The position numbers and the translations under genes were made by a program. Below are positions 1 to 64,000 of a stretch of 64,000 bases of DNA, piece after piece. The notes below the pieces were generated by a model. The model was not told where the DNA came from, ran no database searches, and saw nothing but the letters and a program-made list of their open reading frames with translations. Within the stretch, counting starts at the first letter, position 1; every line of letters begins with the position of its first letter. The stretch lies in the sequence record PP430345; one strand, written 5' to 3'. The stretch is from Escherichia phage vB_EcoM-LTH01.

Positions 1-9732: not shown

Positions 9733-10040
9733 CTTATCCTACGGTCACACAAGTCTGACCATCTATCTCTGAGCAAGGGATTTCAAAATGTCTCCCGTCC
9801 CCAAATACATCTCGCCACATAGTCTATTCGGAAGCGGGAGTCTATGCACACCCCTTGCGGTAAGTGACCTCACTTTGAGATCAGCATCTTCCTTATTCGA
9901 CGAGTTAAATTCTCTTTAAGGTAGCCAGTGTTCGCAGCACTAACTATGAGGTATCCGTAAGATGATTTCAGTCATCTACCGAAAAATTACACCAAGCAAC
10001 TACCTTAAAGAGAACTTCTTAGTAAAGGCCCTTGCGAGCC

Positions 10041-10421
10041 TTAATCTTCACCTTCTGCCATTTTATACTCACGAATCTGAGTAGTTAATGGAATAGCATC
10101 TTTAAATGCATCAGAAGGGCCTTGATGAGTTTCTGAATTTGCAGAAGTAGTTCCTCCTGCCAGATCCTCTTCATTATCTTCCATTGTGTACAGATTGTTT
10201 GCCTTTTCAGCTTGCTCAAGAATATACTTCGCAGTAGTTTCTTTAACTTTCTCTGTACCGGAAGTCAGTAGACCTTCCAGAGTTTTAATTGCTTGAGGAG
10301 TAAGTCTTGCAAACTCGGAACGAGCATGAAGAATTGCTCTCTCAGTATTGATTGCAATGCTTTCCTCTGTAGTAGGCCGACCGCGTTTTCGAGTAACGAT
10401 TTCAGCTTTAGCCATAAACAC
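10041..10421 (-). CDS. hypothetical protein with AT-hook-like KRGRP motif
   Basis: 126-aa ORF inside the tRNA region; N-terminal RKRGRPTTEE. Confidence 0.4.
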   Translation of the reverse strand: MFMAKAEIVTRKRGRPTTEESIAINTERAILHARSEFARLTPQAIKTLEGLLTSGTEKVKETTAKYILEQAEKANNLYTMEDNEEDLAGGTTSANSETHQGPSDAFKDAIPLTTQIREYKMAEGED

Positions 10422-10607
10422 CTCAATTCAGTCGATATAACTATATTAGCAGTATAATAGGATTATGTCAAGAACTTATTGAAATGTATTAAGAAATGAA
10501 ATGGGGGTGCGCCGTTTCTGCTGTAATCTACGTCGTTATCGTTGAGGGAACTCGTAGTCAGGGAACATCAGTCCGACGACTTATCGGGAGCGACCCGACT
10601 TCTTATG

Positions 10608-10682
10608 TGGTGGCCCTGGGTGGAATCGAACCACCGTCTGGCGATTATGAGTCGCTTGCTTGAACCGTCCAGCTACAGGGCC
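10608..10682 (-). tRNA. tRNA-Met (anticodon CAT)
   Basis: Acceptor GGCCCTG/CAGGGCC, anticodon loop CTCATAA, T-arm GGTGG-TTCGATT-CCACC, CCA encoded. Confidence 0.75.
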
Positions 10683-10697
10683 TGTATTTAAAAGAAC

Positions 10698-10782
10698 TTA
10701 GCGCGGGAGGAAGGACTCGAACCTTCATACTCCAATTACTCGATTAACGACGGTTTAGAAGACCGTTGAGATACACCCGCGC
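10698..10782 (-). ncRNA. tRNA-like element (Arg-TCT-like anticodon arm) lacking a recognisable D-arm
   Basis: Closing 10-bp stem TTAGCGCGGG/CCCGCGCTAA, canonical anticodon arm ACGGT-CTTCTAA-ACCGT, T-arm GAAGG-TTCGAGT-CCTTC, ~24-nt insert before T-arm; no 3' CCA encoded. Confidence 0.3.
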
Positions 10783-11093
10783 TAAATTCTCTTGTGGGTG
10801 GTGACAGGTTTTGGATATTTAACGACAGGATAACCTTAAACCTCGTCATCATGACAAGGGGTACACCGTAAAAGATTGTCGTGGTATTAAAACTATAATG
10901 ATCCGTGGATCACTAATCAGACGATCTTCGACGGCTCCCCGATATACACAGGGATGGACTGGGCATCCCATTTAGTCGCAGTCAACCAAAAGCGTAAATC
11001 GCGGCGGTGGTATATTGGTTCCAACATATATTTATCCACCCAGCCTTCAAGATGACTAATCTCTCAGGCAACAAAATAATCTTACATATTTAA

Positions 11094-11276
11094 TCAGCTA
11101 TTGTCAACAGGTTTTTTACCATTAATGCAGAGATTACACATCACTGATCTCTTTGGTCCTAAAAACCTGTAACCGCAAACAAAACACTGACAAGTGTAGC
11201 CTTTTTGTTTTTCATGGTTGCGAGGATCATCGAAACTTAGAGATTCAAAGGTCTGGTCTTTCATCATACATCCCAA
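11094..11276 (-). CDS. small Cys-rich zinc-ribbon-like protein
   Basis: 60 aa with CQCFVCG...CNLC pattern. Confidence 0.35.
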   Translation of the reverse strand: MGCMMKDQTFESLSFDDPRNHEKQKGYTCQCFVCGYRFLGPKRSVMCNLCINGKKPVDNS

Positions 11277-11371
11277 TTCTCCTCGTTAATAATTCCTTCT
11301 CCGAATCCTACGAAACCATCAAATTCGTCTTTCATTAACCTTCTCCGTATCCAATCATGTATCTTCTCCTA

Positions 11372-11590
11372 TTACAGTTTAACAACACTAACGCTAAAGC
11401 CAGGTATGGTTTTACACTCAGCTTCCATAGATTCAAGAGTCCCTTCAACAAGTTCTTTTTCTACAGCTTCGAAAATCTCTTCGATGCTCAAGCCGGACTT
11501 TTCCATCTTAGCTTTTAACATCTCTTCCATATCTTCGTTAGTGTAGTCAATTTCATAAGTAACCTTGAGTTCTACAACCTGTTTAGTCAT
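11372..11590 (-). CDS. hypothetical small acidic protein
   Basis: 72-aa ORF in tightly packed leftward operon. Confidence 0.4.
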   Translation of the reverse strand: MTKQVVELKVTYEIDYTNEDMEEMLKAKMEKSGLSIEEIFEAVEKELVEGTLESMEAECKTIPGFSVSVVKL

Positions 11591-11807
11591 TGGCGATCTC
11601 CGAAACGGTAACTTCAGTAGTTAACCCAGGGAATTCTGAATCATCATTAGGGAACTGTTCTACAAACCCCTCAAGAAATTGCTGCGGGAATGTCTTGTAG
11701 AGTTCTTCAACTGTAATACCTTGACGCTCAGAAGCTTCTTTCATTTCTTTGCTAAGAGCTTCATTAGTCTTATCTACGGTAAAGTTCAATGTAATGCTAA
11801 ATTTCAT
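11583..11807 (-). CDS. hypothetical small acidic protein
   Basis: 74-aa ORF, overlapping start/stop with neighbours. Confidence 0.4.
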   Translation of the reverse strand: MKFSITLNFTVDKTNEALSKEMKEASERQGITVEELYKTFPQQFLEGFVEQFPNDDSEFPGLTTEVTVSEIAND

Positions 11808-12052
11808 TTTGCCTCCATAAAAGTCATCTTGTAACGAGAAGTTAAGTCACCCTCGTTGGGGTAGAAGAAGTATATTCGATTTCCTTTCCCAAAGTCAATC
11901 TTTTTCCAACACTCCAGAGAAAACCCTGTAGTCTCAAAAGCAATGTCGTTACCCTCATCGAAAGCTTCATCATAGCTGTTAAAGGTATCGATATACTCTT
12001 CCGTTACGTATCCAGCAGCACCGTATTCCAGTGCAAGTTTAAAGTTTTTCAT
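11804..12052 (-). CDS. hypothetical protein
   Basis: 82-aa ORF, overlapping start/stop with upstream gene. Confidence 0.4.
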   Translation of the reverse strand: MKNFKLALEYGAAGYVTEEYIDTFNSYDEAFDEGNDIAFETTGFSLECWKKIDFGKGNRIYFFYPNEGDLTSRYKMTFMEAK

Positions 12053-12110
12053 ATTAGTTAACCAGTCAAATAAAAGTATACCTCCATTTTACTGGCATAA
12101 CCAATGATAG

Positions 12111-12356
12111 TCAATGTAACTCAAGCGATTGAAGAAGTCCAGAAATTTCTTCTTCAAGTTTAGACTCTATTTGAATCTCCTTACATGGAATCATAAACTC
12201 TGGAACCATATCGGCATAAACTCTCTCAGAAACGATTTGAGCGTTCATTGCACTCCAGTCAAGAAAAGACATGACTTCATCTGTTTCTTTCATGAGAGAG
12301 CTTCCTATTGCGTTTAAACGGCATTCTGAAACCTGATTCACGATTACCTCCATCAA
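12111..12356 (-). CDS. hypothetical protein
   Basis: 81-aa ORF; ATGA overlap with upstream gene. Confidence 0.4.
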   Translation of the reverse strand: MMEVIVNQVSECRLNAIGSSLMKETDEVMSFLDWSAMNAQIVSERVYADMVPEFMIPCKEIQIESKLEEEISGLLQSLELH

Positions 12357-12739
12357 TATCCGTACTTCTCTTTAAGTATTGGGTCGTTAACCACAATGTA
12401 ATGACGTGGTTTCGACTTCCCGTTGATTATCACCTTATCTCTGTAAATCCTGATGTAACCGCCAGTCTCCATCTTCTTAAGGAATGCACTTACCTTGGCT
12501 TGACTGGTCGGTGACATTTGAAACAACTCACACAATGCCACCTGTGATTCATAGAAACACGTTTCCACTGATTCGCCCTGTCGAGAAGCAAACTCCGCAA
12601 AGAATGAAAATCTCCACCTCAAAAGTATCATCCTCTTTAAATCCTCGCCGGACATTTCAGTAACCCAACGAAGAGGAAGCATGGCGAACGCATCGTCTTC
12701 AAAAGTCTTCTTCCCAACAGAGGTGTTTATCTCAAACAT
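12353..12739 (-). CDS. hypothetical protein, possible winged-helix DNA-binding regulator
   Basis: 128 aa; first gene of leftward operon; C-terminal SQAKVSAFLKKMETGGYIRI resembles a recognition helix/wing. Confidence 0.35.
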   Translation of the reverse strand: MFEINTSVGKKTFEDDAFAMLPLRWVTEMSGEDLKRMILLRWRFSFFAEFASRQGESVETCFYESQVALCELFQMSPTSQAKVSAFLKKMETGGYIRIYRDKVIINGKSKPRHYIVVNDPILKEKYGY

Positions 12740-12766
12740 AGACCCTCCTCTTAATCTTACCTTCGC

Positions 12767-12795
12767 TATCTTACATGACTATCCCAACATGTCAA
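12767..12795 (-). promoter_or_regulatory. putative leftward sigma70-like promoter
   Basis: Minus-strand TTGACA, 16-bp spacer, TAAGAT; about 30 nt upstream of the 12739 start. Confidence 0.3.
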
Positions 12796-12880
12796 ACCCT
12801 TTATGCCCGTTTAGGCATACAATACTATATTAGATTTCCCTGGCTCGAAGCCTCTCGCCAAACCCTTTATCATTATAATT

Positions 12881-12929
12881 TATTCATTTCATTCATAAAT
12901 TATATAATAATTATTCATTTCATTCATAA
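12881..12929. repeat. perfect 18-bp direct repeat TATTCATTTCATTCATAA x2 in AT-rich divergent region
   Basis: Copies at 12881-12898 and 12912-12929. Confidence 0.8.
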
Positions 12930-12954
12930 TTATTATTAAAAACAATAAAAACAA

Positions 12955-13013
12955 GATCTTTTATAAGATCTTTTTATATATATGATCTATAGATCTACAG
13001 ATCTTAAAGGATC
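12955..13013. promoter_or_regulatory. cluster of six GATC sites with AGATCTTTTATA-like repeats
   Basis: GATC at 12955, 12967, 12984, 12992, 13000, 13010 within 59 bp. Confidence 0.7.
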
Positions 13014-13052
13014 TTTTATAGATTTTATACTAAATTTTTTAAATTTAAAGTC

Positions 13053-13081
13053 TTGACATGGAGTTTTTACATAGGTATAGT
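13053..13081 (+). promoter_or_regulatory. sigma70-like promoter for rightward operon
   Basis: TTGACA, 17-bp spacer, TATAGT. Confidence 0.5.
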
Positions 13082-13116
13082 GACTCTACTTTAACAAACA
13101 ACAGGTTATCTTTATA

Positions 13117-13398
13117 ATGATTTTGAATAATAAATGTAAAAAGTTATCAGAGAATGAATTAAGTCATCTTCAAGCTATGAGAGAAGCTTGGCATTCAGCA
13201 AAAGCTGGACTGAAAGTATGTGTTGTGACTGTTTACGAATGTGACTGGTACACCATTTTGGGGAACTATTACGGAGTAATGAATCAGTATGTGGAAAAAG
13301 GCTTGATTTATCATCGTGTGGAAGATAGTATGAATCCTGACTTACAGCTTGTGGCTGAAGATTTGGATAATGTACTAATAACTTTGGAGATGATCTAA
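13117..13398 (+). CDS. hypothetical protein
   Basis: 93-aa ORF, first gene after promoter. Confidence 0.45.
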   Translation: MILNNKCKKLSENELSHLQAMREAWHSAKAGLKVCVVTVYECDWYTILGNYYGVMNQYVEKGLIYHRVEDSMNPDLQLVAEDLDNVLITLEMI

Positions 13399-13537
13399 TG
13401 AAAGAGTGTAACGATATTGTTGCGTTTGGATTGAACATCGTGGAGTTTGGAACAGTGTGGTTTCTGATGCTAATAGCATTTGGTGTCAGTTTGGTTAAGT
13501 ATCTTAACAAAGGTATTGGAGAGAGGAAAAGTAAATC

Positions 13538-13837
13538 ATGAAATTGATCTTTAGTGATGAATTAAGCGAGCAGTTGGAAAACATCTTTCGTGCACAGGAA
13601 AAGCCTCGGTTCTACTTGTGGTGTACAGAACTGAATGACCAGTTTAAATACCTCGAAGAAATCCTCGAAGGGAGGGGTGTAGAACTCACTGTGGCGAAAG
13701 TAAGACAGAACTGTGACAACTTATGCCTCTCTGTGATTGGTGACGCTGACGAGGTTGCTTGGATGGATATGGCCCTATTGGTCTATTCACATAATCATCG
13801 TTATAAGCACCTTCTTGTTTTGGAGCATATGGAATGA
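13538..13837 (+). CDS. hypothetical protein
   Basis: 99-aa ORF. Confidence 0.45.
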   Translation: MKLIFSDELSEQLENIFRAQEKPRFYLWCTELNDQFKYLEEILEGRGVELTVAKVRQNCDNLCLSVIGDADEVAWMDMALLVYSHNHRYKHLLVLEHME

Positions 13838-14172
13838 AAAAGTCTATTGTGGCGTACAAGTTGTTTAGAGTCAGGAAAGACGGTACAATAGGCCCCCTAT
13901 TTATCAATAGATCTTTAGTCGTAGAAAAGAATAAGTGGATGGAAGCTGAAAATCATCCTACTCGGGGATTTTCTGTACGACCAGGTTGGCATTGTACACT
14001 TAAACCTGAAGCTCCTCATCTGAAGATAAACCTTAAATCGGGAGAGATCCGTAAATGGTTCAAGGTTGAAGTTCAAGGCACTGTTAATTTTCAAAGACCT
14101 GAATCTCAAGGCGGCACTTGGATATTGGCAGAAAGATTACGCGTTCTGGAGGAGGTATCTGGCAGTGTGTGA
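13834..14172 (+). CDS. hypothetical protein
   Basis: 112 aa; ATGA overlap with upstream gene. Confidence 0.45.
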   Translation: MKKSIVAYKLFRVRKDGTIGPLFINRSLVVEKNKWMEAENHPTRGFSVRPGWHCTLKPEAPHLKINLKSGEIRKWFKVEVQGTVNFQRPESQGGTWILAERLRVLEEVSGSV

Positions 14173-14404
14173 ATGTGATAATTGTAAGCTTGGGAAAAGG
14201 ATCGGGGATGTTCGAGAATACCTGAAAGATCGCCCTGATCTTGTTGACACTCTTGATGAACTGTATAGTGAATACATTCATGTAAGTACGGATCTTGAGT
14301 GGCTTGAGAACGTTGTAAATAAAAGGTGGCCTAATTACCAGGGGTGTATGAAGGCTTATGGTTGGGTAGAGGACAAAAAGGAGACTAATGATGAAAGTTG
14401 TTGA
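14165..14404 (+). CDS. hypothetical Cys-containing small protein
   Basis: Start reassigned to GTG 14165 with GGAGG upstream; ORF-track start 14066 overlaps previous gene. Confidence 0.35.
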   Translation: MCECDNCKLGKRIGDVREYLKDRPDLVDTLDELYSEYIHVSTDLEWLENVVNKRWPNYQGCMKAYGWVEDKKETNDESC

Positions 14405-14582
14405 TATAGAGATCAGTGAGAACATTGCTGGTGGGTATTCTCTTCTGGTATGTAATCGTGAAGGTGGTGAGATTGTTCACGGCTATAAGGTTGGTGGGAT
14501 GGACACTGTAGAGTCATTCACTGTTCCTTTGGACGTATTACTGGAAGCAATCAAGAATAACACCTACGATACTGAAGAGTGA
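14388..14582 (+). CDS. hypothetical protein
   Basis: 64-aa ORF. Confidence 0.35.
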   Translation: MMKVVDIEISENIAGGYSLLVCNREGGEIVHGYKVGGMDTVESFTVPLDVLLEAIKNNTYDTEE

Positions 14583-14586
14583 TGCT

Positions 14587-14958
14587 ATGACGACAGAGAA
14601 GAAGCCTTTTGACAAGACGGCCTTTGTTTTTAATACGCCAGTTGAAAAACTTGAAGAATGTTTGTTGACATGCAATGAAGAGTTGAGTAGACTGCTCACT
14701 ATTCCGAAACCGGACCCTTGGGTACAGGATCGTATCGACGATCTGTCTTATTGGTTGGGTATTTGGGAGCTACAGCTTCCTGACGCTAAGAGACGGAAGA
14801 TGACAACCGTTCCTATGAGTGCGATAGAAAGAGTCGTGCTTGGGCTGTATGAGAAGCCAGAGGAGCCTAAAAAGGCTTGGACCAAACCGAAAAAGAAAGC
14901 ACCACCAAAGGTGGAAAAGGAGAAGAAACGTGTCACAAAAAAGAAAAAGTCTGTCTGA
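14587..14958 (+). CDS. hypothetical protein with Lys-rich basic tail
   Basis: 123 aa; C-terminus KKAPPKVEKEKKRVTKKKKSV. Confidence 0.45.
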   Translation: MTTEKKPFDKTAFVFNTPVEKLEECLLTCNEELSRLLTIPKPDPWVQDRIDDLSYWLGIWELQLPDAKRRKMTTVPMSAIERVVLGLYEKPEEPKKAWTKPKKKAPPKVEKEKKRVTKKKKSV

Positions 14959-14977
14959 GAAATGGCTTAGTAACGGA

Positions 14978-15331
14978 ATGTCAAACCAGTGGATTGATTC
15001 TGGATTGGCAACCTGCTTGAAAAAGCCAAACAAGACGCTCATCGAAGAAGAACCAAAAGATGAAGTTTTCGAATCTCCGAATGGAAGTGTTTGGATTGTG
15101 GCTGTCGATTACAGTGGACGGGTAACCGTCCTTAAAGCACCAAATATTCATCCTGCATTGCTTGACGAGGGTCCTGAAGCGGAGTATATTGGTCTTCCAC
15201 CTGATTCAGATTCTGGCCCTGGTGTTTACCGTTGGACGTGTAGTTATCATGAAAGTAAGGATCGAGAATCTAATCTTGTGGACGGTTTTGAGTTTCATGT
15301 GGAGAAAGAAGAGGTTCTTTTCTCTGTTTAG
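14978..15331 (+). CDS. hypothetical protein
   Basis: Start reassigned to first in-frame ATG after upstream stop. Confidence 0.4.
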   Translation: MSNQWIDSGLATCLKKPNKTLIEEEPKDEVFESPNGSVWIVAVDYSGRVTVLKAPNIHPALLDEGPEAEYIGLPPDSDSGPGVYRWTCSYHESKDRESNLVDGFEFHVEKEEVLFSV

Positions 15332-15340
15332 GAGGAAACA

Positions 15341-15562
15341 ATGAGGATAAGTAAGAAGACTCATCCGTTTTATTTCACCAATGTCTATATGGGTGGGGAA
15401 CTGAAGAAATCCAGCTTTGATGCTTGGTATCGAGGGATCAAAGCATTCGCATTTCTCCGTCGGAACATTGGTGGCATCATTAAAAAGAATGATCAGTTCT
15501 TTAAAGAGAATCCTGATTATGTTGAAGGTGCTCTTTGTGGAAAACTAAAGGAGACTAAATGA
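15341..15562 (+). CDS. hypothetical protein
   Basis: 73-aa ORF with GGAGG RBS. Confidence 0.4.
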   Translation: MRISKKTHPFYFTNVYMGGELKKSSFDAWYRGIKAFAFLRRNIGGIIKKNDQFFKENPDYVEGALCGKLKETK

Positions 15563-15894
15563 AATATCGGTTCAATGGCTACAAAACTAAATTTACCTCT
15601 CTTAAGTTTGTTGTTGGTAAGGTATATGATTTCAAAGATCGAGTTTTTGAAGTTGCTAATGAAGATGGGATCATGCTATCGGGTAGCGACGAGAATGGTA
15701 CAACCGGAGTGATCGTATTTTTTAAGGACTATGATTTCGAAGTTGTTGGGGAGGGAAGTCCTGAGATACGGTATATTGTTAGTGGCAAGAATGTAACTAA
15801 AGAGGTCTTTGAAGAGGTTAAAAAATCCCTAGAAGATCTTGACAAGATTGGGTTTGGTCTGGCAAAATACACATTAGAAATCAAAGCAAACTAA
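15559..15894 (+). CDS. hypothetical protein
   Basis: 111 aa; ATGA overlap. Confidence 0.45.
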   Translation: MKYRFNGYKTKFTSLKFVVGKVYDFKDRVFEVANEDGIMLSGSDENGTTGVIVFFKDYDFEVVGEGSPEIRYIVSGKNVTKEVFEEVKKSLEDLDKIGFGLAKYTLEIKAN

Positions 15895-15903
15895 GGAGAA
15901 GTG

Positions 15904-17271
15904 ATGAGCGTAACTAAGATTATCGAACAACTGGCAGCAACCGGATCAACAAAAGAAAAAGAAGCGATCTTACGTAGTCATGCGGATAACGATGGCCTGC
16001 GTGAAGTATTTCGGGTAGCATATAGCAAAGAGTTAAACTTCTTTGTTCGCAGTTTTAAGGTTGATCCTGCAACTTTCCACCAAGGAAGCCGTAATCTGCA
16101 AGAGAGTATTGATCTTATCGTCAACGATGTTGCAAGCCGTATGTACACTGGGCATGAAGCTCGTGATGTTCTCACGAATGCCGTTCAACTGTGTGAAGAA
16201 CCCGAAACCCTGATAAAGATCATCAACCGCGATCTTGAGTGTGGTATCCAGACAACTCTGACCAACAAGGTTTGGAAGGACCTGATTACAGAGCCTCCTT
16301 ACCAGAGCTATACTCTTTTCAAAGAGGATCTCCTTCGTAATTTCAACTATGAGGGTGCTTTCTCCGACGAGAAGATGGACGGACTTTATGCAGACATTAT
16401 GGTTTGGCCTGAGCAGGTCATTTATCGTTCACGATCAGGGAAAGAGCTTAATTTCCGGTGTATTACTTCACTTGAGCAAAACCTGAAAGAAAAAGCCAAT
16501 TCTGATGGTCCTTTTGTTATGCACGGGGAAGGTTTAGTTATTGACCTGTCATACCCGCACGGGGTTCAACCACGAGAGATCGGTAACGGATATCTTAACC
16601 AAGATCCTGAAAACATTGATCCTAATCTGGTACGTTTGGTTGTTTGGGATGTTGTTTCTATGGACGAGTATATCGCACGTAAATCCAAGAAAAAATATAA
16701 AGACCGTCGTAAGCAGGTTGAAAATATTGTCAACTATGTTGATGAGTCTTCTCATTTCCAGATGATCCGTGGTCGTCAGATAGGCAGTCTTAAAGAGGCT
16801 ATTGACCACTTTATCGAAATGCGTTTGCAGAAGAAAGAGGGTACGGTTCTTAAAGAAGCGAATATGCCTTGGGGAGATAACAAGACTAAGAAAGGGATCA
16901 AACTTAAAAATGAGTTCGATGTTGATCTTGAGGTTGTGGCGACAACGCCTCACAAGAAGAAGCCTGGGCTTATTGGATCTCTGGTCTGCCGGACTCGTGA
17001 TGGACTTCTTGAAGTTGGTGCTGGGTCTGGACTTACTGATGCGCTTCGTAAAAAGCCGAGTGAGTATTTCATTGGGCAGATTATTACGATCAAGGCTAAT
17101 GACATTACTGATGCGGAGAATAAAGATCTGAAATCGCTGTTTTTGCCACGTTTAAATTATAAGTTTGTTGAACTTCGCTTTGATAAGAGCGTAGCCAACA
17201 GCCTGGAAGAAGTGATCGAAGCATCGAACTCTCTTCTGGATCTTCTTCGTAAAATTGCAGAGGAGGTTTAA
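15904..17271 (+). CDS. ATP-dependent DNA ligase
   Basis: Adenylation motif KMDG (DEKMDGLYADIMV); 455 aa; AGGAG RBS. Confidence 0.6.
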   Translation: MSVTKIIEQLAATGSTKEKEAILRSHADNDGLREVFRVAYSKELNFFVRSFKVDPATFHQGSRNLQESIDLIVNDVASRMYTGHEARDVLTNAVQLCEEPETLIKIINRDLECGIQTTLTNKVWKDLITEPPYQSYTLFKEDLLRNFNYEGAFSDEKMDGLYADIMVWPEQVIYRSRSGKELNFRCITSLEQNLKEKANSDGPFVMHGEGLVIDLSYPHGVQPREIGNGYLNQDPENIDPNLVRLVVWDVVSMDEYIARKSKKKYKDRRKQVENIVNYVDESSHFQMIRGRQIGSLKEAIDHFIEMRLQKKEGTVLKEANMPWGDNKTKKGIKLKNEFDVDLEVVATTPHKKKPGLIGSLVCRTRDGLLEVGAGSGLTDALRKKPSEYFIGQIITIKANDITDAENKDLKSLFLPRLNYKFVELRFDKSVANSLEEVIEASNSLLDLLRKIAEEV

Positions 17272-17273
17272 TA

Positions 17274-17735
17274 GTGGAAGCTTTAATTATCGCTGTTGTG
17301 GGGATTACACTTTACCTTTCCGTAATTTTGGGCGTTCCCGTGTTGCTTACTCGTAAGCCAGCAGGTAAGATCTTGAAGTTGATTCGTGAAGGATCTTCTC
17401 GGTTTGAGGTACATTCTGGAGTTTTTGTTCCTGAGGGCCATGAAGATCCTTGTGAGGATAATGATGATCTTTGGTATGTTGATTATACAATTGTTGATAC
17501 GGTCACAGGTAAGGTTACTTACATTGAAAAGGTTTGTGGTATTATCTCCGATAGCCTTTTCGTAAATGGCGATCTGTTCTGGATGAATGATTATGAAGGT
17601 ACACGACTTTACCACACCTGTCGTCGAATCGTTAAGCGACGTAATAAGGCTTCAAAAAAGGACAAACGATCTAAGTTCGAGATCGAAAAGGATGAAGCAC
17701 GTAAAGTTGCACTAGAAACTTATAAAGACTGTTGA
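17274..17735 (+). CDS. hypothetical membrane-anchored protein
   Basis: 153 aa; N-terminal hydrophobic helix; GTG start after GAGGAGG. Confidence 0.4.
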   Translation: MEALIIAVVGITLYLSVILGVPVLLTRKPAGKILKLIREGSSRFEVHSGVFVPEGHEDPCEDNDDLWYVDYTIVDTVTGKVTYIEKVCGIISDSLFVNGDLFWMNDYEGTRLYHTCRRIVKRRNKASKKDKRSKFEIEKDEARKVALETYKDC

Positions 17736-17788
17736 CAATGATAAGGGGCCATTATACATGACCCCAAGTTAAACGAAAGGAGATTAAA

Positions 17789-18526
17789 TTGAAATACAAT
17801 GAATTGAGTACTGATCAAAAAACCTTTATTTCCGAGATGATTGATGTTAAGGGCAATAGCTTCTTTCGGGAAGCAGCAGAGCGAGTAAAAAATTGGAATT
17901 TTGTTGCTCGTGGTTTTCATGACTTCTCTGAAGATGTTTCAAAATTCCAAAAAACTCTTGTTATGGAAGAGTACAATGAACTTTATGATCTTGGTTTAAC
18001 TAAAAAGAATCGTAAGGAAATCATAGATGCACTTTGCGACTTGTTTGTAGTTGGATCATATTACAACTTCTTGAAAGGTGGTTCTGAAAACATCTGTCCT
18101 GCTGACAATGTTGGTACGTATAATCTGACTTCGCTTTATCGAACTCTTGATCAATTTATCGAGAGTGACAATACAAACGGGATCGTTATGGCGGTTGTTG
18201 CAATCATGCAGAACTCCAACTTTAATGCTCATCGTGCTTTAAATGAGGTTTTGGATTCAAATGATTCCAAGATCCCAACCGTGAAAGAATTTACAGAAGG
18301 TTTCTACAAGACGTATTACTTTTTTGCAGAAGCTGATTTTGATCTTGATGCCATGATGCGTTTGGAAGCAGAACAGATTGAACTGCGTAACCGTAACCGT
18401 TATCATGGTGTGAAGGGAAGTATCGTAAAAGGTGGTGATGGTATGGATCGAGTAGTATTTAAAGATAAGAACGGCAAGATCATGAAGCCGATCACTTATT
18501 TTGAAGCAAACCTAGAGGGAATGTAA
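17789..18526 (+). CDS. hypothetical protein (weak MazG-like all-alpha NTP pyrophosphatase resemblance)
   Basis: 245 aa; MEEYNELYD...IIDALCDLFVV resembles EExxE...D motif; TTG start. Confidence 0.3.
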   Translation: MKYNELSTDQKTFISEMIDVKGNSFFREAAERVKNWNFVARGFHDFSEDVSKFQKTLVMEEYNELYDLGLTKKNRKEIIDALCDLFVVGSYYNFLKGGSENICPADNVGTYNLTSLYRTLDQFIESDNTNGIVMAVVAIMQNSNFNAHRALNEVLDSNDSKIPTVKEFTEGFYKTYYFFAEADFDLDAMMRLEAEQIELRNRNRYHGVKGSIVKGGDGMDRVVFKDKNGKIMKPITYFEANLEGM

Positions 18527-18529
18527 TTA

Positions 18530-18706
18530 ATGCCGTTGTATTCTTACAAATGTGAAAAATGTGGTGAAGTTTTCGATCAAAATAGAAAGATCGCAGAACG
18601 TGAAAATGCTCCTTGCAAGTGTGGAGAGATTGCAGTAAAATGTTTGTCTGCTCCACGAGGAATTAAAAACGGTTATTGTGACCAGGGTAAAATGTTTGTA
18701 CGATAG
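18530..18706 (+). CDS. zinc-ribbon protein (FmdB-like CxxC...CxxC)
   Basis: 58-aa ORF missing from the ORF track: MPLYSYKCEKCGEVF...PCKCGE. Confidence 0.45.
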   Translation: MPLYSYKCEKCGEVFDQNRKIAERENAPCKCGEIAVKCLSAPRGIKNGYCDQGKMFVR

Positions 18707-18714
18707 GGGGAATT

Positions 18715-19059
18715 ATGAATCAAGAAAAAGATGTTGAAAAACCTGGCTTACCTGTGTATGATGGTTCTCAGACTAAAATTTCTTTTGATGGTTTAGTTAT
18801 TACGGGTCTTGCAAGTGGTAAAAAATATGCTCGTCGTCCAAACGGTTATCATGAGATCTATGTCAGTGCATTAAGTCCTTTTGTCCGTCAGTTCCAAATT
18901 GGACTAAAAGGTAATTTAACCTTGAAGATCCATACGGGTTATGAAACATTTGCAACGTGTACTTTACCTTGTGAAACTGTAGCTCTGCTTGTGTCAGAGA
19001 TCAGTGATGAAATCCCAGTCTTTCAGGTTGTTTTTAAAGAACTTAAAAATCCTGCTTGA
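18715..19059 (+). CDS. hypothetical protein
   Basis: 114-aa ORF. Confidence 0.45.
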   Translation: MNQEKDVEKPGLPVYDGSQTKISFDGLVITGLASGKKYARRPNGYHEIYVSALSPFVRQFQIGLKGNLTLKIHTGYETFATCTLPCETVALLVSEISDEIPVFQVVFKELKNPA

Positions 19060-19144
19060 CATAAGATATTGAATGGGGTATTCTTACCCCATCGAAGCAA
19101 AGAAGTTAACTTACTATTTAAACATTAAAGAGGAGAAATACAAA

Positions 19145-19456
19145 ATGGCTAAATCTAAAACTGACCTGATCACTACCCTGCCTTCTGACCTGGAAGTTCG
19201 TAAGCGTCTGGCTAACATTGTTCAGGAAGGTGTTGAAGCTGTTCGTCGTCAGAAAGATGCTGCTGAAGATCTGAAAAGCATCCTGGCGATCACTAAAGAA
19301 GACCTGAACATCGACCCTAAATTCCTACGTACCCTGATCAACGGTGAATATGATAAGCAAGATGCAGCAGAGAAGAAACGTGCAGCGCTTGAAAGCCAGA
19401 TTGAACAACTGAACGAACTTGATATCTTGATGGGCCGTGAAGTTGGTGAAGAATAA
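19145..19456 (+). CDS. hypothetical small acidic protein with strongly optimised codon usage
   Basis: Start at ATG 19145 with AAAGAGGAGAAA RBS; CTG/CGT/GAA-dominated codons unlike neighbours. Confidence 0.5.
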   Translation: MAKSKTDLITTLPSDLEVRKRLANIVQEGVEAVRRQKDAAEDLKSILAITKEDLNIDPKFLRTLINGEYDKQDAAEKKRAALESQIEQLNELDILMGREVGEE

Positions 19457-19496
19457 TATAAAGTTAATATCTTAAACTTCTATAAGGAGAAATTCT

Positions 19497-19718
19497 GTGA
19501 ATATCAAAGAAGTTAATCCAGGGCAGACAGTTAAGTTCAACCCACTGGGTAATTATGAGGATCGCTATAATTTGTACGGTGTTCAAGTTGGTGATACAGG
19601 TGTTGTTGAATTCGTTGATGAAGAATGTGAATATGTCACTGTTGCATTCACACGTCAGGACGGTGTTATCGTTGATGGTTTCTACGCAGAAGCTGAAGAT
19701 TTAGAACTCGTAGCTTAA
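19497..19718 (+). CDS. hypothetical protein
   Basis: 73 aa, GTG start after AAGGAG. Confidence 0.4.
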   Translation: MNIKEVNPGQTVKFNPLGNYEDRYNLYGVQVGDTGVVEFVDEECEYVTVAFTRQDGVIVDGFYAEAEDLELVA

Positions 19719-19781
19719 GTAACGATCGGGCCACATTAGTGTGGCCCTTATAATGAAAAATACAAAAAAGGAGATACAAAT

Positions 19782-20024
19782 ATGAATATTAATTTTAACG
19801 ACGCAACTTACGAAAAACTGAAATACCTGGCTACTCTGGAAGGTCGATCAGTTGCAGCGTATATCTCCCAAAAGATGGATGAGCTTACAGGTCAACTGGT
19901 AAATGTTGAATATTCACTGAATGATATTCCAGAAGGTACGCCTCTTGCTCATATGGATCTAACTCCAAAGCCACGAATCGTAGATCGTGACACTGATGAA
20001 CAAGATGGTTACGCAAATTGGTAA
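19782..20024 (+). CDS. putative ribbon-helix-helix DNA-binding protein
   Basis: N-terminal ATYEKLKYLATLEGRSVAAYISQKMDEL resembles Arc/CopG-type RHH. Confidence 0.35.
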   Translation: MNINFNDATYEKLKYLATLEGRSVAAYISQKMDELTGQLVNVEYSLNDIPEGTPLAHMDLTPKPRIVDRDTDEQDGYANW

Positions 20025-20033
20025 AAATTTTTA

Positions 20034-20058
20034 AGCCGCCCTTCGGGGCGGTTTTTCT
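20034..20058 (+). terminator. rho-independent terminator
   Basis: GCCGCCCTTCGGGGCGG hairpin then T5. Confidence 0.7.
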
Positions 20059-20069
20059 TTATCTATCTC

Positions 20070-20097
20070 TTGACACCTGCCTCCAGTTCTGTATAAT
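20070..20097 (+). promoter_or_regulatory. sigma70-like promoter
   Basis: TTGACA, 16-bp spacer, TATAAT. Confidence 0.55.
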
Positions 20098-20126
20098 ACC
20101 TATATCAACCAACAACAGGAGATAAA

Positions 20127-20315
20127 ATGAATATTAAACTTACAAAAGAAATGATTGCCGTGTTTATGCAAATTTCGTCAGTTCGTGATGGGATGAGTAA
20201 AGAATCTAAGAGTATTAAGTTACCTGAAGTTGACTCTCTCGTAACACTTCTTGAAAATGTTGGAGCACTTATTCTTCGTGAAATGACCAAGCAAGATTCT
20301 ACTACAGAGGGGTGA
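20127..20315 (+). CDS. hypothetical protein
   Basis: 62-aa ORF with AGGAG RBS directly downstream of promoter. Confidence 0.4.
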
Positions 20316-20319
20316 TCAA

Positions 20320-20784
20320 TTGAAAACTTTTAAAGAACGTATGGAATTGTTAGATAAAGCTTTGTCTCGTGAAACTCCAGAGAGTTTGTTTGAAAAACTA
20401 CAGTCATACGGAAATGCTGATTACTCTTTCGAAGATATGATGGATGAGATTCCTGAGATCTGTTGGCAAACATGTTATTGGAATAACGATCAAAAAGTTC
20501 AACGTACTATTGTATGTGCAGCTAATCGGTTTAAATTGAAAGATGGTGGAACTCTGATTATCCCTGGATCTCGTCATTACTCTAAGGATATGGCAGAAGT
20601 GCTTGATGTGGTGGGGCCACAATTAGTATCTCAGCAAGTTTGTGGAGACGATCAAGGCTTTATCGACCAATACGGTAATTATTGGAATCGTGAAGAAGCA
20701 ATGATTATTGCAACTTATGCCGGACAGGTACGTATCGAACGTGGTGGAAGTGAGAAAGAACTTTACTCGGAGGACCTTTACTGA
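20320..20784 (+). CDS. hypothetical protein
   Basis: 154-aa ORF. Confidence 0.4.
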
Positions 20785-21056
20785 TGAACACTAAACAGCT
20801 TACTATTGAAGCTTTGCAGCTTAAGATAAAACAAATCGAGTATCTTAACCAGATGATGAAAGAGGGTTGGGGTACGTATACTAATCAGCCTGCCTGGGAG
20901 GCTTTAGGTCATCCATACCTGAACGATGCTTGTAATGGTAATATTCCTCGTGATGGGTTGAAACCTTTCTTACGGGATATGTACATTAAGGTTAACGAAG
21001 AGATCATTGATTCCCTTTACTATCAGATCAGGAAACTCGAAAATGAGAGTAATTGA
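20784..21056 (+). CDS. hypothetical protein
   Basis: 90-aa ORF. Confidence 0.4.
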   Translation: MNTKQLTIEALQLKIKQIEYLNQMMKEGWGTYTNQPAWEALGHPYLNDACNGNIPRDGLKPFLRDMYIKVNEEIIDSLYYQIRKLENESN

Positions 21057-21243
21057 TTCTAAAAGTGATTATTTCAATTCTTTAAATGATAAGGACAAGA
21101 CTAAGATTCGTCACTTCATCGTAGAGATGGGATACACCAACTCTGAAGATTTGAAAGAGCATATTCTCGAATGTTACGTAGCTAAGAAATTTTCTTTGAC
21201 AAGTAAGTGTTTAAATGAGATTATACAGCACTACACGGCTTAA
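21043..21243 (+). CDS. hypothetical protein
   Basis: Start reassigned to in-frame ATG 21043. Confidence 0.35.
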   Translation: MRVIDSKSDYFNSLNDKDKTKIRHFIVEMGYTNSEDLKEHILECYVAKKFSLTSKCLNEIIQHYTA

Positions 21244-21256
21244 GGGGGATAGTTGA

Positions 21257-21589
21257 ATGGGTAAATTAGTTGTTTTGGAAGTTCGGGCAGCAGACTTAGC
21301 AAAGGCAGTTGGTTTCTTTAAATTTGAAGATTCTGAATTTCGTGAGCGATGGGGACTTAACTTACCATCCAAAATCTGTGGTCTTTTTAAGGCAAGTCAG
21401 ATCGAAGACCTGATTATTAAAAAGATTGTTAATCTTGATGGTGTGGAATTTAATAATATTGTCGTTTTCGACGAAGACTTTGATTGGTCTGCCTATTGCA
21501 GCCTTTCAGATTGGATTGCTAAATTCCCGATGGCAGAAAACTGTTCTGTTTCAATTCCTGGATCTTTACTGGAGATTGTGAATGTATAA
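21257..21589 (+). CDS. hypothetical protein
   Basis: 110-aa ORF. Confidence 0.4.
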   Translation: MGKLVVLEVRAADLAKAVGFFKFEDSEFRERWGLNLPSKICGLFKASQIEDLIIKKIVNLDGVEFNNIVVFDEDFDWSAYCSLSDWIAKFPMAENCSVSIPGSLLEIVNV

Positions 21590-21818
21590 TCAAGATATCG
21601 AAACGATTAAAGAAAGGCTTAAGTTGATGACAGCTTCGCCCAATGTAACGACTAAGGATGTTGATCTTATTCGTCAAACACTTCATGTAATAAATTCATT
21701 AGAAGAGGAGATCAAGTCTCTCAATGTTGATGTAGGTTGTTACAAACATGCTTATGTTGCGTTTGCTGACATTACGAAGATTATGGCTCGGGAGTTAGAA
21801 AAATCGAAACATTCTTAG
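21582..21818 (+). CDS. hypothetical protein
   Basis: 78-aa ORF. Confidence 0.4.
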   Translation: MYNQDIETIKERLKLMTASPNVTTKDVDLIRQTLHVINSLEEEIKSLNVDVGCYKHAYVAFADITKIMARELEKSKHS

Positions 21819-21954
21819 GGGTTATCGTTTTAATACTGGCATTCTACCTCTTCACAAGAGCGTGCTGGATTGGATTTTTCAGTACGCCTGACGGATTACT
21901 TTCGGTAGTGCTATTCTTGATTTCAATATCTGCATTGGATCTATAGGAGTTTTT

Positions 21955-22506
21955 ATGCGAGTCACTGATAAACATGTGTTCTTTTATTCTTATCGCGATG
22001 TTTTTAGTAATCATTACCAGGAGATCTCTCCATTCTCAAACTTCGACCAGAAGATGAAGGGGGTTTATTTCCACACTGGTGAGCATTACATGATGTATGA
22101 AAAGGCTATGCTTTTCGGTGACAAAGCTTCAGCGGAAAGGATCATTAAGGCCGTAACGCCGCAAGGTGCTAAAACGCTCGGTCGTAAGGTAAAGAATTTT
22201 GATCAGGCAGTTTGGGATGAAAATAAATTTAACATTGTGACCCGTTTAGTGTATAGTCGTATGTGTGATAATGGTAATCTCCGTGAACTTGCGGTAGGTT
22301 ACCGTAAAAAGGGTTTGAAGTTTGTAGAAGCCTCGCCGAGAGATCGTATATGGGGGATCGGTATGGACGAGAATCATCCTATGGTAGATGATGAAAGTTT
22401 CTGGTATGGAGAGAATCTTTTGGGGAAAGCCTGGGACGAAGCAACGGATATGATTATCGATGTTTCGGAAGCTATGAATATGATTGGTAAATGTGAGGCA
22501 TACTAA
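21955..22506 (+). CDS. NADAR-domain protein (YbiA-like)
   Basis: Motifs FFYSY, FSNF, GEHY, KA.LF, LGRKV, LVEASPRDRIWGIG matching the YbiA/NADAR fold. Confidence 0.75.
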   Translation: MRVTDKHVFFYSYRDVFSNHYQEISPFSNFDQKMKGVYFHTGEHYMMYEKAMLFGDKASAERIIKAVTPQGAKTLGRKVKNFDQAVWDENKFNIVTRLVYSRMCDNGNLRELAVGYRKKGLKFVEASPRDRIWGIGMDENHPMVDDESFWYGENLLGKAWDEATDMIIDVSEAMNMIGKCEAY

Positions 22507-23010
22507 ATGAAATTAACTATCGAATTAATCCCAAGCACAGCTTGGGACAACAACCTTCGGTCTTACCTTACCCAATCTGGTTGGGACAAAGTTCGTCGAA
22601 AGTGCTATCAAGAAGCAAACTACCACTGTGAGGTTTGTGGAGGTCAAGGTGGAAATGGACGTAAGCATCCATGTGAAGCTCACGAGGTATGGGACTTTGT
22701 TGATGGGGAAGTTGTGTTAAGGGGTGTGATCGCTTTATGTCCTCCTTGCCACGAAGTAAAACATATCGGTCGTGCTCAAGCGACTGGTAACATGACTCGT
22801 GCAATACGACACTTTATGAAAGTTAACGGTGTTGACAAGAAGGCTGCTGAAGAATACATTAGGCAAGCTGCGGCATTGTGGCGAGAAAGAAGTAAGCAAG
22901 AGTGGTCTTTGAATATCGATTATCTGTATGAATACATGGGTAAAGATTTCAAATTCAAGCGACCAGTAAAAGAAGTTAAAGAAGACGAAGATTACGGCGA
23001 AGCATTTTAA
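22507..23010 (+). CDS. putative HNH-like zinc-finger nuclease
   Basis: CEVCG...HEVWDF...LCPPCHEVKH pattern; 167 aa. Confidence 0.35.
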   Translation: MKLTIELIPSTAWDNNLRSYLTQSGWDKVRRKCYQEANYHCEVCGGQGGNGRKHPCEAHEVWDFVDGEVVLRGVIALCPPCHEVKHIGRAQATGNMTRAIRHFMKVNGVDKKAAEEYIRQAAALWRERSKQEWSLNIDYLYEYMGKDFKFKRPVKEVKEDEDYGEAF

Positions 23011-23023
23011 TAAGGAGAGGTCT

Positions 23024-24133
23024 ATGGGTTATCCGGTAATTGAAGATTGGTCAGGTATTATCGAAGACAACGTGGTTGTTGCACTTGATCTCGATCAAAC
23101 TTGCTATGTTGCTGCGGCTGGTGCAGAAAAAAGAACGATCATCGCTCGACACAAGGAGACTGGAAGGGAAAAAGAATTTCGCAACAAAACAGAGTTTTGG
23201 GGTCGCCAAAAGAATGTTGTTGGTGGATGGTTAAAAGACCAAAACATTAATATGGAAGCAAAAGCGGTTGCTCGCGGAAAAGAATTTACTCCGTGGACCC
23301 GTGATGATTTCGAGATCATTGAAAAGCAAACTCCAGAACCAGTGGAGAACTGTCTTCACTTATTGAAGATTAAGATCAATGCTATTCTTGAACACGTAGG
23401 ATCAGCAAACGGGCTTGGTGTTTTAGGTGGGAGTGGTAACTTCCGTCTTGCACTCCCGACCCCTGAGATCTATAAGGGTAACCGTGAAGATACTTTACGT
23501 CCTCTGTTGCTTGGGGAGACTCGTCGATATGTTCAGCAGAAGTATGGTGCGATCATTGTGGATGGTATTGAGGCAGATGATTATTTATCGATCCTTGGTT
23601 ACAAAGGTTATTTAAATTATCGAAAGACTGGAAAGTTCAGTCATATTGTGGCATCCTTTGATAAGGATCAGGTTCAGGTTCCTTCTCTGTTGTTTAACAC
23701 GATGCGTGATTCAACAGAGCGTACTTGGAAACATCCTGAACTCTGGTTGATTGATGATTCTATGGGTGAGATCTGGATGGAGTCTGGAAAGGTAAAAGGC
23801 TGGGGTAAGAAATTCTTCGGTTACCAAATGCTATTTGGTGATGCAGCGGATAACGTTAAACCATATCAAACCTTCGAGGGTCTTCGCTTTGGTGAAACAT
23901 CGGCTTTCCAGGTCATCTCCCCTTGTGCAGACGAGAAGAGTATGTGGTTAGCTATTATTGATCAGTATAAGAAGTGGTTTCCTGAGGGTGTTGAATATAC
24001 AGACCACTTAGGGAATCATCGTAAGTTTTCAGCGGGTCAGTGGGCTTCTGTCATTTTCCAGTGTGTTTATATGAAGCGCACAGAAAATGATAAGACAACA
24101 TTATCCTCAACTTTAAAACGGGTAGGTATTTAA
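23024..24133 (+). CDS. putative 5'-3' exonuclease / flap endonuclease (RNase H-like)
   Basis: VVVALDLDQT and IVDGIEADDYL resembling FEN-family metal-binding motifs. Confidence 0.4.
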   Translation: MGYPVIEDWSGIIEDNVVVALDLDQTCYVAAAGAEKRTIIARHKETGREKEFRNKTEFWGRQKNVVGGWLKDQNINMEAKAVARGKEFTPWTRDDFEIIEKQTPEPVENCLHLLKIKINAILEHVGSANGLGVLGGSGNFRLALPTPEIYKGNREDTLRPLLLGETRRYVQQKYGAIIVDGIEADDYLSILGYKGYLNYRKTGKFSHIVASFDKDQVQVPSLLFNTMRDSTERTWKHPELWLIDDSMGEIWMESGKVKGWGKKFFGYQMLFGDAADNVKPYQTFEGLRFGETSAFQVISPCADEKSMWLAIIDQYKKWFPEGVEYTDHLGNHRKFSAGQWASVIFQCVYMKRTENDKTTLSSTLKRVGI

Positions 24134-24444
24134 TGTCAGGCTTTTCTGAGAGTTTTGATGATGTTATGATCGCTGACGAAATTCGTGCAGCACTCGTTCC
24201 TGGCGCAAAGCGCCAGGTCTACAAGATTGAAGAACCTTGGACTATGCTGGAGGAGCCTTGGAGAATTCAATGGTTTGACAAGCGTGTTGATTCTATCTGT
24301 CAGGTCTATGTTGTTGGTGATCCGTTCTACGATGAGAAATATGTAACTTTTATGGTTTACATGGACGGAGAAGTAAAGAACTATGTGTTCTTAATCGACC
24401 AATATCATTATCTTGATAATACCGAAGAAGGGGAATCAGCGTGA
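24133..24444 (+). CDS. hypothetical protein
   Basis: 103-aa ORF. Confidence 0.4.
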   Translation: MSGFSESFDDVMIADEIRAALVPGAKRQVYKIEEPWTMLEEPWRIQWFDKRVDSICQVYVVGDPFYDEKYVTFMVYMDGEVKNYVFLIDQYHYLDNTEEGESA

Positions 24445-25019
24445 AAATTTTATCCATCGATCAGAGTATGGCTTCTTGTGCATGTGTAGTTTTTGACGGT
24501 AATGAACCGATCTTTAAAGAAGTATTGAAAACAACAGGATCTGCAAATGCCAAAGACTGGCAGATTCGTTTTGATAATCCTGTTGAGCAGATGGCATACA
24601 TTTCTCGACACATTGCGGATATTTGTGAGTCTTTCCAGGTCGAGAAGATCGTGCTGGAGTCTTTGAGCTTTGGATCTGCTGGTAATGCCACAAGGGATCT
24701 TGCAGGATTATTTTTCTGTATTCAGTTGACACTACTTCGAGATGGATATAGTATGGACAACATACACACCATTGCACCAACATCTGTTAAATCTTGGGCG
24801 CGAGGTAAATTACCTGGTGAGGAACAAGAGGTGATGAATGCAAAAGGTACGAAGATGGAAAAAATTAAAATGGATAAAGATCAAATGATGAAGGTTTGCG
24901 AGTTGATGGAACCTGGGTTTTTAGCTGGATATTCAAAGACAGGTAAGAACGGCGGGGCTACAGATCTTGCAGATGCCTACTTAATTGGGAGATGCTACCT
25001 TGAACGAAACGGTTATTGA
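24441..25019 (+). CDS. RuvC-like Holliday junction resolvase
   Basis: N-terminal ILSIDQS, IVLES, C-terminal TDLADAYLIG typical of RuvC-fold resolvases; GTG start. Confidence 0.55.
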   Translation: MKILSIDQSMASCACVVFDGNEPIFKEVLKTTGSANAKDWQIRFDNPVEQMAYISRHIADICESFQVEKIVLESLSFGSAGNATRDLAGLFFCIQLTLLRDGYSMDNIHTIAPTSVKSWARGKLPGEEQEVMNAKGTKMEKIKMDKDQMMKVCELMEPGFLAGYSKTGKNGGATDLADAYLIGRCYLERNGY

Positions 25020-25653
25020 ACGCTACGAATCTGAAGAGTTTTACCAGAGTAAGAAATTAGTGATCTGTTGGAATACCCTCGAAAGGGGGGATTTCATTGC
25101 TAAACTAAAGCACACTGCAAATAAGTTGGGGTTTGGTTCTTATCAGAAGGATCGTAGTGGTTACGATATAAACCTGTTTAATGAGCGATCTAAGCTGAAC
25201 ATGCACATTCAGACGATCAGTTCTGCACAGTGGTCTTTTTGGCAAAAAGTCAGAGGTATGTGTTTTGACGAAATCATCATCAGTGGGTATTCTTTTAAGT
25301 CTGTTTCTGATAAAGCTTCACTGAAAGAATTACTTTATTTGACGAAGCAAAAAGGTAATCCGATTTTTGATAATGCTTTAAGGGTTTTTATAAACTCAAG
25401 TCGATCTGAATTCTTTAAGGATTTTGATTCGAACGTTCCATCAGAGTTTAAAAATAATGTTGACAACAGTCTGTTTAGTAATATAAACTTTCCAATGTCA
25501 CTTTATCGCTTCGGAATGGAAGAGTATTTTGAAAACCCTGTTGCACCTACACACGGTGAGTTCTTAATGGCTTTGGCCTTGGAGGGAGTACATGCGAGTA
25601 CCGAGAGTGAGGAAGCGGCGGTCAAAGAGGCCACTATTCACAGCGAAGGATAA
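24985..25653 (+). CDS. hypothetical protein
   Basis: 222-aa ORF. Confidence 0.4.
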   Translation: MGDATLNETVIERYESEEFYQSKKLVICWNTLERGDFIAKLKHTANKLGFGSYQKDRSGYDINLFNERSKLNMHIQTISSAQWSFWQKVRGMCFDEIIISGYSFKSVSDKASLKELLYLTKQKGNPIFDNALRVFINSSRSEFFKDFDSNVPSEFKNNVDNSLFSNINFPMSLYRFGMEEYFENPVAPTHGEFLMALALEGVHASTESEEAAVKEATIHSEG

Positions 25654-25696
25654 GGCAACTACACCTATCCGTGTTAAATTGAATAAGGATCTTTGG

Positions 25697-26170
25697 GTGA
25701 GTGGGTCGAAGGAAATAGCAAAATATCGTGATGAAATATTGCTTGACCAACAGGGAGTTTGTGCTATACTAGGTGAAGTTATGGAGAAGCCTTGTTTAGA
25801 CCATGATCACTTTGATGGAAAGGTTAGGGGTGTTATTGGAAGCACCCTGAACCTTTTCGAAGGTGGTGTACAAAAACTTTGGTCTAAACACATGGAAGAT
25901 AAAACAGACTTGACAATGAGTGAAGTTCTACGTAGAATGGCTGACTATCTCGAAAGGGATTACTCTTCAAGAAAGTTTCATGGTGAGATTGTTGCTGACC
26001 TGAAAAAATATTTGAAGAGATTAAAGAAAGAAACAATTGCAATGAACGCTTTATTGAGGTACAATGTAGTTATCGATGATAGTTTGGATAAAGGTGAAAT
26101 GATAACTCTTTATGTGAAAGCGTTTATCGATAAACTTGAGGAGGGTTATCTGTATGAGTCAAGAAGTTGA
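25697..26170 (+). CDS. recombination endonuclease VII-like protein
   Basis: CLDHDHFDGKVRGV matching the DHDH..G.VRG core of T4 endonuclease VII; start set to GTG 25697 after AAGGA. Confidence 0.55.
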   Translation: MSGSKEIAKYRDEILLDQQGVCAILGEVMEKPCLDHDHFDGKVRGVIGSTLNLFEGGVQKLWSKHMEDKTDLTMSEVLRRMADYLERDYSSRKFHGEIVADLKKYLKRLKKETIAMNALLRYNVVIDDSLDKGEMITLYVKAFIDKLEEGYLYESRS

Positions 26171-26381
26171 CAATAACACCTACGGTTTACCAACCCTGCG
26201 GTTTTATTATCGCAATTGGAAAGGTGATTGTGGTTATCGTACTGTAACTGGTACGCCAGTGATGTGGTATGGTGAATCGCCGTATCATCGTGGCGAACAG
26301 TGGTTTATGAAAGCGTATGATGTAGATAAACAAGATATCCGTGACTTTGCTGTTGCCGATGTAATCGAATTTTTTAAATAA
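26154..26381 (+). CDS. hypothetical protein
   Basis: Start at ATG 26154 with GAGGAGG upstream. Confidence 0.4.
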   Translation: MSQEVDNNTYGLPTLRFYYRNWKGDCGYRTVTGTPVMWYGESPYHRGEQWFMKAYDVDKQDIRDFAVADVIEFFK

Positions 26382-26391
26382 GGAGTTTTTA

Positions 26392-27486
26392 GTGACTAAT
26401 AAAGTAACTTTTACTGTTGAACAAGTTCTGCAACTGATGAAACACGGTTTGTCTCAGCGCGAAGTAGCTCGCCAATTGGGTAAAGAGTCTCAGGAATCTA
26501 CGGTTCGTAATATGATCCGTCGTGAAATTCAAAAGAATGATGTTTCAAGTGTTAAGGAACTCCTTGAAATCACCCCAGCTTATGAAGATTACGAAAACTA
26601 TGCAGAATATATGCAGCAGAAAGAGTCAGGTGGGGAGTCTGTCGCTAAGATTGAAAAAGATTTCATTGAAAAGATCAAAGAGCAGAACCCAGGTGCTAAA
26701 GTTTTCCTTGGTGACATTGAAACATCTCCTTCTATAGCATATTCGTTTGGACGATTTAAACAGTTCATTGCACCGAAGCAGGTAATTATGGAACCGTACA
26801 TGCTGACATTCGCTGGTAAGTGGCTGCACAACCCATCGATCTTCAGCCGGAAGCTGACTGACTATCCAGAAGAGTTTGCACGAGATCACCAGTCAGATCG
26901 CAAGTTGATCGAAGACCTGTGGAAAGTTCTGGACGAATGTGATATCTTTATCGCACATAATGCTCGCTTTGACCGTGGTTGGGCAAATCAGCGTTTCGCA
27001 TATTACGGTATGCAACCGCCAAGCCCCTACATCACGATCGATACATTGGCTGCACTGAAAGAAGCTTTCTCTCTTCCTTCAAATGCACTTGAAGCAGCAT
27101 GTAACTATTTTGAACTTGATAGTCGTAAGCTGTCGCATGAAGGTTTCAGTCTGTGGCGACGTTGTGTTGAAGGTGACCCAACCGCATTTGAAGAGATGGA
27201 AGAATATAACATTGGTGATATTCCAACGCTGGAAGAACTGTATCTGACTGTACGACCTTTCATGCGGAAACATCCGAACATTGCATTGTTCCACAAAGAT
27301 CAATCAACTATGCGTTGTGTTCGTTGTGGTAGTGACGACTTAGTTATTGAGGAAGGTAAGTCAGCAGTAACGTTCTTGTCTAAGTTCAAGGTGTATCGTT
27401 GCCAGGAATGTGGTTCTTGTGCACGAGATCGTCAGAATGTTCGCGAGAAGGCAGCGATGAAGAAAACGCTGGCAAACATTCTGTAA
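26392..27486 (+). CDS. DnaQ-like 3'-5' exonuclease (DEDDh) with C-terminal zinc finger
   Basis: Exo motifs FLGDIETS and IFIAHNARFDRGW; C-terminal CxxC...CxxC. Confidence 0.55.
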   Translation: MTNKVTFTVEQVLQLMKHGLSQREVARQLGKESQESTVRNMIRREIQKNDVSSVKELLEITPAYEDYENYAEYMQQKESGGESVAKIEKDFIEKIKEQNPGAKVFLGDIETSPSIAYSFGRFKQFIAPKQVIMEPYMLTFAGKWLHNPSIFSRKLTDYPEEFARDHQSDRKLIEDLWKVLDECDIFIAHNARFDRGWANQRFAYYGMQPPSPYITIDTLAALKEAFSLPSNALEAACNYFELDSRKLSHEGFSLWRRCVEGDPTAFEEMEEYNIGDIPTLEELYLTVRPFMRKHPNIALFHKDQSTMRCVRCGSDDLVIEEGKSAVTFLSKFKVYRCQECGSCARDRQNVREKAAMKKTLANIL

Positions 27487-27494
27487 TTTTATTT

Positions 27495-27522
27495 AACCGC
27501 CCTTCGGGGCGGTTTTTTTTAT
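27495..27522 (+). terminator. rho-independent terminator
   Basis: ACCGCCCTTCGGGGCGGT hairpin then T8. Confidence 0.75.
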
Positions 27523-27545
27523 TGTGAAAATGAGAGGAGATTAGT

Positions 27546-28184
27546 ATGAAATTCATTAATTTAAATGGTCCTGCTTTTTCTGGTAAAGATGCTCTTGCTA
27601 AAGAGATTGCAGAGTTAGTTACGGTAGATAATAACGTAGGTATTCATGTTGAGTTTAAAGGTTCCCTTATCGATCTAGCTATTCGTATTGCAGGTATTAA
27701 TCGTGAACTGTGGGATGCACTTTACCACCGCGATTATAAAGAAGTACCTCAACCATATTTTAATGTTGCAGGTAAACAAGTGTCCCCACGTAACTGGCTG
27801 ATCCATATCTCTGAGAATGTTGCGAAGCCTCTCTTCGGAGAAGAATACTTTGGTGTTGCTCTTGCCAAGCGTGTTAAAGATATTGCGAAAGGTATGGAAA
27901 TGAATGGTTATACCTGTACGTTTATTAGCTCTGATGGTGGATTTGTTCATGAAAGTGTTCCGGTAGTGAAGGCGGTAAATGGCGATTACACATTGATCCG
28001 TCTGCACCGTACTGATCCACGAACTGGTAATAAATTAACTTTTGAAGGCGATTCTCGTAATTATATTTACTCTGAGAATTTTCCTGAAAGTGCACGACCT
28101 AGAGATTTCGACGTTGAAAACGTTAATGGTAAGCTAACTGAAACTGCAAAATTAATTATCAAACTCTCAGAGGGGAAAGAGTAA
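27546..28184 (+). CDS. deoxynucleoside monophosphate kinase (T4 gp1-like)
   Basis: N-terminus MKFINLNGPAFSGKDA resembles T4 dNMP kinase P-loop. Confidence 0.55.
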   Translation: MKFINLNGPAFSGKDALAKEIAELVTVDNNVGIHVEFKGSLIDLAIRIAGINRELWDALYHRDYKEVPQPYFNVAGKQVSPRNWLIHISENVAKPLFGEEYFGVALAKRVKDIAKGMEMNGYTCTFISSDGGFVHESVPVVKAVNGDYTLIRLHRTDPRTGNKLTFEGDSRNYIYSENFPESARPRDFDVENVNGKLTETAKLIIKLSEGKE

Positions 28185-28790
28185 ATGAAAAAAGCGATCA
28201 TTGTGGATGTTGACTTAACTATCGTTGATTCTGGATGGCCTTGGTTGCACTGGATGGAAAGCATCTATAATATGGAGGCTGATTCTGACCTTATGGAAAA
28301 GGACATTAGCGAGAATGGGTATTTTGATTACAATCTTTCTCGGTACTTTCCTGATCGCTGTAAGAAGGCTATCCCTCCATATGATTATTGGGAAGACCCT
28401 TTCTTGTATGATAAGATGTTCCCTATTGCGGGAGCAGTAGAGGCAATCAATAAGTTACATGCCGCAGGATTCCCTATTCGGTTTGTGTCTTATTGCAAGA
28501 AAGGTCATTTTAGTAGTAAAGTTCGTTTCTTGAAGCGACACTTCCCTAACCTGGATCTTGAAAATGGAACAGACGGGTGTGGTTTTTATGCTACAAAGTA
28601 CAAGGCTGGAGTTTCGGGTGATTACATCATTGATGATCGTAATAAATTTTTGAATCAATTTAGTGACAAGGTAGTAAAAATCAAGTATGATACACCCTTC
28701 AGTCAAGACGAAGAAGAGATCGGGTGTTACGACTTGGTAACTAGCGATTGGGCATCAATTGCTGAATTTATTTTGGAGAGAGAATCTTGA
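28185..28790 (+). CDS. HAD-family phosphatase, 5'(3')-deoxyribonucleotidase-like
   Basis: N-terminal DVDLT motif; C-terminal IIDDRNKF. Confidence 0.45.
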   Translation: MKKAIIVDVDLTIVDSGWPWLHWMESIYNMEADSDLMEKDISENGYFDYNLSRYFPDRCKKAIPPYDYWEDPFLYDKMFPIAGAVEAINKLHAAGFPIRFVSYCKKGHFSSKVRFLKRHFPNLDLENGTDGCGFYATKYKAGVSGDYIIDDRNKFLNQFSDKVVKIKYDTPFSQDEEEIGCYDLVTSDWASIAEFILERES

Positions 28791-28972
28791 GATGTGGTAA
28801 AGGAAGATGGGTAGTTAGGGAAGGTGATTATGTAGAGATCCTTTCTAAAGAAAAGGGAAGCCTTTTGGCTTCCTTCAAAGTAAAAAGCGACATGTGCAAA
28901 GAAATGTTTGACATGTATCTTCACATTATGTACGATATTAGCGTTGATTACAAAATCAGGAAAATAAAATGA
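28787..28972 (+). CDS. hypothetical small protein
   Basis: 61-aa ORF. Confidence 0.3.
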   Translation: MRCGKGRWVVREGDYVEILSKEKGSLLASFKVKSDMCKEMFDMYLHIMYDISVDYKIRKIK

Positions 28973-29175
28973 ATATAGTATTTTTCGAAGGTGAAGATTG
29001 GGAAGGTATTTATGTTGACGGTAAGTTAGTGTTAGAAGGCCACAGGGTAGACATTAAGGAATTTATTTCTTACTTGGCAAAGAAAAGACTTGCTAACTTA
29101 GAGATTGTAAGGGAAAATGATTTGAGTAGTCCAATTGAAGATTACTTGCCACAATTTGTTGAAGATTTAAATTAA
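28969..29175 (+). CDS. hypothetical small protein
   Basis: 68-aa ORF. Confidence 0.35.
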   Translation: MNIVFFEGEDWEGIYVDGKLVLEGHRVDIKEFISYLAKKRLANLEIVRENDLSSPIEDYLPQFVEDLN

Positions 29176-29191
29176 TAGAGAGGAGATTTGA

Positions 29192-30220
29192 ATGTCCATG
29201 ATTGAAGCCCGTATTATTGCAGATTCTGTTGGCTATCGTAGTAAAGCTCGTATCACCACGTTTGAATTGACCTATCCTCGATTCATTCACTCAGAACTTA
29301 TGACACACCGACTGTTTAGTAGAAATGCAATGTCTTCTCGTGCAGTGCCGATCAAGACAATGGTTAAACTGATCCGTGAAAATATGGCAATGCCTGTTCG
29401 ATTTGGTGCTAACCAACCTGGTATGCAGGATAAAGGAACAGAACATGATGGTAAAGTATGGTATGATTGGGTGGAAGATACAAGTGGCGTGTGTCATGAA
29501 CTGTACTGTACCGGACGAGAAGCTTGGGCGAAGGCTGCGGAAAATGCCTGTGAATGGGCAGAACGTTTCGAGGCAGCGGGGTTCCATAAGCAGATTGCTA
29601 ACCGATTGATCGAGCCGTTCCAGATGATGAAGACTATCGTTACAGCAACAGAATTTGAAAACTTCTTCTGGTTACGTGTTGATGCAGACGCAGACCCAAC
29701 GATCGAAGTATTGGCTAAGAAAATGCACGAAGCTTATAAAGCTTCTACTCCAGAATGGTTACAACCTGGTGTGTGGCATACGCCTTACGTAGACCATTGT
29801 TTCGACTCTGGACCTTTGGGTGATGGGCATATTTTTGCAGGGTATTGTGTACAGGATGAAGATGGAAATCACATTATGCTGTCCGAAGAAGAGGCTTTGT
29901 CTATCTCTTCCTCTTGTTGTGGACAGGTAAGTTATCGTCGTCTTAACAATACGAAAGATAAGGCTTTGGATATTTATGCCAAGCTCGTATCCGGTAAAAA
30001 GGTCCACGCTTCTCCGTTCGAGCATCAGGCGAAGGAGATAGAAGAGACATTTGAACCCGATGAAGTACAAGACGGTTACAATATGGTAAATGTCCCTTGG
30101 TGTTCAGCATCTTGGGAAGAGGGTATTACTCACGTAGATCGTGACGGTAACTTCTGGAGTGGAAACCTGAAAGGGTTTGTTCAACATCGTCAGTTAATTC
30201 CTGGTCATGTTGCAAAATAA
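29192..30220 (+). CDS. putative flavin-dependent thymidylate synthase (ThyX-like)
   Basis: THRLFSRNAMSSR resembling the ThyX RHR-x7-S motif; nucleotide-metabolism context; longer (342 aa) than typical. Confidence 0.4.
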   Translation: MSMIEARIIADSVGYRSKARITTFELTYPRFIHSELMTHRLFSRNAMSSRAVPIKTMVKLIRENMAMPVRFGANQPGMQDKGTEHDGKVWYDWVEDTSGVCHELYCTGREAWAKAAENACEWAERFEAAGFHKQIANRLIEPFQMMKTIVTATEFENFFWLRVDADADPTIEVLAKKMHEAYKASTPEWLQPGVWHTPYVDHCFDSGPLGDGHIFAGYCVQDEDGNHIMLSEEEALSISSSCCGQVSYRRLNNTKDKALDIYAKLVSGKKVHASPFEHQAKEIEETFEPDEVQDGYNMVNVPWCSASWEEGITHVDRDGNFWSGNLKGFVQHRQLIPGHVAK

Positions 30221-30223
30221 GTG

Positions 30224-30252
30224 TTGACATTGGTTAGTTAATTTTATATTAT
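30224..30252 (+). promoter_or_regulatory. sigma70-like promoter
   Basis: TTGACA, 17-bp spacer, TATTAT. Confidence 0.5.
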
Positions 30253-30287
30253 TATCGGCGCTGGGGCATATTGCCCCTCTTTTTAAA

Positions 30288-30782
30288 ATGTTGTACGAGG
30301 AGATTAAAATGGGTTTTAAGAAAGAAGTTAAATACGGTGCAGTAACTCTGGATTTCATTTTGGAATGTGCAAAAATCATGAACTTCGACCCGAAGGATGA
30401 CAAAACTCTTCGTAAAGTCCTTCACCTGATCGGTTTCCAAGTTTCAATTCTGAATGAAGAGACTGGTGAGTATAAACCTTGCCAGATTGACCGAATTAAC
30501 CGAGTGAATGTGCGTTGTATTGATAAACCGTACCTTTGCCGTGAAACAACAGTGTTTTCTGGACGTTTACGTGACAAATCAGAATTCCCACTGGTAGATA
30601 TCTACGAAAAGATGGATATCTTAGATGTTAGCAGTTCTAAAGCAACAGCTTTTGTTAATTCTTTGGATTTTGATATTCCGGTTGTTGAAAAAGTGAATAC
30701 CCGTAAATACACACGAAAAGAAGATCGTTCTGAAACAATCGTTATGGATCTTCCTGAGTTTTCTGAGACACTGATTAAATAA
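30288..30782 (+). CDS. hypothetical protein
   Basis: 164-aa ORF. Confidence 0.45.
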   Translation: MLYEEIKMGFKKEVKYGAVTLDFILECAKIMNFDPKDDKTLRKVLHLIGFQVSILNEETGEYKPCQIDRINRVNVRCIDKPYLCRETTVFSGRLRDKSEFPLVDIYEKMDILDVSSSKATAFVNSLDFDIPVVEKVNTRKYTRKEDRSETIVMDLPEFSETLIK

Positions 30783-30796
30783 TAAGGAGAAATTTT

Positions 30797-31045
30797 ATGG
30801 GTAAAGCTAAATTAACAGTTCCGGTTGAGCAGACTAAGTGGTTCCAACGTGGTTTTGCAAGCAAGCATGAATACTTGGGTTGGTTGCAGTTTAATGATCT
30901 GGTTGATGATTCGTTTGGTTATGACGACACTTACCACGATCAGTACTCTGGATTAACTGTTCGATTAGGTGAACCGACATTTGAAAATGTCGATAAATAT
31001 GATACACTGATCAACAAGTCTGCAACTAAAACTGAAACTAAATAA
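30797..31045 (+). CDS. hypothetical protein
   Basis: 82-aa ORF. Confidence 0.4.
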   Translation: MGKAKLTVPVEQTKWFQRGFASKHEYLGWLQFNDLVDDSFGYDDTYHDQYSGLTVRLGEPTFENVDKYDTLINKSATKTETK

Positions 31046-31056
31046 GGAGAAATAAA

Positions 31057-33315
31057 TTGGGTATTACTGTTCGTAAGCGTAATGGTTCTGTAGAGAAATT
31101 CGAAGCTGAGAAGATCAACCGTGTTGTAGTTTGGTCTTGTGAAGGGGTTAATGATGTAAGTCCTTCTGATATCCTGATGAAATCTCAGATTCAGATGTAT
31201 GATGGTGTAGAAACCGACGCGATTCACGATACCCTGATCAAGTCCGCAGCGGACCTAATTAGTGTAGAAAGTCCAAACTATCAGTATCCAGCAGCACGTC
31301 TGCTTCTGTTTAAACTGCGTAAGCAGGCTTATGGTGGTTTTGAACCTCGTCCACTGTACGCTCACATTCTTATGACTGTAGCTCGCGGTAAATACGATGA
31401 ACATCTGATTTCAGATTACACGAAAGAAGAGATTGAATTTTTAGATACAGTTATCGATCATGACCGTGATTTTGATTACACTTACGCAGCTATGCGTCAG
31501 TACGAAGATAAATATCTGGTCAAGGATCGTGTAACAGGTGAAATCTTTGAATCTCCTCAGACAGCACTGATGCTGATCGCAATGTGCTTGATGAGTAAAG
31601 AAGATCCTAAGAAGCGTCTACAAAAAGTGATTGATCTGTACAACATGGTTTCTACCATGAAGGTTTCTCTGCCTACTCCGATTATGGGTGGTGTACGAAC
31701 TCCGACTCGCCAATTCAGTTCTTGTGTTCTGATTGAATCAGGTGATGATATTAACCAGATCTTTGCAGCAGTTGAAGCACAAGGTAAGTATGCAGCACAG
31801 CGAGCAGGCATTGGTTTGAACTTTGGCGCTATTCGTGGACAGGACGCTCCTATTCGCGGTGGGGAAGTTAAACATGCAGGTACGGTCGGCATTGTTCGAA
31901 TGTATCAAGAATCTTTAGGTTGGGCATCTCAAGGTGGTCTGCGTAAAGCTTCAGCTAACTACTTTTATCCGATTTGGCACTGGGACTTTGAAAACCTGAT
32001 CGTAATGAAGAACAACCGTGGTACTGAAAGCACCCGTGCACGACATGTTGATTATGGTGTGCAGATCAATAAGTTCTTCTATACTCGCTTACAGAAAGGT
32101 GGCAAGATCAGTTTCTTCCATCCAAACGTAGCAAACGGTGATCTGTATAAATACTTCTTCTCGGATCAAGAAGCATTTGCAGAACTGTATGAGAAATTGG
32201 AGGCAGATCCTTCCATTCCTCGCAAAGAGCTTGAAGCGACTGATGCTTTCACTCGTTTAGCTCAAGAACGTAGCCAGACAGGTCGTATTTATATTCAGAA
32301 CGTTGACCATTGCAATAGCAACAGTCCGTTCCTTCCTGATGTGGCTCCGATTAAGCAGTCTAACCTGTGTATGGAAATTGCATTACCTACGGCTCCGATC
32401 AATAACATTAAGGACCCGAAAGATTCTGGTGAAGTTGCACTGTGTACTTTATCAGCAATCAACCTCGGGAAGATTGAGAAGCTTGAAGATTTAGAAGAAC
32501 CTGTTATGATCACGGTACGTGCTCTTGATAACCTACTTGATTATCAGAACTATCCTGTTCTTGCAGCAGAGAAAACGTTACTGCGTCGTACTTTGGGTAT
32601 TGGCTGGACTAACTTGGCGTATTACTTAGCTAAACGTGGACTTAAATATAGTTCGCCGGAAGCTGCCAATGAAGTTCATAAACTTGCGGAAGCATTCCAG
32701 TTCTACCTGCTGAAAGCTTCTGTTCAGTTGGCGAAAGAGCGTGGTGCTTGTGAGTGGTACGATCAAACATCTTATTCTCGTGGCATCTTACCTATCGATC
32801 GCTACAAGAAAGAAGTTGATCAGTTACATACCGCAGAATTGCAACAAGATTGGGAAAGTTTGCGTCTGGATATCGCATTGCACGGATTACGTAACTCAAC
32901 GTTGTCCACAATGATGCCTTGTGAAACATCAAGCCAGATTACTAACTCTACCAACGGCATTGAACCTCCTCGTGGTCCAGTGACGTTTAAGAAGTCACCT
33001 GCGGGTATGCTTCCGACGCTGGTTCCTGGTGTTGGTGAGGAAGGTGTGGTGTACGAGTACAAATGGGATATGAATGGACCGACAGCTTATCTTAACCTGA
33101 TGGCTATCATCCAGAAGTTTATTGACCAGTCGATCTCGACCAATACTTTCTACAAACCTTGGGATTATCCAGGTGGCAAACTGCCGATTAAGATTGTACT
33201 GCGTGATCTGATGTATGCTTACAAGATTGGCCTGAAGACCGTTTACTATCAAGAAACTCGTGATGGTGAAGATGAAGAAGATGATGGCTGCGAATCAGGG
33301 GCTTGTAAATTGTGA
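31057..33315 (+). CDS. nrdA: ribonucleoside-diphosphate reductase alpha subunit (class Ia)
   Basis: N-terminal ATP-cone, 752 aa, C-terminal CESGAC redox tail; TTG start. Confidence 0.9.
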   Translation: MGITVRKRNGSVEKFEAEKINRVVVWSCEGVNDVSPSDILMKSQIQMYDGVETDAIHDTLIKSAADLISVESPNYQYPAARLLLFKLRKQAYGGFEPRPLYAHILMTVARGKYDEHLISDYTKEEIEFLDTVIDHDRDFDYTYAAMRQYEDKYLVKDRVTGEIFESPQTALMLIAMCLMSKEDPKKRLQKVIDLYNMVSTMKVSLPTPIMGGVRTPTRQFSSCVLIESGDDINQIFAAVEAQGKYAAQRAGIGLNFGAIRGQDAPIRGGEVKHAGTVGIVRMYQESLGWASQGGLRKASANYFYPIWHWDFENLIVMKNNRGTESTRARHVDYGVQINKFFYTRLQKGGKISFFHPNVANGDLYKYFFSDQEAFAELYEKLEADPSIPRKELEATDAFTRLAQERSQTGRIYIQNVDHCNSNSPFLPDVAPIKQSNLCMEIALPTAPINNIKDPKDSGEVALCTLSAINLGKIEKLEDLEEPVMITVRALDNLLDYQNYPVLAAEKTLLRRTLGIGWTNLAYYLAKRGLKYSSPEAANEVHKLAEAFQFYLLKASVQLAKERGACEWYDQTSYSRGILPIDRYKKEVDQLHTAELQQDWESLRLDIALHGLRNSTLSTMMPCETSSQITNSTNGIEPPRGPVTFKKSPAGMLPTLVPGVGEEGVVYEYKWDMNGPTAYLNLMAIIQKFIDQSISTNTFYKPWDYPGGKLPIKIVLRDLMYAYKIGLKTVYYQETRDGEDEEDDGCESGACKL

Positions 33316-33355
33316 CAATGAATAACCACCCTTTGGGGTGGTTCTGAGGAGGAAT

Positions 33356-33544
33356 ATGAAGTTTATCTCGTGGTTCTTTATTGATCGTTGGACATTTAAA
33401 CGGCAGGCAAAAAGATTCGGAACGAAATATCCAGGTTGTGGCACAGAGATCTATATGGCTGCACTTCGTAACAATCTTGCTGGTTGTCGAGACAATAAAT
33501 ATATTGCAAAAGATATGTTTAAGATTCTCAACAAGTACAATTGA
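33356..33544 (+). CDS. hypothetical small protein
   Basis: Start at ATG 33356 after GAGGAGG. Confidence 0.35.
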   Translation: MKFISWFFIDRWTFKRQAKRFGTKYPGCGTEIYMAALRNNLAGCRDNKYIAKDMFKILNKYN

Positions 33545-33548
33545 AATT

Positions 33549-33573
33549 AACCGCCCTTCTGGGCGGTTTTTTA
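33549..33573 (+). terminator. rho-independent terminator
   Basis: CCGCCCTTCTGGGCGG hairpin then T6. Confidence 0.7.
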
Positions 33574-33601
33574 TTGACTTTGATAACGTAATCTGTATAA
33601 T
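33574..33601 (+). promoter_or_regulatory. sigma70-like promoter
   Basis: TTGACT, 16-bp spacer, TATAAT. Confidence 0.55.
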
Positions 33602-33630
33602 AAACCACATAAAAGAGACAGGAGGAAAAG

Positions 33631-33972
33631 ATGAAGATTTGGCTTGATGATTTGAGAGATCCGAAAGATTACGGGCATGATGATGCCACCTGGTTTAAAA
33701 ATTCTGACCAGTTTATCGAGTTCCTTGAGGACCCTAATAAAATGTATCGTCGGGTAACAGAATGGCATTTCGACAATGACCTCGGTGAAGATTCAAAAGA
33801 AGGTTACCGCTGCTTAGAAATGTTAGAAGAAAAGCTTGTGTTTGGCAAACCGATCCTGTATCCTGCTGTTCTGTTTGTTCACACTTCAAATCCGAGTGCC
33901 GCACAAAAGTTTATGGCAGCAAAGGAAGTCTTTAAGCGATATGGGATTGAAATTTTAAGAAATAACTATTGA
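33631..33972 (+). CDS. hypothetical protein
   Basis: 113-aa ORF with GGAGG RBS. Confidence 0.45.
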   Translation: MKIWLDDLRDPKDYGHDDATWFKNSDQFIEFLEDPNKMYRRVTEWHFDNDLGEDSKEGYRCLEMLEEKLVFGKPILYPAVLFVHTSNPSAAQKFMAAKEVFKRYGIEILRNNY

Positions 33973-33996
33973 TTTCCTGGTAAGTTTAGGTATAAT
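33969..33996 (+). promoter_or_regulatory. sigma70-like promoter upstream of nrdB
   Basis: TTGATT, 16-bp spacer, TATAAT. Confidence 0.4.
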
Positions 33997-34027
33997 GGTT
34001 TTCAGATTAGCGAAGAGGAGATAATAA

Positions 34028-35125
34028 GTGAGTTACACAACTTTTAACAAAAACCAGTTTGATTTTATGGAACAACCGATGTTCTTTGGCGAGTCTGTTA
34101 ACGTTTCTCGTTATGACAAGCAAAAACACAACAAATTTGAAAAGCTGACAGAAAAGCAGTTGGCATTCTTCTGGCGACCGGAAGAAATCGATGTGACCCG
34201 TGACCGAATTGACTTTATGGGATTACCTGATCATGAAAAACATATTTTCATTAGTAACCTTAAGTATCAAACATTGCTTGATTCAGTTCAAGGGCGTGGC
34301 CCGAATGCAGTATTACTTCCAATTGTTTCTGACCCAGCTTTGGAAACTTGGATTGAGACTTGGGGTTTCAGTGAAACAATCCACAGCCGTTCATATACAC
34401 ACATTATTCGAAATGTATTTAGTGATCCTTCTGCAATTCTTGATGAGATCATGAAAACTCCAGAAATTCTGGAACGTGCAGATGCAGTTACGAAGCTGTA
34501 TGACGATTTATTCCAGTTGAACAGTCGTTACGCTTTGAACTTGCCAGTCGATCGTTATGCACATGCACGAGCACTGTATCTGTGTATGCACAGTATTAAT
34601 GCTTTGGAAGCAATCCGCTTCTATGTGAGTTTTGCATGTTCGTTTGCATTTGGTGAGCGTAGTATCATGACTGGCAACACCAACATTATCGAACTGATCG
34701 CTCGTGATGAAGCATTGCATTTGTCGGGTACTCAGTATATTCTGAACGAAATGCAGAGTGGTCGTGAAGGTGACCTTATTGCACGAGTCGCAGAAGATTG
34801 TAAAGATGAAGCCCGTGAGTTGTTCTTACAGGCACGACAGCAAGAACGTGATTGGGCAGAATACCTGTTCAAAGATGGTTCGATGGTTGGACTGAATAAA
34901 GAGATCCTGTGGCAATACGTAGATTATATGGCTGACCAACGTATGCGAGCAGTTGGTTTAGATAGTTTCATCGGTAAGCCACTGAAGAACCCGATCCCTT
35001 GGATCAATAGCCACCTGAATACTAAAAACGTCCAGGTGACTCCACAGGAACTAGAAAATGGTCAATATCTGTCTGGTCAGGTTGACTCTTCAGTAAGTGC
35101 ATCTGACTTCGATTTCGAACTTTAA
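34028..35125 (+). CDS. nrdB: ribonucleoside-diphosphate reductase beta subunit
   Basis: 365 aa with di-iron ligand pattern; GTG start after GAGGAG. Confidence 0.85.
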
Positions 35126-35165
35126 TAAGCTGGGCCGAAAGGCCCTTAACCTGGAGATTCTAAAA

Positions 35166-35360
35166 GTGAAAAAACTTATTTGTACTTTTGCAGTGGAAGG
35201 TTTTGTGTTTGAACAGAATTCTGTTTATGAGGGATCAGATGATCTCCAATATGTGAGCACTGATCTTGGTGTACCTTGGGCATTGAATGAAGATATTAAA
35301 GTTCGTGAAAATTATTACGAAATTGAATCAACAGTGCTTGCAACGTTCAAAGAAGTGTGA
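35166..35360 (+). CDS. hypothetical small protein
   Basis: Start tentatively at GTG 35166; ORF-track start overlaps nrdB. Confidence 0.3.
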   Translation: MKKLICTFAVEGFVFEQNSVYEGSDDLQYVSTDLGVPWALNEDIKVRENYYEIESTVLATFKEV

Positions 35361-35397
35361 TTAAATAGTTTTGTTTTCTGGATAAAGGAGATTGATA

Positions 35398-35685
35398 ATG
35401 AGTAATGTGATTTTTGGTAAAGTAAACTGCCCATTCTGTGACAATGCAAAAACCCTCCTTGGTCAGAAAGGTTATGAGTATGAGTATATTGACGTGGGTG
35501 CAAACTCTGGCAATCTGCAAGAGATGGTTAAAAAGGTAAGCGATGCTGTTGGTTATGTTCCACGTACAGTTCCTCAGATTTTTATTGACAGCGAGTACGT
35601 TGGTGGCTACACTGAACTGGTAGCAAAGAATTTGCCGAGCAAAGTAGAACTTGACTTCAATAACGATGACCTGGGAGATCTGTAA
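35398..35685 (+). CDS. glutaredoxin-like protein (NrdH/NrdC-type)
   Basis: CPFC active site near N-terminus; start at ATG 35398. Confidence 0.6.
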   Translation: MSNVIFGKVNCPFCDNAKTLLGQKGYEYEYIDVGANSGNLQEMVKKVSDAVGYVPRTVPQIFIDSEYVGGYTELVAKNLPSKVELDFNNDDLGDL

Positions 35686-36095
35686 TGACTAATACCGTTG
35701 ATAAAATTGAAAAAGAACTGACTGATCGTGAGCGTCTGCTTCATAAAATTGCAAAGTACGTTGTTGGTAAGGCAATTGACGCAAACCTTGAGGTGGCAGT
35801 GATGACACTGGACTTCCTGAAAGGTATTGAAGATAAGACAGAAGAAGATATCATTAAGGTCCGAAATCAACAGAAGATCGTTGAAGCGATGACTTCTGAA
35901 AATTACGAAAAGGTAATGCAGAATGCGATCGTGGAAAATATGGATTCGTTATCCACTGAACATCTTCAACGCTTTGTAGACGAAATTGAATATTCAGAAG
36001 CTATCGCTGAAGTTCAGTTGAAAATGTCTGTGGCGATGAAAGAGATCCAAGATGATTTGATCTTGGGGTATGTAAAAACTGAAGTTACTCACTAG
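35685..36095 (+). CDS. hypothetical protein
   Basis: 136-aa ORF, ATGA overlap. Confidence 0.45.
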   Translation: MTNTVDKIEKELTDRERLLHKIAKYVVGKAIDANLEVAVMTLDFLKGIEDKTEEDIIKVRNQQKIVEAMTSENYEKVMQNAIVENMDSLSTEHLQRFVDEIEYSEAIAEVQLKMSVAMKEIQDDLILGYVKTEVTH

Positions 36096-36103
36096 GAGAC
36101 TTA

Positions 36104-36487
36104 ATGGGATTTGTATTAGGTAAACGGAGTATTGAACGTCTTAAGGGCGTTCATCCCGACTTGGTTGAAGTTGTGAAACTGGCAATCAAAAAGAGTACGA
36201 TTGACTTTACTGTTGGTGAAGGTCTACGTACAATAGAAACCCAACGTAAGTATGTTGCAGAAGGTAAGAGTAAGACGATGAATAGTCGTCATCTGACCGG
36301 ACATGCTGTAGATTTGTGGCCTTTGGTTAACGGATCGGTTACTTGGGACTGGAAATATTATTACCCGATGGCAGAAGCTGTTAAGGATGCAGCAAAAGAA
36401 TTAAACATCCCGATTGAGTGGGGCGGTGATTGGACTTCATTTAAAGATGGTCCTCATTTCCAACTCCCTCATAAACTCTACCCTTAA
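36104..36487 (+). CDS. endolysin, L-alanyl-D-glutamate peptidase (T5 Lys-like)
   Basis: 127 aa; GEGLRTIETQ...SRHLTGHAVDL...GGDW layout recalled from T5 endolysin. Confidence 0.6.
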   Translation: MGFVLGKRSIERLKGVHPDLVEVVKLAIKKSTIDFTVGEGLRTIETQRKYVAEGKSKTMNSRHLTGHAVDLWPLVNGSVTWDWKYYYPMAEAVKDAAKELNIPIEWGGDWTSFKDGPHFQLPHKLYP

Positions 36488-36502
36488 GAAGCGAGGTACT
36501 CT

Positions 36503-37255
36503 ATGCAACGTCATACTAATCGTAAATCTCGTCAGGATCGTCGTGAAGAGAAGCGTTCAAAAGGCCGTCAGGTAACACCTAAAGCATATGAAGAGTTGAA
36601 AAAACCTATTACTCCAAAGAACCGATTCCAAAAGGAATTGTTATCCCTGGTTAACGAGAAGGAAGTTGTTTTCGTTAACGCTCCGGCGGGTACAGGTAAG
36701 ACATTTGTCATTATGAGTACCGTTATTGATTGGCTGAAGCAAGGTAAGATTGAAAAGATCGTCCTTACTCGACCAACATTGGGAATGGGGAACAGCCTCG
36801 GGTTACTACCTGGGACTATCCGTGAGAAATTCGAGCCTTTCCTTCAGGCACTTATTCAGGTTATTCAGCAACGCTACGGTCACGGTTTCTTTGAAACTCA
36901 GTTGGGTTGTGGTAACATTGAATTTGTTCCTCTGGAATATATCCGTGGACGTTCTTTCGATAATGCGGTTGTTATTGTCGATGAGTTTCAGAACACAGAT
37001 GAAGATACGGCTTACACGATTATGACTCGTAAAGGTGAAAGTTCTAAGCTGTTCTGCTTAGGCGATATCACACAGAACGATATGCGTAATCGTGAAACTG
37101 GATTAGAATGGGCAATCGAATTCATTGATCGTCATGAACTTTACGACTTTGCTGACTATGTGGAAGCAACAAGTGAAGAAATTGTCCGTAGTCCATTCTG
37201 TAAGGCAGTTGTTAAAGCTCGTGAAAGGGATCTTAAAGGAGGTAATTTAGTTTGA
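36503..37255 (+). CDS. phoH: PhoH-like ATPase
   Basis: Walker A VNAPAGTGKTF; PhoH-like downstream motifs. Confidence 0.8.
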   Translation: MQRHTNRKSRQDRREEKRSKGRQVTPKAYEELKKPITPKNRFQKELLSLVNEKEVVFVNAPAGTGKTFVIMSTVIDWLKQGKIEKIVLTRPTLGMGNSLGLLPGTIREKFEPFLQALIQVIQQRYGHGFFETQLGCGNIEFVPLEYIRGRSFDNAVVIVDEFQNTDEDTAYTIMTRKGESSKLFCLGDITQNDMRNRETGLEWAIEFIDRHELYDFADYVEATSEEIVRSPFCKAVVKARERDLKGGNLV

Positions 37256-39330
37256 TTATTGCAAAACGTGACGGGCGTGAAGAAACCTTGTGCACGGATA
37301 AGATCGGAGCAGCCCTTCGGGGCGCTCTTTTATCTGCTGGCACTAAAGCCGATATTGATAAACTTATTGCTAAAGTTGTCAGCCAGATTGAAGGGAAAGA
37401 CCGTGTATCGGTAGAAGAGATTCATAAGGTTGTTGAAAATACTCTAATGAGTCAGAAAAATCTTCAAGATGCTGCTCGATGCTATATCGAATATCGTCAT
37501 GACAGAGATTCAATTCGTGAAGGTAAAGGTAAACTTTATGCGGATATTAGTGGATTTTTGGATCAGACGGCTGAAGAATTTACTCGTGAGAATGCGAATA
37601 AGCCCAGCAACTTGGTAAATACTCATCGAGATTTACTGGCAGGTATTTTGAGTAAACATATTAGTGTTAATCAAATCTTACCGAAAGATCTTGCGGCTTG
37701 GCACAATGACGGATACGGCCACATTCATGATTTGGATTATCTGGTTAGTCCTTTGACAAACTGTTGCCTGGTTAACTATCGGGATATGCTGGAAAATGGT
37801 TTTAAGATTGGTAACGCAAAGATTGAAAAACCTAAATCTATTGGTGTAGCAACAACAGTTCTAACACAGATTATTCAGGCTGTAGCATCCAGTCAATACG
37901 GAGGACAAACATGTGCTCATATTGATGAGGGTTTGAAAACATATGTTGAGATGAGCCACAAAAAGAATGTTGAGTTTTTAGAAAAGATCGGAAAACCTAA
38001 TGAATCTTTAGCAATGGAAATGACAGACAGGGATGTGTATGATGCAATGCAAACTCTGGTTTATCAGGTTAATACTTTAATGAGTGTTAACGGTCAATCA
38101 CCTTTCATTACGATCAGCATGGGTCTTGAAACTTCAGAGTTTGGGAGAATGATTACCAAAAACTACCTAAAGGTCCATACCGAGGGGCTTGGTAAAGATA
38201 AGGTAACTCCAGTTTTTCCGAAGGTTGTCTTCTTTTTGCAAGATGGTGTAAACCTGAAGCCAGATGATGTTAATTATGATCTGAAACAAATGGCAATGCA
38301 GTGCTGTGTTGAAAGGATCTATCCTGACTTCATCTCTGTGCCATTAAATAAAGAGGTTACTGGATCTTCAGATGGGAAAGTTACAAGTATGGGTTGTAGG
38401 AGCTTCCTTTCCAAATTTACGACAGAACATGGAGAGAAGTATGATGGGAGGTTCAACCTGGGTGTTGTGTCGATCAACCTACCATTGATTGCGGCAGAGT
38501 ATAAAGCCAAAGGTGGTAATTTTTATGCACTTCTTGACCAGCACATGGAAAACGCATATGAATCGCATATGGTTCGTGTCAACCGACTTAAAAATGTAAA
38601 AGCTTCTCAAAACCCCACGCTTTTTATGGAAGGAGCTTTGGCAAGACTGGGAGCTAACGAAAAGATCGGTAAGTTATTCTACGATGGGTATGCCTCAATC
38701 AGTGTCGGGTATGTGGGATTATCTGAAACTGTTGAGATTATTGTTGGGAAAAAGGATAAGGGTTTGGCGGTAATGATCCTCAATCACATGAAAATAAAAT
38801 GTGATGAATTTAAAGAGCGCTCACGTATTTCCTTTAGCCTCTACGGAACACCTGCTGAGAGTTTATGTTATCGTTTCGCTACCAAGCTTAAGGAAAAATA
38901 TCCAGGGGTTCTTGATCGGGATTACCTTACAAACTCCTTTCATGCACCTGTTTGGGAACATTCAGATCCTTTCAGTAAATGGAAGTACGAGTCAGGTTTT
39001 GCAACAATAAGTTCTGGTGGTAATATCGGGTACGTTGAAACGCCAAACTTGAAAAATAACATTAAGGCGCTTGAAACATTGATCGACTATGGTTATGATA
39101 CTATACCTTACTTTGGTGTCAATCAACCTGTGGACCAGTGCTTTAAGTGTAACTTTAGTGGTGAGTTTCATGCAACAGCAAAAGGTTTTGAATGCCCTTG
39201 TTGCGGGAATAAAGAAGAAGGAACAATTTCAGTAATCCGACGGGTTTCTGGTTATTTATCGGCTCCGAATGCAAGACCTTATAATAAGGGTAAGATGCAG
39301 GAGGTCTTACAAAGGGAAAAACACGTTTGA
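37252..39330 (+). CDS. nrdD: anaerobic ribonucleoside-triphosphate reductase
   Basis: 692 aa; C-terminal Cys cluster and glycyl-radical region RRVSGYLS. Confidence 0.85.
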   Translation: MIIAKRDGREETLCTDKIGAALRGALLSAGTKADIDKLIAKVVSQIEGKDRVSVEEIHKVVENTLMSQKNLQDAARCYIEYRHDRDSIREGKGKLYADISGFLDQTAEEFTRENANKPSNLVNTHRDLLAGILSKHISVNQILPKDLAAWHNDGYGHIHDLDYLVSPLTNCCLVNYRDMLENGFKIGNAKIEKPKSIGVATTVLTQIIQAVASSQYGGQTCAHIDEGLKTYVEMSHKKNVEFLEKIGKPNESLAMEMTDRDVYDAMQTLVYQVNTLMSVNGQSPFITISMGLETSEFGRMITKNYLKVHTEGLGKDKVTPVFPKVVFFLQDGVNLKPDDVNYDLKQMAMQCCVERIYPDFISVPLNKEVTGSSDGKVTSMGCRSFLSKFTTEHGEKYDGRFNLGVVSINLPLIAAEYKAKGGNFYALLDQHMENAYESHMVRVNRLKNVKASQNPTLFMEGALARLGANEKIGKLFYDGYASISVGYVGLSETVEIIVGKKDKGLAVMILNHMKIKCDEFKERSRISFSLYGTPAESLCYRFATKLKEKYPGVLDRDYLTNSFHAPVWEHSDPFSKWKYESGFATISSGGNIGYVETPNLKNNIKALETLIDYGYDTIPYFGVNQPVDQCFKCNFSGEFHATAKGFECPCCGNKEEGTISVIRRVSGYLSAPNARPYNKGKMQEVLQREKHV

Positions 39331-39809
39331 ACATCTGCGGATATGAAAGCACAGACTTCATCAACGGGGAGGGTGTAAGAACCTCCCTGTGGGTTAGTGG
39401 ATGCAGTCATAAGTGCAAAGGCTGTTTTAATCAAAAGGCATGGTCATATAGTTACGGAAAAGAATTTGCAGATGAAGATATGGAGAGATTGAAAAAAGAT
39501 CTTTCTCGTAATTTTATCAGTGGATTATCGATCATGGGTGGAGAACCTCTTGACCCTGAGAATATTGATATTGTAAAAAGAATCATCAAGGAAGTAAAGT
39601 CGTCCTTTGGTGAGAGTAAAGATATCATGGTGTGGACAGGGTATCTTTTTGAAGATTTAGATGAGGAAATAAAGAAACACGTTGACTTAATCATGGACGG
39701 TAAGTATAATGAAAACAAACCTACAACTAAAAGATTCAGGGGATCAGATAACCAAAGGCTTTGGAAAAAAGTTAATGGGTACTGGTCAACTGAAGATGAA
39801 GGAGGTTAA
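39327..39809 (+). CDS. nrdG: anaerobic RNR activating protein (radical SAM)
   Basis: CSHKCKGC cluster; directly follows nrdD. Confidence 0.8.
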   Translation: MNICGYESTDFINGEGVRTSLWVSGCSHKCKGCFNQKAWSYSYGKEFADEDMERLKKDLSRNFISGLSIMGGEPLDPENIDIVKRIIKEVKSSFGESKDIMVWTGYLFEDLDEEIKKHVDLIMDGKYNENKPTTKRFRGSDNQRLWKKVNGYWSTEDEGG

Positions 39810-39810
39810 A

Positions 39811-40428
39811 GTGCCAGCTTATACAGGAATAGGTTCAAGGGAGACTCCTGAAGAAATATTAAAAATTATGGAAGATGCAGGTTGGAGATTAGCAAGAGTT
39901 GGGTACACATTACGATCTGGTGGTGCAGGTGGCGCAGATGCAGCATTCCAAAGGGGTATGCAGAGGTTTCATGAAGATTGTAATATGACCCAATCACCGA
40001 GTAGACTTGCAGAGATATATGTTCCTTGGAATAACTTTAAAGGTGGACAGGGACTTAAGGACCTGTATAATATCTCTCTGAATGAAATCGACAAAGATTT
40101 CCCACAGCATAAAGAGATGCGTTGGGATTGGGTGAAAGAAGTTCATGGTGGTTGGGATAAGTTGAGTCAGGGAGCAAGGAAGTTGCACGAAAGAAACGTA
40201 CACCAGATTTTTGGTAAAAATCTTTCAAATGCATACTTGATGCAAAGTAAATTTGTGATATACTACGCAAAGGAAACAAGAACGGGCAATCCCAAGGGTG
40301 GCACTGCTACAGCAGTCAATCTTGCAAAGAAGAGTGGAGTAAGAACACTTAATCTTTGGAAAGAAGACAACATCACAGTGCTTGAGAATTTCTTAGTTAA
40401 CTTGGAGTCAAAACGTGGTCTTAGATAA
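39811..40428 (+). CDS. SLOG/DprA-like Rossmann-fold protein
   Basis: GIGSRETP...LRSGGAGGADAAFQRG; start set to GTG 39811 after AGGAGG (ATG 39796 is an alternative). Confidence 0.4.
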   Translation: MPAYTGIGSRETPEEILKIMEDAGWRLARVGYTLRSGGAGGADAAFQRGMQRFHEDCNMTQSPSRLAEIYVPWNNFKGGQGLKDLYNISLNEIDKDFPQHKEMRWDWVKEVHGGWDKLSQGARKLHERNVHQIFGKNLSNAYLMQSKFVIYYAKETRTGNPKGGTATAVNLAKKSGVRTLNLWKEDNITVLENFLVNLESKRGLR

Positions 40429-40732
40429 AGCAAAGATGTTAAACAACACTTATGCACTTGGTCGTCCTAAAAAAGAAAAGAATTTCGTTGTTGGTATGTG
40501 GGTCAATCAGGACCTTTGGACGACAGATGGCAAAAATAAACTAATCTGTAATTTTAAAGACATGGTTCAGTGGAAGTATTTTCTTGAAAGTAAGGAGTAC
40601 GTTTCCGAGGTTGAGTTGAAAACTGGTGATCGTGTGAAAGAGGAAGATGAAGACGGAATTGAAAATTGGTTCTATGTAATCCACAAGATCGCAGAGAACG
40701 ACGGGAAGTTTAAATATTTAATCGGAATTTAA
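40415..40732 (+). CDS. hypothetical protein
   Basis: 105-aa ORF. Confidence 0.4.
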   Translation: MVLDKAKMLNNTYALGRPKKEKNFVVGMWVNQDLWTTDGKNKLICNFKDMVQWKYFLESKEYVSEVELKTGDRVKEEDEDGIENWFYVIHKIAENDGKFKYLIGI

Positions 40733-40740
40733 GGGGTGAT

Positions 40741-41211
40741 ATGGATAAGGGTATGTACGCAACAGTTGATCATCGTAAACTGATGGAATTGAAAAATTGT
40801 GGGGCTATTGTTCCTGATCGTATTGAAGAAATCGCAACAGCCCTGTTCGAAGAGTTAATATTTGGAATTAAGACTTTGCGTAAAAACAACGATGAGTATC
40901 GTGGATGGTTTTCTCGCTTATTCTTAGGCTCTCTTAGTATCGATCAGGAAGTTGATATTATGTTCTCTACTCGAAAAGAGTTGATAGAGCATTTATCAGC
41001 CATTGAGGTCCCAAGTAAGTTATGTCCAATCACGGAAGAACTTAAAGAGCAGATTATCTTTTTAGATCGTGCGGCACTTTACACTGCCGAAGCAGCAAAG
41101 ATTCTTGATATGTTCAAACGTCATCATGAAGTAATTGTTGACTCTGATCATTCTGTCGTAGTAGACTGGGTTCTGCAAAACGCTACCCGCATCCGTACTT
41201 TAATTAGCTAA
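40741..41211 (+). CDS. hypothetical protein
   Basis: 156-aa ORF. Confidence 0.45.
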   Translation: MDKGMYATVDHRKLMELKNCGAIVPDRIEEIATALFEELIFGIKTLRKNNDEYRGWFSRLFLGSLSIDQEVDIMFSTRKELIEHLSAIEVPSKLCPITEELKEQIIFLDRAALYTAEAAKILDMFKRHHEVIVDSDHSVVVDWVLQNATRIRTLIS

Positions 41212-41223
41212 GGGGGAATTAAT

Positions 41224-42069
41224 ATGGAAGAAATCGTAATGAATGGTCCGGCAAAAAACATTTGGGTGTCTCCAGTAACTTCTAACGATTGGCGTATTTA
41301 TGTTACGGATCTGCACAATTCACCTGAAGCACATATCGAGGCTGTTGACCTGATTCGTTCAGCACCAGAAGGTGATATTGTAAATCTGTACATTACTTCT
41401 TGCGGTGGTTATTGTGATATCGCAGATATGTACATGACAGCGATCTCTGAAGCTAAGGCGACTGTTGTGACACACGGCATTGGTGAAGTGGCAAGTGCTG
41501 CAACAATGATCTTCTTATCTGGTCATGTTCGAATTTGTCGTCCAGGTTCTCATTACATGTTTCACAACGTCCAGATGAGTATGGGTGGTGACTCGGCGCT
41601 GGTATTTAAACGTAGCGATTTCTACAAAGACCTGTTCAAAGAGAAATACTACGATCTGTACAAGGGTGTTATGACAGAAGATGAACTCGTTGAACTGTTT
41701 GATCGTGCTGGCGAAATTTACTTCACTTCCTCTCAGATGCAAGCCCGTTTGACCGCTGAAGATGAAGCAATTAAAAAGCAAATGGAAGCCGATCAACAAA
41801 ATACAGGGGGGATTAAGGTTGAAGGGTCAATCGAATCGAGTGATGTTGATGATGCGAAGGAAATCGGAGAGGGAGAATTTGAAATCGTCCTCGACGAAGG
41901 CTACGCCAAAAAATTCAACATCTTTACTCTTAACCCGCGAGACTTTGACGAGTACAACCTCGACGAACTAGACGAGATTGCGGAATGTTTCGGTGTTGAA
42001 CAGTACGTTTATTATCGTGACGAGTTAATTGAACAGATCATCACTGCGGCGAAAGAAGGGGGCAAATAA
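41224..42069 (+). CDS. ClpP-like serine peptidase (S14 family)
   Basis: GEVASAATMIFLSG and MFHNV matching ClpP Ser/His regions; acidic C-terminal extension. Confidence 0.6.
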   Translation: MEEIVMNGPAKNIWVSPVTSNDWRIYVTDLHNSPEAHIEAVDLIRSAPEGDIVNLYITSCGGYCDIADMYMTAISEAKATVVTHGIGEVASAATMIFLSGHVRICRPGSHYMFHNVQMSMGGDSALVFKRSDFYKDLFKEKYYDLYKGVMTEDELVELFDRAGEIYFTSSQMQARLTAEDEAIKKQMEADQQNTGGIKVEGSIESSDVDDAKEIGEGEFEIVLDEGYAKKFNIFTLNPRDFDEYNLDELDEIAECFGVEQYVYYRDELIEQIITAAKEGGK

Positions 42070-42071
42070 GA

Positions 42072-42581
42072 GTGGCAGCATTGAAACCTAAAGCAGAGCG
42101 CCGTGAAAATGATCGCTATGAAACTCCGAAATGGGCAGTAGATGCTTTCTTGAATTTAGTTCCAATCCGTCAGGATTGGACTTATCTGGAACCTTGCAGA
42201 GCCTCTGGAAGTTTTTATAATGAAATGCCAATTGGTTCAGCCTGGGGAGAGATTCAAGAAGGTGTTGATTATCTTGCAACTAAATACAATAAGGTAGATT
42301 GTGTGTTAACTAATCCACCTTACAATTTAGCTCAAGAGTTTGTAGAAAAAGCGCACAAGGATGCTGATGTAGTGATCATGCTTCTTCGTTTAGGTTTCCT
42401 TGAGAGTACCAAACGTGTTGAGTTCTGGAAGCAATACCCTGTTGATCACTTAGTTACTTTATCTAAGCGACCTTCTTTTACTGACGATGGTAAAACAGAT
42501 GGTGCAGCATATGGTTATTTTATTTGGGATAAAAAAGGTAAACTTGGTTTAACAAAACCTTTTTACTGGATTCACCCTTAA
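42072..42581 (+). CDS. small putative N6-adenine DNA methyltransferase
   Basis: EPCRASGSF (motif I-like) then LTNPPY (motif IV); only 169 aa. Confidence 0.4.
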   Translation: MAALKPKAERRENDRYETPKWAVDAFLNLVPIRQDWTYLEPCRASGSFYNEMPIGSAWGEIQEGVDYLATKYNKVDCVLTNPPYNLAQEFVEKAHKDADVVIMLLRLGFLESTKRVEFWKQYPVDHLVTLSKRPSFTDDGKTDGAAYGYFIWDKKGKLGLTKPFYWIHP

Positions 42582-42587
42582 ATTTAA

Positions 42588-42613
42588 AGGTCACCTTTGG
42601 GTGGCCTTTTTTA
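42588..42613 (+). terminator. rho-independent terminator
   Basis: GGTCACCTTTGGGTGGCC hairpin then T6. Confidence 0.65.
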
Positions 42614-42641
42614 TTGACTTGAATTCATGGATGTGTATAAT
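42614..42641 (+). promoter_or_regulatory. sigma70-like promoter
   Basis: TTGACT, 16-bp spacer, TATAAT. Confidence 0.55.
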
Positions 42642-42666
42642 GATAGTCATCAACTAGGAGAACATA

Positions 42667-42996
42667 ATGAAATATTACATTTACTTTCGAAGAGTGTTTG
42701 GTATCAAGACAAAGAAATTAGAAGGCTACGAGATGAAGGTCACCCTTGAAACTCTCAACAACCTTGAAGATTACGATGTTATTCCTGTTGCACCAAAGTC
42801 AGAAGATGAGTATAATCGTTTTGAAAGGATGCTTAAGTTAGTTGAGTGTCCGATCGATAATATTTCTTTTGTTAAGCAAGACCCGCTTGAAATCATCAAC
42901 TATCTTCGTGGTCAAAAGCAAGACATTAAGAGAAATACAAACTGGAAAGAAGAAATAAAAGATTGGTCTTTAAACTTAAGAGGGGAAAGAGTATGA
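42667..42996 (+). CDS. hypothetical protein
   Basis: 109-aa ORF with AGGAG RBS. Confidence 0.45.
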   Translation: MKYYIYFRRVFGIKTKKLEGYEMKVTLETLNNLEDYDVIPVAPKSEDEYNRFERMLKLVECPIDNISFVKQDPLEIINYLRGQKQDIKRNTNWKEEIKDWSLNLRGERV

Positions 42997-43157
42997 CTAG
43001 AAATGGTAGTTCAGCATACGAGAAGGGCCGAGCAGCCGGATTCAAGTTTGGGATGTTCAAGAGAAACAACCCGTATGATCCAAACACCATGCCGGAGCAA
43101 TTTCAAGATTGGGAATCAGGATTTACAAAAGGGTATCAAGAAAAGGGGTGGTTATGA
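42993..43157 (+). CDS. ribosome modulation factor (RMF)-like small protein
   Basis: 54 aa from ATG 42993; GRAAGF...NPY...QDWESGF parallels E. coli RMF RGYQAG...CPY...QWLGGW (recalled). Confidence 0.35.
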   Translation: MTRNGSSAYEKGRAAGFKFGMFKRNNPYDPNTMPEQFQDWESGFTKGYQEKGWL

Positions 43158-43198
43158 GTGGATATGTGGGGATGGAAATAATAGGAGAAGAGAGAGTA

Positions 43199-44449
43199 AT
43201 GAAAGTTTACTTGGTAGGTGGCGCAGTTCGTGATGAACTGATGAGTGTTGAAAGTAAGGATCGGGACTATGTAGTCGTCGGCGCGACCCATGAAGAAATG
43301 ATTGAAAAGGGATTTACTAAGGTTGGTGCAGCTTTCCCTGTGTACCTTGAACCAAACACAAAAGAAGAGTACGCTCTTGCTCGAACGGAAAGATCAACAG
43401 GTCCTGGTTATCACGACTTCGAGGTTGTGTTCTCTCCCGACGTTACAATTGAACAAGACCTGATGCGAAGAGATTTGACCATTAATGCTATTGCCAAGGA
43501 TCTTTCTACGGGTGAAATTATTGACCCTTGCGGTGGTGTACTCGATATTGAACTTCGTCGGTTACGTTGTGTATCCACTAAAGCATTTATCGAAGACCCT
43601 TTACGTGTATACCGATTAGCCAGATTACATGCCAGATACGGCGGCGAGTTTACAATTGATCCTGAGACTTGGGGAATGTGCAAGGATGTTGATTTAAGTG
43701 CATTGCCAAAAGAGCGTAAATTTGCAGAGATTAAGAAATGCTTTAGTGATCAGTCAGAAATGAATAAACCTTCGGTAATGATCCGTATGTTGACTCAACT
43801 GGGAGAATTTCCTGAGCTTGTGGATTTATACGATGTTGTTCAACCCAAGGAGCACCACCCTGAAGGTGATGCATTTGTTCACACTTTACTTTGCATGGAT
43901 TATGCCCAAGCGACTCGTGCAAGTGAAGCTGTGAAGTGGGCAGTTCTGTGTCACGACTTAGGGAAATGCATTTATTGGTTAACAGGTAAATTGCACGGGC
44001 ATGAAGAACATGGTATCAAGTTGACTGAACAAGTTTGCGATCGCTTTGGTGTTCCTAACAATTGGAAGAAGTTAGCTTTAGCTGTAACTGAGCACCATAC
44101 ACGACTTCACCGTATCAAAGAGATGAAGCCAAAGAAAGTTTACGACTTGTTGGTAGCCTTACGTGGTGAAAAGGACCAGGCATTCCTTTCTGAGTTTATT
44201 GACGCTTGCATCTGTGATGCTCGTGGTCGTGGCCCTGAAAAAATGTTTGACAACTACACCCAGCCTTTGGTATTATTCTCAGCACTGGCGGGGATTGTTC
44301 AAAACAGCGTTGCAATCTCAAAAGAAAGTAAAGAGATTTCTGAAAGATTTGCTGGACGTCCAGAAGAGATCAAGAATAGAATCCGAAATGTAAAAGTAAG
44401 GTACGTTACACAATACATCGATAAGATGAAGGAGAGTGAAAATGGTTGA
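43199..44449 (+). CDS. cca: tRNA nucleotidyltransferase (CCA-adding enzyme) with HD domain
   Basis: MKVYLVGGAVRD head motif, HD-domain histidines (CHDLGK); start at ATG 43199 after AGGAGAAG. Confidence 0.8.
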   Translation: MKVYLVGGAVRDELMSVESKDRDYVVVGATHEEMIEKGFTKVGAAFPVYLEPNTKEEYALARTERSTGPGYHDFEVVFSPDVTIEQDLMRRDLTINAIAKDLSTGEIIDPCGGVLDIELRRLRCVSTKAFIEDPLRVYRLARLHARYGGEFTIDPETWGMCKDVDLSALPKERKFAEIKKCFSDQSEMNKPSVMIRMLTQLGEFPELVDLYDVVQPKEHHPEGDAFVHTLLCMDYAQATRASEAVKWAVLCHDLGKCIYWLTGKLHGHEEHGIKLTEQVCDRFGVPNNWKKLALAVTEHHTRLHRIKEMKPKKVYDLLVALRGEKDQAFLSEFIDACICDARGRGPEKMFDNYTQPLVLFSALAGIVQNSVAISKESKEISERFAGRPEEIKNRIRNVKVRYVTQYIDKMKESENG

Positions 44450-44765
44450 AGGTTATTTGATCGGTTGTCTTATTAGTTGCCCACTTTGGTTCTTACTGAT
44501 CAAATTACGGCAGAAGGGTTTTAACATTCCGTTCCCCAAGGATAGTGAAGACCTGTATATCCTAGAACCCCTGAACAATGAAAATGTAAATTTACGTATG
44601 GTCATGGTTGGTTGGCTATGTGCAACATTCTTCTGGTATCTTGTTTACCCAATTATTATCTGTGTTGCAATTGGGTCGTACTTGGTGTTCGGTATAAAAA
44701 GTTTATGTGGCCTTACTATAGGGAATGATAAATTACTAACTAAGATCTTTGGGGTTAAAAAATGA
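44436..44765 (+). CDS. small multi-pass membrane protein (paralogue A)
   Basis: 109 aa; WFLLIKLRQKGFNIPFP; paralogous to next gene. Confidence 0.5.
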   Translation: MKMVEGYLIGCLISCPLWFLLIKLRQKGFNIPFPKDSEDLYILEPLNNENVNLRMVMVGWLCATFFWYLVYPIIICVAIGSYLVFGIKSLCGLTIGNDKLLTKIFGVKK

Positions 44766-45082
44766 CAAGTTTATTAACGTATATTTTATGTTGCATTATA
44801 AGTTCTGCCGCTTGGTTCTTGTTAATCAAGCTTCGCCAGGGTGGGTTTCGTATCCCTTTGCCAGAAAACAGTAACTTACTCGACCCTTTAAATCACGGAA
44901 ATGTTAATTATAAACTCCTGATGCTAGGTTGGTTAATAATGACTGTATTCTGGTTTGTAGGGTGGCCTTTCTTGATTTTGTTTTATGCTCTTGCGTGGAT
45001 TGTTTATTCAACTATGGTTGTTTATAATCTAACGATTGGTAATGAAAAGTTTGCAAAACGAATTTTTGGAGGTAAGAATTGA
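44762..45082 (+). CDS. small multi-pass membrane protein (paralogue B)
   Basis: 106 aa; WFLLIKLRQGGFRIPLP; same architecture and LTIGN(D/E)K...IFG tail as paralogue A. Confidence 0.5.
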   Translation: MTSLLTYILCCIISSAAWFLLIKLRQGGFRIPLPENSNLLDPLNHGNVNYKLLMLGWLIMTVFWFVGWPFLILFYALAWIVYSTMVVYNLTIGNEKFAKRIFGGKN

Positions 45083-45534
45083 AAACTCGGATGTACGTAT
45101 TGGTAAACAGCTACATGATGGGAATCCAAGCAGGTATCCAAGCAGCACATGCAGCAGCAAACCTTGTAGGTCATTATGGCTTTGCCTATGCCGATCGATA
45201 TGATGACAGATACAACCTTGTAGATCAGTGGCAAAGCAAAGACCAAACAATGATCTTGTTGAACGGAGGCTATCAATCGAAGATGCTTAATTTTGCAGAA
45301 GGATTTTTAGCTCCAAACATAGAGAAGATTCCTTACGCATTTTTCTGCGAGGAGAATGATTCTTTGAATGGTGCACTTACGGCTATTGCTTTTATTCTTC
45401 CTCAACATATGTGGGATGTTAAGTTAGTTGATGGTCGTTGTCCTCTTTTCTCTGATACAATCGATCATAAGTATACGCAAAAAGAAATGGACTTTATCGA
45501 AGCATTTAAATCTTTCAAGCTTAAGCAGGGGTAA
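45079..45534 (+). CDS. peptidyl-tRNA hydrolase, PTH2-family-like
   Basis: RMYVLVNSYMMGIQAGIQAAHAAA parallels PTH2 [25 protein letters not shown]; QWQ...ILL follows as in PTH2. Confidence 0.45.
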   Translation: MKTRMYVLVNSYMMGIQAGIQAAHAAANLVGHYGFAYADRYDDRYNLVDQWQSKDQTMILLNGGYQSKMLNFAEGFLAPNIEKIPYAFFCEENDSLNGALTAIAFILPQHMWDVKLVDGRCPLFSDTIDHKYTQKEMDFIEAFKSFKLKQG

Positions 45535-45536
45535 CT

Positions 45537-45935
45537 ATGAAAGTTTCTGAATTGATTGAAGAGTTGCAGAAGTGCCGACCAGATGATAAGGTGTCCATCC
45601 CTGTTGAGGTAGGGCATGTAACAATTGGCGGGACACCACGCCGTGAAGTAGAGGCAGTGTACAGAGGATTTGACTGGGACAGCAAGCAAGTATTTTTGCA
45701 TATTTGTGCAGATGAACGCTTGACAGTAATGTCTAAAGAGGAGTATATTGAACTCATCCGATACAAGCAGTTGGTTAGCGGAATGCGTGGTAAGCAGGAC
45801 ATTGAGCATCTGTCGGATGTATTTGTGAAGAAAGACTTTGTTATCGAGCGCCTCCAGCGCTTGTCACACGTCGAAGAGTTAGAAACTTTCGAGATCTCGA
45901 ATCTCATTTCTGAAATTATTGAGGAGAAATTATAA
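45537..45935 (+). CDS. hypothetical protein
   Basis: 132-aa ORF. Confidence 0.45.
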   Translation: MKVSELIEELQKCRPDDKVSIPVEVGHVTIGGTPRREVEAVYRGFDWDSKQVFLHICADERLTVMSKEEYIELIRYKQLVSGMRGKQDIEHLSDVFVKKDFVIERLQRLSHVEELETFEISNLISEIIEEKL

Positions 45936-46330
45936 TGACTGCACCAATTTTTGAATACGTTACACTGATCTCTTTCTTTATCTTGGGGCTGATTATCCAG
46001 ATAGTGGCAGTTGCCTATTACAATCTGAACATCGATACCATGAAAAATAAAATCGTATATCAGAAAAAGAAAAGTGTAATTGGTTATTTGTTTACATTCC
46101 TTCTATCAGGTTTTGCAATGTACCTCTCATACTCTCTGATGCTTTGGGCGGGTAATGTTTCAGATATTGCCACCGCGATTTTAGTGATTCACTGGACTGG
46201 TGTAATTTATAGTACAATGATGTGCTTTAAGAAAAAGCTTAAAATCACCAGTCATGGACTTTATGGGAGCTTCTTTTATACGTTGACACTTGTTGTGTTG
46301 ATGATCATTTATGGTGTGAAATGCCTATAA
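45935..46330 (+). CDS. hypothetical 4-TM membrane protein
   Basis: 131 aa with four hydrophobic segments. Confidence 0.45.
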   Translation: MTAPIFEYVTLISFFILGLIIQIVAVAYYNLNIDTMKNKIVYQKKKSVIGYLFTFLLSGFAMYLSYSLMLWAGNVSDIATAILVIHWTGVIYSTMMCFKKKLKITSHGLYGSFFYTLTLVVLMIIYGVKCL

Positions 46331-46420
46331 ATAAAAAAGATTGCACAAGCTGCGTAAACTTTATAAAGATTAAACAGGCCAACTGGGTTGGCTTGTGTGA
46401 CTTACATGATTGGAGGATAA

Positions 46421-47548
46421 ATGGAAAATTCAGTTGTGAGTGCTGGAAAGGTAAAAAGTATCGTAGAGAAGATGGAAAAGCATCCAGACGTAGCAAAGGT
46501 CTTGATGTTGAGTCTGGCAGGATCTCATGCGTATGGTACGAATAACGAAGGCAGTGATATTGATATTCGTGGGGTTTTTGTTGCAACTCCAAATGTGGTT
46601 CGTACCCCATTCAAAGAGGTTACTGAATTAAACATCCCTGGTGAAGAGGATGCCAAGATCTACGAGTTGGGAACTTTCCTTCAACTGTTTTCGAAGATGA
46701 ACCCAAATATCATTGAACTGGGTTTTACTGATCCGAAAGCCACATTGTACGAGCACGAAGCTTGGAAAGAGATGAAAGAACATTTCTACTCCTTACTGTC
46801 TCGTGAAGTTGCATTTCGCTTCAGTGGTTATGCAATGTCTCAGTTAAAGCGGATCAAGGGTCACAACAAACACATTAATAATCCGCAACCAAAAGAGCCA
46901 CCAACTCAATTTGACTATTTCCGTCTGGTGCAGAGCTATCTCGGAGAAGGTGAGTTGAAGTATGAAGACTTTGTTCGTAAATTTAAAAACATGGAAGGCT
47001 TCTGTACTCTGGTTCCTTACGGTGGTAACATTTACGGTGTTGTAGAAGATCGTAGTGAAGATGTTCAACCAATGTTTAATAAAGATGGTTCTATCCGTAA
47101 GCTGGATTATGAAGAAATCCCAGAGGAGGTTAAAAGAGGTAAGACACTGATGATTGTTAAGTATTGTGCAGACGATCATAAATGGGCCAAGGATAAACAT
47201 CACAACTACTGGGAGTGGGTTAAGAATCGTAACGAGAAGCGTCATGAACTGGAAGAGAAGTTCGGTTACGACACTAAACATGCTATGCATTTGGTCCGGC
47301 TTCTTCGGATGGGTGAAGAAATCCTCACAGAAGGTAAAGTTTTAGTGAATCGACCAGACGCTGAAGAACTCCTCGCAATCCGAAATGGTGAATACCGCTA
47401 TGAAGAAATTGTTGACTGGGCTGAAGAAAAAGATAAAATGATCACAGATGTTCTTTATAAGCAATCGAGCTTACCGAAGAAAACAGATCTGAAGATTGTT
47501 GAAAAACTTATTCTGGAGGCACAAGACAAGGTATGGAAGGAAACCTAA
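46421..47548 (+). CDS. Pol-beta superfamily nucleotidyltransferase (substrate unknown)
   Basis: GSHAYGTNNEGSDIDI (GS-x9-DxD) near N-terminus; 375 aa with alpha-rich C-terminal region. Confidence 0.5.
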   Translation: MENSVVSAGKVKSIVEKMEKHPDVAKVLMLSLAGSHAYGTNNEGSDIDIRGVFVATPNVVRTPFKEVTELNIPGEEDAKIYELGTFLQLFSKMNPNIIELGFTDPKATLYEHEAWKEMKEHFYSLLSREVAFRFSGYAMSQLKRIKGHNKHINNPQPKEPPTQFDYFRLVQSYLGEGELKYEDFVRKFKNMEGFCTLVPYGGNIYGVVEDRSEDVQPMFNKDGSIRKLDYEEIPEEVKRGKTLMIVKYCADDHKWAKDKHHNYWEWVKNRNEKRHELEEKFGYDTKHAMHLVRLLRMGEEILTEGKVLVNRPDAEELLAIRNGEYRYEEIVDWAEEKDKMITDVLYKQSSLPKKTDLKIVEKLILEAQDKVWKET

Positions 47549-48021
47549 TCTATGAAAAAATAATCACTGCTCTGAACATGGATGTTCAGCGAGAAAGATT
47601 TTTCGTTATCCGATGGATTGAGGAAAGATTAGCAAAAGATCAAGATAACGAAAAAGAATTGATAGAGGAAGTTACTGTAAGACTTACTGAGGAGTTTTCT
47701 TACAAGGTAAGCAACGGTATAGTTCAAAACGTGATTTTGTTTTCCGAGATAGATGACTTCTTCATGGAGAAAGATAAGCCTACGATCGATGAACTTAAAC
47801 TTCTTGAAGCTTCTATGCCAAAAATGTTCGCTTGGTTAAGTAGACTCTGTGTTGAAATACAGGAGGCATTTGATCATCCTCACTCTTGCAGTATAGACTA
47901 TCATCCTCGTGAGGCTGTTTGTAGTGGACAAGGGTGCGGAAGGATAGGTTTTGTAAACTACAAAGATTCAGAAACCAATTGGCAATTCTTCTGTGGAAGA
48001 TCTCCACGGTGTTGCCCATAA
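47533..48021 (+). CDS. hypothetical protein with C-terminal Cys/His cluster
   Basis: 162 aa; HPHSCS...CSGQGCG...FFCGRSPRCC. Confidence 0.4.
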   Translation: MEGNLIYEKIITALNMDVQRERFFVIRWIEERLAKDQDNEKELIEEVTVRLTEEFSYKVSNGIVQNVILFSEIDDFFMEKDKPTIDELKLLEASMPKMFAWLSRLCVEIQEAFDHPHSCSIDYHPREAVCSGQGCGRIGFVNYKDSETNWQFFCGRSPRCCP

Positions 48022-48034
48022 GGGGAGAGGAAAA

Positions 48035-48538
48035 ATGAAAATTTTAAAATTACTAACGAAACTCCATAACGAAAATAAGGTTATCGAATTTCATACGGAG
48101 CAAGAACTCAACTTCTTCGGAAGTTTCAGTACAGAGGACAATCTTGTCGAAGGATTTTTTAAATTTAAAAATTTCGATACCCTCTTTGTTGTGGAGTCTT
48201 TAGAATACATTGTGTATTTCGAAGGTGTTTGGCGTTTAGCTGCTGGAAAATTTCGTGTTGTCGGACATGAAGAGATCGAAGAACAAAAACCAGGTTATCA
48301 TCTGGATACTTTCCCTCGTGGAGAACTTGGAGAGATCACTAAGATTCAAGAAGAACTTGATGAACTTAAGGATGCAGCCAAACAAAAATGCAAGATCATG
48401 GAGTTGGTAGAGCTTTCTGATCTGGTCGGTGCTATGGAAGCCTACCTGAATAAGCATCATCCAAACACTTCACTGGAAGACCTGATGGTTATGTCAAAAA
48501 TCACTAAACGTGCATTCCAGAATGGTAAGCGAGGCTAA
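48035..48538 (+). CDS. hypothetical protein (weak MazG-like helical motif)
   Basis: Start at ATG 48035 after AAGGGGAGAGG; IQEELDELKDAAKQ...ELVELSDLVGAMEAYL. Confidence 0.35.
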   Translation: MKILKLLTKLHNENKVIEFHTEQELNFFGSFSTEDNLVEGFFKFKNFDTLFVVESLEYIVYFEGVWRLAAGKFRVVGHEEIEEQKPGYHLDTFPRGELGEITKIQEELDELKDAAKQKCKIMELVELSDLVGAMEAYLNKHHPNTSLEDLMVMSKITKRAFQNGKRG

Positions 48539-48539
48539 A

Positions 48540-49118
48540 ATGTCAAACATTGACTTCACATTATTTATTGATGCTCATAGTTGGTGGAAATGTAAAGGTT
48601 TCAATGATAAGGTTGTCCCAAGCTATGTAGATGATGAAGCTATGGACCATACATGCCCCGAAGATGTTACTGATCTTCGCATTGTCCAGAACGGGAAATA
48701 TGCAGTGGCTTCAGCAGAGCAATCATTCCTTCAACTCGACAAAGAGGGGAAGTTGGAAGATGGCAGTTGGATGGCTGTGACTCCATGCTTTCGTGATGAG
48801 ATGGTTCTTGATGATATTCATTTCAATATTTTCTTAAAGATGGAACTGTTTAGAAGTGCCAGTAGTAAAAAGAATGCAGAGAAGATTTCTCACGAGATCG
48901 CAAAAGATGCCATATCGATGTTTACCCTCTTAGGGATTCCTCGTGACGTACTCTTTTTAGTTAAGACTCCGATCGGTTACGATGTTTATTGTGACGATAT
49001 GGAGATTGGGTCCTACGGTGCTCGAAAAACACTCACTGGTAAATGGTATGCATACGGAACTGGCCTGGCTGAACCAAGGACTTCGATCGCGATTCAAAAA
49101 TATCGAGGAAATGAATAA
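48540..49118 (+). CDS. hypothetical protein
   Basis: Start at ATG 48540; contains WMAVTPCFRDE. Confidence 0.4.
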   Translation: MSNIDFTLFIDAHSWWKCKGFNDKVVPSYVDDEAMDHTCPEDVTDLRIVQNGKYAVASAEQSFLQLDKEGKLEDGSWMAVTPCFRDEMVLDDIHFNIFLKMELFRSASSKKNAEKISHEIAKDAISMFTLLGIPRDVLFLVKTPIGYDVYCDDMEIGSYGARKTLTGKWYAYGTGLAEPRTSIAIQKYRGNE

Positions 49119-49280
49119 AATTTCACATTAAGGTATACCCTATGGGTCAGATCTGGTCCATAGGTATTTTCTATGTATTAAAATCGATTTAAGTTATTTA
49201 AATACTTTTTTGAAGTCTTGTTGTAAAAATTAACAACATAGTGTTCATGACCGATCTTCGCTGTTGTATTTTTTCATAAT

Positions 49281-49778
49281 ATGATAAAATGTGTTCAGCT
49301 TAGTGGAAGGATGGTCATTATGTACTTTACATATGTAAGTCAACTCCCTATGTTAGCTGACAACGTGGAACTAAATTCTGGAAAGAGATTGGAGTTTTTT
49401 GACGGATTCGTCAGAAGGGCCAGTCCCGATCAGGAAGGATTTAGAGCATACGTTTTTTATGACAAGTTCCGTTCGGTCAGTTATCGGGTGACAAAGGATG
49501 GTCTTCTCATAGAAAGTTATGATGGTAAAAAGTATCACAGCAGCTTTGTCGCAAACACAGAAGGTACATTTAAGTACACACCTTTTGCGGAAAATGCTGA
49601 AGATATCCATGTTAACTCTTTCATTATTTTGACAAACAAGATGGAGAAGGAGTACAGACGCAGATCAACTTTCATGGGAAAACTTAAGCGAGTAACCTCT
49701 GACCCCATTATGATAATTTTTGTTGCAATTGGATTTCTGTATGCTATAGTTACTGCATTCGTGGTGATTAGTAGCTAA
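49281..49778 (+). CDS. hypothetical protein with C-terminal TM anchor
   Basis: 165 aa; C-terminal IMIIFVAIGFLYAIVTAFVVI. Confidence 0.4.
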   Translation: MIKCVQLSGRMVIMYFTYVSQLPMLADNVELNSGKRLEFFDGFVRRASPDQEGFRAYVFYDKFRSVSYRVTKDGLLIESYDGKKYHSSFVANTEGTFKYTPFAENAEDIHVNSFIILTNKMEKEYRRRSTFMGKLKRVTSDPIMIIFVAIGFLYAIVTAFVVISS

Positions 49779-49784
49779 CTTTAG

Positions 49785-49818
49785 GCCAGTCACCGAAAGG
49801 TGGCTGGCTTTTCTTTTA
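49785..49818 (+). terminator. rho-independent terminator
   Basis: GCCAGTCACCgaaaGGTGGCTGGC hairpin then T-rich tract. Confidence 0.6.
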
Positions 49819-49829
49819 TGGGGGTTTTA

Positions 49830-50351
49830 ATGAGTAAACGTAACATTGAGAATCATGTTCTGAATGCGTATGGTAAAGGTGCTCGTTGGATTGGTTGGGA
49901 TCATTGGATCAAGCACCAGCCTTTCTTTAAGGCGGCAGAAAAGAAAATTGAAGAGTCTGTTGCAGTTGGGAATCGCAAAAGCATCTACGTTTATGCGATA
50001 TCTGAATCAAATTGGTCAACTCCTGCAATAACTTTGTATCTTGATGGAAACACAGGAGAACTGGAATGTGTCAAAATCCTGAGCGTAGATGATGTTTACA
50101 CGGTATTAAATATCTATCGTGATTCAACTGTATTGATTAAAAGAAATGAGGCCCAAGTGGTGTTTGAGGACTTATTTCAAAACCCTACGCATCCGACAGA
50201 TGAAGAACTCGATCTTTTCACGGCGTTGTATGGGGATGATGATATTCTTCTTGACTTGAACCCAATGTTCTTCCAGCGTGTTCAACATCTGAACAAAGCT
50301 GCTGTAAAGAATGCTATGAAATTTATTGTTGACGAGGACATACCATTTTGA
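49830..50351 (+). CDS. paralogous-family small protein (member 1)
   Basis: Start set to ATG 49830 downstream of terminator; carries FEDLFQNPTHPTDEELDLFTALYGDD. Confidence 0.45.
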   Translation: MSKRNIENHVLNAYGKGARWIGWDHWIKHQPFFKAAEKKIEESVAVGNRKSIYVYAISESNWSTPAITLYLDGNTGELECVKILSVDDVYTVLNIYRDSTVLIKRNEAQVVFEDLFQNPTHPTDEELDLFTALYGDDDILLDLNPMFFQRVQHLNKAAVKNAMKFIVDEDIPF

Positions 50352-50803
50352 AAACTAAAGAGATAATCGAGAGATTGAGCAGGCAGTGGACTTTTAATGC
50401 CCTAGGTAAAAACAGATACCGGAACAATATTTTTAAGAAGGGTGAAAAATGGACTCAATCCGAAGGAATGTCGGCATCCGTGAGTTTTAGAATCCCACTG
50501 GACAAGGCTGACAAAAGGATAAACATAAGTTCAAACAGGCATCTTTTTCAATGGAGAACATCCAAAGATTCTATTGGGAAACCTGATCGTTTCGTTTTTG
50601 TTACTTATGGCGACAAGAGCGGGACAAAACGAATAGTCCTTGAAGAGTATTTCTTCGATCCAACAGATATACTTGAAGAGGAGATAGAGATGTTTGAAGC
50701 GTTGTTCCCTGAAATTTCAAGGTATATCCTTGCAATGGGGGAAGCTTTAGATGAGGCAGAGATAAAAATTCAAGAGAGGGTAGAAAATGTCATTGTACGA
50801 TAA
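50348..50803 (+). CDS. paralogous-family small protein (member 2)
   Basis: EEYFFDPTDILEEEIEMFEALFPE. Confidence 0.45.
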   Translation: MKTKEIIERLSRQWTFNALGKNRYRNNIFKKGEKWTQSEGMSASVSFRIPLDKADKRINISSNRHLFQWRTSKDSIGKPDRFVFVTYGDKSGTKRIVLEEYFFDPTDILEEEIEMFEALFPEISRYILAMGEALDEAEIKIQERVENVIVR

Positions 50804-51158
50804 AAATATGAAAGGTTTCTTCAATAATACCGGAGGGAATACCTTTGTGAAGACAGGTGCATCGCCATTACCTATGACGGGTTTTCCTATTCCAAATCCC
50901 CCAACTACGACAATTGATAGGGAGGGAGCAATATCTCAAGGTTTTATGACAAAACGTTTGACGTTGAAATACAAAGGGATTTTGATAGAGGGTGTCTTCA
51001 ATGAGCAGATTTTGGATTTCTTTGCTGACCCTATGAACATAGAGAAAGAAGAGATACTTCTCTTAGAGGCTGCAAATCCAAAGTGGGCAGAGGTCCTCAA
51101 GGGGGCTTTTCGACAAGGTTGGTTGAATGAACAAGCAGATAAACTTTTTTACGAATAA
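50787..51158 (+). CDS. paralogous-family small protein (member 3)
   Basis: LDFFADPMNIEKEEILLLEAANPKW. Confidence 0.45.
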   Translation: MSLYDKNMKGFFNNTGGNTFVKTGASPLPMTGFPIPNPPTTTIDREGAISQGFMTKRLTLKYKGILIEGVFNEQILDFFADPMNIEKEEILLLEAANPKWAEVLKGAFRQGWLNEQADKLFYE

Positions 51159-51167
51159 GGTGATAAA

Positions 51168-51407
51168 ATGGTTGACGAGAGGAAGCTGAATCTTGTATAT
51201 TATCTCTTACCGGAGCGGGATAGAGAAGAATACTTCACTTCCCAAACCACAGAAGGGAGAGCAGAGGATTGGAAATTCTATGAATCTGTTCATCCCGAAA
51301 AGGTAAGAGAGATACTCATGGTTTGTGAGAAAATCGATGGTGATCTCGCAAAATCTTTAATCGAATACGTAAAAATAAAAGAAAACTTAACAAAATCAGG
51401 AGACTAA
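51168..51407 (+). CDS. paralogous-family small protein (member 4)
   Basis: ERDREEYFTSQTTEGRAEDWKFYESVHPEK. Confidence 0.45.
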   Translation: MVDERKLNLVYYLLPERDREEYFTSQTTEGRAEDWKFYESVHPEKVREILMVCEKIDGDLAKSLIEYVKIKENLTKSGD

Positions 51408-51410
51408 CGA

Positions 51411-51572
51411 ATGAATACCAAATTTTTGAAACGTGTAATTGCTATCTGGGCGGGTTCTGTTGTTGTTGGTGCAGCATGTGTTGCAGCAGATCTCAAAATG
51501 GTTGAAGCTATCATTGTCGCAGTCCCTGCTGGGTTCCTTATCGGTACAGCTGCTGCTCGGTACATCAAATGA
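51411..51572 (+). CDS. small hydrophobic membrane peptide (53 aa)
   Basis: Not in ORF track; MNTKFLKRVIAIWAGSVVVGAACVAADLKMVEAIIVAVPAGFLIGTAAARYIK; ATGA overlap with next gene. Confidence 0.35.
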   Translation: MNTKFLKRVIAIWAGSVVVGAACVAADLKMVEAIIVAVPAGFLIGTAAARYIK

Positions 51573-51877
51573 AAAATGAAACTTGGCGTTATGGTGAATT
51601 CGGTTATTACTTTGTTGACAGCATCGAAAGAGATCGGTACTTTACATCGGGAGACTCTTACGAAGACCGACTGGAAGATTGGAACCTCTTTGCAGCGTTG
51701 TTTCCAGAAAGGGCGAATCAAGTTTACAAGTTGATCGAAGAGAAAATTCTTCGTGCTGAAGAAGAAATGAAGTACAAGATGATGATTCGTGATTTCTCAG
51801 AAAGAAACGAGTCAAGGGCGGCAACCCTTCTTGAAGTCAGAACTGCACTGGCTAATTTGGAGGAAAATGATGATTAA
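51569..51877 (+). CDS. paralogous-family small protein (member 5)
   Basis: ERDRYFTSGDSYEDRLEDWNLFAALFPER. Confidence 0.45.
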   Translation: MKNETWRYGEFGYYFVDSIERDRYFTSGDSYEDRLEDWNLFAALFPERANQVYKLIEEKILRAEEEMKYKMMIRDFSERNESRAATLLEVRTALANLEENDD

Positions 51878-52121
51878 GATATTCAGTTTGGATGGTGGTC
51901 AGGGTTGGGCAACAGATGCGAAAACCGCAATTCTTTTGATGTTTCCTGGTTTAAAGGGTAGCGATATCTTTTTGTCAGGGGAAGTGGTAAAAGAGATGGA
52001 GAAGATAGATAATGAGACTCATGAAATCTTCTTCAATGAGCCAGAAGAGGGGAAACCCGTGCTGTTCAACTCTACTAAAGAAGGGTTGTTAAAAGAGATG
52101 AATTTGCTAGGTATGATTTAA
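51867..52121 (+). CDS. hypothetical protein
   Basis: Start at ATG 51867 after GGAGGA. Confidence 0.4.
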   Translation: MMIKIFSLDGGQGWATDAKTAILLMFPGLKGSDIFLSGEVVKEMEKIDNETHEIFFNEPEEGKPVLFNSTKEGLLKEMNLLGMI

Positions 52122-52243
52122 ACGCTCTCAGAACGATTCTAACGAGGTCTACGACGAGGTAAGGTGATTTATCATTCCCTTAAGAAAACCTCGTCAAAAT
52201 CGCTTCTGCGGGGCTTATATTTGATATGTAGAGAGATTATTAA

Positions 52244-52600
52244 ATGACGACGATTGTAATTAACGAAGTTACGGGACAAGTGTACAAGGAGAGAGGTCCT
52301 GTTACAGAAGAACATGTAGACTGGTACGGCTTTGAAGCTCTCGGGATGGAGATCGATAGTATGATCGCTAACCGGATATTTGAAGATAACTCTGTCGAAG
52401 AGGAGTACAGAGGTATCTACGATGCAATTAAGCGGGAAGGTAAATTCACCAAAGGGCTTAAAAAACGGGCAGCGGATTTGGAGAATGTCGTGATATTTTT
52501 CAGGATGCCTCTTAGAGCACAAAGAGAATTACTTGCCAAACAAAGATTAGAGAGAGGGGTATTTGAATATGAAACTGAAATGTCTGAACGTGATTGCTGA
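52244..52600 (+). CDS. hypothetical protein
   Basis: 118-aa ORF. Confidence 0.4.
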   Translation: MTTIVINEVTGQVYKERGPVTEEHVDWYGFEALGMEIDSMIANRIFEDNSVEEEYRGIYDAIKREGKFTKGLKKRAADLENVVIFFRMPLRAQRELLAKQRLERGVFEYETEMSERDC

Positions 52601-52802
52601 TTTTAAAGAAGTTTTTCCGAAAGGTGAATTGTTTGATGCAACAGAACTTCGGAATGATTTCTGCGATGTGGTTGGTAAGCGGCCTAAGAAGAATGATACT
52701 CCGTGGACAGGAGTCCAATCGCTAGGGCATGTGGTTGTCCTTGGCGTAGCAAAGTTCGAGATTGTTGGTGCTCTAGATAAGGAATCCTCCGATGGCGTAT
52801 GA
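52563..52802 (+). CDS. hypothetical protein
   Basis: 79-aa ORF. Confidence 0.35.
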   Translation: MNMKLKCLNVIADFKEVFPKGELFDATELRNDFCDVVGKRPKKNDTPWTGVQSLGHVVVLGVAKFEIVGALDKESSDGV

Positions 52803-53295
52803 AGCATTTAAGGAAGTCTATGAAATACTCATTCGAGATTGGAATTGGAAAAAGATCAGACATACTCAGTATCTTCGTCAACTGATCTATACGGGGGACC
52901 ACAGCTTTCGCCGAGATATGAAGATTAGTCAAAGAGTGGGAAAGACCAAGTTTAAATTTCAACGTGGTCGTGGATACTATGACGAGGGTTTTAAGGTTCA
53001 GGAAGTACCACGCTTCTGTGTTTCAACATTGCCGAATGCGAATGGTAAAGGATCTAGGATCTCCTGGATGGCTACCTGTAACAATGAAATCTTCATGGGT
53101 GTCCGAAAGGCAGGGTGTAAGGATTGGCAGATATTCAATCTTGACGAGTATTTCGAAGATATTCAAAAACCCACAGATGATGAGATTGACTTCGTTAATG
53201 TCCTCTATCCTGAGTTTATAAGAGATCTTCCAAAACTGAAACCAGGGTTGGATGAGGTTCATAAAGAGTTGCGATGGAGGTTCGGTGGATATTAA
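52792..53295 (+). CDS. paralogous-family small protein (member 6)
   Basis: LDEYFEDIQKPTDDEIDFVNVLYPEF. Confidence 0.45.
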   Translation: MAYEAFKEVYEILIRDWNWKKIRHTQYLRQLIYTGDHSFRRDMKISQRVGKTKFKFQRGRGYYDEGFKVQEVPRFCVSTLPNANGKGSRISWMATCNNEIFMGVRKAGCKDWQIFNLDEYFEDIQKPTDDEIDFVNVLYPEFIRDLPKLKPGLDEVHKELRWRFGGY

Positions 53296-53491
53296 ATATG
53301 AGAATGGTACAAGGGTAAGGATCACAAGAGGGAAGAATAAAGGCATGACAGCGAGGATAAGTTATATGGCTGATCCACATCACCTCTCGTCAGAGCGAAG
53401 ATTCTATCTTGTTTTAGACAATCGTAAGGATTTCTTCGGTAAATCCTTTGTCCTGATGAACGAATCAGGATTCTATGTAATCAGGGGTTAA
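53285..53491 (+). CDS. hypothetical small protein
   Basis: Start tentatively at GTG 53285 after GGAGG. Confidence 0.3.
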   Translation: MDIKYENGTRVRITRGKNKGMTARISYMADPHHLSSERRFYLVLDNRKDFFGKSFVLMNESGFYVIRG

Positions 53492-53492
53492 T

Positions 53493-53708
53493 ATGCTTAA
53501 GCTGGCTAAGGGTTTGAAATTTAGGGGGAAAGAAATAAATTGCCTTCTACCTATCCCTGTGGTAGAATACTTGGAAATGGAAGAGTGCGAAGATATCGAT
53601 GAGGATATTTACATCATGATTTGTGCTCTCTATCCCGAATGGAAAGATATGGTTGATCAAGCATTTATGACTTTTGGAGGATTGTATAATGAAAGTTCGG
53701 ATCGTTAA
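53493..53708 (+). CDS. paralogous-family small protein (member 7)
   Basis: VEYLEMEECEDIDEDIYIMICALYPEW. Confidence 0.45.
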   Translation: MLKLAKGLKFRGKEINCLLPIPVVEYLEMEECEDIDEDIYIMICALYPEWKDMVDQAFMTFGGLYNESSDR

Positions 53709-53901
53709 AGTTCGGAAAGGTGAATCAACGCATTACGAAGTTCATCGTAAAGTGTTTAACTTGTTTTGGGTAACTGTCCGTATTGGCCCACACGAAGAGT
53801 GGAAATTTGAAACATACGGTGAGGCTGTTGGTGTAGTTAATACGATGAAAGGATGGTACAGCGCAGATCATCGTGAGATTCTTAAAGAGGAGGTCATTTA
53901 A
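53689..53901 (+). CDS. hypothetical protein
   Basis: Start at ATG 53689 after GGAGG. Confidence 0.4.
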   Translation: MKVRIVKVRKGESTHYEVHRKVFNLFWVTVRIGPHEEWKFETYGEAVGVVNTMKGWYSADHREILKEEVI

Positions 53902-54239
53902 TGGTCGAACAAACAGAGATTGAACATCTGATTGAAATGGCTAAAAAAGACCATGAACTTGCCAAAGAACTGACGACTGTTTTTATGTGGGAATACAACG
54001 CAGAAAAATACTTTCGTATTGAAAACATGGTAGAAGATTACTTCCCTTTGCTCTACAAGGTGAGCTATATCGTTAAGTTTCTGATTACGAACATCAGCGT
54101 ACATAGCCGGATGGAAGAGTTAGCCGATTCGAAGTTTAAGAGCCAAATTGCAGAGGCTCTTGTTGAATCGTACACCATTGGCTTGAAAGATTTCTTGAGT
54201 GAACTGGCTCATGCTGTGGAAAATACTGAAGAATTATAA
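53901..54239 (+). CDS. hypothetical protein
   Basis: 112-aa ORF. Confidence 0.4.
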   Translation: MVEQTEIEHLIEMAKKDHELAKELTTVFMWEYNAEKYFRIENMVEDYFPLLYKVSYIVKFLITNISVHSRMEELADSKFKSQIAEALVESYTIGLKDFLSELAHAVENTEEL

Positions 54240-54450
54240 TAACTAAGGAGAATAAAATTAAAAATTTAACGAAAGTAATTGACAACATCATTCGTAACGG
54301 GCATTATGAAGACCAAGAAGACGAGATGCTTTACAGCTACGAAGACTCTGAACTGACTGGTAATTTTGGTGTGTGGAATGAATCAAGTAGTCTGGGGGTT
54401 TTTCGTGGTGATGAGTTCATCTTAGGTATTTACTAAACGAGGAGAAATTT

Positions 54451-54558
54451 ATGAGCATTTGGAAAAACAACGTGCCTGCAACAAACAAAGTGACTTTTAC
54501 CAAAACCGAGATCACTGTGATGGTCATTGCAACATTCATCGTTTTAGTGCTGCTGTGA
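54451..54558 (+). CDS. small membrane peptide (35 aa)
   Basis: Not in ORF track; GAGGAG RBS; hydrophobic C-terminus ITVMVIATFIVLVLL. Confidence 0.3.
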   Translation: MSIWKNNVPATNKVTFTKTEITVMVIATFIVLVLL

Positions 54559-54565
54559 TGTTACT

Positions 54566-54793
54566 ATGCTTAAGTTCATGAATAGATTTGTGAATAGATA
54601 CAGGATCGTACTAATTGAATATAATCATACACATGCAGGCAAAAAGGTTACTTATGCCTTGCAAAAACGAATAGGTTTTTTCTTTTGGTACACAATGACA
54701 AAGTGTGATAGTAAATCTCAGACTGAATACTATTACAGCAGGGTAAAAGATAAATCCGACAAACTGGTAAAGATCATAGGTTACAGAGAATAA
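54566..54793 (+). CDS. hypothetical protein
   Basis: 75-aa ORF. Confidence 0.35.
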   Translation: MLKFMNRFVNRYRIVLIEYNHTHAGKKVTYALQKRIGFFFWYTMTKCDSKSQTEYYYSRVKDKSDKLVKIIGYRE

Positions 54794-54803
54794 GGGGCAA
54801 AAC

Positions 54804-55010
54804 ATGATTTCTTCAGAGCAGGTTCAATTTTGTGAATTAAAACAGGATTTCGGGCAGCACAAGAAAGGTGATCGATTTGAGTTTCACTTTGGTAACACTT
54901 ATCGTGACCCACGTAGAACTTTCGTTGTTGATACCCACTCTGGAGCAATGGTGTTTTGGGAAGAGGACTTTATGAAATTGTTTTTCACGGAGGGTATCGT
55001 TGAAATTTGA
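54804..55010 (+). CDS. hypothetical protein
   Basis: 68-aa ORF. Confidence 0.4.
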   Translation: MISSEQVQFCELKQDFGQHKKGDRFEFHFGNTYRDPRRTFVVDTHSGAMVFWEEDFMKLFFTEGIVEI

Positions 55011-55071
55011 AAATAATGAAGAAAAACAAGGGTATGTGTCTACAGTACCTGAAAGTAAGTCTCGCTCCTTT

Positions 55072-55101
55072 TTGGACTTTGTAAGGAAAAACAGGTATAA
55101 T
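55072..55101 (+). promoter_or_regulatory. putative promoter upstream of RCC1-like gene array
   Basis: TTGGAC, 18-bp spacer, TATAAT. Confidence 0.3.
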
Positions 55102-55176
55102 AGTAAAGTAGATAATGAAACAAAGGAACCTCTTTATGGGGTTCTTTGTGGTATTCCAAAACAACAGGAGAATTAA

Positions 55177-56376
55177 ATGTTAGAAATGTTGAACTTAGGT
55201 GCTGTGGCCTCTCTACCGCCGATTGATGGTGAAATTTCACCTGAATTTATCCAAGCGCAGCAATCGATAGTTATGTATCTTCACAGGCCAACTGGCAATC
55301 TTTACGGGTATGGTAATGCACCTGTATACCGATTCGGAGACGGTATCCCAACAGAAGTGCCGAGCTTTAAACTTATCTATTCAAACTGTAAATATTTCTG
55401 GTTGGGTCAGGCTAGTACACTTGTTGCAACAAACGATGATAAATTCTATTATGCTGGGGTCAGAAACGCATTTCCACCACTGGGGACAGGTGGTGGTAAC
55501 GTTGCTTACTTTACTGAAGTTACAGTACATTTTAACAATATTGGTGTGACACCTGATGATATAAAAACTCTGGCGCTCGGTAGCGGATCTTGTAGGCTTC
55601 TGACAAAAGATGGTCGTGTTTTCTGCTGTGGTCTTAACTCTAATGGTGAGTGTGGGAACGGTACAAGAAATATGATTGCAAACTTTGTCCAGATCACCAA
55701 TATGGGACCTATATCTCAATTGGCTACAAGGGCTTTCGGTACTCATTTCTTAACTGAAGATGGCAGGGAATTCTTTGCAGGGTACGATGCTTACGGGGAA
55801 AGTGGCCTAGGTGCTCTTAACAGCCACTTACAAACTCCAACATTGGTTACTTCGGGTGTTAAAAACATAATTGTTGCTACGGTATGTACTTGGAGAATAA
55901 TGCAAAATGGAGACGTGTATTGGAGCGGTTTGAATACTCAAGGTTCTGCGGGAACAGGTTCATTTAACAACGCAGGTACGGTCCTAAGACCTATAAAAAA
56001 CGATGCCTTGAGTGGAAACTTACCGGAGGGTGATTTATTATATCCATCAGGCATCCAAACAGGTGATGCAACGGGTGCTCCGATCATTTGTTTCGGGAGA
56101 AACACTATCAAAAACGGTGGTGAAAACGGATCAGGTCAAGTGGGTGATGGTGTAAGTTATACATCGGTATATAACTATGTGGACATGTACAAACCTGCAA
56201 CCTTCGGAGATAAAAAGGTTATTGGGGTGGCTAAAGATTATGTACGATCATTTATCTTAACTGAAGATTATCAATTGTTTGCCGCAGGTGGTAGAACAGC
56301 AAGTGGATGGACACTCCCTGATGGAGGGACCAGTGTTACACCCATGCGCCTCATGGCTAGTATGCCTTGGTACTAA
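55177..56376 (+). CDS. RCC1-like beta-propeller repeat protein (paralogue 1)
   Basis: Starts MLEMLNLG; repeated Gly-rich units e.g. CCGLNSNGECGNGT, WSGLNTQGSAGTG. Confidence 0.55.
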   Translation: MLEMLNLGAVASLPPIDGEISPEFIQAQQSIVMYLHRPTGNLYGYGNAPVYRFGDGIPTEVPSFKLIYSNCKYFWLGQASTLVATNDDKFYYAGVRNAFPPLGTGGGNVAYFTEVTVHFNNIGVTPDDIKTLALGSGSCRLLTKDGRVFCCGLNSNGECGNGTRNMIANFVQITNMGPISQLATRAFGTHFLTEDGREFFAGYDAYGESGLGALNSHLQTPTLVTSGVKNIIVATVCTWRIMQNGDVYWSGLNTQGSAGTGSFNNAGTVLRPIKNDALSGNLPEGDLLYPSGIQTGDATGAPIICFGRNTIKNGGENGSGQVGDGVSYTSVYNYVDMYKPATFGDKKVIGVAKDYVRSFILTEDYQLFAAGGRTASGWTLPDGGTSVTPMRLMASMPWY

Positions 56377-56389
56377 TAAGGAGAATAGA

Positions 56390-57523
56390 ATGTTAGAGAT
56401 GTTAAATTTATCTGGCGCGGCAGGGAAGGTCCCATTTAAGTTGAAAAAGTTTGATATTACAGCAAGCGAAAGTATTCACTTGCTTAGTGAAGCTGGCAAT
56501 CTGTACTCAATATCACCTACAAATGTAAACTTATCGGGAACGGGTGTTACCACAACGCAGTGGACGTTAGTCTCTTCGGGTGTAGATGACTTCTGGGCTG
56601 GGCAAGCTTCGCTCTTGTTCAAAACAAAAGGGGGATCGTGGTTTATTACAGGGTATAACTTCTTCGTACCTAGAGTAGAGAATACGCCCGTTGACGTAAC
56701 GGCTAAGGTAATGGCAATCAATAAGCCGATAAGAAAAATAGAAATGGGTGCTAATGCGATCGCTTTCCTTTATACAGATAATACTCTGGCAGTTGCGGGA
56801 TCAGGCCCCCATTTAGGCTTAGGTTCCAATACTTCAGTCCCGAATTTAACTTATGTTGAACCACCAAATACTTCGTTGGGTATCAAAGATGTTGCGATAT
56901 TGGATACTTCAGTTACTACCTGGATTATAAGCGGGGGTGATGTATACGGATGTGGAAACGGGGCTTACTCTAAGTTTTCTTCTTCCAACGGGACAGGCCA
57001 AAGGACCTCTTTTGTTAGGATACCAAACCCAATAAACTCAGCACCACTTGCATTAAAGACTGGATATGAGTGCGTGTATATTTCAGGCTCACGCACAGAC
57101 GGGGATGAATTGATACTCGGCTTAGGTAGCAACGCATATGGGTCATTAGGTGCAGCATCTACTGTTGCAACTGTAACTGACATATCTGTAGTCACAAGCA
57201 GTGTTTATTCACCCGCTTACGGGTTTTACCCTCTCGCCCAAGGTCTTGTGAGGAGAATAAATAACAATATCGGTATTACGGGGAGGACTGCGGGGACAGG
57301 CTGGGGATTGGGAACTCAGACGTATTACGGTATTACTAGAATAACCACTACAGCAAGTCCGTTATGGGGTCAAATATTTCAAAGGGGTGAGTATACAAAC
57401 ACTTACGTTCTGGCAGAAGATGGTATTTTGTATGGGTCGGGTGGGGCTTCAACAGGTAAATTACCTGGTTACACAACAGATCAGTCAACCTATGTGCCAC
57501 TGGACCTTACCGGACTTGAATAA
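56390..57523 (+). CDS. RCC1-like beta-propeller repeat protein (paralogue 2)
   Basis: Start at ATG 56390 (MLEMLNLS) after AAGGAG; same repeat type. Confidence 0.55.
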   Translation: MLEMLNLSGAAGKVPFKLKKFDITASESIHLLSEAGNLYSISPTNVNLSGTGVTTTQWTLVSSGVDDFWAGQASLLFKTKGGSWFITGYNFFVPRVENTPVDVTAKVMAINKPIRKIEMGANAIAFLYTDNTLAVAGSGPHLGLGSNTSVPNLTYVEPPNTSLGIKDVAILDTSVTTWIISGGDVYGCGNGAYSKFSSSNGTGQRTSFVRIPNPINSAPLALKTGYECVYISGSRTDGDELILGLGSNAYGSLGAASTVATVTDISVVTSSVYSPAYGFYPLAQGLVRRINNNIGITGRTAGTGWGLGTQTYYGITRITTTASPLWGQIFQRGEYTNTYVLAEDGILYGSGGASTGKLPGYTTDQSTYVPLDLTGLE

Positions 57524-57532
57524 GGAAAAATT

Positions 57533-58672
57533 ATGTTAGAGATGATGAACTTAGGTTCTGTCGAATTGCCAGAAGTGGAAGGTAACGTTAAGAAATTCGC
57601 CGCCGGAGGTACGGGGATTGTTGTACTTATGAAATCCGGCAACGCCTACGGTATCGGAGATCAATACTTCAGCGGTACAGGGGGGAATGTTACAACATGG
57701 AGGCTTCTGGCAAGAAACGTTGCAGATATATGGGCTGCAACTGGCTCTGTGCTTATGAGGACAACCGCAGATAGATGGTTGTTTATGGGGTTTAACCAAT
57801 ATTTTAATACTGGTTTTGGAACTACGATAACCACCCCCAGAGATATAACTACAGATATGCCTATACCCGAAGGATTTGAGATCAAGCAGTTGGTACTCGG
57901 GTATCGTAACTTGGCTGTTGTCTTTACCAATGGGCGGTATGCAATGTGCGGGACTAATAACGCAGGAGGTCTGGGGACAGGGGACACTTTTGCAGTAAGA
58001 ACCTTAACCTTAAGAACTGACTTCACAAACGTTGAAAAAATAGATCTTGATTGGGCAACCTACGACACATCTTATCTTCTTACCCAAGCTGGTGAAGTTT
58101 ATGTATCAGGTGTTTCAAATAATGGACAAAACGGGACAACTTCAAACACTACAACTTGGTTTAGGCAAAGCCCAATTAGTGGTGGTACGGTAGTTGACAT
58201 AATCGCGACAACGCTTGGGTTTTTTAGGGTTGTACTTTTAAATGGTAATTACTACGTCTACGCACAAGGGCGAAGTTCGTCAGGGAGTCTTGGGGTAAAT
58301 AACTCAGGTAACATAAACGTTCTTTCACCCTCATTGGTATTTTCTAATGTACCTTCAAGACCTCCTTTGTACATTGGTCACCTTAGCGCCCGTATTCTCC
58401 ACCCCGAAGAAAGGGTATACTATACAGGGGCGGCTACGGGTAGTTTACAAGGAGCAGGTGCACAATTTCAGTCGTCGTATTCAGTATTTACACGGCTTGC
58501 AGAGACTGTACCGTATGGTGGAGAATATTCATCCCTAAAAGGTGGCTATGTTGCACACTACTATGTAGATAAAGGAAACCTATATGGTGTCGGTAATAGC
58601 AGTGCAGGATTGCTCCCAGGTTACATAGGTACACAACTCTTCGAATTTACACCGTTGGAATTGCCGGAGTAA
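57533..58672 (+). CDS. RCC1-like beta-propeller repeat protein (paralogue 3)
   Basis: MLEMMNLG; near-collinear with paralogue 4 (FMGFNQYFNTGFGTT, TLTLRTDFTNVEKIDLDW). Confidence 0.55.
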   Translation: MLEMMNLGSVELPEVEGNVKKFAAGGTGIVVLMKSGNAYGIGDQYFSGTGGNVTTWRLLARNVADIWAATGSVLMRTTADRWLFMGFNQYFNTGFGTTITTPRDITTDMPIPEGFEIKQLVLGYRNLAVVFTNGRYAMCGTNNAGGLGTGDTFAVRTLTLRTDFTNVEKIDLDWATYDTSYLLTQAGEVYVSGVSNNGQNGTTSNTTTWFRQSPISGGTVVDIIATTLGFFRVVLLNGNYYVYAQGRSSSGSLGVNNSGNINVLSPSLVFSNVPSRPPLYIGHLSARILHPEERVYYTGAATGSLQGAGAQFQSSYSVFTRLAETVPYGGEYSSLKGGYVAHYYVDKGNLYGVGNSSAGLLPGYIGTQLFEFTPLELPE

Positions 58673-58694
58673 AAAACTTCAAAAGGGGAATTAA

Positions 58695-59846
58695 ATGTTA
58701 GAAATGATGAACTTAGGCACTGTTAAACTTCCTGCGGGAGGAGGCAGGGTCAAGAAGTTTGCAGCGGGGCAACAAGGCATCGTTGTACTTATGGAGTCTG
58801 GGAAACTCTATGGTCGCGGAAGTCAGTATTTTAGTGGTACAGGGTCTACTGTAAACACTTGGAAACTGCTAGGAACAGATATCGCAGACGTATGGACGGG
58901 TCCCGTATCAACTCTTGCAAGGACAACAGACGACAGATGGTTGTTTATGGGATTGAACCAATATTTTAACACTGGTTTTGGGACAACATGGTCCGCGCTG
59001 ACGGATGTTACAGTGGATATGCCTATCCCTGTTGGCCTTACGGTTAAGCAGGTAGTGATGGGATACATAAACGTTGCAGTAGTCTTTGCAAATGGACAAT
59101 ATGCCATGTGTGGGACAAATGTCTCCGGTGGATTGGGTGTTGGTAACACATCACCTGTGAGAACCTTAACATTAAGGACCGATTTTACGAACGTGGAGAA
59201 GATAGACCTCGATTGGGGGACATATGATACCTCCTATCTTCTTACCCAAGCTGGTGATGTTTATGTGGCCGGACAATCTTCTTATGGTCAAAACGGAACA
59301 CAGTCTAGCTCCACAACTTGGTTCAGGCAAAGTTCAGTTAGCGGCGGGACAGTGGTAGATATAGTTGCAACAACCTTAGGGTTCTTCAGGATCGTTCTTT
59401 CATCAGGGAGTTACCGAATATATGCGCAAGGGAGGGACATAAACAATAGTCTTGGAACTAACACCACAAGCAACACACCTCGACTGGCCCCTGTATTAGT
59501 TCTTTCGGGAATAGCAAGTGCAGTAAGACCAAGGGTATATATCAGTCACTATGCTGCCCGAGTTATAGATAGCGATGGAGTAGTATACTTTACAGGACAA
59601 GGGACGGGAGATCTACAGGGTGTTGGGACCACACCTCAACCAACGTATCGTGTTTTTTCACAGCTTGACCCAATAGTTCCGTCCGTAGGTGATTATTTTT
59701 CCACAAGATCTCAGTACCTGACTAACTATTATTTGGAAGATGGTGTTCTGTATGGTGTTGGTCAGGGTGCTCAAGCAACACAGTTACTACCTGGTTATGG
59801 AACGACACAGGTTCTGACTTTCTCTGTTCTGGAATTACCGGAATAA
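58695..59846 (+). CDS. RCC1-like beta-propeller repeat protein (paralogue 4)
   Basis: MLEMMNLG; closest to paralogue 3. Confidence 0.55.
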   Translation: MLEMMNLGTVKLPAGGGRVKKFAAGQQGIVVLMESGKLYGRGSQYFSGTGSTVNTWKLLGTDIADVWTGPVSTLARTTDDRWLFMGLNQYFNTGFGTTWSALTDVTVDMPIPVGLTVKQVVMGYINVAVVFANGQYAMCGTNVSGGLGVGNTSPVRTLTLRTDFTNVEKIDLDWGTYDTSYLLTQAGDVYVAGQSSYGQNGTQSSSTTWFRQSSVSGGTVVDIVATTLGFFRIVLSSGSYRIYAQGRDINNSLGTNTTSNTPRLAPVLVLSGIASAVRPRVYISHYAARVIDSDGVVYFTGQGTGDLQGVGTTPQPTYRVFSQLDPIVPSVGDYFSTRSQYLTNYYLEDGVLYGVGQGAQATQLLPGYGTTQVLTFSVLELPE

Positions 59847-59862
59847 CAAATTAATAAACACA

Positions 59863-59886
59863 AACCGCCTTTGGGCGGTTTTTTAT
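59863..59886 (+). terminator. rho-independent terminator
   Basis: ACCGCCTTTGGGCGGT hairpin then T6 after the RCC1-like array. Confidence 0.7.
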
Positions 59887-60056
59887 TACCTATCGCTTCA
59901 CAGAACGCATCGTAACGACCTAAACTGACTAACCTACCCGAATGTATACCCTACTTAAATAACCTCGTGAGAAGCCTTCTAAGAGGCTTTAAAAAGTTCT
60001 TGCATTCTCCCATTTTGTCCTGTACATTAAGTTCATCAACTAAACAGGAGGCTAAC

Positions 60057-60221
60057 ATGACACCACAAGAAAAATACTTTGACCTAATGGCAATGATCGA
60101 GGCATACGCAAACGCTGTTTCTGACTTCGAGGATAAACCTTGGGACAGGGATAAAGTACGGAAAGTGGCGACAATGCACACAGAATTACAAGAAAAGGTT
60201 GCAGAGTACACCGGAAACTAA
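60057..60221 (+). CDS. hypothetical small protein
   Basis: Start at ATG 60057 after ACAGGAGG. Confidence 0.4.
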   Translation: MTPQEKYFDLMAMIEAYANAVSDFEDKPWDRDKVRKVATMHTELQEKVAEYTGN

Positions 60222-60256
60222 TATACTGGGCATATCAAATCAAAGAGGAGAACAAA

Positions 60257-60724
60257 ATGTACAGCTTAACAGTCTATCGTCGTGAATTTCCTGAACATAC
60301 ATCCAGCTATTTCTTTGCTTTCTGCACCCCTGATCGTAAAGAACTGATCCAGAAGCTTGCAGATGAGATGTTCAAAGAAGCCTTAGCTCAGGATTATGAC
60401 ATTTCTAAAGGGGTTAGCTACTATACTAACTGGAATGATTTTATCGTCGGCATTGATGGCTATATGGGTGCTTGCTGGTCAAGTGGCAAGACTGCAACGC
60501 CGGAATGTTTAGAACTCGACGACAAAATCGATGCTATTCTGGCAGAGGCATATGATATCTCTGAGCAAATGCTGAAAGATAAGTATGGCGAACTTCTTAA
60601 AGAGGTGCAAGAAGAGCGCAATCAAGAAGCAAAAGCAAAACTTCTGGCATTGATCGAAGAATATGAAATTCCTTTCGACCAAGCCGTTGAAAACATTCAG
60701 AAATTAATCATTAGCAAAAAGTGA
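60257..60724 (+). CDS. hypothetical protein
   Basis: 155-aa ORF with AGAGGAG RBS. Confidence 0.45.
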   Translation: MYSLTVYRREFPEHTSSYFFAFCTPDRKELIQKLADEMFKEALAQDYDISKGVSYYTNWNDFIVGIDGYMGACWSSGKTATPECLELDDKIDAILAEAYDISEQMLKDKYGELLKEVQEERNQEAKAKLLALIEEYEIPFDQAVENIQKLIISKK

Positions 60725-60734
60725 GGAGGTTATA

Positions 60735-61019
60735 ATGGAAAAGAAACGTCGTGCGGGTATGTTAGATAATCAATTTTTCTGTCCATTTAAGTTCCATGCG
60801 GAGTATAATCGAGGAGAATTTGAGATGAACGCTACTAATCTGGCAAGCATTCAAGAGGTGATCTACGGTGATGGTCACGTAGAGTACATCTTTTGGGATG
60901 AGTCAGACCTCGCTATGCCAGCAGGGTTTACTCTGGAAGATGCAAAGACCTCATTCCGTACTTATTGCACAGATTACCTCGGTGATCCTAAGCCAGTGGA
61001 CTTCTATGACTGGAAATAA
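60735..61019 (+). CDS. hypothetical protein
   Basis: 94-aa ORF with GAGGAGG RBS. Confidence 0.45.
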   Translation: MEKKRRAGMLDNQFFCPFKFHAEYNRGEFEMNATNLASIQEVIYGDGHVEYIFWDESDLAMPAGFTLEDAKTSFRTYCTDYLGDPKPVDFYDWK

Positions 61020-61338
61020 AGACAACCCGAACGCCCTTTGGGAGAATTGTGACTACCTTTTATGGCCTAACTGGTATCATTACTTGACTTATGGCATTAT
61101 CTTAGTGTTAATCGCATCCGTCGCCGTACTGTCGGCTATGGAGCAACTACGATGACTGCTGGGGTAGTGATCGCGCTACCACTACTGATACTGGCGTTCT
61201 CCATGATTATGGTGGACATTATGGAGAAAGGACGATGAATCACACTGACACAAAGAAGGGTCAGTGGGGCACTTGGTGAACACTTAACATCAGGGTTTAA
61301 ATCATAATTACCCTATCGACAATAAAGAGGAAATTACT

Positions 61339-61548
61339 ATGAAAACTGTACGCATTGAAGACGTTGATTTCGACGAAACCGAGGTTAGCATCAAGAAGTC
61401 TGGGATCGGCAACCTCGTCTCTGTAGACTTCAATCCCGATGAATATGAAGAAGGAAATACATTAATGTATTATACACCAGAGGCAGCACGTAAGCTTGCG
61501 GCAGCACTTATCACCGCAGCAGACGAAGCAGAGCAGGGTGAGAAGTGA
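61339..61548 (+). CDS. hypothetical protein
   Basis: 69-aa ORF with AGAGGA RBS. Confidence 0.4.
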   Translation: MKTVRIEDVDFDETEVSIKKSGIGNLVSVDFNPDEYEEGNTLMYYTPEAARKLAAALITAADEAEQGEK

Positions 61549-61673
61549 GATATGAACATTTACGAAATGGTAACAGTTGAGCACGTCCTGTTTGACCTTA
61601 ATAACGGATACATTAACGTTTGTTGCGGTGATACATTAACTTCAATTGTTAAATTGGAAATTGAAGATTAGAT

Positions 61674-61868
61674 ATGGTATACCGTACATTTGAAGAATGG
61701 AAAAAGAAAGGTCGTGTCGTCGTAAAAGGAGAGGAAGCTGCGGGATTCCTTAAGGACGGCACGGCATTGTTCTCTAAAGAGCAGACAAAGAAAACACCAA
61801 CTAAATTATACACTCACAACCAAGGGTACGACTCATGGTACATGGGTGATGAGTATGAATACTATTGA
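61674..61868 (+). CDS. hypothetical protein
   Basis: 64-aa ORF. Confidence 0.4.
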   Translation: MVYRTFEEWKKKGRVVVKGEEAAGFLKDGTALFSKEQTKKTPTKLYTHNQGYDSWYMGDEYEYY

Positions 61869-61879
61869 TAAGAGGTAAT

Positions 61880-62116
61880 ATGGCACACTATAACTTTCAA
61901 GAAATTAAAAGAGGTGCATACTTCGGTCATGTGGACGGCCCTAATGACGAAGTGTTCAGGAAATCGGGGACGTTTACGTTCTACGATGTTAAGAGCAAAG
62001 ACTGTCTGGACATTCGAGAGACGACTTGGAGACATAACTTCAGTAGTGATGAACGTCCTTTCGTGTTGGCACAGGTAGAAATTAAGGTCGATATCACTTG
62101 GAGGCCGGAATGGTAA
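61880..62116 (+). CDS. hypothetical protein
   Basis: Start at ATG 61880. Confidence 0.4.
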   Translation: MAHYNFQEIKRGAYFGHVDGPNDEVFRKSGTFTFYDVKSKDCLDIRETTWRHNFSSDERPFVLAQVEIKVDITWRPEW

Positions 62117-62496
62117 ATAAAATCGCACATCGTTGGAATGGTACACGTAAATCTTTGGCAGAAGAGGCCGAAAGGCGTAAAGAACAAGAGGAGAAGATTG
62201 TTTCTGGCTCTGTACGTAGGATCTATATAGAACCGAAAGATAAGAAGGTAATTTATGACGGAACAGAGGCGCAATTTGTCTACGAAATAGCTAAGAAGGA
62301 TGCAGATGCCCTTGGGTTTACTCAGAGCTACCTTGAGTATGCCTACGATAATGGAATTGAATCTATCATCCTTCAAGAAGATAAAGATAAATCTCAATAC
62401 AAGTCAGTAAAAGCACAGAGCTACAGAATTGTTAAGCTTGTCAATCTATTTGACATTGACAATCCAACGTATGCCCTCAGACGACTGGCTGTATGA
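62110..62496 (+). CDS. hypothetical protein
   Basis: Start at ATG 62110 after GGAGG; last plus-strand gene before the non-coding repeat region. Confidence 0.4.
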   Translation: MVNKIAHRWNGTRKSLAEEAERRKEQEEKIVSGSVRRIYIEPKDKKVIYDGTEAQFVYEIAKKDADALGFTQSYLEYAYDNGIESIILQEDKDKSQYKSVKAQSYRIVKLVNLFDIDNPTYALRRLAV

Positions 62497-62568
62497 TCCT
62501 GAACTACAGAGAGCACCCCAAAAGTGGGTGCTTTTTGCATCTGGATTGCAACCAAACTCATCTGCTCA

Positions 62569-62650
62569 TCCCAAAATGTTGTACACCTCTCCAAAATGTT
62601 GTGCCCACCAAACTATATAGTCCTTCCAAACTGTTGTACTCCAGCTACAA
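62569..62650. repeat. three copies of CCAAA(A/C)TGTTGT(A/G)C-type direct repeat
   Basis: Copies near 62570, 62591, 62636. Confidence 0.6.
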
Positions 62651-63162
62651 TAATGCCCAAATATCGTACAACGATTCCCACAAATATCGATTCATCCCAA
62701 AATTAGGTAGTTTGCCTAAAGAGTAACCACTACTTGGCCTACTGAGGCGCATCTTTTGCCACAGAGTTACCTCCCTTCCCTATACATCCATCCCTCATAG
62801 TTTAGAATTTCCAGTATATGTCTACTCTGAGTGGACCTCCATCATGAATTTTAAACGACAACTTTTTAGTTTTTATACCCTCCCGCCAAAATTTTGAGTC
62901 ACCTCTTATGGGGTATGCCGCCTGTGAATATCCCACAAAATATCTCACAGGTCATAAAATATACCTCCCCGCCAAATTTTATGATGGATACTCCACGGGG
63001 GTGGGTCCATTATTTATCCTGCCCAAATATATCTAAAGGGGGTAGCCTAAAGAGGCTCGCCAGTAGTGTCCCTTGACCTTGTTCCTCGTCAGCAAGAAAG
63101 AAGAGGATGTTTGCATCTTTTTTGTTGAGTGCGTTGGCACTGTTGCCAGGCACGGCGACCGT

Positions 63163-63183
63163 GGGGGAGGGGGAGGGGGTCGG
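63163..63183. repeat. polypurine tract GGGGGAGGGGGAGGGGG
   Basis: Read directly; a second purine-rich run GGGAGAGAAGAGAGAAGAGAG lies near 63593-63613. Confidence 0.6.
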
Positions 63184-63675
63184 ATGTTTTCAAAATATCC
63201 AGGAAGTCAAGCATTATTTCTATTTATTTTCAATCCACAATACATCTTTGATTCGACTTGTCAAGAAAAATGTTGTGCTCTTCCAACAATAAAGTTAAAG
63301 ATTTCTATTGACTTCTGAATCTGATTTAGAATACTGATTTCAATCTGCATTTAACATAATACAACTTATACGCACTACAAGCGACTTGCAAGCGCCCTTC
63401 TTCCAGTCCAACAAGTGAGGCGACCTCAAGCCCCGCCAGGTCTGGCCCCTTCCAACTTGTGAGAAGAATAATCCCAACTTGTTACTATCCAACTGTGAAT
63501 TATTCCAACTGTACAGAAGCGACTCCATCAGGGCCATCAATAGCCTGAGCGCCCCGCCATACTCTGGCAATAAAAGCAAGAAAAAATTTATTTTGGGAGA
63601 GAAGAGAGAAGAGAGTTTTACCTAGCAATATTCTATTGTCTGTTCATTCTGTGGGCAAGTAACAGCCTTTTACGG

Positions 63676-63726
63676 CCTCTTTGTGTACTGTGCATCCTCT
63701 TTGTGTACCCTACAGCCTCTTTGTGT
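63676..63726. repeat. 3 x CCTCTTTGTGT direct repeats at 20-bp periodicity (iteron-like)
   Basis: Copies at 63676, 63696, 63716. Confidence 0.8.
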
Positions 63727-64000
63727 GGTCACACTAACGGCCTTCCTATTGACTAGCTATTCACTTTATATGAATAACAAAGCATTAAATAATTCAATAT
63801 TATCTTCGATAATGTATTGACAAAAGATAAAAGATTACTACAAGTAGACACTATAAAACGAGGAAACGAAGAGAACAGATAGCAACAATCTGTTTCGTTG
63901 ATATCGGTTATCACCGATGACCGCATAGCGGTAGGAGGGGTATACTCGTTTTATAGTGTCGCTCCCTACGGTCGCGCCACCTCCATACTCTGGCAATGGT

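What the first reader, a model, noticed from the sequence alone, without database searches (positions are those of the whole stretch)
44436..45082. Tandem duplicated small membrane proteins between the CCA enzyme and PTH2-like gene
Two adjacent ~107-aa ORFs share the same multi-pass architecture and blocks (WFLLIKLRQ(K/G)GF(N/R)IP, NVN, LTIGN(D/E)K...IFG) but have diverged elsewhere. Their placement inside the tRNA-enzyme island is unexplained; candidates are superinfection-exclusion or channel-modulating proteins.
Basis: seen in the sequence. Interest (0 to 1): 0.4.

Follow-up and report, generated by a model that had tools for sequence, protein, structure and literature searches.

The report
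Paired small phage inner-membrane proteins
Two neighbouring genes in this E. coli phage encode old, diverged copies of a small three-helix membrane protein found only in a narrow group of phages; both are real and kept by selection, but their function is unknown and they are probably ordinary early accessory genes.

Summary
Gene A (44442..44765, 107 aa) and gene B (44762..45082, 106 aa) lie between the CCA-adding enzyme and a weakly PTH2-like hydrolase. They are 43% identical (E 1e-31). Each has three hydrophobic helices. Each is under strong purifying selection in six related phages (dN/dS 0.05-0.09).

Both belong to one orphan family, PHROG 17692 (unknown function). It has 13 representatives among 1.84 billion proteins, all 105-114 aa and never fused. 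None was found in 185,579 bacterial genomes, and it matches no Pfam, NCBIfam, PADLOC, PDB or fold entry.

This is not a recent tandem duplication. Synonymous sites are saturated and A and B are not sisters in the tree. Copy number varies across phages: two in Septuagintavirus and one metagenomic lineage, one in most Certrevirus, and a 50-codon stump in CB7.

The link to tRNA enzymes is positional. One lineage keeps the gene beside its endolysin while its CCA gene is a remnant. A conserved sigma-70 extended -10 promoter heads the operon, which suggests early expression.

Best guess, at low confidence: a dispensable early inner-membrane factor like T4 Imm. A new holin or antiholin is the main rival. 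Interest is low to moderate.

The parts
44442..44765 (+). Gene A: 107-aa three-helix membrane protein, the divergent ('A-type') member of PHROG 17692. The ORF is also open from GTG 44436. Its start overlaps the CCA gene's 3' end by 8 nt.
   Evidence: ORF and sequence. phrog_17692 E 3e-20. This exact protein is on record as a hypothetical protein of Escherichia phage vB_EcoM-LTH01. dN/dS 0.05-0.08 against five relatives. AF2 helices 2-24, 51-63, 65-92, 96-103.
44762..45082 (+). Gene B: 106-aa three-helix membrane protein, the canonical (Certrevirus-like) member of PHROG 17692. Its start overlaps the stop of A (ATGA).
   Evidence: phrog_17692 E 2.7e-33. 100% identical to the phage A5-4 protein and 52-58% identical to the Certrevirus single copies. 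dN/dS 0.08-0.09. AF2 helices 2-26, 50-62, 64-90, 95-102.
43109..44449 (+). CCA-adding tRNA nucleotidyltransferase. The likely start is 43199 (MKVYLVGG), matching the 416-aa CDS annotated in A5-4. It is the upstream gene, translationally coupled to A.
   Evidence: Pfam PolyA_pol 4.4e-19 plus HD 2.1e-08; phrog_2244 6.9e-132; annotation in A5-4.
45079..45534 (+). 151-aa 'hydrolase' (weakly PTH2-like). It is the downstream gene; its TTG start overlaps the stop of B.
   Evidence: phrog_3668 1.7e-37. Pfam PTH2 E 0.0097, below the cut-off. No PDB sequence match.
42586..42641 (+). Intrinsic terminator hairpin (42586-42609) followed by a sigma-70 promoter, TTGACT-16-TATAAT with a TGTG extended -10 (42614-42641). 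This is the probable start of the transcription unit that carries CCA, A, B and the hydrolase.
   Evidence: Pattern scan. The hairpin and TGTGTATAAT are conserved in 10 diverged phages while the flanking bases vary.
45935..46330 (+). An unrelated 131-aa multi-pass membrane protein in the same operon (context only).
   Evidence: phrog_12739 'membrane protein' 6.4e-15; hydropathy.
36104..36487 (+). The phage's probable endolysin (Peptidase_M15_4), 8 kb upstream with no membrane protein next to it. It is listed as context for the holin hypothesis.
   Evidence: Pfam 6.3e-15. It sits in the same slot that holds a GH19 endolysin in relatives. Literature: PMC7344957, PMC11370258.

Best explanation
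A and B are two anciently diverged paralogues of a phage-only family of ~107-residue inner-membrane proteins (PHROG 17692).

Shown:
- Both are intact and under strong purifying selection.
- Each has an N-terminal TM helix, a ~30-residue loop carrying the conserved K-x-R-Q-x-G-F and LLDPLN motifs, a 40-residue hydrophobic hairpin with a W-P-x-G-W turn, and a basic amphipathic tail (TIGNEKLARKIFGGK).
- Lys and Arg are absent from the N-terminus and from the hairpin turn in all 28 sequences, and are concentrated in the loop and tail.
- The genes overlap their neighbours' stops and starts, downstream of a conserved sigma-70 extended -10 promoter.
- The gene is dispensable, varies between 0 and 2 copies, and has moved to other genomic sites.

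Inferred:
- Topology is N-out/C-in, so nearly all conserved polar residues face the cytoplasm.
- The genes are transcribed early by host RNA polymerase, and A's ATG, which overlaps the CCA gene's last codons, is translationally coupled to it.
- The proteins insert into the host inner membrane early in infection as accessory factors, independent of the tRNA enzymes.

Proposed mechanism, at low confidence: they work like T4 Imm. That is, a very hydrophobic early membrane protein alters an inner-membrane site or partner so that later-arriving phage DNA cannot enter or the infected cell is otherwise protected. The two subtypes would cover two specificities or form a hetero-oligomer.
For: - Real and selected: BLASTP E 1e-31; dN/dS 0.05-0.09 for both copies across six genomes with dS up to about 1.
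- Membrane architecture: hydropathy and AF2 for both copies.
- Positive-inside count over 28 sequences: 0 K/R in the N-terminus and turn, against 5.1 in the loop and 3.9 in the tail.
- Early operon: a terminator plus TTGACT/TGTGTATAAT conserved in 10 phages, with overlapping stop and start codons.
- Accessory behaviour: truncated to 50 codons in CB7, with phiTE matching over the same first 47 residues only, and frameshifted in DU_PP_I, whose tblastn match like DU_PP_IV's is split in two. Two copies in Septuagintavirus and L011; one copy of either type elsewhere. Relocated in L020 and in FBKp34-like phages.
- Independence from the tRNA island: the L020 CCA is only a C-terminal remnant, and no hydrolase or RlaP gene was called in the 18.6 kb read.
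- Phage-only and lineage-restricted.
- Physico-chemical likeness to T4 Imm rather than lambda S: maximum KD19 of 2.3 for A and B, 2.7 for Imm and 1.6 for S105, with Trp-rich helices. T4 imm likewise sits among early nucleotide and replication genes.
- An FBKp34-like locus lies in a region of small early genes with a Gad2 anti-defence gene nearby.
Against: - There is no direct functional evidence of any kind.
- There is no sequence relation to Imm (hhalign probability 0.6%) or to any annotated exclusion family in PHROGs.
- The conserved polar motifs are predicted to be cytoplasmic, whereas blocking DNA entry might be expected to need periplasmic contacts.
- Strong purifying selection within the genus shows no sign of an arms race.
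- The promoter is a consensus-and-conservation inference, not a transcript measurement.
- Topology rests on hydropathy, the positive-inside rule and AF2 secondary structure, not on a dedicated predictor or experiment. AF2 makes the second helix only 13 residues long, so a re-entrant arrangement is possible.
- In one lineage the gene abuts the endolysin, which fits the holin rival better.
Confidence: 0.3

Rival explanations
1. Holin, or a holin/antiholin pair. The family would be the unidentified class-I-like holin of Certrevirus and Septuagintavirus. It would accumulate in the inner membrane and at a set time form holes that release the soluble M15 or GH19 endolysin. The second paralogue would act as a timing partner.
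For: - Size (105-114 aa), three hydrophobic helices, predicted N-out/C-in topology and a short basic C-tail match the class I holin architecture.
- In metagenomic phage L015/L020 the family member overlaps by 4 nt the start of the GH19 endolysin gene. This is one of only two or three relocations seen.
- No holin has been established for these genera. The CB7 paper reports that the lack of a lysis cassette makes holin candidates hard to identify, and offers only a 65-aa candidate (PMC7344957). The Septuagintavirus paper names none (PMC11370258).
- The window's endolysin (36104-36487) has no adjacent membrane protein, so a holin must be encoded elsewhere.
Against: - The gene is truncated to 50 codons in viable phage CB7, and phiTE matches over the same first 47 residues only, so it is not an essential holin there.
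- In more than 90% of genomes it lies 8 kb from the endolysin, behind a conserved sigma-70 early-type promoter.
- The helices are far more hydrophobic and less polar than those of lambda S105.
- There is no match to any holin family in Pfam or PHROGs, or to lambda S by hhalign (0.5%).
- The endolysin junction is itself a recombination hot spot (M15 and GH19 swap at the same site). Landing there is therefore less surprising than at a random site.
- There is no conserved dual-start motif. The M-K-M of ORF A has a Shine-Dalgarno sequence 1 nt from the GTG and is absent from other members.
Confidence: 0.2
2. Modulator or inhibitor of a host inner-membrane protein, for example a transporter, a protease such as FtsH, or a membrane-bound defence effector. 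It would bind through its helices and conserved cytoplasmic motifs. This covers host takeover or anti-defence other than superinfection exclusion, and includes the first reader's 'channel-modulating' idea.
For: - It shares the early-operon, accessory and turnover evidence of the best explanation.
- Conserved cytoplasm-facing motifs suggest a specific partner on the cytoplasmic side.
- FBKp34-like loci place the gene among small early genes, about 4 kb from a Gad2 anti-defence gene.
Against: - No partner is indicated.
- There are no PADLOC, Pfam or structural matches.
- On present data it cannot be told apart from the Imm-like reading.
Confidence: 0.25
3. Membrane partner of the tRNA-repair island. 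The protein would tether or regulate the CCA enzyme, the PTH2-like hydrolase or the RlaP nucleotidyltransferase at the membrane, which would explain its fixed position and translational coupling.
For: - In 30 of 31 GenBank records carrying the family, the gene directly follows and usually overlaps the CCA gene.
- Three of the four small multi-TM + strand ORFs in the 64-kb window lie in this island.
- Seunavirus FENT2 has unrelated small membrane proteins in the same CCA-to-hydrolase slot.
- In FBKp34 the gene lies 1.5 kb upstream of a split RlaP-like gene.
Against: - L020 keeps an intact family member although its CCA is a C-terminal remnant, and no hydrolase or RlaP gene was called in the 18.6 kb read.
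- CB7 keeps CCA and RlaP but has lost the member.
- L009, L010, L013 and L014 lack the hydrolase.
- Co-occurrence is explained by shared ancestry and synteny.
Confidence: 0.08

Closest known systems
PHROG 17692 (phage orthologous group, function unknown), the family to which both proteins belong
   Same: All 28 sequences tested hit this profile and nothing else. Members have the same length, helices and motifs. The orthologues in phages A5-4, W70, A73, A7_1, UPEC06 and LTH01 are already deposited as 'hypothetical protein'.
   Different: Nothing differs. The group carries no function, and the two-subtype structure and copy-number variation had not been described in the papers read (PMC11370258, PMC7344957).
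T4 Imm (superinfection immunity protein, 83 aa)
   Same: Both are small, very hydrophobic, Trp-rich inner-membrane proteins of a lytic phage, encoded among early nucleotide, replication or tRNA genes rather than in a lysis cassette. Both are dispensable accessory genes.
   Different: There is no detectable homology (hhalign probability 0.6%). Imm has two helices, against three here. No exclusion phenotype has been shown for this family.
Class I holins such as lambda S105 (105 aa, three TMDs, N-out/C-in, basic C-tail)
   Same: Length, number of helices, predicted orientation and a basic C-terminal tail all match. One relative sits directly upstream of, and overlapping, an endolysin gene.
   Different: There is no sequence relation (no holin Pfam or PHROG match). 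The helices are far more hydrophobic (KD19 of 2.3 against 1.6). The gene is usually 8 kb from the endolysin and behind an early-type promoter. It is truncated in viable phage CB7, and phiTE retains only the same N-terminal match.
HK97 gp15 / P22 SieA-type inner-membrane exclusion proteins (recalled from memory, not tested)
   Same: They are small phage-encoded inner-membrane proteins that block DNA entry, and are moron-like and variable between relatives.
   Different: Those come from temperate phages and are expressed from prophages. No similarity search against them was positive: the PHROG scan returned only 17692.

Membership tests
PHROG 17692 | Significant match to the family profile over its full length | tested here: met
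   A: E 3e-20, profile positions 4-106 of 107. B: E 2.7e-33, positions 5-107 of 107. 28 of 28 relatives match.
Recent tandem gene duplication | The two copies are each other's closest relatives, and residual DNA similarity remains | tested here: not met
   In the NJ tree A groups with L022 and FBKp34 while B groups with the Certrevirus clade (bootstraps 69, 48 and 56). pS is 0.85, i.e. saturated, and nucleotide identity is 53%. There are no DNA repeats.
Class I holin | Three transmembrane domains with N-out/C-in topology and a charged C-terminal tail | tested here: inconclusive
   Hydropathy, positive-inside counts and AF2 helices are consistent with this. No dedicated topology predictor or experiment was available, and AF2 makes helix 2 only 13 residues long.
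Class I holin | Encoded next to the endolysin, or in a lysis cassette | tested here: not met
   The window's M15 endolysin is at 36104-36487, 8 kb away. Adjacency is seen only in the single metagenomic lineage L015/L020.
Class I holin | Sequence or profile similarity to a described holin family | tested here: not met
   No holin family in Pfam or PHROGs matches. hhalign against lambda S gives probability 0.5%.
Class I holin | Required for lysis: lethal, energy-poison-triggerable hole formation | not testable with these tools
   Indirect evidence only: the gene is truncated in viable phage CB7, with phiTE matching only the first 47 residues. This argues against an essential role there.
T4 Imm-type superinfection immunity | Homology to Imm | tested here: not met
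   hhalign of the family profile against T4 Imm gives probability 0.6%.
T4 Imm-type superinfection immunity | Small inner-membrane protein expressed early from a host-type promoter | tested here: inconclusive
   A conserved terminator plus extended -10 sigma-70 promoter heads the operon. No transcript data exist.
T4 Imm-type superinfection immunity | Expression excludes superinfecting phage DNA | not testable with these tools
   This needs plating-efficiency and DNA-entry assays.
Known anti-phage defence or counter-defence families (PADLOC) | Profile match | tested here: not met
   No families match at E up to 1.

The most novel reading that the evidence does not exclude
PHROG 17692 is a new holin family, and in Septuagintavirus a holin/antiholin-like pair. 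It would be the missing membrane-lesion component for the soluble M15 and GH19 endolysins of Certrevirus and Septuagintavirus phages. It would be unusual in being encoded away from the endolysin, inside an early tRNA-repair operon.
Probability: 0.2. Interest if true: 0.45.

Novelty: new member of a known kind. Interest (0 to 1): 0.25.

Why it matters
In practice the result gives a clean annotation. The two 'hypothetical proteins' of Septuagintavirus phages, which are candidate therapeutic E. coli phages, are two subtypes of one orphan inner-membrane protein family. The family has defined motifs, a defined topology and a defined distribution, and it is not tied functionally to the tRNA enzymes around it.

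If the family proved to be the missing holin of this phage group, or an exclusion factor, that would bear on lysis timing, on phage cocktail design (mutual exclusion between related phages) and on engineering. Otherwise it is one more small accessory membrane protein of the kind common in large lytic phages. It does not open a long-standing question.

Tried and rejected
- **Known families.** Searches of Pfam (single sequences and all 28 members), NCBIfam, PADLOC and PDB sequences found nothing beyond PHROG 17692. Foldseek of the AF2 model against BFVD and PDB also found nothing. The afdb50 library was unavailable.
- **Profile search of 1.84 billion representatives.** It gave only 13 hits. The one long hit (P0029, 291 aa) is a TPR-like repeat protein and was rejected as spurious.
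- **Bacterial genomes.** No relative was found. A related-loci scan with the broad alignment failed for lack of conserved stretches, so it was repeated with the closer alignment.
- **Distant relationship to the CR9 gp214-like 99-aa membrane protein.** This would have made a pair ancestral. Rejected: hhalign probability 0.85%.
- **Distant relationship to the 73-aa membrane protein in the same slot of Seunavirus FENT2.** Not supported: probability 8%.
- **Lambda-like dual start (M-K-M) in ORF A.** Judged fortuitous from the Shine-Dalgarno spacing and its absence in relatives.
- **RNA elements or DNA repeats in the region.** None.
- **Horizontal-transfer signature in base composition.** There is only the T-rich bias expected of membrane-protein codons, and the other membrane gene shares it.
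- **Virion proteome supplement of the Septuagintavirus paper.** It has no entry for W70_209 to W70_212.
- **Papers on Certrevirus, Septuagintavirus and two 2026 E. coli phages (KEC4, Jab).** None discusses these genes.
Full report
**What is there**

The window comes from a lytic E. coli phage of the subfamily Vequintavirinae. The region 43000-46400 is 91.5-95% identical at DNA level to phages A5-4, A73, W70, A7_1 and UPEC06. These belong to the recently named genus Septuagintavirus (PMC11370258).

Two ORFs lie on the + strand: 44436..44765 and 44762..45082. ORF A most likely starts at ATG 44442 (107 aa). The AGGAG at 44430-44434 is 7 nt from that ATG and only 1 nt from GTG 44436. All GenBank relatives annotate a 324-nt CDS.

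The start of A overlaps the end of the CCA gene by 8 nt. The stop of A overlaps the start of B (ATGA). The stop of B overlaps the TTG start of the next gene.

**Are they real membrane-protein genes?**

Yes.

- Across the window and five related genomes both genes are intact. Pairwise dS reaches 0.6-1.0, dN is about 0.05, and dN/dS is 0.05-0.09.
- Hydropathy shows an N-terminal helix (about residues 3-25) and a 40-residue hydrophobic stretch (about 52-93) in each protein.
- AlphaFold2 gives the same four helices for B (pLDDT 73) and A (pLDDT 76). These are TM1, a two-helix hairpin broken at the conserved W-P-x-G-W turn, and a short amphipathic C-terminal helix.
- Over 28 family members there is no Lys or Arg in the N-terminus or the hairpin turn. 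The loop after TM1 averages 5.1 and the C-tail 3.9.
- By the positive-inside rule this predicts N-out/C-in. The conserved motifs K-x-R-Q-x-G-F, LLDPLN and TIGNEKLARKIFGG would then face the cytoplasm. This topology is an inference. No dedicated predictor was available, and AF2 makes helix 2 only 13 residues long.

**What family?**

Both proteins match a single profile, PHROG 17692 (function unknown). All 28 relatives tested match it and nothing else. There is no Pfam, NCBIfam, PADLOC or PDB sequence hit, and no BFVD or PDB fold hit beyond an orthologue.

- The family is very small. There are 17 clusters at 90% identity among 5.8 billion proteins.
- There are 13 representatives at 50% identity among 1.84 billion proteins, one of which is spurious.
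- All true members are 105-114 aa, so the 'fused in relatives' refutation test is not met.
- No member was found in one genome from each of 185,579 bacterial and archaeal species. The family is phage-only.
- It occurs in 140-155 kb lytic phages, namely Certrevirus, Septuagintavirus and their metagenomic relatives, and in a clade of FBKp34-like Stephanstirmvirinae.

**Not a recent tandem duplication**

Synonymous sites between A and B are saturated (pS 0.85) and nucleotide identity is 53%. No DNA repeat is detectable.

In a neighbour-joining tree B falls with the single-copy Certrevirus proteins. A falls with proteins that occur alone in other phages (L022, FBKp34). Support is moderate at best (bootstraps 56, 69 and 48), and long-branch effects are possible.

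A second tandem pair exists in another lineage (L011). There the canonical type lies upstream and a different 114-aa divergent type lies downstream. A close relative of that lineage (L024) has only the 114-aa type.

The locus therefore holds interchangeable subtypes, with 0, 1 or 2 copies:

- Two copies in the five GenBank Septuagintavirus records and the window.
- One copy in 23 further GenBank records.
- A 50-codon stump (TM1 plus loop, then a stop) in Pectobacterium phage CB7, with phiTE matching only over the same first 47 residues.
- An apparent frameshift in DU_PP_I, whose tblastn match like DU_PP_IV's is split in two. This could be sequencing error.

The gene is therefore dispensable, at least in CB7.

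**Why between the tRNA enzymes?**

In 30 of 31 GenBank records carrying the family, the gene directly follows, and usually overlaps, the CCA gene. However, the other neighbours vary.

- The PTH2-like hydrolase is absent in L009, L010, L013 and L014.
- An unrelated 99-aa membrane protein (CR9 gp214 type; hhalign probability 0.85%) is present or absent depending on the phage.
- In Seunavirus FENT2 the CCA-to-hydrolase interval holds four other small genes, two of them unrelated membrane proteins.

In metagenomic phage L015/L020 the CCA gene is reduced to a 141-aa C-terminal remnant. No hydrolase or RlaP gene was called in the 18.6 kb read. Yet an intact family member survives at a new site.

In FBKp34-like phages the gene lies among small early genes, not next to a CCA gene. 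In UPEC06 the CCA gene is annotated in two pieces while A and B remain intact.

The association is therefore best read as inherited synteny within one transcription unit, not as functional dependence on the tRNA enzymes.

**Expression**

Upstream of the 109-aa ORF that begins the unit lies a strong terminator hairpin (42586-42609). It is followed by TTGACT-16-TATAAT with a TGTG extended -10 (42614-42641). The hairpin and TGTGTATAAT are conserved in ten diverged phages while the surrounding bases vary.

This argues for transcription by unmodified host RNA polymerase, that is, early in infection. That remains an inference without transcript data.

**The holin lead**

In L015/L020 the relocated family member sits immediately upstream of a GH19 endolysin and overlaps its start by 4 nt. 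This GH19 is the endolysin type of many Vequintavirinae.

The protein's size, three helices, predicted orientation and basic tail resemble class I holins. No holin is established for these genera. The CB7 paper reports that the lack of a lysis cassette makes holin candidates hard to identify, and proposes only a 65-aa candidate elsewhere in the genome (PMC7344957). The Septuagintavirus paper names none. The window's own endolysin, an M15 peptidase at 36104-36487, has no membrane protein next to it.

Against the holin reading:

- The gene is truncated in viable phage CB7, and phiTE retains only the same N-terminal match.
- It normally sits 8 kb from the endolysin, behind an early-type promoter.
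- Its helices are far more hydrophobic than those of lambda S105. Maximum 19-residue Kyte-Doolittle scores are 2.3 for A and B, 1.6 for S105 and 2.7 for T4 Imm.
- There is no profile similarity to lambda S or to any holin family.
- The endolysin junction is itself a swap point, with M15 or GH19 at the same 8-nt junction. An insertion there is therefore less improbable than at a random site.

I keep this as the main rival, with probability about 0.2.

**Most likely mechanism**

The following observations are weighed together:

- Probable early expression.
- Dispensability.
- Subtype and copy-number turnover.
- Relocation as a self-contained gene.
- Restriction to phages.
- Very hydrophobic, Trp-rich helices.
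- Conserved cytoplasm-facing motifs.

On this basis the pair most likely acts as accessory inner-membrane factors made early in infection. They would act on the host membrane or on a membrane partner.

The closest working analogue is T4 Imm. It is an 83-aa early membrane protein encoded between genes 42 and 43 that blocks entry of superinfecting DNA. It is an analogue only, because there is no homology.

I give this specific reading about 0.3. A more general 'host inner-membrane protein modulator or anti-defence' reading gets about 0.25, holin or antiholin about 0.2, and a membrane partner of the tRNA enzymes under 0.1. None of these can be separated further by computation.

**Novelty and verdict**

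The ORFs are already deposited as hypothetical proteins and grouped in PHROGs.

What this analysis adds:

- The family definition: motifs, topology and distribution.
- The finding that A and B are old subtypes rather than a fresh duplicate.
- The 0-2 copy variation.
- The uncoupling from the tRNA island.
- The single endolysin-adjacent relative.

This is a new, functionally uncharacterised member of a familiar kind, the small accessory membrane proteins of large lytic phages. Interest is low to moderate (0.25).

Noticed in passing
window 42586-42641: A terminator hairpin is followed directly by a sigma-70 promoter with an extended -10 (TGTGTATAAT). Both are conserved in ten diverged Vequintavirinae-type phages at the head of the CCA operon.
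   Followed up: partly
window 36104-36487: The probable endolysin is a Peptidase_M15_4 protein. It occupies exactly the slot, 8 nt after the 136-aa gene and before PhoH, where Serratia phage ChuuTotoro, FENT2 and L020 carry a GH19 endolysin. The endolysin type has been swapped at a fixed junction.
   Followed up: partly
L028 (Enterobacter phage FENT2) 17049-18245: In this Seunavirus the interval between CCA and the PTH2-like hydrolase holds four other small genes. They include two unrelated small membrane proteins (108 aa phrog_29214 and 73 aa phrog_14512). Small membrane proteins of several families recur in this tRNA-enzyme island, and the reason is unexplained.
   Followed up: partly
L002 4776-5078 (CR9 gp214) and homologues in L009, L010, L018, L022, L023: A 96-100-aa multi-pass membrane protein family, unrelated to the finding (hhalign 0.85%), is present in the phages with a single or truncated copy that were examined. 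It is absent from both lineages that carry two PHROG 17692 copies (window clade, L011). The sample is small, so this may be coincidence.
   Followed up: partly
L005 (phage UPEC06) 847-2188: The CCA gene is annotated as a fragment plus a separate 68-aa ORF, while the two downstream membrane-protein genes are intact. This could be real decay or a sequencing error.
   Followed up: no
window 44436-44444: GTG-AAA-ATG gives ORF A an M-K-M N-terminus like the lambda S107/S105 dual start. However, the Shine-Dalgarno sequence ends 1 nt before the GTG, and no other family member has the motif.
   Followed up: yes
window 45079-45534: The 'PTH2-like' label for the downstream gene is weak. Pfam PTH2 scores E 0.0097, below the gathering cut-off; there is no PDB sequence match; and the PHROG name is only 'hydrolase'.
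   Followed up: partly
window 51411-51572: A 53-aa + strand ORF has two strongly hydrophobic helices. It is the only other small multi-TM candidate outside the tRNA island in the 64-kb window. It sits among small genes of unknown function.
   Followed up: no
L025 1-939: The FBKp34-like metagenomic phage carries a Gad2 (PF26128, anti-Gabija) gene. It lies about 4 kb from its PHROG 17692 member, on the opposite strand.
   Followed up: no
window 9235-10682: A cluster of five tRNA genes (Gln, Gly, Pro, Tyr, Met) lies on the minus strand, far from the tRNA-enzyme island.
   Followed up: no
L020 13220-13645: A 141-aa ORF aligns only to residues 302-392 of the CCA enzyme. It is a C-terminal remnant at the syntenic position, so this phage lineage has lost the nucleotidyltransferase head.
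   Followed up: yes

Follow-up and report, generated by a model that had tools for sequence, protein, structure and literature searches.

Cutting tRNAs is a common host defence against phages, carried out by anticodon nucleases, PARIS, retrons, Cas13 and toxins; the phages respond with repair enzymes and tRNAs of their own. RlaP, a nucleotidyltransferase (NTase), was named in 2016 from its linkage to RNA ligases and was predicted to restore the nucleotides lost from cleaved RNAs before ligation. It is already documented in phages, as T4 NrdC.11 and in the jumbo phages, where a review describes it as the most prevalent repair NTase. A preprint (December 2025, not peer reviewed) reports that the RlaPs of Pseudomonas fluorescens and P. 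aeruginosa add one or two NMPs onto RNA 3′-OH ends (10.64898/2025.12.29.696909). On RNA 3′ ends the Pseudomonas enzymes accept every NTP and make efficient use of dATP as well; Mn2+ is their preferred metal, they act best on the 5′ half of a tRNA mimic cleaved in the anticodon, and neither DNA nor protein is a substrate of the characterised RlaPs (10.64898/2025.12.29.696909). They partly rescue the aminoacylation of a tRNA that is one nucleotide short, and when total RNA was offered in vitro, RlaP also labelled full-length tRNAs (10.64898/2025.12.29.696909). In the crystal structure, an N-terminal NTase domain and a C-terminal helical domain form a cleft, and the same work explicitly counts T4 NrdC.11 as a viral RlaP in RlaP SSN cluster 5 (10.64898/2025.12.29.696909). 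In keeping with an accessory role, T4 tolerates deletion of its nrdC.11 region under laboratory conditions (PMC9825161).

We analysed a stretch of 64,000 nucleotides from Escherichia phage vB_EcoM-LTH01 (record PP430345), hereafter the window, which holds a member of this family (Table 1). The ORF listing and the translation agree on the 375-aa ORF that the original prediction had reported, and a Shine-Dalgarno sequence, read from the sequence, precedes it. The region is 93-95% identical at the DNA level to the Escherichia phages A7_1, A73, W70, A5-4 and UPEC06 (Vequintavirinae), and the A7_1 orthologue is 99.5% identical to the window RlaP at the protein level. Comparing the gene with its UPEC06 orthologue, we find 59 nucleotide differences, 46 of them at third codon positions, and 10 amino acid differences. 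The window gene is under strong purifying selection (dN/dS = 0.063 for this pair). Searching a large protein collection, we obtained 5117 homologues of the window protein at E ≤ 1e-3. This substitution pattern, together with the number of homologues, shows that the ORF is a real, functional gene.

Table 1. Positions of the RlaP-family gene, its parts and its neighbours in the window (A1, alignment of 42 close homologues; A2, alignment of 5 divergent RlaPs).
Feature	Position	Strand	Details
RlaP-family nucleotidyltransferase gene	46421..47548	+	375 aa, ATG start, stop codon included
Shine-Dalgarno GGAGG	46412..46416	+	4 nt 5′ of the ATG
N-terminal minimal Pol-beta NTase domain, about aa 22-147	46484..46861	+	Pfam, hhalign, AlphaFold2 strands
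Catalytic motif G34-S35-x10-D46-x-D48	46520..46564	+	invariant in A1 (42) and A2 (5)
D77, presumed third catalytic carboxylate	46649..46651	+	invariant in A1 and A2
Clade-specific insert, about 120 aa (aa 148-267), beta-rich	46862..47221	+	gap in the hhalign alignment to Dietrick gp3
C-terminal helical RlaP domain, aa 268-374, with D284, K286, H290 and R293	47222..47542	+	
CCA-adding enzyme with HD (phosphohydrolase) domain	43199..44449	+	Pfam PolyA_pol and HD; phrog_2244 6.9e-132
phrog_3668 'hydrolase', weakly PTH2-like	45079..45534	+	phrog_3668 1.7e-37; Pfam PTH2 E 0.0097, below threshold
Short class-II aaRS-like protein	48510..49118	+	phrog_4806 1.5e-55; weak SerRS match E 2e-4, far below cutoff
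Terminator-like hairpin (42586-42609), then sigma70-like promoter (42614-42641, 11/12 matches)	42586..42641	+	consensus scan
Terminator-like hairpin, 11-bp stem and T-run	49139..49164	+	consensus scan

The original prediction took the protein for a Pol-beta nucleotidyltransferase of unknown substrate. The superfamily was correctly recognised, and the catalytic triad is intact, but the orphan status falls away: the protein belongs to the named RlaP family (PF10127), whose members add one or two NMPs to RNA 3′-OH ends. Pfam describes this family as 'RNA repair pathway DNA polymerase beta family'. The match scored 68.6 bits against a cutoff of 23 (E 8.8e-19) and spans aa 15-145, corresponding to profile positions 9-140 of 249 and so to the N-terminal half only. 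The only other Pfam matches in the window protein are NTP_transf_2 and Polbeta. PF10127 is carried by 119 of the 120 homologues listed (out of the 5117), and in PHROGs the protein falls over its full length in phrog_388, 'nucleotidyltransferase' (3.9e-79).

Pfam gave no significant match to the C-terminal domain of the window protein taken alone. Performing hhalign comparisons with a profile of 42 close homologues (A1), we find that the similarity extends beyond the N-terminal half. Mycobacterium phage Dietrick gp3 (288 aa, Bixzunavirus), which covers the whole Pfam RlaP profile (177 bits), aligned with A1 at 98.3% probability (E 1.8e-14, 233 columns); it matched the window protein at aa 26-147 and again at aa 268-374, with a single long gap in between. 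T4 NrdC.11 aligned with A1 at 97.2% (E 3.6e-11, 260 columns). A second alignment (A2) holds five divergent RlaPs, including T4 NrdC.11 and Dietrick gp3. Since the hhalign alignment runs end to end and the key residues are invariant in the alignments, both RlaP domains are present and the catalytic triad is intact. Judged by these profiles, the window protein is a phage RlaP of the long form and shares its family with T4 NrdC.11.

The catalytic motif lies in the peptide GSHAYGTNNEGSDIDI (aa 34-49). The GS and DxD elements given by the original prediction are present, but the spacing of nine residues was wrong: ten residues (H36-S45) separate them, and the motif reads GS-x10-DxD. The acidic residues D46, D48 and D77 are all conserved in A1 and A2. 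In the hhalign alignment to Dietrick gp3, D77 pairs with the Asp of the canonical RlaP stretch 'DIDRTIYSL', and we infer its catalytic role from the Pol-beta fold. By homology, D46, D48 and D77 would act as the metal ligands. Further residues are invariant across A2: G34, S35, G39, T40, P95, G136, Y137 and Q141 accompany the three aspartates in the N-terminal half, and G282, D284, K286, H290, R293, E300, D313 and G323 are invariant in the C-terminal half.

An AlphaFold2 model built from A1 (pLDDT 91.5, pTM 0.77) consists of an N-terminal alpha/beta NTase part, a beta-rich part at about aa 160-250 and an all-helical part at aa 250-374. The NTase domain has strands at 24-33, 48-55 and 79-82, and helices lie at the two ends of the protein (8-20 and 357-374). 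The alpha-helical C-terminal region proposed from the sequence alone is thus reproduced in the model. The insert is modelled with strands at 167-172, 195-201, 204-209 and 242-248 (pLDDT 82-95), and its motif KGHNKWINNPQP is invariant in the window clade (A1). In A2, the homologues of Vibrio phage D69 and Serratia phage BF have the insert too, and T4 NrdC.11 has part of it. Pfam recognised no significant family in the insert alone (aa 156-250). We also considered an HEPN RNase motif (Rx4-6H) at R270-H275 and dropped it, as H275 is not conserved in A1.

Set beside the Pseudomonas RlaPs, the window protein passes the family HMM and shares the N-terminal NTase GS...DxD...D and the C-terminal helical D-T-K...H..R signature; like them, it is predicted to act on RNA 3′-OH ends. 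In contrast to canonical RlaP, it carries the insert of about 120 aa, only its N-terminal half matches the Pfam profile directly, and its gene is linked to a CCA-adding/HD enzyme and does not lie beside RtcB or another RNA ligase. T4 NrdC.11 (NP_049709, 336 aa) is likewise a phage long-form RlaP with the same catalytic residues and extra sequence between the domains, but BLASTP aligns only the N-terminal 113 residues (25% identity, E 2e-6). T4 differs further in that RnlA, RnlB and PseT are encoded elsewhere in its genome, while the window phage lineage apparently lacks them. Dietrick gp3 is homologous end to end in both domains, but it has no insert, its identity is about 27-29% and it is gene 3 at the left genome end.

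PDB sequence searches with the window protein and with the A1 profile returned nothing useful and no close solved structure. Using Foldseek, we found the best folds among kanamycin NTase, MNT antitoxins, 3c18 and Hailong HalB (TM 0.2-0.34), and the predicted viral structures that match the model are other phage 'nucleotidyltransferases'. The nearest solved folds are two-domain MNT/HEPN-like NTases (KNTase ANT(4′), LinB, 3c18, MntA), in which a minimal NTase and a helical bundle form a cleft. These matches back the general architecture of a minimal NTase plus helical bundle, and nothing more specific.

Neighbouring NTase families were considered one by one. The aminoglycoside and lincosamide NTases (KNTase ANT(4′), LinB) are distant structural neighbours at TM 0.24-0.34, and membership among them found no support. 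For MntA, the type VII TA antitoxin, NF047752 scored 18.9 bits against a cutoff of 60, over aa 26-49 only, and PDB 5yep gave E 0.73. For MenT/AbiEii (DUF1814), the Pfam matches are limited to the three named above and PADLOC gave none. Membership of the CD-NTases (cGAS/DncV-like) was likewise dropped, with no PADLOC, SMODS or Mab21 match and with CdnD at a Foldseek E of 0.32-0.49.

These folds raise the question of whether the protein nucleotidylates a small molecule or a protein, in the manner of KNTase/LinB or of the AMPylators MntA, GlnE and DrrA, possibly with a host defence factor as the target. The nearest solved folds (KNTase at Foldseek E 1.6e-3, LinB, MNT antitoxins, DrrA, GlnE), weak MntA sequence matches and a C-terminal bundle resembling the HEPN and KNTase-C domains all speak for such an activity, and we nevertheless regard it as very improbable.

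The original prediction had left the choice between modifying tRNA and making a signalling nucleotide. Action on tRNA or another RNA is the half that is favoured; signalling found no support. As a broader form of the second half, the protein might be a signalling-nucleotide synthase (CD-NTase/OAS-like) or might, as a MenT-like toxin, block the acceptor ends of host tRNAs. Only the minimal GS...DxD signature, shared with these enzymes, speaks for it, and the labelling of full-length tRNAs by RlaP in vitro makes MenT-like end blocking chemically conceivable. Against this stand the empty PADLOC result, the lack of any SMODS, Mab21, OAS or AbiEii/DUF1814 match in Pfam and the poor CdnD fold match (TM 0.15-0.17). 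Moreover, a phage that needs translation, and that carries a CCA-repair enzyme in the same putative unit, is unlikely to poison tRNA ends. We consider this the least credible reading, with hardly any chance of being right. The window gene can be recognised as belonging to an annotated family and shows no new kind of enzyme or signalling system.

The location beside tRNA enzymes, also claimed from the sequence alone, is confirmed. The CCA-adding/HD gene lies 2 kb upstream of RlaP, the weakly PTH2-like hydrolase gene 0.9 kb upstream and the aaRS-like fragment 1 kb downstream. The CCA-adding/HD protein scored 381 bits with the NCBIfam model 'multifunctional CCA addition/repair protein', below its cutoff of 451 bits. 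PDB sequence searches with the phrog_3668 hydrolase and with the aaRS-like protein gave uninformative matches. Five tRNA genes are found elsewhere in the window, at 9235-10682. The CCA-adding enzyme is of class II (PF01743) and resembles RlaP in belonging to the Pol-beta superfamily, in template-independent addition at the tRNA 3′ end and in its place in the phage tRNA repair toolkit. It differs in family and body domain, and it adds CCA specifically whereas RlaP adds any one or two nucleotides.

Between the strong sigma70-like promoter site and the next strong terminator-like hairpin on the plus strand, the order is CCA/HD, two small paralogous membrane proteins, the phrog_3668 hydrolase, two small ORFs, RlaP, two ORFs of no assigned family and the class-II aaRS-like protein. 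The two sites may mark the putative start and end of a transcription unit. RlaP thus appears to be co-transcribed with the CCA/HD enzyme, the PTH2-like hydrolase and the aaRS-like protein, and the group looks like a tRNA maintenance module. What weakens this arrangement as an argument for tRNA repair is that the promoter and the terminators were called by consensus, and such sites are no more frequent here than in shuffled sequence.

We also checked the surroundings of RlaP in other phages, where the adjacency to the CCA gene recurs in three different arrangements. Seunavirus SPLA5a keeps the order CCA, hydrolase, RlaP; Certrevirus phiTE keeps CCA, RlaP, aaRS-like, with no annotated hydrolase in that stretch. 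Among the 80 IMG/VR loci, the CCA gene lies 1.2-3.8 kb upstream of RlaP in all 15 of the 15 closest long loci; it is directly upstream in locus L024 and directly downstream in L087. Of 38 long loci with RlaP, 10 also have the phrog_3668 hydrolase, as do D69 and SPLA5a. In Vibrio phage D69 (43% identical) and contig L085, the CCA gene also adjoins RlaP, and CCA, hydrolase, RlaP and an RnlA-type RNA ligase all fall within 10 kb; D69 has in addition a Thg1-like gene and L085 a PseT. Serratia phage BF carries a Thg1-like gene 3 kb from RlaP.

Clustering the neighbours of 84 loci without bias, we noticed a different context. About 60 of the 80 IMG/VR loci, which form one metagenomic clade (44-47% identical), have RlaP between gp32/UvsX and UvsY-like/UvsW. 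The dominant context of this clade is a DNA recombination module and not tRNA genes, and the tRNA context of RlaP is therefore recurrent and not universal, which counts against a tRNA role. It might suggest instead a role in DNA replication or recombination, by extension of RNA primers or addition of dNMPs to RNA 3′ ends. The efficient use of dATP on RNA 3′ ends by a Pseudomonas RlaP would suit such a role, but the RlaPs characterised so far do not act on DNA (10.64898/2025.12.29.696909). In addition, the context comes from one related contig group and amounts to a single observation, and in the window the neighbours are tRNA-related and replication genes are not adjacent. Accessory genes, moreover, often lie between the core replication genes of T4-like genomes. 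We therefore consider a replication or recombination role improbable.

The linkage to RNA ligases that gave RlaP its name was not found here, and this too weighs against a role in tRNA repair. To cover the equivalent of a whole genome, the window was searched together with the remainder of the A7_1 genome (loci L010 and L011). Performing tblastn with T4 RnlA, RnlB and PseT, the D69 ligase and two Thg1-like proteins, we found none at E < 0.1 in the window and the rest of A7_1 (best E 0.16). When the remaining large ORFs were scanned with Pfam and PHROG, they yielded only an ATP-dependent DNA ligase, nucleases, enzymes of nucleotide metabolism and structural proteins, and no RNA ligase, RtcB or kinase domain, although such searches could overlook small or very divergent ligases. 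The Vequintavirinae appear to lack both RNA ligase and polynucleotide kinase.

This result bears on the model proposed for the RlaP family, in which RlaP refills the anticodon-loop nucleotides excised by 'smart' anticodon nucleases (RloC), and a ligase then seals the break; for this phage, that would be a host ligase or an unrecognised ligase of its own. The association is seen in related phages, where an RnlA-type ligase lies 3.5-4.5 kb from RlaP in D69, L085, L039, L062 and L066, with PseT as a further partner in L085. The window also has an ATP-dependent ligase (15901-17271), but it matches DNA-ligase domains, and the searches of the phage lineage turned up no gene resembling Rnl1, Rnl2, Pnkp or RtcB. 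Host RtcB requires a 3′-phosphate end, and RlaP products end in 3′-OH. This incompatibility, which the preprint raises too (10.64898/2025.12.29.696909), argues against sealing by RtcB. Anticodon-loop refill followed by ligation is thus unlikely in this phage, although it keeps some plausibility. Repair of the acceptor 3′ end, for which no ligase is required, seems more likely here, because no RNA ligase or polynucleotide kinase was found in the phage lineage and RlaP keeps a conserved partnership with the CCA/HD enzyme.

We assume that the window RlaP adds one or two NMPs onto RNA 3′-OH ends, preferentially of damaged tRNA, and that it works within a tRNA maintenance module that replaces the end nucleotides removed by nucleases. 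We hold this reading to be probable, with room for doubt. The enzyme would be a template-independent nucleotidyltransferase of the Pol-beta superfamily, transferring one or two NMPs from any NTP to RNA 3′-OH ends. Its preferred RNA target would be damaged tRNA, and its role would be to replace the nucleotides that host nucleases took from the tRNA ends. The HD domain of the CCA/HD enzyme may first convert 3′-phosphate or cyclic-phosphate ends to the 3′-OH that RlaP needs; RlaP would then refill the lost nucleotides, and re-addition of CCA would complete the acceptor end.

Several points speak against this reading. We infer the chemistry from homology at about 25-29% identity to canonical members, and the 120-aa insert between the domains could change the choice of substrate. 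Untemplated addition would restore the correct base only part of the time. The main biochemical source, moreover, is the preprint.

A bolder version of acceptor-end repair can be put forward. RlaP and the CCA/HD enzyme, possibly with the hydrolase and the aaRS-like protein, may rebuild in Vequintavirinae, independently of a ligase, tRNA acceptor ends that were trimmed past the CCA, with the conserved insert supplying a recognition of the tRNA end that is lacking in canonical RlaPs. As an example of a step in such a route, the discriminator base would be restored before CCA is re-added. This version is speculative, and we think it rather doubtful. If true, it would give phages a way around host defence that differs from the Pnkp/Rnl paradigm of T4.

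Among the enzymes of the phage tRNA-repair toolkit, RlaP is the one least understood. The window offers a clean natural case, with RlaP strongly selected, lying beside the CCA/HD enzyme and accompanied by no detectable RNA ligase. It makes testable the question of whether RlaP repairs RNA ends without ligation, and what the insert contributes to it.

The gene for RlaP, a predicted phage RNA 3'-end nucleotidyltransferase, stands in one conserved gene order in about 60 metagenomic loci from IMG/VR (within L012-L091; for example, L060, L075, L063 and L074). The order runs gp32-like, UvsX/RecA-like, RlaP, one further gene, UvsY-like and UvsW-like helicase. The setting of RlaP in these loci is a recombination module, whereas its setting in the window is tRNA-related. 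We also noticed that the 870-aa UvsW-like helicase of L074, a metagenomic phage (L074:11963-14572), bears a LAGLIDADG_3 domain between its helicase motifs, pointing to either an intein or the insertion of a homing endonuclease.

Features of the window discussed in the text
Feature	Position	Strand	Length	Remark
Five-tRNA cluster	9235-10682	-		Gln-TTG, Gly-TCC, Pro-TGG, Tyr-GTA, Met-CAT
ClpP-like protease, then second protein	41224-42581		281 and 169 aa
Small ORF 1	44436-44765		109 aa	hydrophobic; adjacent to and overlapping ORF 2
Small ORF 2	44762-45082		106 aa	hydrophobic
phrog_3668 'hydrolase'	45079-45534		151 aa	weak, sub-threshold PTH2 (peptidyl-tRNA hydrolase) similarity, Pfam E 0.0097
Cys-rich ORF	46321-46545		74 aa	other frame than RlaP; overlaps first 125 nt of its gene
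Intergenic hairpin	46378-46392			GCCAACCCAGTTGGC
phrog_4806 ('histidyl tRNA synthetase')	48510-49118		192-202 aa	weak SerRS catalytic core match
Four RCC1-like ORFs	55177-59846		~380-414 aa each	PF25390

Two neighbours of RlaP in the window have tRNA-related matches. The phrog_3668 hydrolase, found together with RlaP and the CCA-adding enzyme (CCA) in Seunavirus, in Vibrio phage D69 and in the IMG/VR contig L085, may be a further tRNA-directed enzyme. The phrog_4806 product is too short for a complete aminoacyl-tRNA synthetase and is probably a class-II synthetase-like paralogue.

Within the CCA-RlaP unit, the products of the two small ORFs are visibly paralogous, having WFLLIKLRQxGFxIPxP and LTIGNxK...IFGxK in common; they represent a small membrane protein duplicated in tandem. 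The Cys-rich ORF, which encloses the intergenic hairpin, carries no annotation in the relatives and is probably spurious. Upstream of the unit, the pair of the ClpP-like protease and the 169-aa protein is kept in the Certrevirus phiTE and in UPEC06, a close Vequintavirinae relative; the 169-aa protein matched a DNA methyltransferase PHROG at positions 200-380 of 458 only. Elsewhere in the window, each of four successive ORFs has a match to the RCC1-like beta-propeller repeat domain, and together they form an array of tandem paralogues.

Checking the RlaP orthologue of Pectobacterium phage phiTE (NC_020201; L003:5001-6125), we observed two in-frame TAG codons, because of which it is split into three annotated CDS pieces. 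The first replaces TGG at residue 266, with loss of an invariant Trp, and the second lies at residue 306. Apart from these codons, the frame is unbroken, with 65% identity to the window RlaP. Possible explanations are that the phiTE gene has become a pseudogene, that the TAG codons are sequencing artefacts, or that they are read through by amber suppression.

The five phage-encoded tRNAs of the window are potential substrates of the CCA/RlaP module as well.

What the first reader, a model, noticed from the sequence alone, without database searches (positions are those of the whole stretch)
55177..59846. Four tandem RCC1-like beta-propeller paralogues with a shared MLEM(L/M)NLG start
Four consecutive ~380-400-aa genes each begin MLEMLNLG/MLEMMNLG and consist of Gly-rich beta-hairpin repeats of RCC1 type. 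Paralogues 3 and 4 are near-collinear while 1 and 2 are more diverged. They sit in one promoter-to-terminator unit on the strand opposite the head genes. Candidate roles are alternative receptor-binding or adhesin modules, or a host-protein-binding family.
Basis: partly seen in the sequence, partly recalled or inferred. Interest (0 to 1): 0.6.

Follow-up and report, generated by a model that had tools for sequence, protein, structure and literature searches.

The report
Tagged RCC1-like propeller proteins of a phage virion
Four neighbouring phage genes encode seven-bladed RCC1-like propeller proteins whose counterparts in a sister phage are known virion components of unknown role, and they share a short N-terminal peptide that looks like a virion address tag.

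Summary
Four co-oriented genes (55177-56376, 56390-57523, 57533-58672, 58695-59846) start MLEMLNLG, MLEMLNLS, MLEMMNLG and MLEMMNLG. They lie between a conserved sigma-70-like site and a clean terminator, on the strand opposite the head genes. A confident AlphaFold model of copy 4 is a seven-bladed RCC1-like propeller.

The window is a Septuagintavirus-like coliphage (Vequintavirinae). Copies 1-3 are orthologues of W70_237, W70_238 and W70_239. Published mass spectrometry (PMC11370258) detected those three in purified W70 virions. So the kind is known; the fourth copy is only a copy-number variant.

New here: the shared start is disordered in the model and lies outside the propeller. It is among the most conserved segments of the family. 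Jumbo-phage relatives carry an analogous tag (MLPFARMVKYGN). Copy 1 has a jumbo-lineage propeller but the resident tag.

Best reading: address tag, linker, then a variable binding propeller, probably an external accessory adhesin. An internal or ejected role remains a serious rival. 'DNA condensation' is a name transfer and is unlikely (pI 5.4-5.8). Location and ligand are untested.

The parts
55073..55101 (+). sigma-70-like promoter candidate (TGGACT, 17 nt, TATAAT) upstream of copy 1
   Evidence: Consensus scan, 10 of 12 matches. The block TTTTTGGACTTTGTAAGG.AAAACAGGTATAAT is invariant in UPEC06, A73 and two metagenomic relatives. Function is not tested, and the relatives are close.
55123..55147 (+). 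10-bp hairpin in the putative leader between the promoter and the Shine-Dalgarno sequence
   Evidence: strand folding. The z-score is only -1.37, so the hairpin is not significant on energy. It is conserved in close relatives. It lies inside a 58-aa TTG ORF (55000-55176) that relatives annotate, and that ORF is a doubtful gene.
55162..55205 (+). start box 1: 44-nt direct repeat covering the Shine-Dalgarno sequence, the ATG and the first ~9 codons (the tag)
   Evidence: the repeat finder family D1, reference copy.
55177..56376 (+). P1, 399 aa, RCC1-like propeller of the jumbo-phage lineage carrying the resident MLEMLNLG tag; orthologue of W70_237
   Evidence: It is 93% identical to W70_237. Its best paralogue-level hit is phAPEC6 gp002, 36.7% over 381 aa and 217 bits, against 77 bits to P4.
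56375..56418 (+). start box 2
   Evidence: 70% identical to box 1.
56390..57523 (+). P2, 377 aa, RCC1-like propeller starting MLEMLNLS; orthologue of W70_238
   Evidence: It is 96% identical to W70_238. It is the weakest Pfam match of the four (WD40_RLD 8e-10), but phrog_4219 gives 1.3e-28.
57518..57561 (+). start box 3
   Evidence: 73% identical to box 1.
57533..58672 (+). P3, 379 aa, RCC1-like propeller starting MLEMMNLG; orthologue of W70_239
   Evidence: It is 84% identical to W70_239 and 99.5% identical to the third gene of contig L003.
58680..58723 (+). start box 4
   Evidence: 89% identical to box 1 over 44 nt, although the P1 and P4 proteins are only 28% identical.
58695..59846 (+). 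P4, 383 aa, RCC1-like propeller starting MLEMMNLG; the extra copy
   Evidence: AlphaFold model with pLDDT 87.7 and pTM 0.87; residues 1-9 are disordered. Foldseek gives TM 0.75-0.78 to UVR8. It is 62% identical to P3 with synonymous sites saturated. A P4-type gene fills the third slot in contig L004 (87% identical) and the fourth slot in L003 (96% identical).
59862..59887 (+). intrinsic-terminator-like hairpin (8 bp, 5 G-C pairs, loop 4) followed by a T-run
   Evidence: It is the only terminator-like site in 54000-61000. It begins 16 nt after the stop codon of P4.

Best explanation
The four genes encode paralogous virion-borne accessory proteins. Each appears to have three parts. The first is a short N-terminal peptide, M-L-E-M-(L/M)-N-L-(G/S), that lies outside the fold. 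The second is a linker of about 10 residues, often containing Pro or Gly. The third is a single seven-bladed RCC1-like beta-propeller.

I read the peptide as an address tag that docks each paralogue to a shared, phage-specific site during assembly. The divergent propellers would then provide alternative ligand-binding surfaces. P3 and P4 differ most in residues 240-360.

The most likely location is the outside of the particle, on the tail-fibre or baseplate periphery, where the proteins would act as accessory adhesins. The repeated 44-nt start boxes and the old paralogues allow copies to be gained, lost or swapped, giving 1-4 copies in Vequintavirinae and up to about 15 tagged copies in jumbo phages.

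Shown: the genes, the fold, purifying selection, orthology to proteins found in W70 virions, the position of the tag outside the propeller, and the fact that the tag follows the phage rather than the propeller lineage.

Inferred: that the tag mediates incorporation, the location in the virion, and the ligand.
For: Fold and reality of the genes:
- establish the propeller fold.
- dN/dS against orthologues is 0.05-0.22.

Virion presence:
- W70_237, W70_238 and W70_239 gave 233, 196 and 141 spectra. For comparison, portal gave 467 and the baseplate protein W70_114 gave 212 (PMC11370258).
- Orthology to those three proteins is 93%, 96% and 84%.
- Related proteins are in virions of phAPEC6 (PMC7247149) and GAP32 (PMC5259590).

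The tag:
- Residues 1-9 have pLDDT below 50. The first strand starts at residue 19, and there are 28 strands in all.
- The first 8 alignment columns rank 2nd of 306 windows for conservation across 16 diverse family members, 58.7% against 33.3% overall.
- Certrevirus and Seunavirus copies keep M-[ILF]-E-[LM]-[LM] with different codons.
- All phAPEC6 paralogues examined start MLPF(A/G)RMxKYGN. That tag has 448 places in 59 jumbo-phage records.
- The P1 propeller groups with phAPEC6 gp002 and P0029 (217 and 154 bits) rather than with P2-P4 (77 bits or less), yet P1 carries the resident tag.
- In the scanned part of W70 (record positions 1-95000) and in this window, the only ORFs with such an N-terminus are the RCC1-like genes and W70_106. 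All four tagged W70 proteins are on the 28-protein virion list.

External location:
- W70_106 is the last gene of the tail-fibre module. It aligns to the family over its first ~90 residues.
- RCC1-like domains sit inside large proteins of tail modules in phiCD211 and Jenst.
- The fold also matches PVP-SE1 gp40, the homologue of the putative tail fibre rV5 gp28, and a Littlefix tail-fibre protein.
- pI is 5.4-5.8.
Against: - No experiment localises these proteins. The proteomics only says 'in the particle', and the preparation was a sucrose-gradient one.
- The four genes lie among small early-type genes about 50 kb from the tail module, behind a sigma-70-like promoter rather than in a late structural operon.
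- The predicted fold is a single-domain propeller. It is not a trimeric fibre or spike as in classical receptor-binding proteins.
- Jumbo phages would need docking sites for up to ~15 paralogues if all were external.
- The tag is also conserved at the nucleotide level within a genome: P1 and P4 start boxes are 89% identical, and Leu2 and Leu7 are almost always TTA although TTA is 21% of Leu codons elsewhere in these genes. Gene conversion or a translational constraint therefore contributes.
- The N-terminal window is not uniquely conserved. A C-terminal motif ranks first.
- The fold of W70_106 could not be modelled (pLDDT 40). Its link to the family rests on an hhalign probability of 61% and a single-target hmmsearch E-value of 1.2e-8.
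Confidence: 0.45

Rival explanations
1. The proteins are internal head proteins or ejected effectors. The N-terminal peptide would work like the capsid-targeting sequence of T4 internal proteins, or like an encapsulin cargo-loading peptide, loading each propeller into the procapsid. After ejection with the DNA, the propellers would bind host proteins, for example defence factors. Paralogue turnover would then reflect an arms race.
For: - A short conserved peptide at the extreme N-terminus, followed by a flexible linker, on otherwise diverged virion proteins.
- The genes are encoded away from the structural module as a self-contained unit among early-type genes.
- Copy number and allele content vary between close relatives.
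- Up to ~15 tagged paralogues occur in jumbo phages. Capsid interiors accommodate that more easily than external sites do.
- phAPEC6 has an inner body, and its authors proposed RCC1-like proteins for it.
- From background knowledge, not tested here: the RCC1-like propeller BLIP-II is a tight protein inhibitor.
Against: - The prohead protease here is of the S78/XkdF type, not the T4 gp21 type.
- The jumbo-phage tag has no Glu, so a conserved Glu cleavage site is not a family feature.
- The proteins are mildly acidic and about 40 kDa. From background knowledge, T4 internal proteins are small and basic.
- The tagged relative W70_106 lies in the tail-fibre module.
- In other phages RCC1-like domains are parts of tail-module proteins.
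Confidence: 0.28
2. They are DNA-condensation or inner-body proteins that organise the packaged genome. This is what the database names say ('regulator of chromosome condensation', 'DNA condensation protein').
For: Annotation in PHROGs and in many GenBank records. The W70 and phAPEC6 papers speculate along these lines.
Against: - The name comes from a eukaryotic Ran exchange factor and carries no evidence of DNA binding by the phage proteins.
- pI is 5.4-5.8, with fewer basic than acidic residues and no basic tail.
- The family is absent or reduced to a remnant in sister genera whose head genes are homologous (PVP-SE1 remnant). It is therefore accessory to packaging.
Confidence: 0.05
3. They are non-structural intracellular proteins involved in host takeover. 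They would merely co-purify with particles. The shared start would be a translational or gene-conversion feature with no role for the peptide.
For: - The genomic position among early-type genes behind a sigma-70-like promoter.
- The W70 virions used for proteomics came from a sucrose step gradient.
- Nucleotide-level conservation of the 44-nt start box, including the untranslated Shine-Dalgarno region.
Against: - Three independent proteomic studies of different phages found family members in virions.
- The W70 list otherwise contains only structural proteins, and the spectral counts are similar to those of baseplate proteins.
- The peptide is conserved across genera with different codons.
- P1 kept or acquired the resident tag on a propeller of foreign lineage.
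Confidence: 0.1

Closest known systems
W70_237, W70_238 and W70_239 of Escherichia phage W70 (Septuagintavirus, Vequintavirinae); also the three-gene arrays of A73, A5-4, A7_1 and UPEC06
   Same: Direct orthologues of P1, P2 and P3 (93%, 96% and 84% amino-acid identity). They have the same gene order, the same flanking genes, the same N-terminal starts and the same terminator position. The W70 proteins were detected in virions by ESI-MS/MS (PMC11370258).
   Different: Those phages carry three copies. This window, and the metagenomic contig L003, carry four, because both the P3-type and the P4-type genes are present. These two types are old paralogues with saturated synonymous sites. The third gene of UPEC06 is an intermediate or mosaic allele.
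RCC1-like 'DNA condensation' paralogue arrays of Asteriusvirus-type jumbo phages (phAPEC6 gp001-010, gp549 and gp551; 121Q; PBECO4; GAP32 gp1)
   Same: They are standalone single-domain proteins of about 370-390 aa in tandem arrays outside the structural module, and several were found in virions by mass spectrometry. They also share a conserved N-terminal peptide ahead of a diverged propeller. The P1 propeller is closest to phAPEC6 gp002.
   Different: The tag sequence differs (MLPFARMVKYGN against MLEMxNLG). Copy number is much higher, with up to 15 tag matches per genome. The virion architecture is also different.
Eukaryotic RCC1-like domains (UVR8, RPGR, HERC2 RCC1-like domains, RCC1)
   Same: The same seven-bladed propeller fold (TM 0.60-0.78) and the same Gly-rich repeat signature.
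   Different: Sequence identity is 17-20%. There is no sign of Ran-exchange or chromatin function. The whole-domain Pfam model scores below its curated cutoff. The phage-specific N-terminal tag is absent from these proteins.
T4 internal proteins with a capsid-targeting sequence; encapsulin cargo-loading peptides
   Same: The concept is the same: a short terminal peptide plus linker, shared by otherwise different proteins, directs them into a particle with an HK97-fold shell.
   Different: This is an analogy only. There is no sequence similarity. The protease family differs (S78/XkdF). No cleavage or internal location is shown, and the proteins are larger and acidic.
RCC1-like domains embedded in phage tail-module proteins (phiCD211 gp30, Jenst gp50 and gp51, PVP-SE1 gp40 / rV5 gp28)
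   Same: The same fold family, in proteins encoded among tail-fibre genes. This suggests a binding module on the tail.
   Different: Those are domains of proteins of 600-1760 aa within the tail module. The proteins here are free-standing, tagged and encoded elsewhere.

Membership tests
RCC1-like domain (RLD) superfamily | Seven-bladed beta-propeller fold built of repeats of about 50-60 residues | tested here: met
   The P4 model has pLDDT 87.7, pTM 0.87 and 28 strands. Foldseek gives probability 1.00 and TM 0.74-0.78 to UVR8 and 0.6-0.7 to RPGR, HERC2 and RCC1. P1-P3 were not modelled. They are linked by Pfam and PHROG hits and by alignment A1.
RCC1-like domain (RLD) superfamily | Pfam RCC1 / RCC1_2 / WD40_RLD models at their curated cutoffs | tested here: inconclusive
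   WD40_RLD scores 39-93 bits against a cutoff of 150 for all four proteins. The single-repeat models pass for P1 (24.4 against 21.7; 23.3 against 22) and for P4 (25.9 against 22). They do not pass for P2 or P3. There are no NCBIfam hits.
RCC1 proper (Ran guanine-nucleotide exchange factor / chromatin binder, 'chromosome condensation') | Basic N-terminal tail and chromatin or DNA binding; a Ran-binding face | tested here: not met
   The N-terminus is the hydrophobic MLEMMNLG, not a basic tail. pI is 5.4-5.8 and K+R is lower than D+E. Identity to RCC1 is about 18%. Bacteria have no Ran (background knowledge). Biochemical activity is not testable here.
Virion-associated standalone RCC1-like proteins of Vequintavirinae (phrog_4219; W70_237-239 group) | Orthology and synteny with the W70, A73 and UPEC06 array | tested here: met
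   The region is 87-89% identical at the nucleotide level. Amino-acid identity is 93%, 96% and 84% to W70_237, W70_238 and W70_239. The flanking genes are the same. phrog_4219 E-values run from 1e-28 to 8e-52.
Virion-associated standalone RCC1-like proteins of Vequintavirinae (phrog_4219; W70_237-239 group) | Physical presence in purified virions | not testable with these tools
   Known only from the literature, for the W70 orthologues of P1-P3 (PMC11370258). No P4-type protein has been assayed.
Virion-associated standalone RCC1-like proteins of Vequintavirinae (phrog_4219; W70_237-239 group) | Conserved N-terminal M-[LIF]-E-[ML]-[ML] peptide ahead of the propeller | tested here: met
   Present in all four copies and in 16 diverse members. 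In the model it lies outside the fold.
T4-type internal proteins with a capsid-targeting sequence | T4 gp21-family prohead protease that removes the targeting sequence after an L/I-x-E motif | tested here: not met
   The prohead protease in the window (4684-5301, minus strand) matches Peptidase_S78_2 / XkdF. The jumbo-phage tag has no Glu. Cleavage itself is not testable here.
Classical phage receptor-binding proteins (tail fibres and tailspikes) | Encoded in the tail or baseplate module; elongated trimeric fibre or beta-helix with an N-terminal anchor domain | tested here: not met
   The genes lie about 50 kb from the tail module, among small early-type genes. The predicted fold is a compact single-domain propeller. 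This lowers the claim 'is a tail fibre', not the claim 'acts as an adhesin'.

The most novel reading that the evidence does not exclude
The 8-15-residue N-terminal peptide (MLEMxNLG here, MLPFARMVKYGN in jumbo phages, MIPFPIINFG in W70_106) is a portable, phage-specific virion-loading signal. Any propeller, and perhaps any cargo, that acquires the resident tag by recombination at the repeated start box would be incorporated into the particle. Large myoviruses would then have a plug-in system for interchangeable binding modules. Functionally this would resemble T4 capsid-targeting sequences or encapsulin cargo-loading peptides, but it would be a distinct and undescribed signal.
Probability: 0.4. 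Interest if true: 0.7.

Novelty: new member of a known kind. Interest (0 to 1): 0.45.

Why it matters
Tagged standalone RCC1-like propellers are a recurrent virion component with no known role. They occur in two groups of large enterobacterial myoviruses: Vequintavirinae, and Asteriusvirus-type jumbo phages. Several of these phages are candidates for phage therapy.

The database name 'DNA condensation protein' is probably misleading. If the N-terminal peptide is a loading signal, it can be tested directly with tag deletion and tag-reporter fusions. It could also serve as a tool for displaying or packaging foreign proteins on such phages.

If the propellers are adhesins or ejected inhibitors, their copy-number and allele turnover would help explain host-range differences among near-identical phages.

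The four-copy array itself is only a modest extension of the published three-copy arrays.

Tried and rejected
1. Structure of the W70_106 family, the tagged virion protein at the end of the tail module. Only four homologues were found and the model failed (pLDDT 40.4). Whether it is a propeller stays open.

2. Late-promoter search. TATAAATA occurs 3 times against 3.04 expected. Visual comparison of the regions upstream of the head genes and of P1 showed no shared motif. Expression timing is unresolved.

3. Leader hairpin upstream of P1. Its energy is not significant (z = -1.37). Rfam finds only tRNAs in the window.

4. Recent tandem duplication as the origin of P3 and P4. Rejected: synonymous sites are saturated (pS 0.75), and each type occurs alone in the third slot of other phages.

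5. Positive selection. Gene-wide dN/dS is 0.05-0.22. It is somewhat higher for P3 and P4 than for P1, but it gives no evidence of diversifying selection at this resolution.

6. T4-like cleavage at L-x-E. The protease family is different and the jumbo-phage tag has no Glu.

7. Literature. No paper in the library localises these proteins or describes the tag. One apparent hit for 'RCC1' turned out to refer to Roscoff Culture Collection strain numbers. The CB7 paper, cited in the W70 paper in support of 'DNA encapsulation', does not mention such proteins.

8. Solved structures. No phage virion entry matches the family profile, and none appears among the top 50 fold matches.

9. Other tagged genes. 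A tolerant N-terminus search of the window and of W70 record positions 1-95000 found only the RCC1-like genes, W70_106 and one antisense chance match.


Full report
**Observation**

| Copy | Coordinates | Length | Start |
|---|---|---|---|
| P1 | 55177-56376 | 399 aa | MLEMLNLG |
| P2 | 56390-57523 | 377 aa | MLEMLNLS |
| P3 | 57533-58672 | 379 aa | MLEMMNLG |
| P4 | 58695-59846 | 383 aa | MLEMMNLG |

All are on the + strand, separated by 9-22 nt, and each has a Shine-Dalgarno sequence. For P2 the mechanical ORF list starts at an upstream TTG. The ATG at 56390 is the real start, judged by its AAGGAG and by the 1134-bp orthologues annotated in three phages.

The back-translated motif occurs four times in the window against 0.10 expected. 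The only direct DNA repeat in 55000-60000 is a 44-nt box at each gene start. Global identities are 62% (P3/P4), 33% (P2 against P3 or P4) and 28% (P1 against the rest).

A hairpin with a T-run at 59862-59881 is the only terminator-like site in 54-61 kb. A TGGACT-17-TATAAT site lies at 55073-55101 and is invariant in five related sequences. Those relatives are close, so this is weak support. The head module (large terminase, portal, S78/XkdF protease, decoration protein, lambda-E-like major capsid protein) is on the minus strand at 1401-8358. GC skew changes sign between about 12 and 14 kb.

**Fold**

All four match Pfam WD40_RLD (E from 8e-10 to 3.8e-26, below the curated whole-domain cutoff) and phrog_4219 (E from 1.3e-28 to 7.8e-52). 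An AlphaFold model of P4 was built on 29 sequences. It has mean pLDDT 87.7, pTM 0.87 and 28 strands, consistent with seven four-stranded blades. Foldseek gives TM 0.74-0.78 to UVR8 and 0.6-0.7 to RPGR, HERC1, HERC2 and RCC1. A profile search of PDB sequences returns the same families and no phage entry. The propeller reading is confirmed for P4 and is inferred by homology for P1-P3.

**Source phage and prior knowledge**

The region is 87-89% identical at the nucleotide level to Escherichia phages UPEC06, A73, W70, A5-4 and A7_1. These are Vequintavirinae; four of them were described as the genus Septuagintavirus (PMC11370258). Those phages have three such genes in the same context. P1, P2 and P3 are 93%, 96% and 84% identical to W70_237, W70_238 and W70_239.

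PMC11370258 reports ESI-MS/MS of purified W70 particles. W70_237, W70_238 and W70_239 gave 233, 196 and 141 spectra. In the same list of 28 proteins, portal gave 467 and the baseplate protein W70_114 gave 212; apart from eight proteins with no assigned role, three of them these, the list is made up of recognisable structural proteins.

Related standalone RCC1-like proteins are virion components of the jumbo phages phAPEC6 (PMC7247149) and GAP32. They occur in arrays of 6-13 in PBECO4 and 121Q (PMC5259590). All these papers leave the function open or speculate on DNA condensation from the name.

**Copy number**

A metagenomic contig (L003) also has four copies, with P3 99.5% and P4 95.6% identical. 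Another contig (L004) has P1, P2 and a P4-type gene. W70 and A73 have a P3-type third gene. The third gene of UPEC06 is intermediate, and its last 24 residues are identical to P4.

P3 and P4 are saturated at synonymous sites (pS 0.75). They are therefore old paralogues that are differentially kept, not a recent duplication. Their divergence is concentrated in residues 240-360 (40-50% identity against 60-87% before). Gene-wide dN/dS against orthologues is 0.05-0.22, so all four are maintained by selection. Other Vequintavirinae genera have one or two copies in a similar setting among small genes. PVP-SE1 keeps only an 88-residue remnant.

**The shared start**

This is the part I could take further than the literature.

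1. In the model, residues 1-9 are disordered (pLDDT below 50). The first strand begins at residue 19, and 28 strands are already accounted for. The motif is therefore an extension outside the propeller.
2. Across 16 diverse family members (mean identity 33.3%), the first eight columns are 58.7% identical. That ranks 2nd of 306 windows.
3. Certrevirus and Seunavirus copies keep M-[ILF]-E-[LM]-[LM] with different codons. The constraint therefore acts on the peptide.
4. All phAPEC6 paralogues examined begin MLPF(A/G)RMxKYGN..P. That peptide finds 448 places in 59 jumbo-phage records, up to 15 per genome; the annotated features listed under the best hit of each record are mostly RCC1-like.
5. The P1 propeller is much closer to phAPEC6 gp002 (36.7% over 381 aa, 217 bits) and to P0029, which starts MIPFARIVQYGN (154 bits), than to P2-P4 (77 bits or less). 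They share indels and the C-terminal MPWY. Yet P1 carries the resident MLEMLNLG. The tag follows the phage, not the propeller lineage.
6. The P1 and P4 start boxes are 89% identical over 44 nt, including the untranslated Shine-Dalgarno region. This points to recombination as the route of tag exchange.
7. In the window plus W70 record positions 1-95000, the only other ORF with such an N-terminus is W70_106 (MIPFPIINFGGGVPLP). It is a virion protein encoded next to the tail fibre W70_107. It aligns to the family over about 90 residues (hhalign probability 61%; single-target hmmsearch E-value 1.2e-8). Every tagged W70 protein is thus on the virion list.

**Mechanism**

I read the architecture as address tag, linker, then variable binding propeller. 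The tag would dock the paralogues to a common phage-specific site. That the proteins are virion-borne RCC1-like propellers is well supported (about 0.85). The tag function is inference (about 0.5).

For location I favour the outside of the particle, for these reasons:
- RCC1-like domains are parts of tail-module proteins in phiCD211 and Jenst.
- The fold matches PVP-SE1 gp40, the homologue of the putative tail fibre rV5 gp28, and a Littlefix tail-fibre protein.
- W70_106 lies in the tail module.
- The proteins are mildly acidic.

The main rival is an internal or ejected protein with a capsid-targeting-like signal. It fits the remote, early-type genomic position, the self-contained transcription unit, and the large paralogue numbers in jumbo phages. 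I give it about 0.28.

DNA condensation is a name transfer and fits the charge poorly (about 0.05). Co-purifying non-structural proteins are unlikely given three independent proteomes (about 0.1). Part of the nucleotide-level conservation of the start box may reflect gene conversion or translational constraints. That is compatible with any of these readings.

**Comparison, novelty and score**

The array is a four-copy member of a published family. Membership in the RCC1-like fold superfamily is met by structure. Membership in RCC1 proper, in T4-type internal proteins and in classical tail fibres is not met on the features I could test.

I did not find the tag, its presence in jumbo-phage relatives, or its mismatch with propeller phylogeny described in the searchable literature. 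These give a directly testable hypothesis.

Interest is moderate, 0.45. The object is known and its function is still unknown, but the address-tag reading would be of real interest if confirmed.

Noticed in passing
window 55000-55176 (+): A 58-aa ORF with a TTG start is annotated as a gene in UPEC06, A73 and W70 (W70_236). It overlaps the conserved promoter-like site and the leader hairpin upstream of P1. One metagenome gene caller did not call it. It is more likely a 5' leader than a gene.
   Followed up: partly
window 9235-10780 (-): A tRNA cluster lies between the head module and the strand switch. ARAGORN finds Gln, Gly, Pro, Tyr and Met. Rfam adds a weak sixth tRNA at 10702-10780 (35.8 bits) and does not report the Tyr gene at 9646-9732.
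   Followed up: no
L006 32932-34167 (phage W70, outside this window): W70_106 is a 411-aa virion protein and the last gene of the tail-fibre module. It starts MIPFPIINFGGGVPLP and resembles the RCC1-like family over its first ~90 residues and at its C-terminus. Its homologues occur only in Septuagintavirus and Certrevirus (22 records). Structure prediction failed (pLDDT 40).
   Followed up: partly
L005 1218-14189 (phage phAPEC6): gp002 is annotated with a start 36 codons upstream of an internal MLPF... that matches the tag of its paralogues, so the annotated start is probably wrong. The tag peptide matches 15 places in phAPEC6, although the paper counts 11 RCC1-like proteins.
   Followed up: no
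GU070616.1 116249-116506 (Salmonella phage PVP-SE1, gene 179): There is an 88-residue remnant (42% identity to residues 1-88 of P4) of the tagged propeller family, in a phage that otherwise lacks standalone copies. It suggests gene decay.
   Followed up: no
window 56001-60000: GC content of the paralogue block is 44-44.5% against 39-42% in the flanks. This is at least partly explained by the Gly-rich coding (GGN codons). It was not analysed as evidence of foreign origin.
   Followed up: no
window 62400-64000: After the last + strand genes the GC skew turns negative and convincing ORFs become sparse. In A73 and W70 the corresponding stretch is the divergent boundary between the two gene blocks. 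It was not examined for an origin, repeats or genome ends.
   Followed up: no

What the first reader, a model, noticed from the sequence alone, without database searches (positions are those of the whole stretch)
62500..64000. 1.5 kb non-coding, repeat-dense region at the right edge of the window
After the last plus-strand ORF, coding density collapses into several short repeat families: CCAAAATGTTGT(A/G)C x3, CCCGCCAAA(A)TTTT x2, CCAACT(T)GT x4 (63440-63515), CCTCTTTGTGT x3 at 20-bp period, CCATACTCTGGCAAT x2 (63558, 63983), polypurine tracts, and the palindrome ATCGGTtatcACCGAT near 63910. Such architecture is characteristic of packaging, injection-stop or terminal-repeat regions in T5-like phages, or of a protein-binding origin.
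Basis: partly seen in the sequence, partly recalled or inferred. Interest (0 to 1): 0.6.

Follow-up and report, generated by a model that had tools for sequence, protein, structure and literature searches.

The report
Phage genome ends: short terminal repeat
This gene-free, repeat-rich stretch is most likely where the phage's linear chromosome begins and ends: a roughly 470-bp sequence carried at both ends of the packaged DNA, flanked by short repeat arrays, a layout already reported for related rV5-like phages.

Summary
The window comes from a Septuagintavirus-like member of Vequintavirinae. Positions 62497-64000 are the left ~80% of a ~1.8-kb ORF-free gap between two convergent gene blocks; this is the unexplained "non-coding" box of the rV5 genome map.

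Comparative data explain its core. Window 63149-63622 (474 bp) is homologous to an exact 462-bp repeat at both ends of the closest relative's record (UPEC06). Homologous boundaries delimit the annotated 459-bp repeat of phage Gotham, the ends of three other Vequintavirus records, and the 514-bp terminal repeat of Klebsiella phage KPP-1, which was found by PhageTerm and 2x coverage. A 458-bp terminal redundancy is published for Vequintavirus.

The region is therefore best read as the concatemer junction: right-end spacer, direct terminal repeat (DTR), left-end spacer. Repeat arrays flank the DTR as in T7.

Two parts appear undescribed. One is a 27-nt box inside the DTR, near-invariant across genera. 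The other is a 16-22-bp inverted repeat plus GC hairpin just outside it, with full covariation in 10 lineages.

The "terminal repeat/packaging" reading is supported. The "T5-like", "injection stop" and "origin" readings are not. This is a new member of a known kind, of modest interest.

The parts
62507..62537 (+). Terminator hairpin closing the last plus-strand gene (AGAGAGCACCC-CAAAAGT-GGGTGCTTTTT). An A/G-rich 5' flank pairs with the U-tract, so it could act in both directions.
   Evidence: Fold of 62497-62550: -21.6 kcal/mol, z = -3.3. Invariant in the five aligned Septuagintavirus-like sequences (window plus four relatives).
62540..62760 (+). Right-end spacer, conserved part. It is a C-rich, G-poor array of short repeats: CCAAAATGTTGTRC x3 (62571, 62591, 62626), related CCCAAATATCGTAC (62656) and CCCACAAATATCG (62679), and the first CCTAAAGAG (62715).
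   Evidence: G minus C is -13 to -18 per 100 nt. Nearly invariant among relatives.
62761..63148 (+). Right-end spacer, indel-rich part. It holds a duplication found only in this phage (CCCGCCAAA units at 62874-62894 and 62960-62980), the second CCTAAAGAG (63046-63054), and a weak hairpin plus T-run (GGATGTTTGCATCTTTTTTG, 63105-63124).
   Evidence: Alignment A1 shows large indels here. A5-4 and A7_1 carry ~250 extra nt, and W70 carries an HNH endonuclease gene. CCT[AG]AAG[AT]G occurs only twice in 64 kb, both times here or just upstream.
63149..63622 (.). Homologue of the direct terminal repeat (DTR) of the virion chromosome. The left end reads GGCACGGCGACCG... and the right end reads ...GAGAGTTTTACC; it is 474 bp here and 459-463 bp in relatives.
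   Evidence: An exact 462-bp copy lies at both ends of the UPEC06 record, mapping to 63149 and 63622. Homologous edges occur in Gotham (repeat_region 1-459), bov11CS3, bov25_3, ECP2303 and KPP-1. This is the most conserved block of alignment A1.
63191..63199 (+). CAAAATATC, conserved 42 nt from the left chromosome end in every genus examined.
63237..63264 (-). Sigma-70-like promoter match (TTGACA-16-TATTGT, 10 of 12) pointing leftward towards the left chromosome end.
   Evidence: Invariant among relatives. Function not shown.
63308..63375 (+). TTGACT (63308-63313) followed 35 nt later by Box A, ATTTAACATAATACAACTTATACGCAC (63349-63375). Box A is a 27-nt element that is near-identical across genera.
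   Evidence: The pattern search found it in 16 viral contigs, including CR3, phiTE, PVP-SE1, Av-05 and Erwinia phages. It lies 170-217 nt inside the DTR in all genera with known or predicted edges.
63407..63515 (+). YCCAAC(T)TGT array (5 copies) inside the DTR, around a GCCAG...CTGGC hairpin at 63435-63448.
63557..63571 (+). Direct repeat copy 1, CCATACTCTGGCAAT, 51 nt before the right DTR edge.
   Evidence: Each genus has its own ~18-nt repeat pair in this neighbourhood.
63595..63629 (+). Right-edge context: a polypurine run (63595-63615), then TTTTACC | TAGCAAT, with the chromosome end falling between 63622 and 63623. Other genera have TTGACA + 17-19 nt purine-rich spacer | TAGCAAT or TGACA here.
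63645..63726 (+). Left-end spacer array directly after the DTR: CATTCTGTGGGCAAG, then CCTCTTTGTGT x3 at a 20-bp period. More TCTTTGTGG copies follow beyond the window edge in relatives.
   Evidence: rV5 has 6-9 CTGTT[TC]AC copies at the same relative position.
63818..63823 (+). TTGACA, 23 nt upstream of the Box B stem. The -10 region (TACAAG) is poor.
   Evidence: A TTGAC[AT] at the same spacing occurs in several but not all genera.
63847..63976 (.). Box B. A perfect 16-bp inverted repeat (63847-63862 with 63945-63960) encloses three small hairpins, one of which is the palindrome at 63903-63918. A conserved G-rich...GTATAC motif follows, then a GC hairpin with a 3-nt loop (63960-63976).
   Evidence: Folds on both strands give z = -4.2 and -3.8. 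Covariation is shown. The 35-nt core hits Seunavirus, Avunavirus and Cronobacter phages.
63983..63997 (+). Direct repeat copy 2, CCATACTCTGGCAAT, directly after Box B.

Best explanation
The region is the junction between the two ends of the phage chromosome. Replication makes head-to-tail concatemers. In these, the gene-free right end (62497-63148), one copy of a ~470-bp direct terminal repeat (63149-63622) and the gene-free left end (63623 to about 64330, beyond the window) lie side by side. The window shows exactly this layout.

By analogy with T7-type phages, the terminase recognises signals here and cuts at two fixed sites: before GGCACGG at 63149, and after TTTTACC at 63622. The repeat is then duplicated, so each packaged chromosome carries it at both ends.

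The short repeat arrays on either side of the repeat, and the near-invariant Box A inside it, are the likely protein-recognition sites. Box B, just outside the repeat, is a conserved hairpin-forming element of unknown role.

Shown: homology of 63149-63622 to sequences duplicated at record ends, and agreement of the boundaries across genera. Inferred: that this phage's own virion DNA ends there, the cutting and duplication steps, and the role of each repeat family.
For: (1) UPEC06, 86-92% identical to the window, carries an exact 462-bp repeat at both record ends. It maps to 63149 and 63622.
(2) Homologous edges recur independently. Gotham has an annotated repeat_region 1-459. The bov11CS3 and bov25_3 records start at the same left edge, and ECP2303 ends at the same right edge.
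(3) In Klebsiella phage KPP-1, the 514-bp repeat measured by 2x coverage and PhageTerm (PMC9862379) lies inside the homologous gap with matching edges. The left edge is 42-43 nt before CAAAATATC and the right edge is just 5' of TAGCAAT.
(4) Korf et al. report 458-bp terminal redundancies for Vequintavirus EdH4 and HdK5 (PMC6563267).
(5) The repeat coincides with the most conserved block among close relatives, and its length is 459-463 bp in eight of the nine related sequences measured (567 bp in A73, which has a partial duplication of the right end).
(6) The array - repeat - array layout matches T7, read directly from its sequence. CCT[AG]AAG[AT]G occurs only left of the repeat here, and 2-6 times on the same strand in the gap to the left of the repeat in rV5, PVP-SE1 and pangalan (rV5 has one further copy just inside the last gene). 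T7 has CACCTAAAGAGGG about 70 nt before its right repeat.
Against: No reads or virion DNA of this phage were available, so its own ends are inferred from relatives. UPEC06 is labelled a partial genome, and how its ends were determined is not stated. PVP-SE1 and phiTE were described as terminally redundant and circularly permuted (PMC3475682). PhageTerm called several Vequintavirus isolates circularly permuted or headful (PMC8407724, PMC13211470). No Seunavirus record starts or ends at the predicted edges. The roles assigned to the repeat arrays, Box A and Box B have no experimental support.
Confidence: 0.8

Rival explanations
1. The region is a cluster of phage non-coding RNA genes. Box A and Box B would be transcribed from the nearby TTGAC[AT] elements, and Box B would fold as an RNA with a long closing stem. 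This could coexist with the terminal-repeat role.
For: TTGAC[AT] sits at a fixed distance upstream of Box A and of Box B in several genera. Box B folds well, z = -4.2. Its stem shows full covariation. The GC hairpin also shows compensatory changes (window C-G versus PVP-SE1 G-C; rV5 converts the mismatched pairs to Watson-Crick pairs).
Against: No Rfam family matches, even at E <= 1, in the window or in seven related gaps. The -10 regions are poor. rV5, PVP-SE1 and KPP-1 lack a TTGAC[AT] at that spacing upstream of the Box B arm that forms the stem, and rV5 has a terminator-like hairpin there. The stem is purely Watson-Crick, with no G-U pairs in 183 pairs. The opposite strand folds equally well, and the interior is indel-rich even within the genus. 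That pattern fits a DNA-level inverted repeat better than an RNA. No clear terminator follows Box B.
Confidence: 0.25
2. The region is the phage replication origin. Short iterons (CCTCTTTGTGT x3 at a 20-bp period, the CCAAC array) and AT-rich blocks with divergent promoters would bind an initiator and open the DNA.
For: Phased direct repeats and AT-rich blocks of about 70% A+T (my estimate from reading 63195-63345 and 63750-63850; not computed) are present. Promoter-like matches point in both directions. In an unrelated uncultivated phage contig (L144), three Box A copies sit between perfect DnaA boxes and next to 22-bp iterons.
Against: DnaA-box-like 9-mers are only modestly more frequent here than in the window's coding part (2.7 vs 1.2 per kb, no perfect match). 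No initiator gene adjoins the region. It lies between convergent, not divergent, transcription units. The repeat families differ between genera while the terminal-repeat edges are conserved. The rV5 authors could not separate skew changes from changes in transcription direction (PMC3606486).
Confidence: 0.15
3. The outer parts of the gap are termination buffers between convergent operons. Each intrinsic terminator would be followed by a C-rich, G-poor stretch acting as a Rho loading site for read-through transcripts. This may coexist with the packaging role.
For: Coding strands are G-rich (skew about +0.2), but the first ~500 nt after the plus-strand terminator have G minus C of -13 to -18 per 100 nt. 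The mirror pattern (+14 to +22) follows the minus-strand terminator in A5-4. The trend holds, more weakly and with interruptions, in rV5, phAPEC8 and Av-05.
Against: This is composition only. It does not explain the high sequence conservation of 62593-62750, the exact repeats, or the conserved CCT[AG]AAG[AT]G motif. Rho activity during this infection is unknown.
Confidence: 0.3
4. The phage packages by the headful mechanism and is circularly permuted. The region would then be only a pac site or an ordinary spacer, and the record-end repeats in relatives would be assembly artefacts.
For: Published statements of circular permutation exist for PVP-SE1 and phiTE, and PhageTerm calls of circular permutation or headful packaging exist for some Vequintavirus isolates (PMC3475682, PMC8407724, PMC13211470). 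Most deposited genomes pass straight through the gap.
Against: De Bruijn assembly overlaps are no longer than the k-mer, not 459-462 bp. Independent records from three genera share homologous edges to within 1-2 nt. KPP-1 shows a 2x coverage plateau exactly there (PMC9862379).
Confidence: 0.1

Closest known systems
Short terminal redundancy of Vequintavirus (458 bp in EdH4/HdK5, PMC6563267; 459-bp repeat_region in the vB_EcoM_Gotham record MT682716)
   Same: Same genomic position, in the ORF-free gap between convergent blocks. Same edge contexts: the left end starts GGCGGAC or GGCACGGCGAC 42 nt before CAAA(A)TATC, and the right end falls after ...TTGTC or ...TTTTACC just before TGACA or TAGCAA. 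Box A lies inside in both.
   Different: The sequence between the conserved boxes has diverged beyond megablast detection. The window version is 474 bp and lacks a clean TTGACA before its polypurine run. Ends have not been measured for this lineage.
514-bp direct terminal repeat of Klebsiella phage KPP-1 (Mydovirus, PMC9862379)
   Same: The measured repeat (2x coverage, PhageTerm) lies in the homologous gap with matching edges, and contains CAAAATATC, a Box A variant and the TTGACA-polypurine-TAGCAAT element.
   Different: Different genus and host. The KPP-1 gap also carries Fur-box-like sequences that are absent here.
The 'non-coding' box of the rV5 genome map (PMC3606486)
   Same: The same ORF-free interval between genes 163 and 164, at the meeting point of two convergent transcription units.
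   Different: The rV5 paper gives it no function, and found no terminators there with its criteria.
Bacteriophage T7 chromosome ends: 160-bp terminal repeat flanked by arrays of CCTAAAG-type short repeats
   Same: Layout of array, repeat, array. C-rich short repeats spaced 12-20 nt apart. The 9-mer CCTAAAGAG lies shortly before the repeat at the right end. A leftward host promoter lies near the left end (A0 in T7; the 63264-63237 match here).
   Different: This is an unrelated virus family (podovirus with its own RNA polymerase), with a three-fold shorter repeat. There is no sequence homology beyond the short motif. The role of the T7 arrays is, to my knowledge, also unsettled.
T5 long terminal repeats and injection-stop region
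   Same: Both are repeat-dense, non-coding sequence associated with chromosome ends.
   Different: T5 repeats are about 10-11 kb and carry genes (PMC6563267). Here the repeat is ~0.47 kb and gene-free. There is no evidence of two-step injection or nicks, and the phage belongs to Vequintavirinae.
phiTE pseudo-ToxI antitoxin-mimic RNA (PMC3475682)
   Same: A non-coding repeat element in a Vequintavirinae genome.
   Different: It lies next to the tRNA genes (phiTE 106,714-106,772), not in this gap. No ToxI-like sequence occurs here.

Membership tests
Phage chromosome with short direct terminal repeats (fixed ends, T7-type class) | The same sequence is present at both ends of the linear virion DNA | not testable with these tools
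   No reads or virion DNA are available for this phage. In the closest relative's record (UPEC06), the homologous 462 bp are present identically at both ends.
Phage chromosome with short direct terminal repeats (fixed ends, T7-type class) | Fixed, sequence-specific boundaries shared by related phages | tested here: met
   The edges in UPEC06, Gotham, bov11CS3, bov25_3, ECP2303 and KPP-1 fall at homologous positions: 42-43 nt before CAAA(A)TATC, and just 5' of TAGCAA or TGACA.
Phage chromosome with short direct terminal repeats (fixed ends, T7-type class) | Two-fold read coverage over the repeat, with read-start peaks at its edges | not testable with these tools
   Reported for KPP-1 only (PMC9862379).
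Phage chromosome with short direct terminal repeats (fixed ends, T7-type class) | The repeat and its flanks are non-coding and sit where genome units join | tested here: met
   ORF-free, with no protein-family hits, between convergent gene blocks.
T5-like long terminal repeat / injection-stop region | Terminal repeat of about 10 kb that carries pre-early genes | tested here: not met
   The homologous repeat is 459-514 bp and gene-free. Taxonomy is Vequintavirinae.
Headful (pac) packaging with circular permutation | No fixed chromosome ends | tested here: inconclusive
   Fixed, homologous record ends in three genera argue against it. Published reports for PVP-SE1, phiTE and some Vequintavirus isolates argue for it (PMC3475682, PMC8407724).
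Iteron-type replication origin | Three or more phased direct repeats next to an AT-rich unwinding element | tested here: inconclusive
   CCTCTTTGTGT occurs 3 times at a 20-bp period near an AT-rich block. The repeat is genus-specific, and related motifs are scattered.
Iteron-type replication origin | DnaA boxes or an adjacent initiator gene | tested here: not met
   There are only four 1-mismatch DnaA-box-like 9-mers and no perfect one, a density of 2.7 per kb against 1.2 per kb in the window's coding part. Neighbouring genes are small hypothetical proteins.
Described RNA families (Rfam 15) | Match to a covariance model | tested here: not met
   No match at E <= 1 in window 60000-64000. Only three chance-level hits turned up in seven related loci, none read as falling on Box A or Box B.
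Type III antitoxin mimic (pseudo-ToxI) | Tandem ~36-nt ToxI-like repeats | tested here: not met
   No ToxI-like sequence occurs in the gap. The phiTE locus lies by its tRNA genes.
Rho-dependent terminator (rut region) | A long C-rich, G-poor stretch downstream of the gene in the direction of transcription | tested here: met
   G minus C is -13 to -18 per 100 nt over 62497-63000, mirrored on the other flank in A5-4. Rho dependence itself is not testable here.

The most novel reading that the evidence does not exclude
Box B (63847-63976) and Box A (63349-63375) may be previously undescribed cis elements required for end formation in a whole group of large myoviruses. Box A would be the terminase recognition site inside the repeat. 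Box B would be a DNA hairpin or cruciform (or a structured RNA made from the first DNA to enter the cell) that directs or primes duplication of the terminal repeat. Box B's architecture is kept in at least 10 lineages, including Phapecoctavirus, which belongs to a different subfamily, while its sequence has turned over almost completely.
Probability: 0.3. Interest if true: 0.6.

Novelty: new member of a known kind. Interest (0 to 1): 0.35.

Why it matters
Most deposited genomes of this phage group are treated as circularly permuted and opened at arbitrary points. Their gap ORFs are annotated as hypothetical proteins.

Recognising that the gap holds fixed ends with a ~460-bp repeat has practical consequences. 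It corrects genome coordinates and removes spurious genes. It also bears on transduction risk for therapeutic rV5-like phages, because fixed-end packaging is generally considered less prone to generalised transduction than headful packaging.

It also turns the long-unexplained rV5 "non-coding" box into a defined set of testable elements: two cut sites, Box A, Box B and the flanking arrays. The resemblance to the T7 end layout, including the shared CCTAAAGAG motif, could help address what such arrays do.

Tried and rejected
- Rfam scans of the window edge and of seven related gaps found nothing relevant.
- The phiTE pseudo-ToxI lead failed: that locus lies by the tRNA genes, and no ToxI-like sequence occurs in any gap.
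- Fur boxes are enriched in the gaps of phiTE (18/19 match), CR3, PVP-SE1, Av-05 and phAPEC8, but absent from the window and from A5-4.
- DnaA boxes showed only a modest, unconvincing enrichment.
- A loose pattern for the Box B tail against viral contigs returned only chance hits in GC-rich contigs.
- A scan of metagenome contigs for the left-end sequence likewise returned only chance hits.
- A neighbour-gene search in viral contigs gave only 3 loci.
- Exact-protein look-ups gave four further related contigs that include the whole gap, but none ends at a repeat edge. One Logan contig instead breaks inside the Box B palindrome.
- The Seunavirus search found no record ending at the predicted edges.
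- MAFFT broke the register of the stem alignment, so pairs were counted by script.
- Reading Box A or the Box B arm as ordinary sigma-70 promoters was rejected, because the spacings and -10 hexamers do not fit.
- A broad literature search was uninformative, and no paper on function of this gap was found.
Full report
**Observation**

The last plus-strand ORF ends at 62496 and is followed by a strong hairpin with a T-run at 62507-62537. From there to the window edge no ORF exceeds 93 codons. Six candidate ORFs hit nothing in Pfam or PHROGs.

- CCAAAATGTTGTRC x3 (62571, 62591, 62626)
- the CCCGCCAAA pair
- four CCAACT(T)GT copies
- CCTCTTTGTGT x3 at a 20-bp period
- CCATACTCTGGCAAT x2
- the polypurine run and the G-run
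- the palindrome at 63903-63918

These are more than chance. The 15-mer pair has 0.13 matches expected. No shuffle reached the observed CCTCTTTGTGT count. Seven of the ten plus-strand matches to CCAA[AC]N0-1TGT in the 64 kb fall in this 1.5 kb.

**Context**

The only near matches are five Vequintavirinae coliphages: A5-4, A7_1, A73, W70 and UPEC06, at 86-92% identity. Four of them were described as the Septuagintavirus clade (PMC11370258). The window phage itself is not in the collections searched.

In these relatives the ORF-free stretch is about 1.8 kb. It runs about 330 nt past the window edge and then meets the 3' ends of minus-strand genes. It therefore lies between convergent gene blocks.

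The same gap exists in rV5 (2.6 kb), PVP-SE1, Av-05, TH18, KPP-1, phiTE, CR3 and, in another subfamily, phAPEC8. The rV5 paper draws it as a grey box labelled "non-coding" and gives no function.

**What the core is**

The UPEC06 record begins and ends inside this gap. Its two ends carry an exact 462-bp direct repeat that maps to window 63149-63622.

Independent records show the same edges:
- Phage Gotham has an annotated repeat_region at 1-459.
- bov11CS3 and bov25_3 start at the same left edge.
- ECP2303 stops at the same right edge.
- For Klebsiella phage KPP-1, a 514-bp terminal repeat was measured from a two-fold coverage plateau and PhageTerm at 116,316-116,829 (PMC9862379). This lies inside its homologous gap.
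- Korf et al. report 458-bp terminal redundancies for two Vequintavirus isolates (PMC6563267).

The edges agree in all three genera. The left end (GGCACGGCGAC, GGCGGAC or GACGGAC) lies 42-43 nt before a conserved CAAA(A)TATC. The right end falls just 5' of TAGCAA(T) or TGACA, after a purine-rich run that in most genera follows a TTGACA by 18-19 nt.

Among the five aligned Septuagintavirus-like sequences (the window plus four relatives), this interval is the most conserved block of the gap, while both flanks are indel-rich. Its length is 459-463 bp in eight of nine related sequences; A73 reads 567 bp because of a partial duplication. It is 474 bp here because of a 12-nt tandem duplication after Box A.

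I therefore read 63149-63622 as the homologue of the direct terminal repeat, and the whole gap as the concatemer junction. That this phage's own DNA ends there is an inference from relatives.

**Anatomy around the repeat**

*Left of the repeat.* A C-rich, G-poor spacer carries the CCAAAATGTTGTRC family and two copies of CCTAAAGAG. These are the only two matches to CCT[AG]AAG[AT]G in the 64 kb. The same motif occurs 2-6 times, on the same strand, in the gap to the left of the repeat in rV5, PVP-SE1, pangalan and others; rV5 has one further copy just inside the last gene.

*Right of the repeat.* Each genus has its own short-repeat array. Here it is CCTCTTTGTGT x3; in rV5 it is CTGTT[TC]AC, 6-9 copies.

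*Comparison with T7.* T7, read directly from its sequence, has the same layout: a 160-bp repeat with CCTAAAG-type arrays on both sides. It even has CACCTAAAGAGGG about 70 nt before the right repeat. This is a resemblance in design, not evidence of common descent.

*Inside the repeat.* The only strongly conserved element is Box A (63349-63375). This 27-mer is near-identical in at least eight lineages and lies 170-217 nt from the left end.

**Box B**

About 225 nt right of the repeat lies a perfect 16-bp inverted repeat (63847-63862 with 63945-63960). A conserved G-rich...GT(T)A(C) motif follows, then a GC hairpin with a 3-nt loop, then the second CCATACTCTGGCAAT copy.

The same architecture occurs in ten lineages with stems of 15-22 bp. 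In the outer 15 positions, 150 of 150 cells are Watson-Crick pairs, although the arms are only 45% identical between lineages. Every position shows 2-4 pair types, and none of 2000 permutations of the 3' arms among lineages reached the observed pairing. The GC hairpin also shows compensatory changes.

Four observations favour a DNA-level hairpin or cruciform over a classical RNA, without excluding an RNA:
- The stems contain no G-U pairs.
- Both strands fold equally well.
- The interior varies even within the genus.
- Several genera lack a promoter-like element upstream.

One caveat applies: I defined the stems as perfect runs, which biases against finding G-U pairs.

**How it most likely works**

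By analogy with T7-type phages, whose terminal repeats are used in replication and packaging (PMC4283147), the terminase would bind signals in this junction and cut at the two fixed sites. The repeat would be copied so that each chromosome carries it twice.

Box A and the flanking arrays are the natural candidates for recognition sites. Box B is a candidate structural signal. These assignments are inferences.

The C-over-G bias on the side facing each incoming operon also fits Rho loading sites that would shield the junction from read-through. That role would not conflict with packaging.

**Conflicting evidence**

PVP-SE1 and phiTE were described as circularly permuted (PMC3475682). PhageTerm called some Vequintavirus isolates permuted or headful (PMC8407724, PMC13211470). 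No Seunavirus record ends at the predicted edges. A ~0.46-kb repeat is easily missed by restriction mapping or with transposase libraries (my assessment), but lineage differences remain possible.

**Rejected leads**

- No Rfam family matches.
- The phiTE pseudo-ToxI RNA lies by the tRNA genes, not here.
- Fur-box-like clusters occur in other genera's gaps but not in this one.
- DnaA boxes are not convincingly enriched.

**Verdict**

The feature is a new member of a known kind: short direct terminal repeats are already reported for Vequintavirus and Mydovirus. What appears undescribed is the conserved fine structure, namely the edge contexts, Box A, Box B and the T7-like arrays. Interest is modest.

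Noticed in passing
L142 (phiTE), L137 (CR3), L003 (PVP-SE1), L004 (Av-05), L147 (phAPEC8) gaps: Fur-box-like sequences cluster in the homologous gaps of other genera, at roughly 2-4 sites per kb with at least 14 of 19 matches, against 0.125 per kb in this window. Examples are GATAATGATTCTCATTATC (18/19) in phiTE and GATAATGATAATCATTCCC (17/19) right after Box A in CR3. They are absent from the window and from A5-4. This could mean iron-regulated transcription or Fur titration in those phages.
   Followed up: partly
L144 3440-3670 (IMG/VR contig 3300007609_000041; also L133): An uncultivated phage with no match in the phage collection carries three Box A copies, one of them inverted. They sit between perfect DnaA boxes (TTATCCACA x3) and are followed by 22-bp iterons. 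This looks like a replication origin and hints that Box A may have a role beyond packaging.
   Followed up: partly
L150 2170-2652 (W70), homologous to window ~62900-63100: Phage W70 carries a 160-aa HNH_3 endonuclease gene (Pfam E = 5e-13) inserted in the right-end spacer of the gap. It is probably a homing endonuclease.
   Followed up: yes
L149 ~2650-2800 (A73), homologous to window 63550-63622: A73 has a partial duplication of the right end of the repeat (CCATACTCTGGCAAT...polypurine) separated by 49 unrelated nt. Its gene numbering restarts there (A73_264 then A73_1). This may be an assembly or circularisation artefact at a physical end.
   Followed up: no
window 62874-62980 and 63376-63392: Two small tandem-type duplications are specific to this phage. 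One is an ~86-nt unit carrying the second CCCGCCAAA motif. The other is a 12-nt duplication (CAAGCGAC/CAAGCGCC) just after Box A, which makes the repeat 474 bp rather than ~462 bp.
   Followed up: partly
window 57533-59846 and upstream; L166, L170-L178: Tandem paralogous genes of 377-399 aa with WD40/RCC1-like repeat hits (PF25390) lie a few kb left of the gap. Their copy number varies between relatives (two to four).
   Followed up: no
window 9235-10682 (minus strand): A cluster of five tRNA genes (Gln, Gly, Pro, Tyr, Met). The phiTE pseudo-ToxI RNA lies in the corresponding tRNA region of that phage.
   Followed up: no
L001, L002, L148-L150, L153 gap annotations: Deposited records annotate 2-7 short 'hypothetical proteins' inside this gap, including inside the terminal repeat. 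They differ between records, and the window's equivalents hit no protein family, so they are probably spurious calls.
   Followed up: partly
L007 3143-3161 and 3441-3459 (rV5); L003 2452-2475 and 2533-2552; L142 +668 and +762 from Box A: Each genus has its own ~18-nt direct repeat pair, with one copy directly after the Box B hairpin and the other upstream, sometimes inside the Box B loop. In the window it is CCATACTCTGGCAAT. The two copies change together between genera. No explanation was found.
   Followed up: partly
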